A stretch of 64,000 bases of DNA from Macrostomum lignano. Lineage: Eukaryota. How positions within the stretch are numbered: the first letter of the stretch is position 1; every line of letters begins with the position of its first letter. The DNA lies in contig NIVC01000006.1 in assembly GCA_002269645.1 (NCBI GenBank), positions 248,001 through 312,000 of the forward strand, given 5' to 3'. The position numbers and the translations under genes were made by a program. The notes beneath the pieces are model-generated. The model was not told where the DNA came from. It worked only from the letters and a program-made list of their open reading frames with translations, and searched no databases. Below, one piece after another: positions 1-64,000 of this stretch.

Positions 1-613
1 GTGTCATTCTAAATACCGGCGGATTCGTCATTTAATGAGCCTCAACTATACAATTCTGCCGTGCTAAACGACTGCAATAAGCGAGGCTTCGTGCACTTGA
101 AAAACGGAGTCGCAGGAGGCAAGAGATTCTATGCTGTACAGAGCTAGCTGGTTTTGAAAGTCTCGTAAAGCTTAGGCTATTAAAACCATCGAACTGTACC
201 CTGTGCATTAGCGGCCTCACTCAACCAAACACACACTCTCTCTCCCGCATCCAACTCGACTATAGAAAAGAAAATCTGTGGAAAGAGAATCGGGGGTCGA
301 GTGGGGTACGCAGCGCCTGCGCAAGGAGAAGTATAGTGTGACATTTTACCGCGTACAGAGCCAGAGTTCTTCTGCGAATAGAGCTGACACCAAAAGCATT
401 CGATTGTAATACTGGAGTCGACCAAATCTTCCTTTACAAACTGATCGCTTCTTATCTTGGAATTTGCCCGCATGGTCTGTCTTCTTCTAAACTGCGATAA
501 TAGCAAGCTGACTTTGCACGCAGCCAAGGGAACGATCAAATCTTTTGCAACAGTCGGTTTCAACGCGCCAGCTCAGATCTTCTCTGTCAAAAGAGGCCCA
601 AGAGCTGCTGCAA

Positions 614-877
614 ATGGGCTGCGTCCAGTCCTGCAGCCGACGTTCGAGGGAGCTGAACAGCTCTGCGACGGCTGAGGGGCACGACGGCTATGACCCGTCC
701 GAGCCGACGGCCACCTCGGCCAAGTACATTTACATACCGACAGTTCACACAGAGGCCGCGCCTGTTGAACCAGACTCTACCGAAAGGAACAACCCAAACA
801 GTTGTCAGGACTCAAACAATAATGGCCGGGACGAGAGCGGCAACGATACAGGAGGTATTTTAACTCTTGAAGCTTAG
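614..877 (+). CDS. 87-aa small protein with N-terminal MGCVQSCS dual-acylation motif (unknown function)
   Basis: ATG at 614 (caaATGggc), open to TAG at 875-877. G2/S6 fits the N-myristoylation consensus, and C3/C7 are candidate palmitoylation sites. The rest is low-complexity and polar. No homolog recognised. Confidence 0.5.
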   Translation: MGCVQSCSRRSRELNSSATAEGHDGYDPSEPTATSAKYIYIPTVHTEAAPVEPDSTERNNPNSCQDSNNNGRDESGNDTGGILTLEA

Positions 878-1160
878 GATTATCAAGGACTTTGGCTTCA
901 TGTTCAAATTCCTTTTACCGTTGATTGTTGCTCTCACTCTGAGAACAGGAATTTTATCTAAGAAATTGAAATTTCAAATCATCTACATGTATTTATTATT
1001 TAGGTTTTATTAGAAATGAGCTGGAGGCTGTTAAAAGAGCAAAGTACGTGTTTGAGTTTCTCTAGAGGAAGCATAGTGCTGTATGGACTTTTTCCATAGA
1101 CAAATGAGTGGTCTGTGAAACCTCTACAATAGCTATCCGGGCCGCTCAAGGTTTGTCTCA

Positions 1161-1660
1161 TCTCAGCTCTCTTCTTTCTCTCTCTTCTCTCCTCTCTCAT
1201 TTTCCCTTCCCCTATCGTCGCTCTCTCCTCTCCCCTATAGTCTCCTCTCCCCTTTCGTCTCTCTTCACTCATCTCCCCTCTCCTTTCCACTCGCCTCTCT
1301 CCCCTCTCCACTCTCTCCTCTCTCCTCTCTCCCATCCCCTCCCCTCTCTCTCCTCTCTCTCTTCTCCTCTCCCCTCTTTCCACTCATCTCCCCTCTCCCC
1401 TCCTCCTCCCCATCCCCTCGTCTCTCCCCTCTCTCCACTCATCTCCCCTCTCCTCTCTCCTCTCATCTCTCCCCTCTCCCCTCCTCTCCCGTCTCCTCTT
1501 TCTCCTCTCTCCCATCCCCTCCCCTCTCTCTCCTCTCTCCTCTCCTCTCCCCCCTCTCCCCTCCTCTCCCGTCTCCTCTTTCTCCTCTCTCCCATCCTCT
1601 CCCCTCCTCCCCCATCCCCTCGTCTCTCCCCGGCCTCTTCAAGCTCCTCTCCTCTCTCAG
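1161..1660. repeat. CT-rich low-complexity / degenerate tandem repeat
   Basis: Nearly pure C/T with recurring blocks such as ctctcccatcccctcccctctctctcctct. Confidence 0.9.
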
Positions 1661-2161
1661 GCTCTTGCGCTAGATACTATTTCTAGCATTTAAGGTTCAA
1701 AAAAGTTTACCGACCCCCTGGCTTAGAAATTGAATTCTCCGTCCAGTTTACTTTTCTAATTCTACCTTCCCCTCTTTTTCATCCTAGGGCAAAACAGGAA
1801 TTAATTAGCAGAGTTCGCAAATTCCTGTCTAAACCTAGCGGATAAAAATATGAGACCCGGTGCTTCCTTACCTCCGCACTGTAATATGACCCTAAATGTA
1901 CATAACTGGGTCTTTTAAAGTTCAAATTAACACAGTCGCTTTTATTCTGAGTGATAGGAACAGTCCTTTTAATATTTTCGTGCAAGACACGACTATAGAA
2001 ATTCGTTCGATTTTGTAACTGCCAGAAGCCTTCAGGTTTGAATGGCATTTTGAAGCAATAAACACGTGACCTGAGAGACTCGGATACTCTCACTCAGTGC
2101 TACTCCGGTATCCTTGAAGCTGAGCTATCCTGATCAATTGCTGAGCTCTAAAAGCTGCGAC

Positions 2162-5100
2162 ATGACAGTAGCAAGCTACACTGACTCAAATCTCAATCCA
2201 CCCACAGTTCCGCCGGACCATCGGGTCAGTCAGCAGCAGGTGACGTCATCAAACCACCACAATGGTCCGTCCGCAGTCACAGATGGTCCAGACTCTGTGG
2301 ACAACTCGGCCAATGGAGTTCGTAGGCCTCTTCAGGATGCTGCATCGCCAGGTATTTACATGAGCATGCGTTTCATTCTCTTATATCTACCTAAAACGTG
2401 TAGATAGGGGGTTGCAGCCTAGTGGTCAGAGCGTCGGACTCACGACTTGAAGGTTAGGGGTTCGATTCCCTATCCTACCATGAACAATTTGTGTCCTTGA
2501 GCAAGACATGTAACTCTGCATTGCTTCAGCTCACCCAGCTGTAAAATGGGTGCCAGCATTAGCTGGGGTAACTGAGGCTGTGTGTGGCGACCCCCCAGTC
2601 CCTGGACTGAACAGCCGTACTCAGTCTTCAGATGCGCCGCGCAATAGCTGCGGCTGAGCTGTCGGTTGCACATCTGGCCCAATTGGGGCAGGTGTAATCA
2701 ATTATTATATTATTATTAAACGTGTGTTTTTTCAATTGGTTTGGTTTGGTAACGTTGACTGTCTCTTCTGTTGCGACCAAATTTGTTCAAATTATCTTTT
2801 AAACTGTTGAACTTGCTGCGCAAATCGAGAAGCATTTGCAAGGTTACATTGTTTGACAGTAAACTCTAGTTCAGGGCAAAATTGTGGTGCCAGGTAGCAA
2901 AACAATTAATCTCGAACCTGATAAGTCTAATGATTTGACGTACTGAAGCAGTTCTATTTCTGAGGGTCTACAAAAACATTTTTAAGTAATACTTTATATC
3001 ATTTCAACAACTGTATTTATTTTGAACCAAAATGCGAGCTAAAAGCAACTGCATTCAGTCTAAATTTAGCACCCCGGCAGTCTTAAACCAGCTTACCATG
3101 GCATTCCTATCAGACAACCAAAGCTAACCCAACCCGTTCCTTGCTTGCGATTAAAGCAAAAATCTATTTATGTATGGTTGCTCCCTTGGAGTCTGATCTC
3201 TATAAGAAGACGCATACCATCTGTGTATTTATTTATATTTTTGTCTAAAAACGAACCTGCAGCATGCTCAGCATCCTCTGCAGCCTCATCAACATCCGCA
3301 TCAGCAGCAGCGCCAGCAACAGCTTTGGCTCTGTTGAAGCCTCGCAGTCGAGTGCCGATCAGCCTCGAGGAAAGCGTAGCTGAGACGCAGGCGTTGCCGG
3401 AAATTCATTGTAAGGGAAATGGCATGACGTGGCAGAATAACACGCTTGCAGAGATGCACTTTTATTCGGACAATAACGGATTAGTTTGACTTTACCAAGC
3501 ATCAGCTCAGCGGCAACGCGTGGATTGTGTTTGCCGTGTGACTCACTCACGGTCAGCACATCCTGAGTGAGCGTGTGTCTGAGCGCGAACTAACAAACCA
3601 ACTAAAGAGTCATTACCAGTTGTTTCGCCTTTCTAATGAAGAAACTTAGACTGGAAAACTCTTCAGAAAAGCAGGCTTTCTAAATCGATTTGCAGACATT
3701 TTACTATTCAACAGCATTTCTGTTGGATATGTCACTTAATTGCACATCTGGCACCCAACGTTCTCAAATTCTGTCAAGCTGTATGCTGCTTAAATCTCAG
3801 AAAATATTCTCTAGATGACCAAGTTTTCAAGTCAAGAGAGGCACTCAAATATGTAATTGTAGCTTTTTGACTCTAACCAATTGACTAACAGCCTAGCAAC
3901 AACCGAATGCTCGACTCCCCTGCATCCCCTGCACTGCACCCGAACTGAACTGTTTCAGGAAATTGGCACGAAATGAAATTCATGCACGCTTCAGACAGGT
4001 TAAATATAGATTGATAAGTGCAGAGAGAGTGCAGTGACTGCTACAGGCCACGCCAAATCCAAAGCCCCACATTTTCTTCTCTGACACTCCAGACTCTACT
4101 AGTCATAGTCAGCCGCAGCAGCAGGAGTTCCTGCCGGTTGTCACCTTCAATCAGCCAGCAGCTTCGGTAGCAACAGTAGTGCCTGCCTTGGTAGTCAATG
4201 GTGAGTCTTTCTAAGCACATTTTTTTACAGTAAAAGTTGCAGTTCTACCGTAATGATTTTAATCTATGAACTATGCTTTGTAAGGCACATTTATTCCCTT
4301 TTACATCTAAATAATCTTAGACGGTAAATCTCGTGACCAGAAGACATGAGTCCGGGGTAATCCTCAGCTGCAATTCGATTCGAATGCAACTCCGGATTAG
4401 AGTAGGTATATACCTCGAGATCTATTATACAATAGAATGTTGCAGCTTAGCACTCTATCCCAACCTAAATGAGTAGCTATCGAATTACACTATAGCTCCC
4501 CTGTCAAGAGTCAGGAGTCAGAGACAATTCATAACAGTGTAGGTCGATATACTTGCATGCAAGAGGGGGGGCAGAGCCACTGAGCGGTAAACGGGTCTGA
4601 ACACCCCGTGTGAGCGCGTGTACGCGTGGCTGCCTTGCGCTTTGCGTCATTGTGCATCTCATAACCCTCCTGCAAATATTTAATATTTTAGGGACGAAGC
4701 AGGGTGTATATTAATTTGACTTAGTTTGACCGAATTATTTCATCAACCGGCTTAAGTTTAACCGCAAAACCTTCCACCAATTCATATAAATCCCTATTTC
4801 TACCTTTAGTTTATGTCTCAATACATTGTATCACCAGCAATGATCTCACTTTAAATAGATAGAAGAGCGGCTGTATAAAATGAAACAATTATTTTGTGCA
4901 AATTGCCCACCAAGAAAAAAACAGGACTGAAGCAATTATGATGAAGATCGGTTGCAGAGAAGGGGAACGGAGTTTATACCATACCACATCGCGTGGGAGG
5001 GCGCTTCGGAACTGAGGAGCCTAAGCATGTAGAAAACCGGGAGGTGGGGTGCGGCTTCCTGATAAGCGGAGCGAACACAGAATCTTCCCTTGGTCTAACA

Positions 5101-6522
5101 CGGGTCGCGCGGTCCATTTGACCCAATTCGCCAATGCAGGCAAGGACAGCATCGCAGGGCAGAAGCAGCCGCAACAGAATCGGTCCCGGTCGCCGCCGCC
5201 ACCACCGCGGCCAGCTGACGACGACGACGACGACGACGATGATGACGAAGAAGAAGACAAGAAAGATGAGCAGCAGCAGGTGGATGCAAGTTCCGCCGCC
5301 AAGTTTAACGTCGTTGACGACGACGGAGACAGCGACGACAGCGAACAGAGCGCCGAAGAACGCGGCTTCTACGACGATGTGGCCGAAGACAGCGACGATG
5401 ACGATGACATCAGCGAAGAATTCGGCGGCTCCCGCGGCAAAACGGTATACGAGAAGGTTCGCGCCAGGGAGCCGGACCTGAGCCGCCAGCCGGACCGGGG
5501 CATCATGCGCAAGCCGGGCGAGGCCGGCCGCCTGGCCGCCAAGGTGACTCGCAAGGAGTCGCTCGCGCGCTTCCTTGAAAACCAGCGACGCGAGAGGAAG
5601 AACGGCCTCCAATTGCAACGGGTGCCGTCGCAGCTTCGACGCGAGGAGCGTCGCCGGATTGGCAACGTTCTCGAGCGACGGCTCAGCCAGCGTCCAACAG
5701 CAGAGGAGCTGGAGAATCGGAACATTCTGCACGTCGACTCGGAGGCGGAGCTGGAGTCCGCCCGACAGCAGACCATCAGGTACCTGACGCGGAAGCTCAG
5801 CTACCGGCCAACTGTGCATGAGTTGCGGAAGCGGCGAATTATCGATTTCAATGACTACGTCGAAGTGACGGACACCGAGGAGTACGACCGCGGCATCGAC
5901 AAGCCGTGGACCCGGCTCACGGCAACAGACAAGGTGAGTGGATCACAATTGTGGATTCATTGAGTTTAGCAAATATGAGCACACTAATGTGAAACTGAAC
6001 GCTAGGCTTAGACGAGCTCTGGATTATGTAGCTATAGAAGCATTTCCAAGCAAATTGCAGCAGAAATTGAAAGATTTGAATCATAGCGAACCTCCAGATC
6101 AGGGGTCGGCACCTCGAGGACCAGATAGAGAACCTAGAGCATGACTGCCGGCCAGAGGAGGGGGGAGAGGAGAGGGAAGAGGGAGAGGAGAAGAGAGGAA
6201 AAGAGAGGAGGGATGAAATCGAAGAGGAGAGCGGAGATGTTAGAGAGGAAAGGTTGAGCGGACCGGATTGCTTTTGTGAAGTTTCAAAGGACCCGGCGTC
6301 CTACTACATTTGTACATTTGTGCTCTATTGCTCATACATTCATAGCTACTGGCTATTCACGTGAATTTGTTCGTGGTTGAGAAATCTAAAATCATCTTTG
6401 TTTCCAAATATTTCCCTTCACAACTACAGGCCAGAATTCGCAAGGAGCTCAATGACTTCAAAGCCAACGAGATGCCAGTTCACGAGGAGAGCCGAAAGCA
6501 CACACGATTTCACAAACCCTAA
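2162..6522 (+). CDS. PHACTR: Phosphatase and actin regulator (Phactr), ~443 aa, 5 predicted coding exons
   Basis: Exons 2162-2351, 3263-3409, 4093-4200, 5140-5933, 6430-6522. All introns are GT..AG with compatible phases (1,1,1,0), total 1332 nt. The C-terminus has RPEL repeats (RRLSQRPTAEELENRNIL, RKLSYRPTVHELRKRRII) and the Phactr PP1-binding tail ([54 protein letters not shown]). The last two exons are near certain; the three 5' exons are less so. Confidence 0.92.
2407..2720 (+). mobile_element. tRNA-derived SINE with CORE-like central domain, copy 1
   Basis: A-box (gcagcctagtggtcagag), B-box (ggttcgattcc), central tgtgtccttgagcaagacatgtaac...cagctgtaaaatggg and (ATT)n tail. Highly similar to the copies at 8842-9122 and 11193-11500. 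Confidence 0.85.
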
Positions 6523-6840
6523 CTAAGCAGGTGAACCAGAACAGAACCCGAAAACTACATGTATGAATCTGAAAGAAACTTTTTTAAGTCAAACATCGAT
6601 CAAGCGAAGTCCCTCAATGTTTTTGAGCTTATTACCAGTTTTTTAATCCCGAGAGGCGCTACACTTCGAGCCGCGACCGTGTTATGGGTGCTTATTGCAT
6701 TCGCAAGTCGTGTGTTAGTGCCTCCTTAACTCGTAACTCAAAACCACAGGCGTCCTTGCTCGCATTAGCCAAACTTTCGGGCCATAGACGATGAGCCGCT
6801 GCATCCCAGAGCTGCCACCAGTGTAGCGCTCTGCCCCTCT

Positions 6841-6960
6841 GGATTCTATGCTTCTATGCTCTGGTTCTCTGGTTCTATGCTGGTTTTCTGGTTCTATGCT
6901 CTGGATCATAGAATGTGTGCTCTGGATCATAGAATCTGTGCTCTGGATCATATAATGTGT
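6841..6960. repeat. short tandem repeat (13-bp and 21-bp units)
   Basis: ctggttctatgct-like units followed by about 3 copies of ctggatcatagaatgtgtgct. Confidence 0.7.
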
Positions 6961-8229
6961 AATGTGTTAATGCAAAGAGTAAATGCACTCAGCTCGAACT
7001 TAGTTTACAGGTAGTGATCTTGCCATTTTGCTTATTCCCTGTGTGTAATCATTCAATTCATCCATAGCTTGTTTATGAGGCTTGCTTTTGAATAATTTAT
7101 TTTTCAGAGCAAAATACGAGTCCTTTTAATGCATGTAACTACGCGGGTATAATGAAAATTATTTCGGTATTATAATATTTGCATTATTAGTAGTCATGCA
7201 GTCGTTGGGGTTTTCTGCGGTTTGTTGATATTTTGCAGCCGTTAAAGTCCTTTTATAGCGTATAGCGTAAATGTACGTTGGAGTAATAAATCAAGTATTC
7301 CTTTCTCGGATAATGGAAATTGTGAACTGCTTCCATCTGACCTGATTGACTAAAACTATTTGTCTTATAAACAATATTTTTGTCATAATAAATCAGTTAA
7401 AATGTACTTTTATTTGTATGCATGTACTCTGTGTTGTATTTAAAGTGTGATAATTATTGCAATACTGAATCGTTTTGTATTTGTTTTGTACTTTCGTAAT
7501 AAATCTAAAAGCTCCAATGCGAAGCGTGCGTGCACTGCCGTCTCTTTTGCGCAGGGCGTGACCGCACTCGGTGCAAACCGAAGTTTGAGCTGCATATAGG
7601 ATTAATAAATAAATAAATATACATATATTCCTCTGTTGGGGAATTGCGACTTCAAAGCAATCATGATAAGCCGCTGTCTGCATTTTTTTTAAAATTAGTT
7701 ATCATATAAATTAAGTAACATATGGCTATCAATTATAGCTAAGCTGTTCCTACATTTCTCCACAGGTGCCCATCTAGCTATACAGCGTGTATGTATGGAT
7801 AATTTTATTTCAATTCTGTTCAATATTCATTATATAGTACCAGTTAACAGACAGCAATTTATACATTTAGGGGTGCGGACTTTGAGGAGCTCCATTATTA
7901 CAGCACAATACAGAATTACAGCTAGCATTATAAACTAGATAGATAGAGTTATACTACTGCTAGTCTCAGTCAAAGTAGCCAGTTACAGATTTTTCGAATT
8001 ACTTTGTTGTTGCAACAAGTTTAAACGAAATAAAGCAAAGATAGCTTTATTGTTATAACAGGGATGTTGGGAGCCAGCAGGGTGAAGTGTAATAAGAAAT
8101 GCAATTTACTTACACCAAGAAATGAAAAATTAAAAAAGAGAACAAGCTTATAGATGTGATCAGAAAAAGATCGAGAATACAACTATGAAAATCTCAACTC
8201 TTGATCAAGTTGGCAAAGAGAAACTTCAC

Positions 8230-8680
8230 CACAGATACTCGAATAACTAGTAGATGGGCCACTCAGCACATTTGCGTGTAAGCTACTTTCAGTTCAGTAG
8301 TAAGTTAAACAGAAGCATTTTAATGTATTTTTAAAGCCAAAGCTTATTTATTGGCCCTTACCCCCCCCCCAGCTTAAACCTTCCAACCGCGCCTTTCCAC
8401 TACCCCCCGCCCCATTTTTTTTGCCTTTCTCGGAATTCCAGCCTAAGGCTGCCATGTACATTTCAGTGGACTGGCCAATGTACATTACTGCTGAACCAAT
8501 TAGCAAGTTGTTTACGCCTGCAAGCTTGGGCTTCTAAACTTATCAAAGTCATTTCAGCTGCCTTTAATTTCATAAAAATAGCTTATGTATTCTTCTATGC
8601 TACTGAACTGAAAGTAGAAAGTTGTTTTGCTTAGCATATATGCCTGAGTGGCCCATCCAGTTATTCTAGTATCATCTGTG
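8230..8680. mobile_element. MITE-like element with long imperfect terminal inverted repeats
   Basis: cacagatactcgaataactagtagatgggccactcag...ctactttcagttcagtag (8230-8300) is the imperfect reverse complement of ctactgaactgaaagtag...ctgagtggcccatccagttattctagtatcatctgtg (8600-8680). No clear TSD. Confidence 0.6.
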
Positions 8681-8841
8681 TTCGGCAATCGTAAGCTTCG
8701 ATCTCTAGAGCAATGAACCATTATAATCTACGTTTGCAACAGGGCGAAACACTCGCTTAAAAGTGCATCAATGAGATAGAATAAAAAGTCAACGATTTAA
8801 AGTACTTAAAGGACGATTTCTTACTTTCGGCCGCTATTACA

Positions 8842-9122
8842 AATAATAATAAAATTGATTACACAGATGTGCAACCGACAGCTCAGCCGCAGCTATTGCG
8901 CGGCGCATCTGAAGGCTGCGTACGGCTGTTCAGTCCAAGGACTGGGGGGTCGCCACACACCCTCAGTTACCCCAGAAAATGCTGGCACCCATTTTACAGC
9001 TGGGTGAACTGAAGCAATGCAGAGTTAAATGTCTTGCTCAAGGACACAAATGGTTCATAGTGGGGCAGGGAATCGAACTCCCGACCTTCAAATTGTGAGT
9101 CCGATGCTCTAACCACTAGGCT
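8842..9122 (-). mobile_element. tRNA-derived CORE-like SINE, copy 2
   Basis: Reverse complement of the same SINE. It lacks the short gcccaattggggcag segment just before the 3' tail. Confidence 0.85.
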
Positions 9123-9461
9123 AAAATCTAAGCAAAAATGCTAGTGAAGACTGTCATAACTTTAATTCCCAGCCATTAAATGTTTTTTCTCCGCTCAAGG
9201 TTGTCTATGGTAAAAATCCCTCGCAGGCACTGGCTGGAGCAAAAATAAAGCTTTGCAAATAGATAAATGAAGGCCATGCCAATATGACATTCGGTCTGAG
9301 ACCCCTAGAAATCAACGGCTCAATAGTGCCGACACAGGAAAGCAATCATATGCTGCTTCACAATAGCTCAACCTCAATGTCTCTTCTCAGTTCTCTTAAT
9401 CTCCTCTCTCATCCCATATCCCAGCCAGAAACATAACAGAGACAATCAATCAGGTATCAAA

Positions 9462-9989
9462 TCAGCCCTGGCTGACAGCTGTAGGCCAGTTCGCGCACAG
9501 CCGTTCAATGTCATCCAACGACAGCGAGTCAACCTTGGCGGCGAGAGCGCGGCTAAACATGGCCACATAGGAGTCGGCGTCTGCCGGCGCCATGCCCGGA
9601 TTGTCACGAACAACCCGACGCCGGAGTAGGTCGGCGAATGTCGCTGTTGCTGTTGTTGACGAAGCAGACGGTTTGTCGGTGCCAACATTCGAAGAGTCAG
9701 CGGCAGCCGCGACATGCGCTGGTCCCGATGATTCAGCAGAAGTCGCAGCTTCCTTGACAACCAGAACTAATCGATCGCCGTTTCGAACGCCCAGACTGGA
9801 CAGACTGGCATCAGCGACGTCTGCGGGCACCAGCAGTGGCCGGCCGCGCAGCATCAGGCGCTGATTGGCTGGCGGACAGCCGAACGCTTCAGATACGGCC
9901 CGGTGCAGCTCGGCGAGGCTGGCACCGTCTGGCAGTTCAATGGTGTGCTCACCACCGCGGAGCTGCTTCACTGTCAGGCTGGGCATCAT
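9462..9989 (-). CDS. UBL4A: Ubiquitin-like protein 4A (GET5/GdX homolog), 175 aa, single coding exon
   Basis: N-terminal ubiquitin-like domain (LTVKQLRGGEHTIEL...QRLMLRGRPL...LGVRNGDRLVLVVK). C-terminal segment SLSLDDIERL matches the UBL4A BAG6-binding region (human RLTLDDIERL). Confidence 0.85.
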   Translation of the reverse strand: MMPSLTVKQLRGGEHTIELPDGASLAELHRAVSEAFGCPPANQRLMLRGRPLLVPADVADASLSSLGVRNGDRLVLVVKEAATSAESSGPAHVAAAADSSNVGTDKPSASSTTATATFADLLRRRVVRDNPGMAPADADSYVAMFSRALAAKVDSLSLDDIERLCANWPTAVSQG

Positions 9990-10020
9990 GAGAGATTGTT
10001 GGAGCTCAGCTCAGAGTTGA

Positions 10021-10600
10021 GTTCAGCTATGAATATGAGCCAACTCAGCTATGAACAGGAGCCAACTCAGCTATGAATATGAGCCAACTCAGCTATGAAT
10101 ATGAGCCAACTCAGCTATGAATATGAGCCAACTCAGCTATGAATATGAGCCAACTCAGCTATGAACAGCAGCCAACTCAGCTATGAACAGCAGCCAACTC
10201 AGCTATGAACAGCAGCCAACTCAGCTATGAATATGAGCCAACTCAGCTATGAACAGGAGCCAACTCAGCTATGAATATGAGCCAACTCAGCTATGAATAT
10301 GAGCCAACTCAGCTATGAATATGAGCCATCTCAGCTATGAACAGCAGCCAACTCAGCTATGAACAGCAGCCAACTCAGCTATGAACAGCAGCCAACTCAG
10401 CTATGAATATGAGCCAACTCAGCTATGAATATGAGCCAACTCAGCTATGAACAGGAGCCAACTCAGCTATGAATATGAGCCAACTCAGCTATGAATAGGA
10501 GCCAACTCAGTTATGAATAGGAGCCAACTCAGCTATGAACAGGAGCCAACTCAGCTATGAATATGAGCCAACTCAGCTATGAATAAGAGAGCTCAGATAT
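10021..10600. repeat. 22-bp minisatellite (gagccaactcagctatgaatat), ~26 copies
   Basis: Direct tandem units with three variants (atat/cagg/cagc). It begins about 30 bp upstream of the UBL4A ATG. Confidence 0.97.
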
Positions 10601-11192
10601 GAATAGGAACCATTTTTATTGCTAGATATGATTCAGATATTTTAACAGAAAATGCAGAAGATTTCATAACTAAGGTGGTTGAGACGCTATAGATGCTGAG
10701 AGCAGTTGATGATTGGGATACTCAGGGACTTAGTCAACCATAAACGGTACAAAAATAAAGCTGAAGCACACAACCACTGGTTGCCAACAGTCTCCAATGA
10801 CAACAGAACGCACTGTCCTCATTCCCAAAGTTCAGCGCCGGGTCTAAAAATCAATAGACCACGGCAAACACGCAAGAAATGTTTATTAATTTCCTTTCTT
10901 CTCTTTCGCAGGCGCCAAAGGCGAAGCAAAATAAAAATGCACGCAAACAGACAACATCAGCAAAGAGAATTTACCAAAGCACGCAGGACAAGAGCAATGC
11001 AATCGGACAAATTAATTTGAGTAAAATACAGGAAACACTATTTCTTAGAAATTATTCGAGGCAAATGCACAAAAATTGCTTTTATATTTCGATCATTTTT
11101 TATCTTTCCAAGCAAAAAATGTCTGAAATGACAAACAATATCATTATTCCCTGGTTTCCTCCTAATAAAACCACTGCTTATTCATATTTAAA

Positions 11193-11500
11193 GGGGGTTG
11201 TAGCCAGTGGTTAGAGGGTCGGACTCGCGACTTGAAGGTCGGGAGTTCGATTCCCGATCCCACTATGAACAATTTGTGTCATTGAGCAAGACATTTAACT
11301 CTGCATTGCTTCAGTTCACCCAGCTGTAAAATGGGTGCCAGCATTAGCTGGGGTAATTGAGGGTGTGTGGCGACCCCCCAGTCCTTGGGCTGAACAGCCG
11401 TACGCAGCCTTCAGATGCGCCTCGCAATAGCTGCGGCTGAGCTGTCGGTTGCACATCTGGCCTAATTGGGGCAGGTGTAATCAATTATTATTATAAATTG
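11193..11500 (+). mobile_element. tRNA-derived CORE-like SINE, copy 3
   Basis: gggggttgtagccagtggttagag (A-box), gttcgattccc (B-box), same body and attattatta tail as copy 1. Confidence 0.85.
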
Positions 11501-12065
11501 TATTATTATACTCTATTTGAACCAGCCTCAAATATTTTCTAAGCTTTTGTGAGGCCTACGCTTGGTAACTATAGATGAGAGTACATCAAAATTCAGAGAG
11601 ACAGGCAGACAAGGGAATACAGGTTTAAGCATCAATCAAGAAATTCTAACAGAACAACATTTCACTGAGAACTTATCTCCAGTTGCGATATTCAATAGAA
11701 TAAGCAATAACAAAGTCACCCCGAGGATAAAAGCTCAAACCAAAAAGCGCACTGAACAAGGGTTACCCAAGCCTCCTATTTACTTTCACAAAGCAGAGAG
11801 TAAACTTTACTTTACTAATGAAAATTCAACAAAATTAAGCAAACTCGAGAAAACTTGCAACAGTTGAAAATTCTAAATACGAGTATAGTGTCGCAATGGG
11901 GTTGGAATTCGAATGACACGCGTGCACAATCGCACGTACGAGGGTATGCCATAAAGCGTATAACTTATCACTAGGCGTGCACAACTGCTGCCTGAGCTGT
12001 TGAAATTTGCCCTAACTAATAAATTGACACTTTGAATCATTTGTTGTCACTCTATCAGTAAGATA

Positions 12066-12970
12066 CAGGGACTGTCACTCTCGACCATTGGACTATCACT
12101 ATTGACCATAGGCTGACCCTCTTGACCATAGGCTGACCCTCTTGACCATAGACTGTCACTCTCGACCATTGGACTATCACTATTGACCATAGGCTGACCC
12201 TCTTGACCATAGACTGTCACTCTCGACCATTGGACTGTCACTCTTGACCATAGACTGACCCTCTTGACCATAGGCTGACTTTCTTGACCATAGACTGTCA
12301 CTCTCGACCATTGGACTGTCACTCTTGACCATAGACTGACCCTCTTGACCATAGGCTGTCCCTCTTGACGATAGGCTGACCCTCTTGACCATAGACTGTC
12401 ACTCTTGACCATAGGCTGTCCCTTTTGACCATAGACTGTCACTCTTGACCATAGGCTGACCCTCTTGACCATAGACTGTCACTCTTGACCATAGACTGTC
12501 ACTCTTGACCATAGGCTGACCCTCTTGACCATAGACTGTCACTCTTGACCATAGACTGTCACTCTTGACCATAGGCTGTCCCTCTTAACCATAGACTGTC
12601 ACTCTTGACCATAGGCTGTCCCTCTTGACCATAGGCTGACCCTCTTGACCATAGACTGTCACTCTTGACCATAGACTGTCACTCTTGACCATTGGACTGT
12701 CACTCTTGACCATAGACTGACCCTCTTGACCATAGGCTGTCCCTCTTGACGATAGGCTGACCCTCTTGACCATAGACTGTCACTCTTGACCATAGGCTGT
12801 CCCTCTTGACCATAGACTGTCCCTCTTAACCATAGACTGTCACTCTTGACCATAGGCTGTCCCTCTTGACCATAGACTGTCCCTCTTAACCATAGACTGT
12901 CACTCTTGACCATAGGCTGTCCCTCTTGACCATAGACTGTCCCTCTTAACCATAGACTGTCACTCTTGAC
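12066..12970. repeat. 20-bp minisatellite (ctcttgaccatagactgtca / ctcttgaccataggctgacc), ~45 copies
   Basis: Direct tandem units. It ends about 170 bp downstream of the SRP14 stop codon. Confidence 0.97.
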
Positions 12971-13138
12971 ATACCTTAGGAACTGTTTAAGAAACAGGCA
13001 CTTAAACACAGTAAACTGTAAATATTGACCAATACAATAACAGGAAGCGATCCCCCAGACTTTAAATCAACATTTTGCACAGTTAACCAATGATTAGCGG
13101 TGGCAGAACAGAAACAATACACAGCTACGGTAGGCAAT

Positions 13139-16100
13139 TTAGCTAGCCTTGGCCTTGGCTTTGGCAGCAGCGGCAGCGGCGGCAGTGGCAGCAGCGGCGG
13201 CTTTTTTATCCCGCTTTTTAAGCCCGTCAATGTTGCCTTTGAGCAAGCTGGAGAATGCCAATTGGAACCGATTGACATCTTTCTGGTGCACCACTGTGCT
13301 CAGCTTCCGGCTGTTCAGTGTGGCCCGAATCAGGCAGCCGCACTCGCCGCCGCCAGACGATGTGGCATCCCCGGAGCCGCTGCCGCCAGCGCGACGGCGA
13401 GGTTGCCGATTTTTGCGCGGTCTGTGCCGGTCCTGGCCGTCGTCTGCAAGAGTTTTGAATAAAAAATTGTTTGAGATTGGCCCAGGGATTAGCTCATCCA
13501 AGCTGGGGCGAATTTCGAAACGCTGTGGGCTTAAAAAACGTGCGTTATCATTTTCAACAATAAATCGTGATGCCTGTGGGTAAACGGCGGGAGTAACTAG
13601 CAAGTAACTCGTCATCTAATTAGTGCTCGAGGATTAATAACTCCAGGAATTTATCGTTGATAAAATATTAGTTTATACAAAGTTGTTTTCTGTGAAACTT
13701 AACAATAGCAATCCAGACTGCTTAAGGTTTGTGTCTTCTTAGCACTATTATCCCTTCTCTCCTCTCTCAATTCTCTCCTCTCCTCTTATCTAGTACTTTC
13801 TAGTCTCCTCTCTCATATTCTATTCTTTCACCTTTCCTTTATCTGTGATTCTGGCCCGCAGCCATGTGCTGAATTCTTTATCTGGCCCCTGAAGTTGTAG
13901 CACCAATGGGCACACCAGTAAATCATAAAATAAGCTACTTTTGTACAAAATCTATCCCTTTTAGGGTAAGAGAAGATATGTTAACTAATAGGCTACGAGC
14001 ATAATTTGCTTCCTGTCTTTACTTTGGTCTATAAAAGTAGTTTCGATTTGATCTTGAAATTACACGTCAAGTCACTTACATTGCTTCATGGTGATGCGTA
14101 CAGTGCCCGTGCCAGATGACTTTGACTTTTGAAAAAGTTTTGTCAGCTCTGTCAGGAACTAAAATGATATTTTTAGACGATGCATTTTAGTAAACAAATA
14201 TATGCCATACTAAGAATAAATCTACAAACACATGGATATCCTGTAAAGTATGCAGACAAGTCTAATTTTATTGAATGTTATAATTATAATTTTATAGCAG
14301 ATTTTACTAAAGTTGTGGATATTTTAAACCAGCTTCAAGCATACAGGTATGGGAATTTATTTCTTTATCCTTATGGGATGCCAACTACCAAAAGTCAAAA
14401 TTAAGATTTTAAGCCAGCATTGGATCTCATTGGCTAGAGGGACTGGGTTGCTGCACAGAATGACAGGCAATGTCTGTCTAAGACATGCATTGGTAAACTC
14501 TGGTATTTTCCTCTCTCTTCTATTTCCTTAGGTCGTAACTTCTCTTCTCTTCTTCCTCTTCTCATCTCTCTCATCTCTACTCTCTATCTTTCCTTTCTAA
14601 TCTTGTCACTATTCTCTTATATCATATCTTTATTCTTTTATTTCCTTTCCCCTCTTTTTTCTTCATCTCCTCTTTTTACTTATTTCTCTGCCTTTTCTCT
14701 TTTCTCTACTCTCTACTTTCTTATCTCTCTTCTCTCGTTCTTATTCTTCTCTTATATATATATTTTTCTTCTCTTCCCATGTCTTTTCAATTCTCCCTTC
14801 TGTCTTCTCTTCAATGTCTTCTCTTTCTTTTTAACCTTCTCCTTTCATTTCTTTTGCCCTTTTCTCTCCCCTCTCTTTTGTCATTCATTTTCTCATATTT
14901 TTTCTTTTATACACATCTGTTTCCTCACTATTTTCTCATTGTTTATTCTCTTTCTAGCCTGAAGCCATGAGCTAGCCCTAGAGATAAAAGTCTACTAACT
15001 CTGTTCTGAAAGCCTAACTAAATCTAACAAAGTTTAACAAAACCAAAAGCTATAGTAACTAGGTTTCTAGGTATGCAAATGCCATGACATCTTAATTTTC
15101 ATTTGGCATCTTGAATATGGATCCCTGATTTGAAATTGACACTTTGTTTTTAAGATTGATGTCAATCTATAAAACTTCAAAATATTTAGCAAATAAATAA
15201 TACAGTAAATAAAAATTAATTTATTAAGAACTAAATGATATTAAATAAAAAACCAAATAGCTTAAGTCCCAAAACAACTAAAGAACATTTTAACTTTAGC
15301 TATACCTTACAGTTTAGAATCTGAAGGGATTTCCTAGTATAAAAAAGGTTTTTACCATTTATTAGCATATATGACATAGTAGATAAATTGTGTCAAATGA
15401 CTTTTTATATTGGTGTACAAGCCGGCATACAAACAAAGTCGTGTCATTTTTTCCAGCAATAAACCTGGTATACAATAATACAAAATCTGAACTATGGGCT
15501 ATATACTATAGTCTAAATCATGGTAGGCATATACCAGAATGAAATTTCATGTTCTTCAATTTTATGCTAATGTAAATATAAAAAAAATTATGTCAAGCCC
15601 AATATGCCAATTTTTAGAGAATATATATAATTAGAAATATAAAACTTTTACTAAACTTTAAAATAGCTTTTTTGCTAAAAACTAATCTTCTTTCTTCCAA
15701 TTTTGTTTTCCTTGTAAATTGCATTAGTATTTTAAATTTTAGTTTCCAAATAATTTTAGAGCTTTTGTTAGTTGATATTTAACTACATGATTACATTAGC
15801 ATTGTACTTGCCTATTTTTTGTATGCTGACTATGTTCACCTCATGTTGAACCTGAAAATTCTATATGCCAAGTGTATACCAAGATTGTCAGTGAGAGAAA
15901 AAATATGCCAGAATTTTCTGGCATAAAGGCCACCTTCTGGACTATGGTAACTTTATAAAAGGCTTGTTACCAAATTAATTTGCTATTAATTATCACTGAA
16001 TTTGCCTTTACACCAAATTTCTTTATATTAAAATTGTGTTATCATTTTTGTCCCTAAATTTTCCTATATCCATAGTAACAACCATTGGTTATACCATAAT

Positions 16101-19100
16101 TTAGCTTAATGTGTCATTGTTGGATAGGCCCTATACTCTAGATCATGTAGTACATGCCCAAAAATTTGGGGGTGCATTGGCCATGTACAACAAAAGTAAG
16201 CATATATAGTTGGCATGCATCACTCCTAAGAAAAAAGTATATGTTCACACTTAGTTTTTACACTGGGTTTGAATGCCAATACAAAAAAAATTGTCATTTG
16301 ACACAATATATTTGCTATGTCATATATGATAGGAATATATCTTAATATATGCTTAAAATGATAAGACCCTTGTTGCACATTGGGAAATCCCGGCATAATC
16401 TGGGTTTTTTTGCCCAAGACAAGGTGCAAAATTGCACCTTGTGCCAAATTTCAAGGTGTGATTTTAAGGCTCAGAGTGCAATTTCTCTTGTTTCAGAAAA
16501 CTGGGAATATATATATAGACATGTCTTATATAAGGCCATAGGCATTTAGGCTATATGACTTAATAGGTCATAGGAGTTATTTCATTTCATATTTTAAGGC
16601 AGTGCAAATGAGCTTAAGCATGGTTAAGCCTTAAAAAAATAGTTATAAGATCACACCTAAACCGCACCTACTTTTTCAATTTCAAGGTGCAATTTTAAAA
16701 TTTAAGGTGCATACGCACACTGCGCACAAAAAACCCAGCCGGCATATATGTTGCTTTCTCAATTATGGCTGGTAATAATCCATTTAAACAAATCTATGAG
16801 TGCATCAATTTTCTACAATAAATAATATAGCCCAAAAAGCCAAAGAATTAACCAAATTAACTGCCAAAAAGGGTATATTATACAATTCAAAAAAGGTCAT
16901 TTGTTGTTGCAATACAAGCATAGTTTTAAGAATGGGTATATTTCAATTTTTTGGCATGCATTTGTAAACTATTCAATTTTTGTTTATGCGTGCACCCTAT
17001 ATGATCTAGACTATGGGATAGGCCTAGGTGCTGCACAGCAATGACTAAAGTTCTGACTAGAGCTATTGGAAATCAAGATTTGGACCAAGATGAGATTTGA
17101 GATAAGAAAAGTCTACAATTGAAAAATTTTGAGACGAGACAAGATGAGATTAATAAAATATTTAAAAAATATATAATATCTAATTAAAACAAATATACCA
17201 TAGATTAGCAGATCCTTTGAGTCAATTTAAATCACCTTGTTATATGTTTGAAATTATAATAAAAATTTATATTAGTACAAGTTTTTGTCAGCATCTATAA
17301 TGATGTTTGCATTTGCCATTTATTCCAATGATATAAAACTGCTCAACTAACCTAACTTATTATAGAATTTATCTATTTTTAAAAATCTTCTTGCTAAAAT
17401 ATTAAAATAAAAAGCAATGCAGGTTTAAAAATAATATTTGGGTGTTTTGAAAAAATATTTGCCTTTTCCCATTTTTTCTTAATCAAAATTTTTGTTCTTA
17501 TTTGCCTAAGGACCTAAAGGGCAAGGCGTCCAGTATTGGATGAATAATGTAACTATTATTTGTCCAGTACTGGACAGCCTATGCAGAAGCTGAAAAATGG
17601 GGAAAGAAAATTCCCTAAGAAACTAATGCTTTTCCCAGCCCCAATGACCTATGCAGATTTTAAAAACAGTGTCAGACAAATCTAATTGCCTTGTCCAAAA
17701 ATAATAGAATGGAAAATTGAAATTATGTGTTCTCAGCTGCATGTTCAGTATTAGATTCGTCAGTTGCGCCATTGCAAGTAGTGAAAACAATTGCGTAACA
17801 AGAGCAGGCATCAATTGCAAAGTTTAGAGCATAAATTTAAGGGCGTCATAAAATGTTGTACATTATTAGATAGAAATTTTTGCAGACAACTCAAATGTAC
17901 ATATTTATTGAGATCTATTGTGATTAAGGGATTGAGAAACAATGAACAGACTATGTACATTCATAAAGTAGAACATGCCTCTTATCACAAGTTTGCTAAC
18001 ATGCAGACTTCCTTTGAAAATAAAGTTGCAGTCAATTGAAACAATTACCCTCAGTACTCAAATCAGTCCTCTGGCCTCGCGATGCCAAACTTTCGACGCA
18101 CACATGAAGAGAATCGTATCTGGTGCTGCATCCTCTGCTTCCGCAAAGCCGATCGCGTTATTTCAGCTGCTCAGGCAGAACTCATCGAGCAATTTATCCT
18201 GCCAGAATTCTGTCATGCCTACATCCGTAATACTCTGCCAGGAGGCATGTGCAGCTGCTGCAGCAAGAAATTGCAGTCACAGACGTCACCTGTACCGCAA
18301 GAACTGCCTGCTCGACTGCCATACCTTCAAATTGTTGCAGATTTGGAGGTTTTACCACAACTCACACGTGAGCATCCGCACTGCTCCTGCTGTATCTGCC
18401 AGGTAGTTTCCAGCCCATCAAACAAGCGGGTGGCGGTCTGGCACCCATACATGTCTGACAGCAGCCGGGCTAACCATAAATTGCCCCAAGGACGACCTGC
18501 AGAAACAACTCGAAGCCAGGACAGAGACTCGGAGAAGCGCTGCACTAGGTGCCACTCACTTGTGGGCAAAGGCCTAAGGCATGAGTGCAGCGTCTCCAGC
18601 AAGTTGCAGTACCTGCGCACGCTCAGCCCTACATCAAAAGAGCACATCGCTCATGACGTGATGCGTGAAAAGCTAAGAGCAGCAGCAGCATCAGGACATG
18701 GATCAACGGCTTCTATTTCCAGCGCCACCGGTGGCCCACCAATGCAGCTGAGGCATGCAAGTGATTCAAATGAGCAGAGAGCGCTGAGGACCGAGACACT
18801 AGTAACGTTAAAGACATCTCTCAATCTGAGTGACCGGCAGACAAACATGGCAGCCACAATTATCAGGCAGGCGGAGGGCAGTCGTAAGGCCGTGCAACCC
18901 GGACTGCGGGCAGCTCTGGCAGCCGCAGGCAGCATCGCAGAGAGTTTTTTTGAGATGCGGCAGCTCAAATTCACTCAAAAGTCCTCAGGTGGCAGCTTTA
19001 CTGATACCACAAGATGTTCCGTCATATGCCCCGATCTTCAGGGCCTGCTGAGCTTCATTTGCTCAAAGCGAGGATTTAGTGAGTTCGATGTAAGATTGAA

Positions 19101-22100
19101 GCTGGGGATGGACGGAGGTGGTGGCTCGCTAAAAATCTGCCTTAGTGTCGCTCCAGTACTGCCTACCGAACCACAGGCAGAGTCCACACCTAAGAAGCTG
19201 AGCAGGGGGTCGCGAATAAGCAACTTTGGCGTAAAAAAACTGTTTATCATCGCAATTGCTGAGGATGTCCAGGAGAACTATGCAAATGTGCGAGCACTTC
19301 TAGATGAGCTAGACTTGACATCGATTAAGTTCACAGTCGCTTGCGACTTCAAGCTAGCCAACATCCTGTGTGGCCTTCAAAGTCATGCCGCAGCTCATCC
19401 TTGTCTCTACTGTGAGGGGCAGGCACCATGGCAAGTTGCCGGTTCCATAAGAACCCTTGGATCCATTCGTCGGATGGCCACGGCATTCGAGGCTGCTGGT
19501 AGCTGCCAGCAACTGGCAAGAAACTACGCAAGCTGTGTCAGACAGCCTCTTCTCCCTGGGGCTGATTCTACGCCAATGCTGGACCTCGTGCCACCACCAG
19601 AGCTGCACATCATGCTTGGTGTGACCAACAAACTGCTTGATCAGCTGAACTCAGCTTGGGGCGACGACAAGGCATACAAGTGGGCGCATTCAGCTGGAAT
19701 CTGTCGCGAGCAGTACCACGGTGGGTGTCTGGAAGGCCCTGCGTGTGTCAGATTGCTGCTTAAAGCTCAAGAGCTCAAGAGCAACCTGCCATCAAGGCTC
19801 CAGGGCTATGCGTCTGCTCTCATGGCATTCGATGCTGTTCGCCAAGCATGCTTTGGGCAACAGCTGATGAGCGACTTTTGCCAGAAGATTGCCCAGCTGG
19901 AATCCTGCTGCGCTGAACTGAAGCTGGTGCCGACACCTAAGATGCACGCCCTTTTCCACCATGTTCCGGAGTTCTGCGAGCGATTCAACTCAGGCCTTGG
20001 GACCTTCAGTGAGCAGGCAGTCGAGTCTACACACAGCGACTTTCGTTCGACGTGGCAGCGGTTTCGCAGGCCTCTGGGGCATGTGCAGTATGCAGAATGC
20101 CTGCTGCGCGCAGTTGTTAGCTACAATTCCAGCCATATTTGATGTCAAGCATTTTCATGCCTGCCAAGATTTCTAGGATTTAGCTTGTGTACTTAATATC
20201 CATGCGCACTTTATTCCATACGGACATTAGCAATAATAAGTGCATGGTTCTCATTTTATAATATTAATACTAATACAGTTGCACATTCCTTTAATGATTA
20301 AAAATAATATTAAAACTACGAACTTATATTAACATTAATATTATTGATGGGTTTTGCCTTAAATACCTATCATATTACATGTAATTTGCATATAATATAA
20401 AAAATTCATATTACCATTTTTGACAAGGCGATTAGATTTGTCTGACACTGTTTTTGAAATCTGCATAGGTCATTGGGGCTGGGAAAAGCATTAGTTTCTT
20501 TGGGAATTTTCTTTCCCCATTTTTCAGCTTCTGCATAGGCGTGTGGATAAATAAAAGTGAAATTATTTGTCTAGTACCAGCTGAGCTGCGTGAATTTATA
20601 TGCCATTCTGCACATCTTTTTCTAGCTAGGTATACTAATATAATGTTAGAGTGTCTTCCTGATGATCAGTCAGTACTGAGTTTGAATCTATAATGAAGAC
20701 TCTACTCTTTATTGTAACAACTCCAAGTGTTATTGTAATAACTCTAAGTCCTTACTTTGGCATTTGTGTTATAAAGCAGCAAATGTCATTATAAATTTTG
20801 ATTATACTATGATTACTATTTACTGTGAAACCAAAATATACCAATATATATATATAGAACAAAATATAATAGGTAAACATTATATAAAACTTTAGGTATT
20901 TTGCCTTTGGCCTTCAAGGGGGTTTGCCAATTGTGATCCTATAGTATAGCACTATCTAACCATAACAAATATTTTCTGCTTCTAGTCTAAAAGTGAACTA
21001 TATACTACTTTTTTAAATATTCCCTGTATACCTATATTTCACGTTTTTATTATATATCCACGTCTGTACTATACTGGACAAATAACTTCATTGTTATTTA
21101 TTGAATTATCTGGTACTAGACAAATAACTTTACTTTTATTTATCTGGTACCAGACAAATAATAACTGCCAAAAGGCAAAAAAATGAAAGTGAGAAGGTTG
21201 AAAAGAAATAGAAGAAAATGAAAAGAAAACTGAAAAGAGGAAAAGGATTTTTAGCAATCTAAAAAATTCTCAATTTCTTAAATCTTATTTCAAATTTTTT
21301 TACAAAAGTCAAGATTTCTTGAGACAAGATTAAAAAATAATGTCAAGATCTTATCTTGAATCTCATCTCGTTGAGATTTCATGACACCTCTAATTCCAAC
21401 ATTGGAACCCATTTTCAAATCTAATGGCTATGGATCTGGTAGTGCCTTTATAATATAGATAGAACATTATATTTTTCTTTCTACAGTAGTACAGGTGGCT
21501 GATATTAGGATTTTGTTCTAGATAAGACTCAAGACAATATTATAAGTCGTGTTCTGCCATAAAGAGGGTCCATATACTGTAGCCATAGCTGTAAGCAAAA
21601 CTATGGCTTATTCTAATTCTCCATACTCCATAGCCATAGAGACCCCAAAATTACCATATTTCTATAGTTCCTATAGCCATAGCCATAGTTTTAACAAAAA
21701 GTCTAGAAAACAAAATATTTTGAATTAAGAAGATAACCTAGTGCTTAAACAACTGCAAATTAAGTTAGAAAATAAAAGAAACACTCGATTGCCTTTGTAA
21801 GATTATATTTAGTCTTTTTTAAAGCAATAATACTTAATTGTTACTGAAAGTACTAAAACTAAACTTTTTCACATTAATAAAAATTAGAGTTTGCTAGTGT
21901 CTTATTGTAATTTTTAGGTATATTTTATAAGTTTCTAGGTTGATAATACAGTTTACTAAAAGTATCTTTGTTTTACTTTACCTGTTTCTAATATTTTTTC
22001 AATTTTTTAACATTAATAACTACAGCTACGTGAATCTACAGAATGTGACAGCAACTACTATATTTCTGTAGTCATAGCCATAAGAGCAGCTAGCTACCGT

Positions 22101-23089
22101 AGGCATATCCATAGCTGCCATAGGCACCTATTTTAATATATTTGCCATAGGATCCTATAGCCATAGCTATGGCTATAGTGGAACACTAATTATAAGATTT
22201 GAAACAAGATAAGCCTACTTTTAGTCCATTGTCAGAATGATGTACATTACGCCAGAAATTTCTGGCATACAATTGAAAATTTTACTTTTTTGGCATACAA
22301 TTGGCATAAAAAATTAGGCAAAATATATTTGGTATACTTTTTGGCATGACGCCATGGCGTAAATATGCCAAGCAACGTACGCTAACTCCAACCTTCAGGC
22401 CAAAGTTAATATTAACAATTGTTGGCATAATGCCATAACCTTAGAATCTTATTATAAAATCATAAAAACCATAAAACTTGTAAGATGAAAGTTCATAACT
22501 ATTCATGATTTATAAAAATTTAAAATTCCACGCAAACTAATTGTGTTAATTTTCTAAAAAAAACTTAAACAAAAAATTGATTTTTGTTGGCATTATCTGT
22601 AAGCCAATTTACTTTAAATGAAAACCACACATTTGGTAAATTTTTATAGTATGAAGTGGCATAGATTTTTTTAGGGGACTTTTTATTCCAGCGTATACCA
22701 TGACATGATCCTGACTATAGCTTCTAATGTTTAGACTTCTTAAAGATATGTTCTTATTAGTCTTTTATATGCTTCTATATGGCACTACTGGATCTATAAT
22801 GGGTTCCGGTGCCAGAAAATGGGTTCCGGTGCCAGAACACGAACCATTACTATGCTGCATATAGGTAGCCTGCCTCTGAAATAAAAAAATACCAAAATCA
22901 ACAAAAAAATCTAGAAGGAAAATAGTAGTAAATTAATTATTATCATTTAATATTTAAAAAGCCTGTATTTATTAATAAAGTTGACTAGGATGAAAACACA
23001 CTAGTAGGATGCTTTTAAAAATTTAGCTGCAATTTGGAGTCTTTTAATCTATGTTTCGTAAAACTCACATTGTCATTTTCCAAATACAT
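13139..23089 (-). CDS. SRP14: Signal recognition particle 14 kDa protein, 134 aa, 3 coding exons
   Basis: Exon 1 is 23069-23089 (MYLENDN, donor gtgagt). Exon 2 is 14080-14158 (FLTELTKLFQKSKSSGTGTVRITMKQ, donor gtaagt). Exon 3 is 13139-13443 (YDG...CLIRATLNSRKLSTVVHQKDVNRFQLAFSSLLKGNIDGLKKRDKK plus an Ala tail). Phases 0 and 1 are compatible, and the sequence matches SRP14 family motifs. Confidence 0.93.
14480..14955. repeat. CT/T-rich low-complexity tract in SRP14 intron 1
   Basis: Pyrimidine-rich tract with no consistent unit. Confidence 0.75.
15506..15947. mobile_element. MITE of CCATAGTCYAGA-terminus family (uninterrupted copy)
   Basis: Ends ctatagtctaaatc... and ...tctggactatgg are inverted. 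The internal sequence aligns with 60150-60447 joined to 61670-61780. Confidence 0.65.
16131..17016. mobile_element. MITE of CCATAGTCYAGA-terminus family with 8-bp TSD GATAGGCC
   Basis: TIRs ctatactctagatcat... / ...atgatctagactatgg, flanked by GATAGGCC at 16123-16130 and 17017-17024. It holds a probable nested element at 16400-16738 (ctgggttttt...aaaaacccag flanked by ccggcata). Confidence 0.7.
17575..20543 (+). mobile_element. Chapaev-like (CMC/Transib-related) DNA transposon, apparently full length
   Basis: ~127-bp TIRs (17575-17701 vs 20416-20543, about 5 differences). 4-bp TSD TGGA at 17571-17574 and 20544-20547. The right terminus is GTG (CAC in reverse complement); the left terminus reads CA-G. 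One long ORF inside. Confidence 0.88.
18082..20142 (+). CDS. DDE transposase, 686 aa, with RAG1/Chapaev-like N-terminal Cys/His domain
   Basis: Intact ORF. N-terminal motifs HEENRIWCCILC...LPGGMCSCC...EHPHCSCCIC, plus a further CTRC...HEC. Catalytic-type motifs GMDGGGGSLK, ACDFK, HPCLYC, PPELHIMLG, TPKMHALFHH and SEQAVESTH. Confidence 0.88.
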   Translation: MPNFRRTHEENRIWCCILCFRKADRVISAAQAELIEQFILPEFCHAYIRNTLPGGMCSCCSKKLQSQTSPVPQELPARLPYLQIVADLEVLPQLTREHPHCSCCICQVVSSPSNKRVAVWHPYMSDSSRANHKLPQGRPAETTRSQDRDSEKRCTRCHSLVGKGLRHECSVSSKLQYLRTLSPTSKEHIAHDVMREKLRAAAASGHGSTASISSATGGPPMQLRHASDSNEQRALRTETLVTLKTSLNLSDRQTNMAATIIRQAEGSRKAVQPGLRAALAAAGSIAESFFEMRQLKFTQKSSGGSFTDTTRCSVICPDLQGLLSFICSKRGFSEFDVRLKLGMDGGGGSLKICLSVAPVLPTEPQAESTPKKLSRGSRISNFGVKKLFIIAIAEDVQENYANVRALLDELDLTSIKFTVACDFKLANILCGLQSHAAAHPCLYCEGQAPWQVAGSIRTLGSIRRMATAFEAAGSCQQLARNYASCVRQPLLPGADSTPMLDLVPPPELHIMLGVTNKLLDQLNSAWGDDKAYKWAHSAGICREQYHGGCLEGPACVRLLLKAQELKSNLPSRLQGYASALMAFDAVRQACFGQQLMSDFCQKIAQLESCCAELKLVPTPKMHALFHHVPEFCERFNSGLGTFSEQAVESTHSDFRSTWQRFRRPLGHVQYAECLLRAVVSYNSSHI

Positions 23090-24589
23090 TCTGGGTACTG
23101 GGTAGACCACGGTATGAATTGATAGGTACTGCCAGATATAAATTTAAACGACGCAACTTGAACCTGAATAAGAAGAAAAAACGCTATACAATTAACCTGA
23201 AAATTAGTTAAACTCGTAGACTGACTTACTTACAACATATATGGCTCGAACTCGAACACCTGTCATTTTCGAAGAAAAAATTATTTTATACGCAATACAA
23301 GCTAAAACAAAGCTTCTGTAAAAACATTTTAAATTAAGCTTTATGAGGACAAGTTAGCTCGTTTTCTTTTGCTTAAAAGTTTTGTCATGCCTAAAAGTTA
23401 AAATATACTTCTTATTCAAGTTTTGGCTAGCACTCAACGATTTTTTTAACACGGAAATATGGCACAATATACTTAGATCAGGCCTAAATTACCCGTATTA
23501 CCCGAATTTCCGTTAGCGTAGCTTCCGTGTCGCACTCGCACTGCGACGAATGAGTTGGCGTCAAATCCACTTCTTAAGTTTAGAGGAACTGCAGGGACTG
23601 TACGATTTATACATTTTTTACTAGAACCAGAAGTATACGGTGGTGTACAGTACTGCTGGCTGATCTGTATACCTGTATAAATTTCTTACATAATGATTAC
23701 ATTTGCCAAAATGCAAAATGGGTCAAGCTTTTTTATGAAATGATGTCGATGTTGATGTCTCCTCTCTATTGCCTTCTCCAAAAAGTATACATACTACAGT
23801 AGGCCTGGCCTATAGCTTAAGCTTTTCCAGTGGTGGATTTAAAATTAAAGTGGGATTGGGGCGGCAGCCTGGCTGGCTGGCAATGATCAATGATGGCGAC
23901 TCTTTTCCTTTTAGGGCTGGGCTGAGGGCTGGCAATCCCAATATTATCAATATTCTATAATACTTTGATTTTTGAATTATATAGCATTTATAGACAATTA
24001 TAGCATTTATTGCTAATGGCAATAGCAATGGTTAGGCTTGCCTGAGCTGCCATTCCTTTGGTTTATAATCCTTTTTTATAGACTACATTTTGGTTCATAG
24101 TCTCTGTGTGATTTTCTATTTAAATAAATGATCATAGCTTGCTCCAAAAAAACAAAAATTATTAAACTTATTAAAGGCCTAATAGGGATAGAGCCATAGA
24201 GGTTCTATCCTTTAGAATCCCACTAAATGCCACTAAAACTCTACTAAGTTTTGACTAGAAATAGGACAAATATTTGGAATCAAATTGAATTAAATAAATA
24301 TTTGGTTTGGATTGACATTAGAAAATTGAAATCTGAATATCAAATAGGGATATTATAATTATTATTTTGATATGGAACAAAGATTTGGTACAAGTCAATA
24401 ATTAAGTTAAGAATTGGTATTGTGGCTTATAAATAAAGGAATTAAGGACTAAAAAGTTTGCATTTTAAGAGTTTAGATTGTTTTAGATGTTGTAAGATTG
24501 TGGCTTATAAATGAAAAAAGGAATTTAGGATAGGCCTATGATAATATATATATGGTATATCATACATCTTAAACATACATGCGCAGCCT

Positions 24590-25145
24590 CCAAAATTCAG
24601 TCGGCCATGCGACTTAGTTTTAACAAAAATGCAATGTTGTTTTTGGCCAAAAAATGCAACATATGTAAAAACGCAATTAACACAACTTTGGGTAAATGGC
24701 AAGAGTAACTATGACTTTCTTATAAAGTTAAAATGCCTTGTCAGCTGCTTAGTACTACTACTTGGTGTTTTTTCAGATGGGCATTTTTGCGACTTCTTTG
24801 GTTGGCCACCAAATTGGTCGGCCAGATCGGCTAACTTGGCCGACTGTTGCGCATGTATGGTTACCTATGCAACTTAGTTTTAACAAAAAATGTGATGTAG
24901 TCTTTGGCCAAAAAAGCAATTTATATATAAAAGAAACCCTAGGGCCTAAAGAAAAATTAATGCAACTTTGGGTAAATGGCAAGAGTAGGTCTAACTATGA
25001 TTCTCTTATTTAGGCAAAATGCCTCATTTTTTACTTAGTACTACTTGGGTATTTATTTGGATAGGCATTTTTGCAACTTATCTTTGTTGACCACCAAATT
25101 AATTGGCCACATTTGCTAACTTGGCTGTTTGTTGTGCATGTATAA
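24590..25145. repeat. 280-bp tandem duplication of a dispersed repeat
   Basis: ggtaaatggcaagag at 24691 and 24971 (period 280) with conserved flanks. A related fragment lies near 59900. Confidence 0.75.
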
Positions 25146-25515
25146 TCGTAAGGTAAAGCAAGATGCTTTAGTATTTGCAAGCATATTGACATTGTGCTTA
25201 AAAGATGACAAATAAGTTTGGGTCCTTATTTCTATCTAGACCAATTGGTTCTAGGGATAGTTGAATAAGAATAAATTCAATGTATCTATCAAACTTAACA
25301 TTCAATGGCATATATGATGGTCTACCTAAAAGTTTATGCAATTATACTGCAGTTTAGTGAGTCAGGGAGTCAAAATAGGATCTAATGAATGCAATGGCTT
25401 ATTCCTAGTACTTCCAAAACTTATGTCATGAATGCCATTTATAGCACCTAAATTACTTAAGTATTTCAGAAGTCAGACAATCTTATTAAAGAGCTTATTT
25501 AAACATTGATATTGC

Positions 25516-25790
25516 CAACCCCAGGTCCTCTATGAATTTGGTGGATGCTAGATAAAAGAATTCTACTAAGTTCTACCATTTCTTCAGACATCCACTATGG
25601 ATCTTTTTTTTAGCAGACCACATATAAGCTTAATGTTGCTTTTAGTCTACACATTTTAAGGTCTCCTAGATCTTGGCTTATCAAAGATCAAAGTGCAGCC
25701 ACTCTTCAACCAATCCTACCACTTGTACACAGCACACTAGCATAGTGCATCATTGCCATATGTATCCAACAAGCTGCTAGTAGACTTGTG
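25516..25790 (-). pseudogene. decayed mariner/Tc1 transposase fragment (HTH region)
   Basis: The minus strand translates to YGNDALC*CAVYKW*DWLKSGCTLIFDKPRSRRP and, after frameshifts, SSIHQI.IEDLGL. This resembles the mariner YG.EALS...V..W...F..G...L.D..RSGRP and SVHRIL.EDLG motifs. Multiple stops are present. Confidence 0.5.
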
Positions 25791-27350
25791 CAGCTGGTAT
25801 TTATTGTAGCTATTCTGTTGTTCTATTTAAATGACCCGCTTGTTTTGCTAGTCATCTCCCATAACTACAACATCAGCCAAAGAGAGAAAACAGTGGAAGG
25901 AGAATCATTGTGGTAACAAAAAGAAAAGTGCAAATAGCTCAAATGCACAGGAAATGATTGCTGCTAGCCTCAGGGCTGCTATATTGATAGCTGTAGCCAC
26001 TAGAAAGATGTCTGTGGTAGAAATGGATCAATTGCATGAACTTTTGGGATGCCCTTTGTATTTGTACTAGCCTACCAAGAATCCTAGATCATGCAGTTGC
26101 AATAAGTGTTCAAGTCACATTAAATCCCATTTTAGTAAATGGACATGCCAACTTCTTACTGACTATTTATGTTCTTAAAATAATATTTAATTCTATAATT
26201 ATACTAGTATAATTTTGTACATGACACAATTTATCATTTTATTAAAAAAATTAGCCCGGGTAATTTACATTGTTGGACATATAAACACAATTTTAGGATG
26301 GCATGAAAAAATAGCCCTTCTTTATTCATATCACTGAACCACTGACATTTGCTTTAGACAATATGATGCTCAAATATAAATAACTTCTTTTTATAGTTTA
26401 GCTTCAATTTATCATTGATAATTTTATTGAAAAGTTATTCATTTGTAAAAAGTCTAGGCATACTTTTTATTCAAATTTGCTTTTCCTATGCATATTAGCA
26501 AGTCATAGGATTATTATTGAAGTCTCTAATATTAAATTTAAATTTTTATACTATTGTCTTATTATCTTTAATCATTTCTAGGTTAGGCTAACAATTAAAA
26601 TAAATTCTTATGATCTTGCATAGCTACATATAATACCTAGGATCAGAATTTGCCTATGCACTTGTATAGTGTCTACATTTTTTAGATTTTCTCCAATAGC
26701 AGCTAAGATGAAAGAAGATGCAATATTTTAACTTAAAGACTTAAAGACTTATTTCTAAGTTGACTATCATTTATACCATTATGCACCCTCTATGCCTTAT
26801 CCTATTTACTATTAAAATCCTAGTATAAATAAACTAAATGCCATTATTTTTTTAATCTATCCTTGTGCAAGTTCATACAAAATCAATTATTGTGATATAA
26901 CCATAGGAGATAGTTTACATTGTATTTAATAATATCAGGGGTATAGTTTGCTATGTATATATATAGTTTTTTCAATCTAATAGTAGCTAATAATATTTAA
27001 ATTGTAGTCTCTTTATTGCTTTTAATTAAAAGATGATGTTTTTTAAAACAATCTTTATCAAAAATTTAAGTCCTCAAAGCTTCCTATCTAGTGTTTAAAA
27101 ATCTACTAATATCATATTCAACCCATCATTTTTAATTAAGCCTAACCTTTGTACCTGTATTTATACTATATAAATGTGGGTGCACTGGTAGCTATATGCA
27201 CAATCTGAATTTTACCTAGCTGGTGCAGTGTTGTTTTCTATAATAATTTGACAGTTGTATGTAAAGAGCCATATTCTTGTAAGAATTGTTCCAAAATTTC
27301 AGCTATAATTTAATAAGCTCTTATTTCTAACAAACTGTTCATGCAGTACA

Positions 27351-27956
27351 ATGGCGGCCAGCGTGCCAAAGTGTCCGCCACATCAGTACTACTATGAGCT
27401 CAGTAAAATGTGCGACAATTGTCCTGAGAAATGTTTGTCTGGTAGTTCAACACCAGAGTGTGAGAGACTGTGGTCTGGCGACTTCTGCCATCCCATCAGT
27501 TCGTCGAGTTTGCCAGTTAAGATGTCCACCAGCTCCCCCAGCCTGGTAACTGGCAATTCCAGTTTAATTACTAACGAGTCCATTTCCAAGACTGGCCCGA
27601 TTGTTGCTGTTGCGGTGTTCAGCGTGATTGCATTGGTCGCAATTGTTGCGGCAATAGTTGCGCTTGTCTGTCGGCACCGGCATCGACAGCGTAAGGCGAA
27701 TGAACAGGTGGACCTGCAAACTACTGATGGCGATCGGGCGGAAGAGGCTGAGAGTCTCAATCCGAACGGACACGCGCCAACTGGCCAGCCAACCACTTCT
27801 TCTCAGCAGCAGACGAAATATCCGGAGGTCCAGCCTCCACAGCCAGACCCAATGAAGGTCACCGGTGTGACAAAAACCAATCCGCCAACATCATTGGAAA
27901 TTGACAGCCAGCCACAGGACTCCACCGCCAGCACCATTGGAAACTCCCAAATCTGA
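27351..27956 (+). CDS. single-CRD TNF-receptor-like membrane protein (BCMA/TACI-type Cys spacing), 201 aa
   Basis: CRD C-x12-C-x2-C-x3-C-x8-C-x8-C, Ser/Thr stalk, TM helix IVAVAVFSVIALVAIVAAIVALVC, basic stop-transfer RHRHRQRK and a Pro/Gln/Thr-rich tail. No signal peptide in this ORF. Confidence 0.7.
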   Translation: MAASVPKCPPHQYYYELSKMCDNCPEKCLSGSSTPECERLWSGDFCHPISSSSLPVKMSTSSPSLVTGNSSLITNESISKTGPIVAVAVFSVIALVAIVAAIVALVCRHRHRQRKANEQVDLQTTDGDRAEEAESLNPNGHAPTGQPTTSSQQQTKYPEVQPPQPDPMKVTGVTKTNPPTSLEIDSQPQDSTASTIGNSQI

Positions 27957-28556
27957 ATTCTAAGGAAGCTAAAGAGTGAAGAAGCACTTTAATAAAATTT
28001 CTTATTCTCGTCTCATCCTACATTCGTAAATCATGTATGTCAATTTGCAAAAATCCACAAATTCTTTCGTCCGAGGTGAATTAAAAAGTTTTTTTAGCTA
28101 TAACGATTCTATTTAGGACAGCTGTCTTTTGGCGAAGTGTCAGCTGTTTCTTGATCTTATCTGCTTAGTGTGTTTCATTCTAAACAGTCAGTGGCAAAAA
28201 CCCTATAAAGAAAATACCTTTCAAACAAAATATTGTTGATCTGGCGAACACTCAATTCTAATCATGCATTGGATAAATAATCAGCGGTCCCAGTGCGTGA
28301 CAACGATTTGCCATCTGCGAACACAGTTGTCACGCACTGCGACCGCTGATTCTTTGCATTGTTTTTCTGTTTGACGATCCTACAGACAATGCATTGTTTG
28401 TAGTAATGGATTGTTGTGCATTAAAAATGTGAATAATGATCGTCAAATTGCTAAACAATGGCGCAGCCATATTTTGCCAGCTGTCTATGGCACAGACTGG
28501 GGCCAGGCCAGAAAGAAATTTAATCCTGCGGGCGGACATATCATTTTAATGAGTCT

Positions 28557-28694
28557 GTAGACAGAGACAGGCAGACACAGACAGACAGGCAGACAGACCG
28601 GCAGGCAGACAGACAGACAGACAGGCAGACAGACAGACAGACAGACACACACGCAGACCGGCAGGCAGACAGACAGACACGCAGACCGGCAGGC

Positions 28695-28731
<37 letters not shown>

Positions 28732-28982
28732 CGCAGACCGGCAGGCAGACAGACAGACACGCAGACCGGCAGGCAGACAGACAGACAGGCAGACAGACAG
28801 ACAGACAGACACGCAGACCGGCAGGCAGACAGACAGACAGGCAGACAGACAGACACGCAGACAGACAGACAGACAGACACGCAGACAGACAGACAGGCAG
28901 ACAGACAGACAGGCAGACAGACAGACAGACAGACAGACACGCAGACCGGCAGGCAGACAGACAGACACGCAGACCGGCAGGC

Positions 28983-29015
<33 letters not shown>

Positions 29016-29202
29016 CGCAGACCGGCAGGCAGACAGACAGACACGCAGACCGGCAGGCAGACAGACAGACAGGCAGACAGACAGACAGACAGACACGCAG
29101 ACCGGCAGGCAGACAGACAGACACGCAGATCGGCAGGCAGACAGACAGACAGACAGACACGCAGACCGGCAGGCAGACAGACAGACACGCAGACCGGCAG
29201 GC

Positions 29203-29243
<41 letters not shown>

Positions 29244-29434
29244 CGCAGACCGGCAGGCAGACAGACAGACACGCAGACCGGCAGGCAGACAGACAGACAG
29301 GCAGACAGACAGACAGACAGACACGCAGACCGGCAGGCAGACAGACAGACACGCAGACCGGCAGGCAGACAGACAGACACGCAGACCGGCAGGCAGACAG
29401 ACAGACAGACAGACAGACACGCAGACCGGCAGGC

Positions 29435-29467
<33 letters not shown>

Positions 29468-30080
29468 CGCAGACCGGCAGGCAGACAGACAGACAGGCAG
29501 GCAGACAGACAGACAGGCAGACAGACAGACAGACAGACACGCAGACCGGCAGGCAGACAGGCAGACAGACAGACAGACAGACACGCAGACCGGCAGGCAG
29601 ACAGACAGACACGCAGACCGGCAGGCAGACAGACAGACACGCAGACAGACAGGCAGACAGACAGACACGCAGACAGACAGGCAGACAGACAGACACGCAG
29701 ACAGACAGGCAGACAGACAGACAGACAGACAGACAGACACGCAGACCGGCAGGCAGACAGACAGACACGCAGACCGGCAGGCAGACAGACAGACACGCAG
29801 ACAGACAGGCAGACAGACAGACACGCAGACAGACAGGCAGACAGACAGACACGCAGACAGACAGGCAGGCAGACAGACAGACAGACAGACACGCAGACCG
29901 GCAGGCAGACAGACAGACACGCAGACCGGCAGGCAGACAGACAGACAGACAGACACGCAGACCGGCAGGCAGACAGACAGACACGCAGACCGGCAGGCAG
30001 ACAGACAGACACGCAGACAGACAGGCAGACAGACAGACACGCAGACAGACAGGCAGACAGACAGACACGCAGACACAGAC
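28557..30080. repeat. (CAGA)n-derived compound minisatellite with acgcagaccggcaggcag motif
   Basis: 1.5 kb of acag/gcag tetramers interrupted by a recurring acacgcagaccggcaggcag block. Confidence 0.97.
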
Positions 30081-30520
30081 AATGAAGGCAATGTAAAACC
30101 TTGAAAAGAAGCTTTTGCAAAAAATGGATACCCCGTTTTTTTATTTGACAGCAAATGCCTGACCTCAAAGGAAATTTGCAAGTGCAGCTTGAGTCCATCA
30201 GGCTTCATTTGATTTCATTCATAGATTTTAAAGATCACTGTAAGTAAAATGACATACCAACTCAAAATTAGGACAATTTCAATTTGAAAACTCTGTGGCT
30301 AAAGGCCGTTTGATCGCAAATTTATTTTTATGATGCTTTTTAGCGAGTTTAGGCCTTGTAAAATGTAATTTCATAATAAAACTGGTACAGCTAGAGTATT
30401 ATTATCATAAATAATAGTTTCTAAACCGCCTCATGCTGTCGAGTTCTTTATTTTTAAGTATCGGTGAACAAGAGTGACAAGTGACTTCACAACTTTACTT
30501 GTTTGTATTTTTGTCCGTAT

Positions 30521-31225
30521 CAAGGAATAGGGACTGTCTGTCAGGACTCAGGGAATGGGGACTGTCTGTATCAGGGAATAGGGGGTGTCTGTGTCAGGGA
30601 ATAGGGGGTGTCTGTATCAGGGAATGGGGACTGTCTGTATCAGGGAATAGGGACTGTCTGTATCAGGGAATAAGGGGTGTCTGTATCAGGGAATAGGGGG
30701 TGTCTGTATCAGGGAATAAGGGGTGTCCGTGTCAGGGAATAGGGGGTGTCTGTATCAGGGAATAGGGGGTGTCCGTGTCAGGGAATAGGGGGTGTCTGTA
30801 TCAGGGAATAAGGGGTGTCCGTGTCAGGGAATAGGGGGTGGCTGTATCAGGGAATAGGGACTGTCTGTATCAGGGAATAGGGACTGTCTGTATCAGGGAA
30901 TAGGGACTGTCTGTATCAGGGAATAGGGGGTGTCTGTATCAGGGAATAGGGGGTGGCTGTATCAGGGAATAGGGACTGTCTGTATCAGGGAATAGGGGGT
31001 GTCTGTATCAGGGAATAGGGGGTGGCTGTATCAGGGAATAGGGACTGTCTGTATCAGGGAATAGGGGGTGTCTGTATCAGGGAATAGGGGGTGGCTGTAT
31101 CAGGGAATAGGGACTGTCTGTATCAGGGAATAGGGGGTGTCTGTATCAGGGAATAGGGACTGTCTGTATCAGGGAATAGGGGGTGTTTGTATCAGGGAAT
31201 AGGGGTGGCTGTATAAGGGAATAGG
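30521..31225. repeat. ~23-bp minisatellite (tcagggaatagggggtgtctgta), ~30 copies
   Basis: Direct tandem units ending about 60 bp upstream of the splice acceptor at 31284. Confidence 0.96.
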
Positions 31226-31284
31226 AAGTGTTTGCAAAATGTTATTGAGCTTCAAACATATGCAAACTTTGTTCCCGCTTTCAG

Positions 31285-32013
31285 AAGTGGCAGTTTTGTC
31301 TCCTGTTGCTGGGTTGCTCAGTCTCTGTGTCCGCACGGAGGGACTGCCAGCCAGACGAATACTTTAACAAAATCACTTATTTGTGCGATAAATGCCCGCC
31401 AGAATGTCTGAAAGCTGGTCCCGCACCTGACATTTGCGAACAGAAACGTGCAAATGGGTATTGCTTGGCTCTGATTGCCAGCACTACAACAGCATCAGGT
31501 AGCGATGCCAGCTCGACTCAATCATCCAGTTCTACTGGCGGAGAATCTAAAAATATCGAACTAATTGCTTTGTTAGCATTCTTTATCGTCGTATTTACTG
31601 CTGTTGTCGTTTGGATCGCGTATACTCAACTAAATCGATGTAGAAGTAACAGTCAAGCCGATAATAGCACCCCAGATTCTTCTGATACAACAGGCGGAGC
31701 TAGCATTCCCCTACTGCCTCAGAATCCAGATTCAGAACCAACTGCACCTCCCAATGATACTGGAGGTAATAATGCTCAACCTAGCGATGTCGAAAATCCT
31801 GGCGGCGAAGGGGGCGCTGAGGCTCCTGGCAACGACGATCAGAAGACCTCCGATAAAGCTGGCACGTCTTCAAACGGAATGTCAGCGGAAGCTACGGACA
31901 ATGATGGCGGCGGAGCTTCTTCCTCCCCGCAACCGCCCAGCGATCGGGGAAATCAAGTTGTTGATGTTATGAATCGTAAGGACGAAGGATATCGCGAGCC
32001 CAAGCCGAACTAA
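31285..32013 (+). CDS. second single-CRD TNF-receptor-like membrane protein (main exon; start exon not located)
   Basis: Acceptor ctttcag| at 31284 opens KWQFCLLLLGCSVSVSA (signal-peptide-like). CRD C-x12-C-x2-C-x3-C-x9-C-x8-C, S/T stalk, TM LIALLAFFIVVFTAVVVWIAY and a disordered tail, with stop at 32011-32013. Confidence 0.7.
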   Translation, partial: KWQFCLLLLGCSVSVSARRDCQPDEYFNKITYLCDKCPPECLKAGPAPDICEQKRANGYCLALIASTTTASGSDASSTQSSSSTGGESKNIELIALLAFFIVVFTAVVVWIAYTQLNRCRSNSQADNSTPDSSDTTGGASIPLLPQNPDSEPTAPPNDTGGNNAQPSDVENPGGEGGAEAPGNDDQKTSDKAGTSSNGMSAEATDNDGGGASSSPQPPSDRGNQVVDVMNRKDEGYREPKPN

Positions 32014-33288
32014 ATTTGAGCTTCTTAAAGATTCATCACTAAAAGTTTGTGACAAATTAGTCTCAGAATGGAAGCGGTGTGCAGGAGCTTTGCTGTCAGG
32101 TCCGATCTGTCTATGACTGACTAGACTCCATTGCGTTTCTATGTTAGACTAGCTTTAATATTTTCATGTATGATTGAATTGTTTGCTAACTTTGCCTGTG
32201 TTGTCCTGGCAGCATTAACTCAATTATATTAAAAATGACACGCTCAATGTCTTGCGGATCAGTTACGAAAGGCTTTCGGGATTAAGTTGACATACCCTTG
32301 GAATATAAGATTAGATGTAACCAGATGTCTTAGCTTACATCTATCTCGATGTAGCCTACGTCTTTGTCTAAGTCTATCTCCATGTGGCTTTTAGTCTAAA
32401 CCTAGGACAGGAGAATGGGGTTTTTAGGGTAGGCAGGATTCCTGATCACGGATCACTTCATTTCTGACACTTGGTGCCGATTCTTTCATCGAATTATCTC
32501 TGGCTTTGTTGTCTATGGCCTGACCTGACAGTTAATTTGAGACAAATTTTAAACTTTTTAAGCCAAATCTATTTTTGTTACTTTGTAAGTACAGCCTTTG
32601 TGTTTTATTCTAGGAATGTTCTCACCCATTTATTTAAAAAAAACTTTTAATTTTAAAATTTTAGCTGAAAAAATCTATTGTGGCCAATTTGTTGTCTTTC
32701 TACAATATCAATGATGTTAACATTTGTATCAAGCAACAAATGCTAAAAATTAAAAGCTATTGTTTCTTATTCAATAATTTTTTTATTGCCCAATTGCCCA
32801 ATCGGTGACTAAAAGTTTGCTCATTATCTTAAATTTTATTTTTACTTGCCAAATGTCAAAGGCGCCAATACTCGATAGCTTCCTGTGTTACAAATATTTC
32901 AGAATTCTTGAGTGCATTACTCGTAGTAGTATCTTTTGCTCATGTATATTAGCTTTATTGTAAATGACATTATTCTTATCCAGTAATAGGCTTAGTTAGC
33001 TGTTTATTCATTCGAGGCTAAGAGCCTTTTAAATATACATGCCTTTTACATGCCTTTGTTTTAAGGTGTTAATGTTTTGCCTATGCTTATGTACATTTAA
33101 ATATTACAGATGTTCCACATATCTGAAAGTATGACCTACTTGTTTAATTCTATTTGAGTTTAAAACTAATACAATTATTTTTGTTAAAAATACGATAAAA
33201 CATGCTAAAAATATTGAAGACAATACTTGCACACATTTTGTTTCGATCTGTTGGTTCTTTTTTGTACAGTTTATGCTGATTAAGTACT

Positions 33289-33780
33289 GGCTCAGCTACC
33301 CCATATCCTGAAGCTTTAGCGGCTCAGCTACCCCATATCCTGAAGCTTCAGCGGCTCAGCTACCCCATATCCTGAAGCTTCAGCGGCTCAGCTACCCCAT
33401 CTCCTGAAGCTTCAGGGCCTCAGCTACCCCATCTCCTGAAGCTTCAGGCCTCAGCTACCCCATCTCCTAAAGCTTCAGGGCCTCAGCTACCCCATCTTCT
33501 GAAGCTTCAGGGGCTCAGCTACCCCATCTCCTGAAGCTTCAAGGCCTCAGCTACCCCATATCCTGAAGCCTCAGTGGCTTAGCTGCCCCATCTACTGAAG
33601 TTTCAGGGGCTCAGCTACCCCATCTCCTGAAGCTTCAGGGGCTCAGCTACCCCATCTCCTGAAGCTTCAGGGGCTCAGCTACCCCATCTCCTGAAGCTTC
33701 AGTGGCTCAGCTACCCCATCTCCTGAAGCTTCAGGGGCTCAGCTACCCCATCTCCTGAAGCTTCAGCGGCTCAGCTGCCC
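33289..33780. repeat. 32-bp minisatellite (ctcagctaccccatctcctgaagcttcagggg), ~15 copies
   Basis: Direct tandem units with period 32 (33291, 33323...). Confidence 0.96.
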
Positions 33781-34306
33781 CACGAACGTACATTGTTTTT
33801 GTATTGGAATCGACATTTAAAAGAAAAAATTCGGTCAGCGCATCCTACCCTACAGCCAGCCAATGTTCGGCAGTAAGTTTTCATCCCATAGGCATTAGGG
33901 GCTATTTCTATCTGTTTATCTGCACACAGCAGTACGCGGTTCGCCAGCATGCCAGCAAACTCCCCAGATCCAACGTGCAATACAGCTGCGCCGATCATGC
34001 CTGTACACTGCGCACCAGAATTGTCTGCCACGTGTCCAGCGCGTGCTCGGTTCGCCCCTGAACCCCCCGCCCCCCGCTGCGCTCCACATGCACTGGGGCT
34101 ATTAAGGTGCAGCAGGCCTTGAAGCCTTCCTTTCCTTCTTGCCTTTGTCAATTCAACTGGCTGTTTGCTTATCTTTTCAAAGCTGCGTCCATTTATATAC
34201 ACTGTTGTGTCTTGGTTATTAAACCCCTATGCTAGTATAAGTTTTGCACGCAAGATTTGCACTACGTTAACTGCTGTTACCCTTAATGCATTCGATTTCA
34301 AAACTC

Positions 34307-35644
34307 ATGGAAGCAGCGGTCAAGACTGTCTGTCTTGGTCGGACTTTTGCCTGTGCGAGTAGCATTGCTTCTTCGCGTAGTCAACGCTGCGGATTCAATA
34401 GTGCCGCAGGTGAGAGTTACATGTGTGTGTAGTATCGTTACATGTTGGATGCCAGCCATCACGCGGTTCTAATGTGCATGTGGTGTAGCAGTCTTTTGTT
34501 GAGCCTGACCGCTTCAGGACACTCAGTTTGTAGCGCTTCAGGACACTCAGTTTATAGCGCTTCAAGATACTCAGTTTATAGCGCTTCAATATACTCAGTT
34601 TATAGCGCTTCAATATACTCAGTTTATAGCGCTTCAAGATACTCAGTTTATAGCGCTTCAAGATACTCAGTTTATAGCGCTTCAAGATACTCAGTTTATA
34701 GCGCTTCAAGATACTCAGTTTATAGCGCTTCAAGATACTCAGTTTATAGCGCTTCAAGATACTCAGTTTATAGCGCTTCAAGATACTCAGTTTATAGCGC
34801 TTCAAGATACTCAGTTTATAGCGCTTCAAGATACTCAGTTTATAGCGCTTCAGGACATTCAGTTTATAGCGCTTCAGTATACTCAGTTTATAGCGCTTCA
34901 GGACATTCAGTTTATAGCGCTTCAGTATACTCAGTTTATAGCGCTTCAGGACATTCAGTTTATAGCGCTTCAGGACATTCAGTTTATAGCGCTTCAGGAC
35001 ATTCAGTGCATGACTAATCTGACATACATGTAGATTATATGACAGACAAACAGGTGGTGTACATGAGCTATACACGATGTACATGTGATGTGATGTGATG
35101 TACACCCTGACACACCGATACAACCGCTGTAACCTCAGAAGATTCAGCAGTACACAATAGCAACAACAACAATAGCAGCAGCGGCGGCAGCAGCGACCAC
35201 CTCGGCGCCGACCCCTCGCTGGTGTCGCAGTCCCTCGCGGCAGCCCGCCGAGTCCTCAGCGGCGCCTACAGCAGGCAGACGCTGCTGAACAGCAGCTCGG
35301 GCAGTCCGGACTTCTCCGTGCACGAATTCCAGCTGGTCGCCAGCTGCTGCATCTACGGCAATCAGCGCTGGCGAAACTTCACCATCGTCTGCACCGGCGG
35401 CCAGTGCGGTGTCGAACTCCTGACCAAGGAGTTCCAGCCGCCCGGCTCCGGACAGATGGTGTCGCTGACTGCTGGCAAGTCGGTGAGCATCCCAGCTGGG
35501 CAGCCGTACTACCTCTGCGGCCACGGCGGGCTGGCGACCCGGTCCCGCCTGCTGCTGGTGTCGGTGCCGGCTCTACAGGACTGCGAGCTGCAGGACATTG
35601 ATGGCAGCTACCCAGCACCGCCCGCTGTGCCGCCGGTTAACTGA
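34307..35644 (+). CDS. predicted 202-aa protein with cupin-like C-terminal region (weakly like the mannose-6-phosphate isomerase C-terminal barrel)
   Basis: Exons 34307-34409 (donor g|gtgaga) and 35139-35644 (acceptor ctcag|), phase 1 compatible. The second exon is GC-rich and coding-like, with PDFSVHEFQL..IVCTGG..VSLTAGKSVSIPAGQPYYL. The homology is recalled by eye only. Confidence 0.55.
34505..35010. repeat. 24-bp minisatellite (tcagtttatagcgcttcaagatac), ~21 copies, intronic
   Basis: Direct tandem units filling most of the predicted intron 34410-35138. Confidence 0.97.
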
Positions 35645-36445
35645 TGCTGTAGCTGGTGCTGTAGCTGATCCTGTAGCTGATGCTGTAGCTGATGCTGTAG
35701 CTGATGCTGTAGCTGGTGCTGTAGCTGATGCTGTAGCTGGTGCTGTAGCTGGTGCTGTAGCTGGTGCTGTAGCTGGTGCTGTAGCTGGTGCTGTAGCTGA
35801 TGCTGTAGTTGATGCTGTAGTTGATGCTGTAGCTGATGCTGTAGCTGATGCTGTAGCTGATGCTGTAGCTGGTGCTGTAGCTGATGCTGTAGCTGGTGCT
35901 GTAGCTGATGCTGTAGCTGGTGCTGTAGCTGGTGCTGTAGCTGGTGCTGTAGCTGATGCTGTAGGTGATGCTGTAGTTGATGCTGTAGTTGATGCTGTAG
36001 CTGATGCTGTAGCTGATGCTGTAGCTGATGCTGTAGCTGATGCTGTAGGTGATGCTGTAGTTGATGCTGTAGTTGATGCTGTAGCTGATGCTGTAGCTGA
36101 TGCTGTAGCTGATGCTGTAGGTGATGCTGTAGCTGATGCTGTAGTTTATGCTGTAGCTGATGCTGTAGCTGATGCTGTAGCTGATGCTGTAGCTGATTCT
36201 GTAGCTGATGCTGTAGCTGATGCTGTAGGTGATGCTGTAGGTGATGCTGTAGCTGATGCTGTAACTGATGCTGTAGCTGATGCTGTAGCTGATGCTGTAG
36301 CTGATGCTGTAGCTGATGCTGTAGGTGATGCTGTAGGTGATGCTGTAGCTGATGCTGTAGCTGATGCTGTAACTGATGCTGTAGCTGATGCTGTAGCTGA
36401 TGCTGTAGTTGATGCTGTAGTTGATGCTGATGCTGATGCTGGTGC
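35641..36445. repeat. 12-bp minisatellite (tgatgctgtagc), ~66 copies
   Basis: Direct tandem units. The first unit overlaps the TGA stop at 35642-35644. Confidence 0.97.
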
Positions 36446-37288
36446 TGTGTGTCTGTCTGTCTGTCTCTATCCATTTGTATTTATCTGTCAATTTTCTTTA
36501 TTCATCTGTCCAATTTGTCTACCCGTATTCGCAACTTCTATAGCCCTGTCACAAAAAACTAGCAAAATCTCACATTGTTTTAGCTTCCATGACAGCCGTG
36601 CATATCAGGAATATTGTGAAACTTGAGACCGCAGAAAGTTGATACAAGTTTTTAATTTGTGAAACGGCTAACATCTTACTGATTTTTTTTGCTTAGAAAT
36701 TTGATTTTTCTTAGAAAAGAACCAGTTTATTTCGAGTCCATCAAGTCGTTATTGTAGAATATAAATAAATCTTTTTTATAATCTGTCAGTAATATTCGTG
36801 TCAGTGCAATAAAAAAATCAACAAAAAATTTGTGTTAATGTATTTTTGAAAATTTTATTTCAATAAGCTTCCATTGTATGTACAAATATATACTGTTTAT
36901 AACTCTAAAGATGAAAAAAATTGTGAAAAAATGTCATTCGAAAGGAAATTATTGCAAAAGAATTTTTCTTTTACTTTGCATCGAAAAAAATTGCAACTAA
37001 AAAGCTGAACTTGCTACTATTGAGTAGGACATACAGCGTCCTGGCTTACAAAAATACCGAAATTAAATTGAAAATAAATTTTCAACGAATTTTAATCTCC
37101 TGGTGCACGAAATGTCGAAAGGCAAATTTTCTGATAGGAAGGTTAAACAGGTAATCACAGTTTAAGCAAGACTTCTGAAGACAATTAGCTAAAATCCAAG
37201 AAAATCTCAAGTATTCTCTATAGACGCTCATCTAGATATTCATTTCTTTTGGTTGGAATTATCAACCATAATTCCTAGATAACTTTAT

Positions 37289-37430
37289 CCCAGACTCTCA
37301 CTCCTCTCAGCCCTGACTCTCACTCCTATCACCCCAGACTCTCACTCCTCTCACCGTAGACTCTCACTCTTAATCTCACCCAGACTCTCACTCCTAATCT
37401 CACCTAGACTCTCACTCCTAATCTTACCCT
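37289..37430. repeat. short ~21-bp tandem repeat (cccagactctcactcctctca)
   Basis: About 6 degenerate copies. Confidence 0.75.
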
Positions 37431-37709
37431 TGTTAATTTCACTTGATATACCAGAGTTGCGAGAATAATATAATATAAAAATCTGCATCAACGCCTTCTC
37501 AAACTACAAGTGCACATGTTACATATAAAGTCAGTGCATAAAAAATTATTCCTGAAAAGTACAGATTGATTGTACAGATCAAAGTACATCAATTATGCAT
37601 CTGCGTATGTATAAACAAATTTACAATGTAATTTCAAAGAAAGACAGGACGGATTTATACTTTATAAACTGCGCCATGGAACTGGTCTCACAATTACAGA
37701 TCACAGCAG

Positions 37710-39250
37710 TCAGTTGTAGCCGCGCCACGCGAAACTGTTGAGCACGCCCATCTTATTGTATTGGGAGTCTCTCTGAGTTCGCCTGGCATCAGCAACTCGA
37801 TCCGGGTTATAACGGCTCAGCTTCTCAATCTAAAATTCAAATATGATTATCAAGCTTAGTATTATTTTTATGGCTTTTTCTTCTGTCTGGTTGGGGGTGA
37901 GAGGTTATGGGTTTTCTCAGTCTGATTGGGGGTGTGGGTTTATGGTTTTTCTCTCAGCTTGACTGTGTGATTTTTTGGCTTTTCTCTCAGCTTGATAGTG
38001 CAAATTTTATGGCCTTTCTCTCAATCTGATTGGGGATGAGAGTTTATGGGTTTTCTCTCAGTCTGATTGGGGTGGGTTTTATGGGTTTTCTCCCAGTCTG
38101 ATTGGGGTGTGAGTTTTATGGCTTTTTCTTCTGTCTGATTGGGGTGTGAGTTTTATGGCCTTTCTCTCAGTCTGATTGGGGTGTGAGTTTTATGGCTTTT
38201 CTCTCAGTCTGATTGGGGATGAGAGTTTATGGGTTTTCTCTCAGTCTGATTGGGGTGTGAGTTTTATGGCCTTTCTCTCAGTCTGATTGGGGGTGTGAGT
38301 TTTATGGCCTTTCTCTCAGTCTGATTGGGGTGTGAGTTTTATGGCTTTTCTCTCAGTCTGATTGGGGTGTGAGTTTTATGGCTTTTTCTTCTGTCTGATT
38401 GGGGTGTGAGTTTTAGGACATTTCTCTCAGTCTGATTGGGGTGTGAGTTTTATGGCTTTTCTCTCAGTCTGATTGGGGTGTGAGTTTTATGGCTTTTTCT
38501 TCTGTCTGATTGGGGTGTGAGTTTTAGGACATTTCTCTCAGTCTTATTAGGTGTGTGTTCGAGTTTTATGGCTTTTCTTTCTGTCTGATTGGGGGTGTGT
38601 GAGTTGTATGGCTTTTCATTCTAAGTGATTGAGATTGAGATTCGTGGCTTCTTATATTATGGTCGAGAGCGATCGTTTTCCGCCATCTAGTGAGGAATTA
38701 ACTTTCTGTCTAGTCAGGAGTTAGCTGTCTAGTCAGGAGTCAGCTGTCTAGTCAGAAGTCAGCTGTCTAGTCAGGAGTCAGCTGTTTAGTCAGGAGTCAG
38801 CTGTCTAGTCAGGAGTCAGCTGTCTAGTCAGGAGTCAGCTGTCTAGTCAGGAGTCAGCTGTCTAGTCAGGAGTCAGCTGTCTAGTCAGGAGTCAGCTGTC
38901 TAGTCAGGAGTCAGCTGTCTAGTCAGGAGTCCTGCAGCTTTCTACCTAGTCATGCGGTCATGCCAACTCACCAGCCTCTGCCGCTCGGCCACCGACAGCC
39001 GTTTCTGCTGACAGTCGCGCCTCTGCCAGGAGTTGCTGGGCTGTCGCTGCAGCGGCACCACGTACAGCCGCTGCACTGACTGCTGAATCTCGTAGGCTGT
39101 CAATCTCTGATGGCCCAAGCCGAAATTAGGCAGCAGTATGGTACCCCAGGGCTGCTTCTCTGTGTCGACTCGAACTCCGGACCTCACGCTAAGAGCCGAT
39201 CGAGCTCGCTGGCGCTGCAGGTGCGCGCTGCTAGCAGGTGTGGCAGACAT
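37710..39250 (-). CDS. predicted 132-aa basic orphan protein, 2 coding exons
   Basis: Exon 38972-39250 (from ATG; donor ctg|gtgagt) joins in phase 0 to exon 37710-37829 (acceptor ttttag|, stop TGA). The join reads RLSVAERQRL|IEKLSRYNPDRV...KMGVLNSFAWRGYN*. A further acceptor at 39271 may add 5' sequence. Confidence 0.6.
37865..38635. repeat. 37-bp minisatellite (tgattggggtgtgagttttatggcttttctctcagtc), intronic
   Basis: About 20 direct units. Confidence 0.95.
38705..38930. repeat. 19-bp minisatellite (ctgtctagtcaggagtcag), intronic
   Basis: About 12 near-identical units. Confidence 0.96.
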
Positions 39251-39639
39251 TGGGGAGATCGCGAATTGCACTAGTAGAGAAGATGCCAGTGGAGTCCCAA
39301 ATTGCAGCTCAGTTTTATAATCTTGAGAGAAAATTCAGCCCAACAATAAGGAGCCTGACTGCTCTGCGCCTTCAGTTGATGAGGCATTAGCTGTGGTGAG
39401 CAGGTTTTTCTCCATTATACTCTGGCAACCGGAAGCGACGGCACAATGCGCTTTCGCACAGCTCAATTTTGAGTCGTCGCAACCCTGCAGTTTAAATGAG
39501 CGCATTGTGCACAGGCTGCGCAGAGTGCACTCAGCATTCACAGGGCGTCGCCTTGACAACGGGGGACGCCTTAGTTGCCACGGGACGCGGGCTTGAAGCT
39601 GATGGATGAGTCATTTCCCTTCATTAGTGTCTTCAGCCC

Positions 39640-40110
39640 TTTCTGCCTCACATCTCTCCCCCGTCTCCCTCACTTCTCTCTCCCCTGTCTCCCTCACTTC
39701 TCTCTCCCCTGTCTCTCTCACTTCTCTCCCCCGTCTCTCTCACCCCTCTCTCCCCCGTCTCTCTCACCCCTCTCTCCCCTGTCTCCCTCACTTCTCTCTC
39801 CCCGTCTCCCTCACTTCTCTCTCCCCCGTCTCCCTCTGTTCTCTCTCCCCGTCTCTCTCACTTCTCTCTCTCTCCCGTCTCTCTCACTTCTCTCCCCCCC
39901 GTTCTCTCACTTCTCTCTCCCCCGTTTCTCTCACTTCTCTCGCCCGTCTCTCTCACTTCTCTTTCCCCCGTTTCTCTCACCCCTCTCTCCCCCGTCTCTC
40001 TCACTTCTCTCTCCCCCATCTCTCTCACTTCTCTCTCCCCCGTCTCTCTCACTTCTCTCTCCCCCGTCTCCCTCACTTCTCTCCTGTCTCCCTCACATCT
40101 CTTGTTTCCC
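39640..40110. repeat. CT-rich ~24-bp tandem repeat (ctctctcacttctctctcccccgt)
   Basis: About 19 degenerate units. Confidence 0.92.
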
Positions 40111-41014
40111 TCACATCGCGCGCACTGCCTCCGTCACATCTCTGTAAACCCAACAACGTAAAATACAAATGAATGGCGAATATGCAGCTATGATTTAGCA
40201 GACAGCTTGAAGACAGACTGTAGAGTATCGTGCATGCATAAACTGCTACTTCAAGTAGAGTAATCCAAACACTCGCAGTAAAATTTCTAATAAAACTAGG
40301 AATCAAGATGCCATCGATCTATAACGCAAGAGTAGAATTATGCTATTGATTCACCTAGGACTACACGATTGTTAATTTTGAACAATTTGCCTGTCACAGC
40401 TCTGAAAGCAGGCACCTGAGTAAACAATCTAGGTTTATGCAAGATAAAGTACACCATTGACAATCAAAGTAAAGATAGAGATTTGGAGTCGCCAAACAAA
40501 CATCTGGTTGATAAAAAAGCTAAATAAGTTAAACAAGAATAAGCTAAACAAGAATTTTGTTAGCGTAATTTTTGTAAACATAATATTCTAACTCATTATT
40601 GTTTTCGATCGGTTAGATTATCGATAGAAAACTACTTCAAAGCACAGTCTGATTACGAACGTTATGCAACAATATGCTGTTTTACGAAATGAATAGTCTT
40701 ATACACATAATTCTAGAATTCATCATTTTACTAAGAAATTTTTTTGTTGTTTAATTAAAATTAATAAGTAGCTCCTAAAAGTCTTCCCTCAAGCTGCTAG
40801 TCGCTGATTGGTTGGCTAATCAGCTGCAGGGGGTGGGGGAGGCCATCTCAGGCCAGTCAGCCAATCAGCTGCAGGAGGGACGAGCCGGAGCTGTCCTGCC
40901 CTGCCCTACACCCCCCGACAAGCCAGCCTGCAGTCGCGGGCCAGATTCAACCATTTATTTTAACTTTCTTACTACAGGCAGAGGCTGTGTGCACCCTGGT
41001 GAACTTTAAGCGAC

Positions 41015-41234
41015 ATGTAATCCCACCTTGCCTGTGCGCCTCGTCTATTCCTCCAGTGTTAAATGAGCGGTGATAATCAGTAAGCGTAACTCCGCTACCA
41101 TAGACAAACCAACTCATTATCTCCGCTAGCCATGTATGGCACGAAGCAAAGCGTTGTTTTGTTACGCTACTGATTATTCCGCTCATTTAACACTGGAGGA
41201 ATAGACGAGGCGCACAGGCAAGGTGGGATTACAT
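41015..41234. other. 220-bp foldback (perfect 56-bp arms), MITE-like or structured-RNA hairpin
   Basis: 41015-41070 is the exact reverse complement of 41179-41234. It extends imperfectly to 41090/41161 around a 70-nt loop. Confidence 0.8.
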
Positions 41235-41806
41235 TACTGCCCATTCCACCGACTCTCCTGAGCAGGCACACGAACGCGCGGATCTACAGCAGCCCTAAAC
41301 TTTATTCAAGATCGTTAAGCATGTATACTTCACTGTGCCTTGGGGGTTGGCCCTCAAGGGCATTAATTGCACGAGCAGAGCCAAGCCGAGATTCCAATTT
41401 AGCCTCAAATTAATGTGACTGCACTTGGAATCGAGCCTGGGCCGCTTGCACATCAGAGCGCCGCAATAGACCCCTAGGCTAGGGCCCCGAACCATTTCCC
41501 TATTGCTACTAGAATTAAAGTGCAAACAATTTGGCCTTCCAAACAAATTTGTTTATGGCAGAACCGCATTCGAGGTTAAGCAAAAAGTGAATCATTGTCA
41601 AATCCATTTAAGAAGCTTTTGCTTCATTAGGAATCCAAAGGTCCAGGAGCTTCCGTTCCCCGAGCTCCTGTGGAATAAATAAGACAGATGGGATAAATTT
41701 GATGATTGCCAATTGGAATAAAATGGGGACCCCCCTATTCGTGCTAAATCGCGAGTTTCAGAGTACACCGTATACTTTTTTTGTTGTCCTTGGAGCTTCG
41801 GCAGCG

Positions 41807-42829
41807 TCAAGACCACCAGACAGCCGATGCCAGCAGCCGTCTTGCCCGCTCCCTCAGCCGCGGCCTGGCTGCCACCTGGATGTAAAACCCCGCCGAACAG
41901 TCCAATGACAGCAGCAGCACGCCGATGTAGTACAGAGCCAGCCGGACCATCACGCACTCGTTCTGCCGGCGCAACTCCCACAGGAATCTGCCCAGCTGGC
42001 AGACGGCAAAGGCCACCGTCATGGGAATCAGCACTCGAAGTCCGCCGAGCTTCTTGACGCCGCTGTTGTTGCCGCCGCCGTTGAAGACGCGACTTGAGCC
42101 GGGCGGCTGGAAGCTGTTGATTCTACGGGACACGGAGATCGCTAGAAGGACGTTCGCGGACAGACAGACAGCGATTGGCAGCGCCACCAGAAGGGCGCTC
42201 TGCAGCGCGAAGTTCAGCGTCGGGTGAAAGTCGGTGAAGTCAAAGTACAGCCGCATCCGGCAGGCCTCCAGCCGGCGCGGCAGGCAGACGGTCAGCTCGG
42301 CCTTGGAGACCAGAGCGATGCGGGCGGCAGCGACAAGGGGCAGGGTGAGCAGCACGGCGCCGGCGACCCACGGCAGCAGTCGGCAGCTGACTCGGCAGCT
42401 GGCATTGTCGGACCGCTTGGCGAGGCACCAAGCACGGTTCAGGACTGCGAAGATCGTCAGGCACAGCCGGGTGGTGTCAGCGCCAATCTGCAGCATCGAC
42501 ATCGGCGTGTGCACGTAGGCGACGTACACCAACCAGGAGCTGGGCACCGCGCTGGCGTACTCGATCAGATGCATCCAGCAGTCGTTGGTGTGCAGCACCA
42601 GAGCCAACACGTCGAACAGCGCCGTCAGCCGCATGATTCGCCAGAACAGCAGCTTCTCGGCTCTCAGCAGGCTGACCAGCAGCAGGTTGCCAACCGTGCC
42701 CAGCGCGAACACCAGCAGCTGGACGATGCAGAGGGCCACAATGACATAGTCGATGCTGAATGACCGGCCGTGGTCTCTGCCTTCGCTGCTGCTGTTCCGG
42801 TACGTCACCAGGATCAGAATCAGAGCCAT
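41807..42829 (-). CDS. divergent rhodopsin-like (class A) GPCR, ~340 aa, single exon; peptide-receptor-like
   Basis: Seven hydrophobic segments. TM1 GTVGN, TM2 ALFDVL, TM3 end VLNRAW (DRY position), TM4 LLTLP, TM5 ALPIAVCLSAN, TM6 FAVCQL, TM7 DCSAGFYIQ and helix 8 PRLRERARRLL. N-glycosylation site NSS. First ATG at 42829. Confidence 0.78.
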   Translation of the reverse strand: MALILILVTYRNSSSEGRDHGRSFSIDYVIVALCIVQLLVFALGTVGNLLLVSLLRAEKLLFWRIMRLTALFDVLALVLHTNDCWMHLIEYASAVPSSWLVYVAYVHTPMSMLQIGADTTRLCLTIFAVLNRAWCLAKRSDNASCRVSCRLLPWVAGAVLLTLPLVAAARIALVSKAELTVCLPRRLEACRMRLYFDFTDFHPTLNFALQSALLVALPIAVCLSANVLLAISVSRRINSFQPPGSSRVFNGGGNNSGVKKLGGLRVLIPMTVAFAVCQLGRFLWELRRQNECVMVRLALYYIGVLLLSLDCSAGFYIQVAARPRLRERARRLLASAVWWS

Positions 42830-43204
42830 GATCCGGGTCGACTGAGCTGAGGTCAAACAGGTGTTTTTGTCTCCATTGCTTCTTACCTATACATCTGTGT
42901 ACAGAGACTGGGCTTATCGTTGTGATAACGGCTTAACGGGCCCTGATTTCATGATTTACAAGCGCCCTGCCAGCGCCTATCCATGTGAAACTGCAGAGTT
43001 CGAGCTTGCCAGACGGAATTATTTATAAATGTCAACTCTCGACAAGATAAAACAAAAACGCGTTTAAACAGTTCCATAAATAGAATATTTGTAATCAGCC
43101 AGTGAGATAAAGGTTTCCTTGGCGGATCAGATTTTTACAGAACTTTTGCGCGTTTTATTTTAGGTCCTCAATCCGGAGGCAATGAAATGTGAAATTTCAT
43201 ATTC

Positions 43205-44225
43205 TGCGGTGGGTCAGTGGGTTATGGATAGTCACCATTCATGCAGCTTTAGTAGGTCAGTGGGTCATGGATAGTCAGCATTCATGCAGACGCGGTAGGT
43301 CAGTGGGTCATGGATAGTCAGCATTCATGCAGATGCAGTGGGTCAGTGGGTCATGGATAGTCAGCATTCATGCAGATGCAGTGGGTCAGTGGGTCATGGA
43401 TAGTCAGCATTCATGCAGATGCAGTGGGTCAGTGGGTCATGGATAGTCAGCATTCATGCAGATGCAGTGGGTCAGTGGGTCATGGATAGTCAGCATTCAT
43501 ACAGATGCAGTGGGTCAGTGGGTCATGGATAGTCAGCATTCATACAGATGCAGTGGGTCAGTGGGTCATGATAGTCAGCATTCATGCAGATGCAGTGGGT
43601 CAGTGGGTCATGATAGTCAGCATTCATACAGATGCAGTGGGTCAGTGGGTCATGGATAGTCAGCATTGGTACAGATGCAGTGGGTCAGTGGGTCATGATA
43701 GTCAGCATTCATGCAGATGCAGTGGGTCAGTGGGTCATGGATAGTCAGCATTCATACAGATGCAGTGGGTCAGTGGGTCATGATAGTCAGCATTCATACA
43801 GATGCAGTGGGTCAGTGGGTCATGATAGTCAGCATTCATGCAGATGCAGTGGGTCAGTGGGTCATGGATAGTCAGCATTCATACAGATGCAGTGGGTCAG
43901 TGGGTCATGATAGTCAGCATTCATACAGATGCAGTGGGTCAGTGGGTCATGGATAGTCAGCATTGGTACAGATGCAGTGGGTCAGTGGGTCATGATAGTC
44001 AGCATTCATACAGATGCAGTGGGTCAGTGGGTCATGGATAGTCAGCATTCATACAGATGCAGTGGGTCAGTGGGTCATGATAGTCAGCATTCATGCAGAT
44101 GCAGTGGGTCAGTGGGTCATGATAGTCAGCATTCATACAGATGCAGTGGGTCAGTGGGTCATGGATAGTCAGCATTCATACAGATGCAGTGGGTCAGTGG
44201 GTCATGATAGTCAGCATTGGTACAG
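43205..44225. repeat. 42/43-bp minisatellite (gatgcagtgggtcagtgggtcat(g)gatagtcagcattcataca), ~24 copies
   Basis: Direct tandem units in two length variants. Confidence 0.97.
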
Positions 44226-44702
44226 ATGCGCTGTGAGTCAACAGCACCTGAGTAGATACATGTAGTAAAGAAAAAGCAATAATGTCCAAAAGTATTTAAT
44301 ACTGCTTATTAATAAAGTGCATTGTATTTCCGTGGCCAGAAGAGAAGAGACTTGCCTGCAAACAAAGTGAATAACTATGAGTATTAAAGGGCCTGATTAC
44401 CTGCACCATGAATCCTGGATTCAGAAGCTACTTACGTAGTTAAGCATGCATTCAAGGTAATGCGTAAATGTAACGTTATTCAAGACAGTTCTACATGCTG
44501 ATATACTGCTAACAGTAGTAAATGTGATTTGCACTAAAAACTGTTTGAAAACGGATGCTAAATTCAACAGTTCAAGCATTGAGGATTTAAGTATTAATTT
44601 TCACATGTAAAATCCACGAGTCGCAAAGTAGCATTGCACTACTGCTAGTAGCAAGCACGAGTTAGTAGGCTTTTCTCATGATTGCAGAGCAAAATTGAAT
44701 CA

Positions 44703-47795
<3,093 letters not shown>

Positions 47796-47871
47796 TCAAG
47801 ATTGAGGTTGCTGTATGCGAAAGCTGGAAAGCTCTGTGATTTCCTATGGGCTGTTCTGAATGCATCCATGT

Positions 47872-48198
47872 CTAAAGTGGCGCCTCCCACCATGCCTAAA
47901 GTGGCGCCTCTCACCATCCCGAAAGTGGCGCCTTTCACCATCCTGAAAGTGGCGCCTCTCACCATCCCGAAAGTGGTGGCACCTCTCACCATCTCGAAAG
48001 TGGCGCCTCTCACCATGCCTAATGTGGCGCCTCTCACCATGCCTAAAGTGGCGCCTCTCACCATGCCTAAAGTGGCGCCTCTCACCATGCCTAAAGTGGC
48101 GCCTCTCACCATGCCTAAAGTGGCGCCTCTCACCATCTCGAAAGTGGCGCCTCTAACCATGTTTAAAGTGGCGCCTCTCACCATGCCTAAAGTGGCGC
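47872..48198. repeat. 24-bp minisatellite (aaagtggcgcctctcaccatgcct) upstream of beta-tubulin ATG
   Basis: About 13 units, probably within a 5' UTR intron (candidate donor cttac near 48285). Confidence 0.94.
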
Positions 48199-48939
48199 CA
48201 GAACTTAGTGGCTCATAGAGCACCTATTGATATATACATAAACATAATTATTATAATGACAAATGCAGCCCTGTCAGTATTGAGCTTACCTTGTCAAAAT
48301 TATCCGAATTATACACCCTAAAACGGTAATAAAAAAGGCGAGACCGGAAAGCGAAACTCACAGACGGAGTTGCTTCAAGGGCTATTTATTCGCCTCTCTC
48401 TAAATACAGCGAACGATCCACGGGTGCAGAGACTGAGTTATCCAGACTGGGAAAGAGCCAGCAATTAAATAATCTGAAAGGATCTTTTATTCCGTTGTTT
48501 CCAGCTGATAAGCGGAAGGATTCTCGATGTGCACGCGCAATTGAAAAAAAGAATCTAATCTAGCATGAACAGGATCTGTAATGCATGTAACTCTTTTAGA
48601 AACTAATTGATTGATCTTGCGCAGTTCATTGCAAAGTTATACGGAGCAGGGCATGTCTCTGCGACATTTCCTGCGCTTGCTTTCGCTCTGTTTGCATTTC
48701 ATGTGACTAAATTGCAGTCAGAATTGACTTCTAAGCATGAAGCTTGTATAGAAAAAAAGAAACTTGAAAAATTTCGATCTTTTTAAGCTGGGAAAAGCAG
48801 ATAAAACCATAGCCTGGTCTGTTCTGTTCCTTTGCTGTGTCGAAGAGAAGTTTTTTCTTTGACTTTCTCAGTTTTGTAGAAGTTTTTATTTACATTTGAT
48901 TCTCATATCTGACAGAGCCCAGAGAAAATGAAAGAAGTA

Positions 48940-50335
48940 AGGTGGGAGAGGCAGTGGGAGGGTATGGGAGCGGCAATGAGAGGGTATGGGAGGGAGTATG
49001 GGAGCGGCAGTGAGAGGGTATGGGAGCGGGCAATGAGAGGGTATGGGAGGGAGTATGGGAGCGGCAGTGAGAGGGTATGGGAGGGAGTATGGGAGCGGCA
49101 ATGAGAGGGTATGGGAGGGAGTATGGGAGCGGCAGTGAGAGGGTATGGGAGTGGGCAATGAGAGGGTATGGGAGGGAGTATGGGAGCGGCAGTGAGAGGG
49201 TATGGGAGCGGGCAATGAGAGGGTAAGGGAGGGAGTATGGGAGCGGCAGTGAGAGGGTATGGGAGGGAGTATGGGAGCGGCAGTGAGAGGGTATGGGAGA
49301 GGGTATGGGAGCGGCAGTGAGAGAGTATGGGGTGGAGTATGGGAGCGGCAGTGAGAGGGTATGGGAAGGAGTATGGGAGCGGCAGTGAGAGGGTATGGGA
49401 GAGGGTATGGGAGCGGCAGTGAGAGAGTATGGGAGAGGGTATGGGAGCGGCAGTGAGAGGGTATGGGAGCGGCAGTGAGAGGGTATGGGAGAGGGTATGG
49501 GAGCGGCAGTGAGAGAGTATGGGAGGGAGTATGGGAGCGGCAGTGAGAGAGTATGGGAGGGAGTATGGGAGCGGCAGTGAGAGGGTATGGGAAGGAGTAT
49601 GGGAGCGGCAGTGAGAGGGTATGGGAGAGGGTATAGGAGCGGCAGTGAGAGAGTATGGGAGAGGGTATGGGAGCGGCAGTGAGAGGGTATGGGAGCGGCA
49701 GTGAGAGGGTATGGGAGAGGGTATGGGAGCGGCAGTGAGAGAGTATGGGGTGGAGTATGGGAGCGGCAGTGAGAGAGTATGGGAGGGAGTATGGGAGCGG
49801 CAGTGAGAGGGTATGGGAAGGAGTATGGGAGCGGCAGTGAGAGGGTATGGGAGAGGGTATGGGAGCGGCAGTGAGAGAGTATGGGAGAGGGTATGGGAGC
49901 GGCAGTGAGAGGGTATGGGAGCGGCAGTGAGAGGGTATGGGAGAGGGTATGGGAGCGGCAGTGAGAGGGTATGGGAGGGAGTATGGGAGCGGCAGTGAGA
50001 GAGTATGGGAGGGAGTATGGGAGCGGCAGTGAGAGGGTATGGGAAGGAGTATGGGAGCGGCAGTGAGAGGGTATGGGAGAGGGTATAGGAGCGGCAGTGA
50101 GAGAGTATGGGAGAGGGTATGGGAGCGGCAGTGAGAGGGTATGGGAGCGGCAGTGAGAGGGTATGGGAGAGGGTATGGGAGCGGGCAATGAGAGGGTATG
50201 GGAGGGAGCATATGGGAGCGGCAGTGAGAGGGTATGGGAGAGGGTATGGGAGCGGGCAATGAGAGGGTATGGGAGGGAGCATATGGGAGCGGCAGTGAGA
50301 GGGTATGGGAGAGGGTATGGGAGCGGCAGTGGCAG
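48940..50335. repeat. G-rich 22/12-bp compound minisatellite with 226-bp higher-order repeat
   Basis: Units gggagcggcagtgagagggtat and gggagagggtat. The variant atgggaagg recurs at 49361, 49587, 49813 and 50039. Confidence 0.95.
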
Positions 50336-50899
50336 TCAAAAAGCAGAGTTAATTAGATAATTCAACTTTCTGGTCCAACTGTTGCCAGAGTGAGTGAAGG
50401 ATCACTGCAGCTTACTGTATGTGCTATGCATGCGTGAATAAGATTGCTATATCTGTTAAATGTTTATTCTTCACGGAGAAATTGGTGCATTAAAAGAGCT
50501 CGTCCCGACCGCAGAGACATCCGGTTTCATTTTTTTTAATTTCTGCTCCTACACTCGAAATTAATGGCCTTAATGTGCGAGGCTTCTGGGTAAAAAAGCA
50601 ATTTAATAAAGTGTATTTTTCTTACGCTCGACTGAAACGAATACTCGTAAGAATGACTCATCATCTATTGCGCCGGAGTGCTAAATGAACTGAAGCCAAT
50701 AACCTCAACTGCGCAGAAGCAGCAAACTAATGTTCTTCTGCGATTGACAAAGTTCTAACTAAATCACTTGTACTGCAGCTGCAGACACTTTGGCGTGACC
50801 TTTTTTGTCTGCTTTACTAACTTTTCTATAGTTTAGAAAACTATAAGGGGTTTTAGAAATATTAGTTGAAGACTATGGCATCACCTAGAAATAGGAGTC

Positions 50900-51918
50900 A
50901 CTCATCTGTAGGATCTGAGAGAGTGACGGGTTCATCCACCTGTAGGATTTGGGAGAGTGACCCACCTGAAAGATCTGGAAGAGCGACCCACTTGTAGGAT
51001 CTGGGAGAGTGACCCACCTGTAGGATCTGGGAGAGTGACGGGTTCATCCACCTGTAGGATCCGGGAGAGTGACGGGTTCATCCACCTGTAGGATCCGGGA
51101 GAGTGACGGGTTCATCCACCTGTAGGATCCGAGAGAGTGACGGGTTCACCCACCTGTAGGATCCGAGAGAGTGACGGGTTCACCCACCTGTAGGATCCGG
51201 GAGAGTGACGGGTTCACCCACCTGTAGGATCCGGGAGAGTGACGGGTTCACCCACCTGTAGGATCCGGGAGAATGACAGGTTCACCCACCTGTAGGATCC
51301 GGGAGAATGACAGGTTCACCCACCTGTAGGATCCGGGAGAATGACAGGTTCACCCACCTGTAGGATCCGAGAGAGTGACGGGTTCACCCACCTGTAGGAT
51401 CTGGGAGAATGACAGGTTCACCCACCTGTAGGATCCGGGAGAATGACAGGTTCACCCACCTGTAGGATCCGAGAGAGTGACGGTTTCACCCACCTGTAGG
51501 ATCTGGGAGAATGACAGGTTCACCCACCTGTAGGATCTGGGAGAGTGACCCACCTGTAGGATCCGGGAGAGTGACAGGTTCACCCACCTGTAGGATCTGG
51601 GAGAGTGACCCACCTGTAGGATCCGGGAGAGTGACGGGTTCACCCACCTGTAGGATCCGGGAGAATGACAGGTTCACCCACCTGTAGGATCCGGGAGAGT
51701 GACGGGTTCACCCACCTGTAGGATCCGGGAGAATGACAGGTTCACCCACCTGTAGGATCCGGGAGAATGACAGGTTCACCCACCTGTAGGATCCGGGAGA
51801 ATGACAGGTTCACCCACCTGTAGGATCCGGGAGAATGACAGGTTCACCCACCTGTAGGATCCGGGAGAATGACAGGTTCACCCACCTGTAGGATCCGGGA
51901 GAATGACAGTTCACCCAC
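50900..51918. repeat. 34-bp minisatellite (cacctgtaggatccgggagagtgacgggttcacc), ~30 copies
   Basis: Direct tandem units, some with an internal deletion. Confidence 0.97.
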
Positions 51919-52687
51919 CAAAGTAAAGCTAGTCAAAGTAAATATATTTAAACAAGCATAGATCCTGTAGACCAACTTGGCAGAAAAATTTATAGATCAT
52001 AAAGGCTGCATCTGAATGATACTCGTAGATGTACAAACTAGAAACAGTAAACCACAGGTGCAACAGTGTATTGCGCCAAATACAAGCAGCCAATTAATTA
52101 TATATATATATTTTTGCTTTACAAAGCAATCTAAAAAGATTTGTTGCAGAGGCAGAAAAGTGAATGGAAAAATATGCAATGCGCAAGTGTACACGCATAA
52201 TTTATACCAAGGGCCTATTAAATTTCAAACAAAAATCTACATACATTCTTATAATATTACTGATGACAGAGAAACAGTAGTATGTAATGAAGATAAAGGT
52301 GAAACTTTTGTTAAATACTCAACTACTTTTTACTAGAAACTCAACCTTTTATAAATACTTCATATTAAATCCCGACAAAATTAAAGGAAACCAATAAAAT
52401 ATACAATCAACTTACACAAACGTCTCAACTCCTTGGAGTAAGTAGTTAATGTCAGTTTCGAAATCATACTTGTCATAACCTGCCACTATTTTGCAAAAAA
52501 TGTAATCGAAATGTCAAGACCAACTATGAGTTTTTTGTTTATAATTTACAATGCAAAAAGAACAGGAAATATTACAGAATAGTATAAGAACATTGTTCGG
52601 TTAAGAATTGTGTTAACAATGACACTTGTAATATTTAGGAACTTGCAGCAAAAACAGGAACCTAAACGCCTGTGGACAGTGCGGGCT

Positions 52688-53310
52688 GTGACTGAAGGCC
52701 TGAAGACAGAACGGGGCTGCGACTGAAGGCTCTGAGGACAGGGCGGGACTGTGACTGAATGTTTTGAGGACAGGGCGGGACTGTGACTGAATGTTTTGAG
52801 GACAGGGCGGGTATGTGACTGAAGGCTCTGAGGACAGGGCGGGTATGTGACTGAATGTTTTGAGGACAGGGCGGGACTGTGACTGAATGTTTTGAGGACA
52901 GGGCGGGTATGTGACTGAAGGCTCTGAGGACAGGGCGGGTATGTGACTGAATGTTTTGAGGACAGGGCGGGACTGTGACTGAATGTTTTGAGGACAGGGC
53001 GGGTATGTGACTGAAGGCTCTGAGGACAGGGCGGGTATGTGACTGAATGTTTTGAGGACAGGGCGGGACTGTGACTGAATGTTTTGAGGACAGGGCGGGT
53101 ATGTGACTGAATGTTTTGAGGACAGGGCGGGACTGTGACTGAATGTTTTGAGGACAGGGCGGGTATGTGACTGAAGGCTCTGAGGACAGGGCGCGACTGT
53201 GACTGAAGGCTCTGAGGACAGGGCGGGACTGTGACTGAAAGCTCTGAGGACAGGGCGGGACTGTGACTGAAGGCTCTGAGGACAGGGCGGGACTGTGACT
53301 GAAGGCTCTG
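52688..53310. repeat. 32-bp minisatellite (gtgactgaatgttttgaggacagggcgggact), ~19 copies
   Basis: Direct tandem units in two alternating variants. Confidence 0.97.
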
Positions 53311-54008
53311 AGAACGGGTATACCCTGCACATGCGTGCCTAACTATCAAGATAAAATAAGAACACAAAAATCAGATTAAAGCAGATTAGGTCTAGTTAAA
53401 GTCCAATAAACAAAATGCTGCTTAGTAATTCAATAACAACCAGATTTTGATTAAAATTGAATTCAATGTCAAATACAGTACAGCCATGTCACACACTACT
53501 TCGAGTATTATCTGGTGCATCCAGAGGGTCATTAAAAAGATTGATACCATGCCAATCTAAATTATAAAGGAAATTGATTGATAAATATCATATAATAAGA
53601 TTTACAAGGAAATTAGTTCGCTATTTTGCTTACTATTAAGTAGCAATCAATGGTTATTCGACAAAAATAGTTTGTTTTTGTTACTTTTTAAATAGGCGCC
53701 AAAATTCGGGTTATAGCTAGCAACAAACAAATTTACTGATTGATTTCTGACTGAAGTTTAGCGCCAATTTCATCCCAGGTACTAAAATAACTGTGCCACT
53801 CACAATTAAAAATGTTAACAGCAGAGCGTCTACTTATTCTTCAGTAGCTTGTCTGTGCAGTGTAACTTATTTTAATGTGAGAGTTATAATTTCCTTTCCT
53901 TCCTCGCAGGGTTTGTACTTTGTAGTCTCAAAAGCATATATGGGGTTGCGAATGAACAAGCATTTAACTCGATTAAACTCGGACACAAGTAAAGCAAGAC
54001 GGACGAAT

Positions 54009-55400
54009 CTCAGTCTAGGGGGGCAGGCCCAGTCTAGCTCAGCCAATGAGAGGGCAGTAAGGAGAGAGGCCCAAGTCAGACAGACGAAACTCAGTCTAGG
54101 GGACAGGCCCAATCTGGCTCAGCCAATGAGAGAGCAGTAAGGAGAGAGGCCCAAGTCAGACAGACGAAACTCAGAGCCTCTTCATATCGCCGGTTCGAAA
54201 AACGGAACCGGTTCCGAACCATAAATGCGCAACCCCGGGAATCACCCGGCCGTTTCTATTGGCAACACACATGTAAGTCGCTATTGGCTGAGAGCAGTCA
54301 CGTGACTACTATTCTGTCCAATATAGCGACACACGTGTGTGTTGCCAATAGAAACGGCCGAGTGAATCCCAAGGTTGCATCCAAGCATGCTCCGAACCGG
54401 TTTGACGCACATGAGCCTCTTCACGGCAATTGGTCTTAGAACCAGAATAAATTCGAGTTCTAGAACCAGAACCAGTGTGAAATGAGGAGCTTCGAACCCA
54501 TTTTATGTTTGACAGTCTTTACAATTTAATTTTGTCGTTCTTTGACTTTGTTTCCTCTTGGATATGACAAAAAAGGAATAATTATATAACAACAATAAAA
54601 AATTGACGATTTCAAATATATTTAACTGTTAAAGTGTAAACATGACAACGGTTCGAGAAAATTTCTCGAACCATATTCCAGAACCAGAACCATGTTCGTT
54701 CCGGAACTGATTCTGTTTTTCGAACCATCGATATGAAGAGCATCGAACCGGTTCGGAACCGGTTCCGTTTTTCGAATCGGCCATATGAAGAGGCTCCTTC
54801 GATATGATATGAATGATATGATATGATATGATATGATATGATATGATATGATATGATACGATATGATATGATTCGATATGAAGAGCATCGAACCGGTTCG
54901 GAACCGGTTCCGTCCCTCGAATCGGCGATATGAAGAGGCTCCTTCATATCGATGGTTCGAAAAACAGAATCAGTTCCGGAACATGGTTCTGATTCTAGAA
55001 TATGGTTCGAGAAATTTTCTCGAACCGTTGTCATGTTTACACTTTAACAGTTAAATATATTTGAAATCGTCAATTTTTTATTATTGTTATATAATTAGTC
55101 CTTTTTTGTCATATCCAAGAGGAAACAAAGTCAAAGAACGACAAAATTAAATTGTAAAGACTGTCAAACATAAAATGGGTTCGAAGCTCCTCATTTCACA
55201 CTGGTTCTGGTTCTAGAACTCGAATTTATTCTGGTTCTAGAACCGATTGCCGTGAAGAGGCTCTCAGTCTAGGGGACAGGCCCAATCTGGCTCAGCCAAT
55301 GAGAGAGCAGTAAGGAGAGAGGTCAAAGTCAGACACGAAACTTAGCCTATGGGGGCAGGCCAAATCTATCTCAGTCATCGAGAGAACAAACAGTAAGGAA
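54009..55400. repeat. ~80-bp tandem repeat (ctcagtctaggggacaggccc...gacgaaa) interrupted by a MITE
   Basis: Units start at 54009, 54090 and 54170. The third unit resumes at 55264 after the insertion. Confidence 0.85.
54174..55263. mobile_element. palindromic composite MITE with GAGCCTCTTCA termini and 3-bp TSD TCA (PIF/Harbinger-like)
   Basis: Starts gagcctcttca and ends tgaagaggctc, flanked by TCA at 54171-54173 and 55264-55266. Internal ~325-bp inverted arms at 54413-54738 and 54942-55263, with a central (ATATG)n tract. Confidence 0.8.
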
Positions 55401-55770
55401 AGAGAGAATTCAAAGTCAGAACACAAATCGGGCAAGAGGAAAGCTAAAACTGTTTATCGGCCTGGCTAGGGCCCGGGGCGCTACCCCTTTTCTCTCTTGC
55501 TCGCTGTACACACACAACTGGATTTGGGTGCAGCTTCAAACAGGATGAATTATGCCAACTTAATTGGTCAGCTTTTAGAAAGCCAAAACTTTAAATATAT
55601 TGTAAAATCTAATCGACTTCGAATTTTACGGTTTAATGTAAGGCAAAAAACGCTCATTTTTTCTACTGAAAAAGAGTAGATAGAAACGCATTTTCTGCAA
55701 GTAACACATCCAACTATTCTAGTTTTATTCAATAGATATTAATAGTAATAATCGTTATAATTTACACAGT

Positions 55771-58507
55771 TCAAGCCGTTGCCTCTTGACTTTGACCTTC
55801 TTTGTCATCCGACTCCGACTGCTGCTGAGACTGCAGCAGCAGCAGTTTGCTGGGATTAAAGTACAAATTCGAGGATCTGTACACCAGAGCCCAGATGTAC
55901 GGTATAAAGAACTCGTCTGGCGATTCCTCTTCAACGTATTTGTACTTTGGTTCGGGGAATTTTTTCAGCCTGTCCCGACGAAAGTTGCGACTTCGTTCTT
56001 CGATGACTCGCATGACCCGGTGCTCGGAGAGCTGATTCTGATGCTCAGAGCTGCTCTCACCCAGAGCCGAAGTGAAATGATGCATCACTGTGCCCAAGTT
56101 CTGCAGAATGTCTTGGAAAGCGGGGTGAGTAGAGAATGGCTGATACAGCTCCCTCTGGTGCAGCTGGGTATACACCAGGTGGGGATTCTCCGCCAACCGG
56201 TGGGTCAAAGCGTTATTAACAATCTCAAGGATGCAGCGCATCAGATCCTCAACTGAGGCCCGGTCAGCCTCCAGCTCAGCCATATTGGCTGGCCTACTCC
56301 GCATCTCATCAACCAGTTTCCTCTGCTTCTTGGCCAGGTGAGCGAACAGGCCAAGTAGCTTCTGACAGGCGTACGGATGCAGGCCGGCAAAGTACGTAGA
56401 CATGTTAGCCAGAGCTGCCAGGCAGTTGGTGTGCAGGTATTTATCGCGAGTCCGGCCAACATTCAGCTGAACAGTGCGGCAAAGTACAATGGCTAGCAGG
56501 CTGCCCAGAGACACCAAGCCAAGATGACGCTCGGTGAACCAGCCCGACACGCTGGCTGGCTGCAGCTGGATCTCGTGAACTCTGGTGCAGAACTGCTGGC
56601 ACTCGGTTAGCATTAGCAGTACGATTAGGGCCATGTACACCTGTCAGGCGGTTGGGGCTTTGTGATTAGGGTTAGTCCTACTGTTGGTCTGTCTGTCTCT
56701 GTGTTAGTTTCTGTCTTGTCTGGTTTTATTGTCTGTCCTTATTGTCCGTGTTGTCTTGTCTTTGTGCCTGTCCTTAGTGTCCGTGTTGTCTTGTCTTTGT
56801 GCCTGTCCTTAATGTCCTTGTTGTCTTGTCTTTGTGCCTGTCCTTAATGTCCTTGTTGTCTTGTTTTTGTGTCTGTTCTTAGTGTCCGTGTTGTCTTGTC
56901 TTTGCGCCTGTCCTTAATGTCAGTGTTGTCTTGTCTTAGTGCCTGTCCTTAGTGTCTGTGTCGTATAGTCTTAATGTCTGTTTGCCTGCCCTAGTGCTGT
57001 TTGTCTTGCCATATTGTCTATTTTGTCTTTTATTCTTGCCTGTTTGTCCGTCTTTTTTCCAGGTATCTCTCTGATTTGTCTTAGTGTCTCTTTTATTTAA
57101 TTTTAGTGTCTTCGAGCCTTAGTGTTTGTCTGTCTGTCAATCCGTGTTTAACCGCCCACCCCCGCCTCTCACCTGATGCGAGCTCTTCTGAGCCTCGGAG
57201 TGCAGAGTTCGCAGTATGGGCAGCAGCAGGCCAGCGAGCTGGGAGTCGTCTCCGCCCTGCCTGCCAACGTAGCCCCTGAACTGCAGACCACCGGCCGAGT
57301 GCAGCAGCAGATACAGCATCAACAGGGCTTCATCTCTAGGCAGCCTATCGCAGATGGCCTTCAACAATAGATTGAAATCTACTCGGAAACTAATCAGATT
57401 ACTAGCGGCTGATGACAAATGCTCAACATTGCCCGGATCATTGGCATGGGCGCAGCTGAGCAGGGCCTCTCGATAAGGATTGCGGAACCGCCTGGCCCCG
57501 GCGCAGTGATTTGCCAGCACCAGAGACAGCAGGCAGCTCTGATCGGCCAGCAGGCCAGTGCGGAGCTGAGCTCGCTGCTCAGCAGCCGGGTTGGAGCCGT
57601 AGCCCAGAGTGACCATGGACCACAGGCCGGATGCCAGACTATTATAAAGGCCGGCTGATCCACCAGCATTGACCAGCATTCTATCGGGAGCTGGCGGCCG
57701 CTGCACATAGTATTTCAATAGCACCTCCATCAGGCGGAAGGCGTGCATAGAGCAGCGGCCGGTGTACAGGATCTGGTAGAAGGTCAGCTTCTCAGCCGGC
57801 TCAGTTCGGTACATCTGAACGCTGAGCAGCACTAGAAGGCTGCACACACTTTCGTACACAACAGGAAATGTTGACTCGCGAACCGGGAGCACCACTAGCA
57901 AGTGTACAAGAGCTTCTATCAGCTCTTCAACCATGGTGGCGTCCGCCTCGGATGAGGAATTCGATTCGTCGCTTTCGTCACCGCTGTTGTCGTCCTCTTC
58001 AAGGTCGCGCTTGCTGGTGGCAGCTGAGGCGTCGCCCTGACTCTGGCGCTGCTGATTGAGCAGCCTTCGCTGATGCAGCTGCTTGTCTGGACAGTGCTCA
58101 ATCTGAGTCAGCAGCAACTCATCGCTCAATTGCTCAACCAGGTGTTTAATTATACAACGCGAGATGAACAGAGCATTGTAGAGCTGCATCAGGAATATGT
58201 CACTTTGACGCCCATCAGCCAGTGGTTCGAGTACAAACTGTTGCAGATTGGAAACCATGGTAACTAATACTCTGAGCAGGCTATTGAGATTGCCAGATGA
58301 GACATTATTAACAGTGAAAGTGGTTAGAAGGTTGGCCGTTTGTTCCTCGAGCAGTTTAGCATCTGTACTGGTGACTGGCGGTACAAAAGCATAGCTAAGC
58401 AGCTGGTTCCAATAGGGATCATTGCTGGAGATTGGCTGCTTGCCGCACAGTCGGATTAAGTACTCATTTGAGGACAGCTCTGCCAGTGAGCTACTGTTGG
58501 CACCCAT
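55771..58507 (-). CDS. DYM: Dymeclin, 734 aa, 2 exons
   Basis: Exon 1 is 57173-58507 (MGANSS..NEYL..L.G...IS.NDPYWNQLLSY; donor cag|gtgaga). Exon 2 is 55771-56640 (VYMALIVLLMLTE...RDKYLHTNCLAALANMS...LKKFPEPKYKYVEEESPDEFFIPYIWALVY). Phase 0 join SSHQ|VYMAL. Confidence 0.96.
56690..57000. repeat. 35-bp minisatellite (tgtctttgtgcctgtccttaatgtccttgttgtct) in the dymeclin intron
   Basis: About 8 degenerate units inside intron 56641-57172. Confidence 0.9.
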
Positions 58508-58989
58508 TGTGGCTGCAATGTTTTAGTGATAGCAAAATGTTACACTTTCATAATCTTGCTAAAGTCCCGATCAAATCCTTAGCTAAATGACTCAACTGAT
58601 TTTCATGAAACTTGCACTATTCAATCAGAAATTTTCTGAATTTTTTAGAAATTTTCTGAATTTTTAAAATTCTGATTGCATCATAACTGAATTGTGACTC
58701 AGACTTAAATTGTATCACAGTATTGAAAATATATTCTTTGGGGAATGCTAAGATGTCAAGGCTCATGGAAAATATCTCACATCAAGGCTTGGGAGGGATT
58801 GTTATAATGCATATGTCTCTAGAGAGAACTGATAAGATATCAAGAGCCCTTATTTTAGCCAAGGTCTAAACTGCACCAGATGCCTCCTTTTCCCATGCTA
58901 AACAATACCAACATGCTAGATTGCCAGACTATGCCTATACTGCTAGGGGCCTATCTATACTAGGCTTAGATATTGTCCACAATAATGTA

Positions 58990-59240
58990 ATGGTCATTGG
59001 CTACAATAAGGATGCCAAGACTTTTGGGAAAGAATTGCTAAGATGTCAAGGCTTGCTAAGGGAATTGCTAAGAGGTGAAGGCTTGCTAGAGGAATTGCTA
59101 AATATCAAGGCTTGCTAAGGGAATTGCTAAGAGGTGAAGGCTTGCTGGAGGAATTTCTAAGATATCAAGGCTTGCTAAGGGAATTGCTAAATATCAAGGC
59201 TAGAGAGATCTACTAAGATATCAAAAGGCTTGGGAGGAAT
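58990..59240. repeat. ~30-bp tandem repeat (aaggcttgctaagggaattgctaagaggtg)
   Basis: About 7 degenerate units upstream of dymeclin. Confidence 0.85.
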
Positions 59241-60149
59241 TGCAATGATGTCAAAGCAAATAAAATTCATATTTTTGTCTCTTGATTTTTGGCTACCCTA
59301 AAAGAGGGTACCAGATTGCTAGTATTATAAAAAATATATAATGATATGCATTACATTTAGTATTATAAATATTATAATATTAGTAATAGTTAAATAATAA
59401 GGCTATAAGTATTGTAATTAAAAATAGAGAAACATGTTTTAAATATATTGATACAATGGTAAATTCTAGTCTCTAGTGGTTCTTGTTATTGACCTTAACT
59501 AGATCAAACTTAATGTAAATGATTTTTTCTAATTTATACTTTGTATCCAGGGTTAGCCAATTCTAGCCTGCAGGCTATACTAGCCTACAAAGCCCCTCTA
59601 TCTAGGGCCTAGCCTTTAGGTCCTTTGTAACTTCACAAAAGCAATCTGGCCTACTCAATATTTGTCTCTTCTTTTTTTTTCTTTTTTCCATTTCTCTTTT
59701 CTCTCCTCTCCTATTTCAACTCTACCTATTTCATATTTTATCGTTTATTTTATCTTTTTCCTTTCTTCTGTTCTAGATATTGTCTTTTTTATTCTTTTGT
59801 CCTTCTTTCTCCCTATTAGAATAAGTAGACAAAAGGTGTCTGACCATCTATATCTATATTAATATCAAGGCAGTAGTGTTGCAATATGGTGCAGTTCTTA
59901 GGTAAATGGCAAGAGTAACTATGACTGTCTTATTAAAGCTAGAAGTTTCATTATTGAATTAGTACTTTGTCTATATTTGGTATAAAAGTTAACATGTTCT
60001 GTGTTACGTTGCATTTTTGAGCTATGATTCTAGACCCCATTTCATGTGTACATAGATTTTCTATACTTGTTCCAATAGGGTCTCTTTTCTTTTCCCTCTC
60101 TTCTCCTCTGGCCTTCAGCCAATGTCATGCACTAGCTACTAGTGATTAG

Positions 60150-61780
60150 CCATAGTCCAGATCATAGCGGGCATATGCCGGAATGAAAATTCATGTTTTT
60201 TCAATTTTATACTAATATATTATAAAAATAAAAAAATATTATGCTGAGCCTAGAGTTGCTTATAGGCCAATTTTTTAGAGACTATATTCTTAGAAATAAA
60301 AGAGTTTTACTAAACATCATAACAGCATTTTTTTGCTAAAAACTGATATTATTTGTTTTAATTTTGTTTTTCTCATAAATTGCATTAATATTTTTATTTT
60401 AGTTTTTGATTATTTTTAAAAGAGCTCAAATGTGTATGCCAACTATGGGTCCTAGTCATTTTGTCAACTGGCCATTTCATCAACTCAGTTTTTGCATTGG
60501 TCATTTTATCAACTAGCCAATGAAGCAGTCTCAAACCTCGGTCACTTTGTCAACTGACCAACGGGGAGTTCCCCAACATTGGTCACTTTGACAACTGACA
60601 ATAAACTACCCCCATGGCTGCAAAACAACTAAAACTTGTAACTAAAACTAAAACAACAGCTTGTAATATTGTATATATGCTCAGCTCACTCACTCACCTG
60701 AACAGGGTTTTAAATGTACATCCCTCCTATGTACAGCTGCTTATCAGTTTTATCAGACTGAGAAAAATAAACTTAAAAGACAAACTTGCATTGCATTACA
60801 CACTAATTTTTGGACTGACCAAGAGCCCAGAGGCTTAAAACCGGTAGCCTATATACTTGTACTAAATTTTAACACTTCTCTCTTTCAACCTTTTTCTCTT
60901 TCTCCCCCCTCTCTCTCTTTCACTTTCTCTATATCTCTCTCTCATATCAGGCATTTACTAGCATTGGCAGCATACAATTCCTCCAAAAGACCTTGTTCAT
61001 CCCCCTCTACTAGCTTGTGCATGATATGCTTCGAGAGCATTACTGGATATCAAGATTTGCTGTGGGGGATCAGCTTTGGTTGACTGTGCACAGCAGGGTA
61101 GAGGGGTGGGAAGGCGCACACTATAATCCACCAATTTTTACGATTCCACAAGGGACTATTAGCAGTCCTCCCAATGCGTTTTGATAGTATGAATGCCCAC
61201 CATGTATGTGAACACATGTACTATATGCAGATTGCATAAAACACAAATGCTCAAGATTCATTGATGCCCGGACATATATGAGTATGAGTATGTATAGGTG
61301 ATGCATTTGAATCTAGAATATTCGCATCGGAATATTTAACCTATTAACCTACATCTATAATGGGCAAGCAATTAACATTTATACTGTACACTATAACAAA
61401 ATTGCAAAGTTTGATCATTTCAAATAAAATTAGGTAATTATTAAAACAAATTCATTGATATAACAACTATTGTAAGCTATGCTGCTATATGAACTACATA
61501 TCATTCATATAATGACAATTTTGGTCATTTTGTCAACAAGCAAATGAGGAGGACCTAGGCACTTGTCACTTCGTCAACCACCAGTAAAGTTGCCTTAATA
61601 CTTTGGTCACTTAGTCAACCGAGTTGACGAAATGCCACTTGATGAAATGACCATCAATTGCCAACTATGCATATTTCATATTGAATCTAAAAATTCTATG
61701 CCAAATGTATGCTAAGATTGTTAGCAAGAGCAAAAATATGCTGGAATTTTCTGGCATAAAGACCATCTTCTAGACTATGG
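60150..61780. mobile_element. CCATAGTCYAGA-family MITE interrupted by a nested insertion
   Basis: TIRs ccatagtccaga / tctagactatgg, flanks gtgattag / gtaatttg (6 of 8 match). The two halves align with 15506-15947. Confidence 0.65.
60448..61658. mobile_element. 1.2-kb non-autonomous Mutator-like element with long TSD
   Basis: Flanked by tgccaactatg at 60437-60447 and 61659-61669. Imperfect TIRs and subterminal gtcatttt/cgtcaac repeats. The paralogous empty site near 15820 has only one copy of the target. Confidence 0.7.
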
Positions 61781-64000
61781 GTAATTTGTATTTGTATTTC
61801 TGTAATTTTTAATTTATAAATTTGTAATTTATATTGTATTTCTCTGCCTGCTAAAGCGTGCTACCTTACCTTAATTAGCATATATGCCTAACCTCAAAAT
61901 TTCACTTGTCTAGTGCAACTTAGTTTTGTCCAGATTTGCAACTTATAGGTCCTTCTAATTGCAACTTAGTTCCTCTCAATCATAACTTAATTCCCTTGAT
62001 TGCAACTTAATTTTCATTTTGTATATGACTTTTCTTGCCTTTTTCTTTTTTTCTTTTTCCTTTCTCCTTTCCCTTCTCTTTTTTCTCTTTCCTTTTTTCT
62101 TTTTCTCTTCCTTTCTTTTTTTCCATCAATTTTTTCATTTTTTGGATTTTCAATTTTGCAATTTTGAAACTGCAAAATTGCCAGCAGCCATTTCACCTGT
62201 CCACTTTAGATAGGTCAGATAGGTATTAGGCATGTGCATGTATGGTAATTAGGTTCTCTATCTAGTATCTGGCCACTAGGATAAAAATTTTGTAGAGCAA
62301 AGGCCTACCTCTGCTCTATATACTAATATAGGCCTAGCCTCACATTATTATCTACACACTTACATAAAGTTATGTCGTAGGGCTCTGTCTCTCTATAAAA
62401 TCTCAATTGCTAACACCAAAGTTGTACCAGGCCTTTTGACTCCCTATGAGAATCCCACTAAATGCCACCAAAAGCTGTCCTAGGGCTCTTATTTATTCTT
62501 TTGTTTAGCCTTACTTGCTGCCACCAAGCTGTTGCAGGGGTTATTCCTTCTTGTTAATATTGCTGGTTATTACTTGCCCTTTACTCGTAGTGCATGTACT
62601 TCTATTGGTAGCATCTGTATTTCTATTGGTAGCGTATGTACTTTTATTGGTAGCGTCTGTACTTCTATTGTACTTTCTGGCCTGAGCGGTCCTTTTAGGC
62701 ACTGTCTATCCTATTCCTATATTCGTCTAAAGATATTATTCTCTCAGTCCTGGGCGTTCCCGGGATCAGAGGGTCACAGCGCACTTCGCTGGGTATTCTG
62801 CCCTGAGGCAGGTTTCTCAGACTCTAGGCCTGGATTTCTCTACCCTGTGGTAGAAATTCTGCCTTCTAAAGGCGGGTTACTAGACTCCTAAGTCTAGTGT
62901 TTCTCGTCCTCTGAGAACGGACTGAACTCCTAATCTTGGGGCAACTCTTATGTCATTATCCACTACTCGAAATAAGTAACACAAGTGCTCACAAGCCCAA
63001 GGCTGATTTAAAGCTTGATCAATGGTACAAGAAAGGTTCACAAGGTTCACCAGATGATGCGAGGTATATTTATTTCTGCTCCTAGCTGACTCCTATTTAT
63101 AGTAAAATTTTCTTAGTATTTAAAACAAAGTATAGAATATTTGGAATATTTTGTATATAAGAAATATTTTCAATATTCGCAGAGTTAAACAACAGTAATA
63201 CATTTTTTAAATTCAACTTTTCTAAGAACTTTCCATAAAAACTGGAGGCCTATTATAGTTAGTTACTCAAGAAATGATAGTATAGTCCTATAAGCATTTG
63301 TTTTACATGTTAAATAGAACCATTGTGCTATTTATATTGTCACCATAGCAATAAATAGGCCTAGCAATTGGCCAACTGAAAAATTAAATAATAGACAGCT
63401 TGTTCTCTAAAATAGAGTTTTTTCTAATGCATATAACTTTGGCAATTGTTTTTTACTCATTACTGACATGACACTAAACTGACAAAATATGATAGGTAAT
63501 TAGCCTATTATTCTACTAGATGATTTTTTTAAACCAAAAGTTTAATTTTATTGGTGCTGGCAAAATTATAACTGAATAAGCACTGTCATTACATTACAAT
63601 TCTTGATATGTTGTCGTGGTTGCATTTTCAACCTTATGCGTATGGCTTGACCGGGCTTGAGTTGAGAATTTAGTTTCAGTTTCAGATAATCAGATAAAAA
63701 GTAAACAGTAAAGTAATCATTCCGACATTTGTATCTGAGAAAATGTAAGTAGAAAAAAGAAAAAATTAAAAAAAAATAACTTACTTTAATATACTACTTG
63801 CTATATAGTATACTGGATAGGCCTTTTAGATTGAGCCTTTTCGAATTCAGGGAATGTTTGCCGTAAATCGAATTGGATGCCTAACGCTAACGTTAACGTC
63901 GACTATATAGCTTTGTAGAAAAAGGTAAATTTAAAAAAATTACATATTACGTACGATGTAGAATAACACTACGCATGTTATCAGAAAATATATGCATATA

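What the first reader, a model, noticed from the sequence alone, without database searches (positions are those of the whole stretch)
27351..32013. Tandem pair of BCMA/TACI-like single-CRD TNF-receptor candidates
Both ORFs encode one six-Cys domain, a S/T stalk, one TM helix and a disordered tail without a death domain. Gene 1 spacing (C-x12-C-x2-C-x3-C-x8-C) equals human BCMA ([30 protein letters not shown]) for the first five Cys, including the QY/EYF aromatic motif. BCMA, TACI and BAFF-R are regarded as vertebrate B-cell receptors; Drosophila Grindelwald is the known invertebrate single-CRD analog. The two paralogs are strongly diverged outside the Cys, and the ligand-binding DxL hairpin is YEL or NKI. 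This points to an undescribed, fast-evolving invertebrate TNFR subfamily.
Basis: partly seen in the sequence, partly recalled or inferred. Interest (0 to 1): 0.72.

Follow-up and report, generated by a model that had tools for sequence, protein, structure and literature searches.

The report
Flatworm pair of TNF-receptor-like genes
Two neighbouring genes of the flatworm Macrostomum lignano encode small membrane proteins whose single cysteine-rich outer domain looks like that of TNF receptors, but the resemblance is weak, so they are plausible and unproven extra members of a receptor type already known in invertebrates.

Summary
The window is Macrostomum lignano DNA. It carries two same-strand paralogous genes (28% identity, E 6e-11). 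Each encodes one six-Cys domain, a Ser/Thr-rich stalk, one TM helix and a low-complexity tail. The pair recurs in two other assembled copies, and NCBI annotates the products only as hypothetical proteins.

One correction: gene 2 has no ATG here. A paralogous copy has ATG where the window has CAG. That CAG completes a spliced-leader acceptor (TTTCAG) in frame, and the flatworm leader ends in AUG. Either start gives a signal peptide.

The TNF-receptor reading is partly supported:
- The Cys spacing fits a canonical TNFR domain.
- The first module resembles EDAR CRD1 and BCMA beyond the cysteines.
- Low-confidence AlphaFold models of both paralogs retrieve human BCMA as the best PDB match.

None of this is statistically significant. 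Pfam, PDB sequence searches and an exhaustive search of 1.8 billion proteins found no relative outside this species.

Specific BCMA/TACI kinship is not shown. The C5-C6 spacing is 8 rather than 3, the DxL motif is absent, and there is no TRAF motif or death domain.

Single-CRD TNFRs are already known in invertebrates. These are probably new members of a known kind, of moderate interest.

The parts
27304..27309 (+). TATAAT, a candidate TATA box about 35-40 nt upstream of the 5' end of the annotated gene 1 model
   Evidence: Read from the sequence. The NCBI model starts 6 nt before the ATG. The upstream stretch 26847-27334 is 99.6% identical to paralog L001, against 96.7% for the whole block. 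Its function is inferred.
27351..27956 (+). Gene 1 CDS, 201 aa, with no signal peptide (predicted type III membrane protein)
   Evidence: ORF. It is 100% identical to the M. lignano hypothetical protein models P0001 and P0002. The paralog in L001 has dN/dS 0.44. GC is 0.53 against flanks of 0.26-0.38.
27372..27488 (+). Gene 1 cysteine-rich domain, Cys 8, 21, 24, 28, 37 and 46 (spacing 12/2/3/8/8)
   Evidence: The AlphaFold model has a hairpin at 12-15/20-23 plus two helices, pLDDT 61. The best Foldseek PDB hits are human BCMA at E about 1.
27600..27671 (+). Gene 1 transmembrane helix (residues 84-107), followed by the basic stretch CRHRHRQRK
   Evidence: Kyte-Doolittle maximum of 3.15 over a 19-residue window. 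The basic cluster after the helix places the tail in the cytoplasm; that orientation is inferred.
27991..27996 (+). AATAAA polyadenylation signal candidate for gene 1, 35 nt after the stop codon
   Evidence: Read from the sequence.
28565..30075 (.). Intergenic minisatellite (period 28/80, AGAC-rich). It creates long spurious ORFs on the minus strand and is largely absent from paralog L001.
30548..31225 (.). Second intergenic minisatellite (period 23), just upstream of gene 2
   Evidence: It is also present in L001 and L002.
31279..31284 (+). TTTCAG, which matches the M. lignano spliced-leader acceptor motif [T/C]TNCAG. Its CAG occupies the position of the gene 2 start codon (ATG in L001, CTG in L002).
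   Evidence: Alignment and L002 sequence. The SL sequence ends in ATG and the acceptor motif is given in PMC8629364. The flatworm SL AUG can act as the initiator. Use of this acceptor is inferred, not shown.
31285..32013 (+). Gene 2 reading frame, 242 codons with no ATG of its own. With an initiator Met it is 243 aa and has the signal peptide MKWQFCLLLLGCSVSVSA.
   Evidence: It is 99% identical to model Mlig007169g1 and 91% to Mlig007597g2.
31345..31464 (+). Gene 2 cysteine-rich domain, Cys 22, 35, 38, 42, 52 and 61 (spacing 12/2/3/9/8)
   Evidence: There are no nonsynonymous differences from paralog L001 within this domain. The AlphaFold model has pLDDT 63, and 71-80 over the first 20 residues. 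The 13 best Foldseek hits are human BCMA, E 0.16-2.
31561..31623 (+). Gene 2 transmembrane helix (residues 94-114)
   Evidence: Kyte-Doolittle maximum of 3.06.
32228..32233 (+). ATTAAA, a candidate variant polyadenylation signal for gene 2
   Evidence: Read from the sequence. This is a weak inference.

Best explanation
The window holds a tandem pair of lineage-specific Macrostomum lignano genes. Each encodes a small single-pass membrane protein.

Architecture (shown):
- Each protein has an N-terminal extracellular domain that is a single TNF-receptor-type cysteine-rich domain, a glycosylatable Ser/Thr-rich stalk, one TM helix and a disordered cytoplasmic tail.
- The domain starts with an A1-type beta-hairpin carrying the C-x4-Y motif. 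A second module follows with two more predicted disulfides. The inferred pairing is 1-2, 3-5, 4-6.
- Gene 1 has no signal peptide, so its own TM helix must translocate the N-terminus (type III), as in BCMA.
- Gene 2 is type I. In this copy its genomic start codon is replaced by a spliced-leader acceptor, so the AUG at the end of the leader most likely supplies the initiator Met.

Function (inferred):
- The hairpin and the second module dock in the groove between protomers of one of the worm's trimeric TNF/Eiger-like ligands.
- That would cluster three receptors and bring their tails together.
- The tails have no TRAF consensus and no death domain. Signalling would therefore be non-canonical, for example through the class I PDZ-ligand-like C-terminus -SQI of gene 1, as Grindelwald uses Veli. 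Alternatively the proteins act as co-receptors or decoys.

Ligand binding and signalling are not shown by anything here.
For: - Organism and gene reality.
- Paralogy.
- Architecture.
- Cys framework: gene 2 matches the PROSITE TNFR/NGFR pattern (recalled from memory) and gene 1 misses it at one non-Cys position. The C-x4-Y motif and the 12/2/3/8-9/8 spacing are present in both.
- Similarity beyond the cysteines: gene 2 against EDAR CRD1, p 5e-5; gene 2 against BCMA, p 0.003; gene 1 against EDAR CRD1, p 0.005. A control between two true family members, BCMA against EDAR, gives p 0.0009.
- EDAR is the top PDB sequence hit for gene 2 and for the two-gene profile.
- Two separately predicted paralog models both show a hairpin plus two helices. 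Both rank human BCMA first among 350,542 PDB chains, followed by BR3, TACI, TNFR2, 4-1BB and Grindelwald.
- The gene 2 CRD has no nonsynonymous change between copies, while the rest of the protein has 19.5. All 3 indels are in frame.
- M. lignano encodes canonical TNF ligands: 4 in the genome plus 6 from RNA-seq (PMC7519573), or 6 Eiger homologs (bioRxiv 10.1101/2024.07.27.603686).
- Spliced-leader start.
Against: - No statistically significant match to any TNFR. Pfam is empty even with the CRDs alone. PDB sequence E values are 0.15 or worse. Foldseek E values are 0.16 or worse.
- The AlphaFold models are low confidence (pLDDT 61-63, from a two-sequence alignment). They may simply echo the Cys spacing, so they are not independent of it.
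- The shuffle p-values are post hoc, because the comparison partners were chosen after the searches.
- No homolog was found outside M. lignano.
- The tails contain no TRAF2 or TRAF6 consensus and no death domain.
- Gene 2 diverges from its paralog at about the neutral rate (dN/dS 1.1) and has no ATG of its own here.
- The NCBI models of gene 2 start 21 nt downstream of the proposed acceptor, so they do not confirm it.
- The PROSITE pattern was recalled from memory.
Confidence: 0.5

Rival explanations
1. These are orphan, lineage-specific mucin-like membrane proteins. Their small disulfide-rich head only converges on TNFR-like Cys spacing. They do not bind TNF ligands and may serve adhesion, glycocalyx or some other Macrostomum-specific role.
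For: No significant sequence, profile or structure match to any family. No TRAF motif or death domain. The stalks are Ser/Thr-rich and the tails are low-complexity and fast-evolving. Short Cys-rich modules in EGFR, the insulin receptor and Meckelin also appear among the weak Foldseek hits.
Against: Similarity to the EDAR and BCMA A1 modules exceeds chance once the Cys framework is fixed. TNFR-family chains fill the top ranks for both paralog models, while non-TNFR hits align over only about 20 columns at E of 5 or more. The overall architecture matches BCMA, Fn14, Grindelwald and Wengen.
Confidence: 0.3
2. The gene 2 copy in this window is a decaying duplicate. It lost its start codon (ATG in L001, CTG in L002, CAG here) and now drifts neutrally. 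Only gene 1, and the gene 2 copy on the paralogous contig, would be functional.
For: Three different triplets occupy the start position in the three copies. dN/dS is about 1.1, and coding divergence of about 3.3% equals the flanking noncoding divergence. The near-identical locus L002 also carries a frameshifted gene 1 model, P0002. M. lignano is a hidden polyploid with redundant copies (PMC10468722, abstract listed).
Against: The frame is intact over 242 codons. Indels against the paralog are in frame, and the CRD has no nonsynonymous change. The CAG creates a consensus SL acceptor exactly in frame, and the flatworm SL AUG is an established initiator. At 3% divergence, an intact frame is only weak evidence either way.
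Confidence: 0.2
3. The ORFs are chance open frames in repeat-rich DNA, not genes.
For: The window is full of minisatellites that generate long spurious ORFs, for example 28485-30208 on the minus strand.
Against: The two ORFs lie outside the arrays and are not repetitive. They form GC islands, with a chance of no stop codon of 2e-4 and 6e-6. They are conserved as a pair in three loci with in-frame indels. They are mutually homologous at E 6e-11. They have NCBI gene models.
Confidence: 0.02

Closest known systems
Human BCMA (TNFRSF17)
   Same: It has a single six-Cys CRD starting at residue 8 with no signal peptide (like gene 1). The spacing of the first five cysteines is identical (12/2/3/8), and the aromatic EYF/QYY motif follows C1. 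The protein then has a short stalk, one TM helix and a tail without a death domain. It is the best Foldseek PDB match for both paralog models.
   Different: C5-C6 spacing is 3 in BCMA (D2 module) and 8 here. The DxL ligand-binding motif is replaced by YEL or NKI. There is no significant sequence similarity. Gene 2 has a signal peptide. BCMA's tail has TRAF-binding sites (established knowledge), and none are recognisable here.
Canonical TNFR CRD (A1-B2), e.g. EDAR CRD1
   Same: EDAR CRD1 is the best PDB sequence hit: '[20 protein letters not shown]' against 'DCQPDEYFNKITYLCDKCPP'. Gene 2 fits the full six-Cys PROSITE signature, including the 7-9 residue C5-C6 spacing.
   Different: EDAR has several CRDs and a death domain. 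Here there is one CRD and none. The E value is only 0.15-0.23. The AlphaFold models make the second module helical, as in BCMA's D2, rather than B2-like, but at low confidence.
Drosophila Grindelwald
   Same: It is an invertebrate single-CRD receptor with a signal peptide, a TM helix and no death domain, and its homology to other TNFRs is poor. It shares the CXXCXXXC signature used to define grnd-like receptors. Its fold is a hairpin plus two helices. The -SQI C-terminus of gene 1 recalls Grindelwald's use of a PDZ partner, Veli.
   Different: Grindelwald has 8 cysteines in an X2-C2 arrangement with nested disulfides; these proteins have 6 in A1-type spacing. Foldseek aligns only 18 columns to 6zt0 at E 6. 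Grindelwald has a defined Traf2-binding region.
Drosophila Wengen and the 'wgn-like' invertebrate receptors
   Same: [quoted passage not shown] A preprint reports 16 wgn-like proteins in M. lignano.
   Different: Wengen's CRD lies about 78-201 residues from the N-terminus, not at residue 8.
Human Fn14 (TNFRSF12A)
   Same: It has a single CRD, a signal peptide, a very small ectodomain, and 12/2 spacing of the first three cysteines.
   Different: Its spacing is 12/2/2/8/2 with a C2 module. There is no residue similarity beyond the cysteines (p 0.7).

Membership tests
TNF receptor superfamily (defined by the CRD) | Six-Cys CRD with A1-type first module (C-x4-[FYH]...C) and canonical spacing (PROSITE PS00652, recalled from memory) | tested here: met
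   Gene 2 residues 22-61 match the full pattern. Gene 1 matches except for Gly at the polar -3 position before C6.
TNF receptor superfamily (defined by the CRD) | Significant match to a curated TNFR profile (Pfam TNFR_c6, BCMA-Tall_bind, TACI-CRD2, Fn14) or to a solved TNFR sequence | tested here: not met
   Pfam lists no TNFR family at E up to 10, for either the full proteins or the CRDs alone. The best PDB sequence hit is EDAR at E 0.15-0.23.
TNF receptor superfamily (defined by the CRD) | CRD fold: N-terminal beta-hairpin plus a second module, with disulfides 1-2, 3-5 and 4-6 | tested here: inconclusive
   The AlphaFold models show a hairpin plus two helices, but pLDDT is 61-63. TNFR chains lead Foldseek for both models, but E is 0.16 or worse. 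Disulfide geometry could not be inspected.
TNF receptor superfamily (defined by the CRD) | Single-pass membrane protein with the CRD outside the cell | tested here: met
   Each protein has one hydrophobic segment followed by basic residues. Gene 2 has a signal peptide; gene 1 has a short N-terminal ectodomain of type III kind. The topology is predicted, not measured.
TNF receptor superfamily (defined by the CRD) | Binds a trimeric TNF-family ligand | not testable with these tools
   Published work reports TNF ligands in M. lignano. No complex prediction or binding assay was available.
TNF receptor superfamily (defined by the CRD) | Cytoplasmic death domain or TRAF-binding motif | tested here: not met
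   No Pfam death domain. No [PSAT]x[QE]E, PxQxxD, PxQx[TS] or PxExx[Ar/Ac] motif in either tail. Wengen also lacks these, so this feature is not strictly required.
BCMA/TACI/BAFF-R subgroup | A1-D2 CRD with short C5-x3-C6 spacing | tested here: not met
   C5-C6 is 8 residues in both genes, against 3 in BCMA and in TACI CRD2.
BCMA/TACI/BAFF-R subgroup | DxL motif at the hairpin tip that contacts BAFF/APRIL | tested here: not met
   The aligned residues are YEL in gene 1 and NKI in gene 2 (gapless Cys-anchored alignment).
BCMA/TACI/BAFF-R subgroup | Type III topology, with no signal peptide | tested here: inconclusive
   Gene 1 starts MAASVPKC with no hydrophobic leader in either copy examined. 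Gene 2 has a signal peptide.
Grindelwald family | Eight-Cys X2-C2 CRD with nested disulfides in the C2 module (PMC8024323) | tested here: not met
   There are only six cysteines, in A1-type spacing. Foldseek aligns 18 columns to 6zt0 at E 6.2.
Grindelwald family | CXXCXXXC signature in a single CRD, with a TM helix within about 80-120 residues (criteria of bioRxiv 10.1101/2024.07.27.603686) | tested here: met
   The signature is CDNCPEKC in gene 1 and CDKCPPEC in gene 2. The TM helix starts about 40 residues after the CRD. That preprint counts one Grnd homolog in M. lignano. Whether it is one of these two genes is unknown.
Wengen-like receptors | Sequence similarity to the Wengen CRD | not tested

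The most novel reading that the evidence does not exclude
Both proteins are genuine receptors for the otherwise unpaired TNF ligands of M. lignano. They would represent a flatworm lineage of minimal, BCMA-like receptors: an A1 hairpin plus a helical second module, with one paralog of type III. That would mean the 'vertebrate B-cell' minimal-receptor architecture either predates vertebrates or arose twice. One paralog would also depend on the spliced-leader AUG for its start codon after losing its own ATG.
Probability: 0.2. Interest if true: 0.55.

Novelty: new member of a known kind. Interest (0 to 1): 0.35.

Why it matters
M. lignano is a regeneration and stem-cell model with RNAi and transgenesis. 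It is one of the few flatworms that kept endogenous TNF ligands (PMC7519573).

One survey found a single NGFR-like TNFR in this species (PMC7519573). A later preprint found 16 Wengen-like and 1 Grindelwald-like receptors (bioRxiv 10.1101/2024.07.27.603686).

If these two proteins are extra ligand-binding receptors that standard profiles miss, the worm's TNF receptor repertoire has been under-counted. The ligand-receptor pairing could then be tested directly in a tractable animal. It would also be another case, after Grindelwald, of a TNFR that can be recognised only by its Cys framework and fold.

If they are not TNFRs, the finding is an ordinary pair of orphan membrane proteins. The start-codon observation is a small, clean example of a genomic ATG exchanged for a spliced-leader acceptor.

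Tried and rejected
Searches that found nothing useful:
- Pfam on the full proteins and on the CRDs alone. It returned only sub-threshold TM and low-complexity noise (Cadherin_C_2, EphA2_TM, SARAF) and no TNFR family.
- Exact-protein lookup of the two window ORFs. They are not on record as such, because the database models start at other codons.
- Word-index homology searches with each protein. They returned only M. lignano copies. The same search with the CRD alignment found no candidates.
- An exhaustive HMMER search of 1.84 billion representatives with the two-sequence CRD profile. It found only the M. lignano proteins plus four repeat or low-complexity artefacts (P0005-P0008). Their Pfam content (TUTase, and FAM165 or CpxA fragments with no stretch passing on its own) shows they are unrelated.
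- A literature search for the three gene identifiers.

Readings I rejected:
- An EGF, furin-like or other Cys-rich fold. EGFR, insulin receptor, LDLR and Meckelin appear only at E of 5 or more, over about 20 aligned columns, below all the BCMA chains.
- Fn14-like. There is no residue similarity beyond the cysteines (p about 0.7).
- Grindelwald-type X2-C2. The Cys count and pattern are wrong.
- The long minus-strand ORFs between the genes. They are translations of a minisatellite.
- The bacterial promoter and terminator scan, which is not meaningful for this eukaryote.

Left open:
- The TRAF motif scan was negative.
- The operon reading is borderline. The repeat-adjusted intergenic distance is about 1.1 kb, against a 1 kb threshold.

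Full report
**Source and context**

The window is genomic DNA of the free-living flatworm Macrostomum lignano. Gene 1 is 100% identical to the NCBI model 'hypothetical protein BOX15_Mlig032005g1'. Gene 2 is 99% identical to BOX15_Mlig007169g1.

The surroundings are ordinary and very rich in minisatellites. Nearby genes are a ubiquitin-like gene, SRP14 and dymeclin.

**The observation**

Gene 1 (27351-27956, 201 aa):
- It begins MAASVPKC, with no hydrophobic leader.
- Its cysteines are at 8, 21, 24, 28, 37 and 46.
- The stalk is 43% Ser/Thr and has two N-glycosylation sequons.
- One TM helix spans residues 84-107 and is followed by CRHRHRQRK.
- The tail is 94 residues, rich in Pro, Gln, Thr and Ser, and ends in -SQI.

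Gene 2:
- It has the same layout, with cysteines spaced 12/2/3/9/8, a stalk of 52% Ser/Thr, a TM helix at 94-114 and an acidic Gly/Asp/Ser/Asn-rich tail.

The two proteins are paralogs: 28% identity over the CRD, stalk and TM helix, E 6e-11.

Its spacing is 12/2/3/8/3.

**Are they genes?**

Yes, on four grounds:
- They are GC islands (0.53 and 0.49) in flanks of 0.26-0.38 GC. The probability of no stop codon by chance is 2e-4 and 6e-6.
- The tandem pair recurs on two other contigs of assembly GCA_002269645.1. L002 is 98.6% identical over 9.4 kb. L001 is 91-97% identical in the aligned unique blocks and largely lacks the first intergenic array.
- Between the window and L001, all three indels in the coding regions are multiples of three.
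- Gene 1 has a TATAAT about 35-40 nt upstream of the annotated 5' end, an A at -3 and G at +4 around the ATG, and an AATAAA 35 nt after the stop codon.

**Correction on gene 2**

The window copy has no ATG. In L001 the frame starts ATG AAG TGG..., giving MKWQFCLLLLGCAVSVSA|RRDC, a typical signal peptide.

At that same triplet L002 has CTG and the window has CAG. The window's CAG completes TTTCAG, which fits the M. lignano spliced-leader acceptor motif [T/C]TNCAG. The next base, 31285, is in frame.

The 35-nt M. lignano leader ends in ATG (PMC8629364). The 3' AUG of flatworm leaders is an established initiator methionine (Cheng et al. 2006, cited in PMC12582326; see also PMC10468722). Trans-splicing at 31284/31285 would therefore restore exactly the same protein.

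This is inferred, not shown. The NCBI models of all gene 2 copies start 21 nt further downstream and are flagged partial. That neither confirms nor excludes the acceptor.

The alternative is that this copy is losing function. Its dN/dS against L001 is about 1.1, and its divergence equals that of the flanking noncoding DNA. However, the 40-residue CRD carries none of the 19.5 nonsynonymous changes.

**Is the domain a TNFR CRD?**

Sequence searches are negative in the strict sense:
- Pfam lists no TNFR family, even with the CRDs alone.
- An exhaustive profile search of 1.84 billion representative proteins found only M. lignano proteins and repeat artefacts.
- The word-index search with the alignment found no candidates.

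Several weak lines nevertheless point the same way:

1. Gene 2 matches the whole PROSITE TNFR/NGFR signature as I recall it, and gene 1 fails at one non-Cys position. BCMA, TACI CRD2 and Fn14 do not match it, because their last spacing is short. On Cys spacing, then, the domains are canonical A1-B2 rather than BCMA-type A1-D2.

2. The top PDB sequence hit for gene 2 and for the two-gene profile is EDAR CRD1 (E 0.23 and 0.15).

3. I held the cysteines fixed and shuffled the other residues. Gene 2 resembles EDAR CRD1 (p 5e-5) and BCMA (p 0.003), and gene 1 resembles EDAR CRD1 (p 0.005). BCMA against EDAR, two true family members, gives p 0.0009. Neither gene resembles Fn14. These p-values are post hoc.

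4. AlphaFold models of the two CRDs were each built from only a two-sequence alignment and have pLDDT 61 and 63. Both give a beta-hairpin followed by two short helices. From general knowledge, BCMA and TACI CRD2 have this layout. Grindelwald is described the same way in PMC8024323.

5. Foldseek against 350,542 PDB chains ranks human BCMA chains 1-12 for gene 1 and 1-13 for gene 2.
   - For gene 2 the best E is 0.16, probability reaches 0.69, and RMSD is about 3 Å over 28 columns.
   - BR3, TACI, TNFR2, 4-1BB and Grindelwald follow.
   - No hit is significant.
   - The models are not independent of the Cys spacing.

**What is not supported**

Specific kinship to BCMA, TACI or BAFF-R is not supported. 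The C5-C6 spacing is 8 rather than 3. The DxL motif is absent. Gene 2 is type I.

The tails have no TRAF2 or TRAF6 consensus and no death domain.

The proteins are not of the Grindelwald type either. Grindelwald has eight cysteines in an X2-C2 arrangement.

**What is already known**

Single-CRD TNFRs exist in invertebrates. A 2026 version of a bioRxiv preprint catalogues 336 Wengen-like and 115 Grindelwald-like receptors across invertebrates. It names a single CRD with CXXCXXXC as the predominant form, and counts 6 Eiger, 16 Wgn and 1 Grnd homologs in M. lignano.

Both genes here carry CXXCXXXC (CDNCPEKC and CDKCPPEC). Whether either one is that single Grnd hit cannot be told from the text held.

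Bertevello et al. found one NGFR-like TNFR and canonical TNF ligands in M. lignano.

**Verdict**

The TNFR-type reading is plausible, at about 0.5 for the full mechanism, but unproven. The BCMA label describes a look-alike, not family membership.

If the proteins are real TNFRs, they are new members of a known kind. The family as detectable here is two paralogs in three genomic copies of one polyploid species.

Noticed in passing
window 31279-31287; L001 9974-9985; L002 5977-5985: The gene 2 start-codon triplet differs in the three assembled copies: ATG in L001, CTG in L002 and CAG in the window. The window version creates a consensus spliced-leader acceptor, TTTCAG, exactly in frame, so the leader's terminal AUG could replace the lost genomic ATG.
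   Followed up: partly
window 28485-30208 (minus strand): Three overlapping ORFs of 527-555 aa ('CLSVCLSV...') are translations of the AGAC-rich minisatellite at 28565-30075, not genes. The array is largely missing from paralog L001.
   Followed up: yes
L002 2045-2554 (protein P0002): The gene 1 copy on contig NIVC01002691 is frameshifted after residue 124 of the window protein, giving a 169-aa model with an unrelated C-terminus. This is either an assembly indel or a degenerating copy.
   Followed up: no
window 26847-27334: About 490 bp upstream of gene 1 differ from paralog L001 at only 2 positions (99.6%). The coding region is 98.4% identical and the whole block 96.7%. The stretch contains TATAAT at 27304-27309 and may be a conserved promoter or regulatory region.
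   Followed up: partly
window 18082-20142 (+): A 686-aa single-exon ORF in a GC-rich island has no Pfam match. It has Cys/His-rich N-terminal motifs and His-rich C-terminal motifs that recall a domesticated or transposon-derived protein. It was not identified.
   Followed up: no
window 9462-9989 (-), 13139-13615 (-), 55771-56640 and 57137-58507 (-): Ordinary housekeeping genes lie nearby: a ubiquitin-family ORF, SRP14, and two large exons of dymeclin.
   Followed up: partly
whole window: Minisatellite density is unusually high. About 25 distinct arrays (47 Tandem Repeats Finder rows) have periods mostly between 19 and 43 bp and lengths of 0.4-1.6 kb. They account for most of the long ORFs in the mechanical list.
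   Followed up: no
window 27942-27953: Gene 1 ends in -NSQI, which fits the class I PDZ-ligand consensus ([ST]-x-hydrophobic at the C-terminus). The ending is identical in the paralogous copy. This is of interest because Grindelwald signals partly through the PDZ protein Veli.
   Followed up: no
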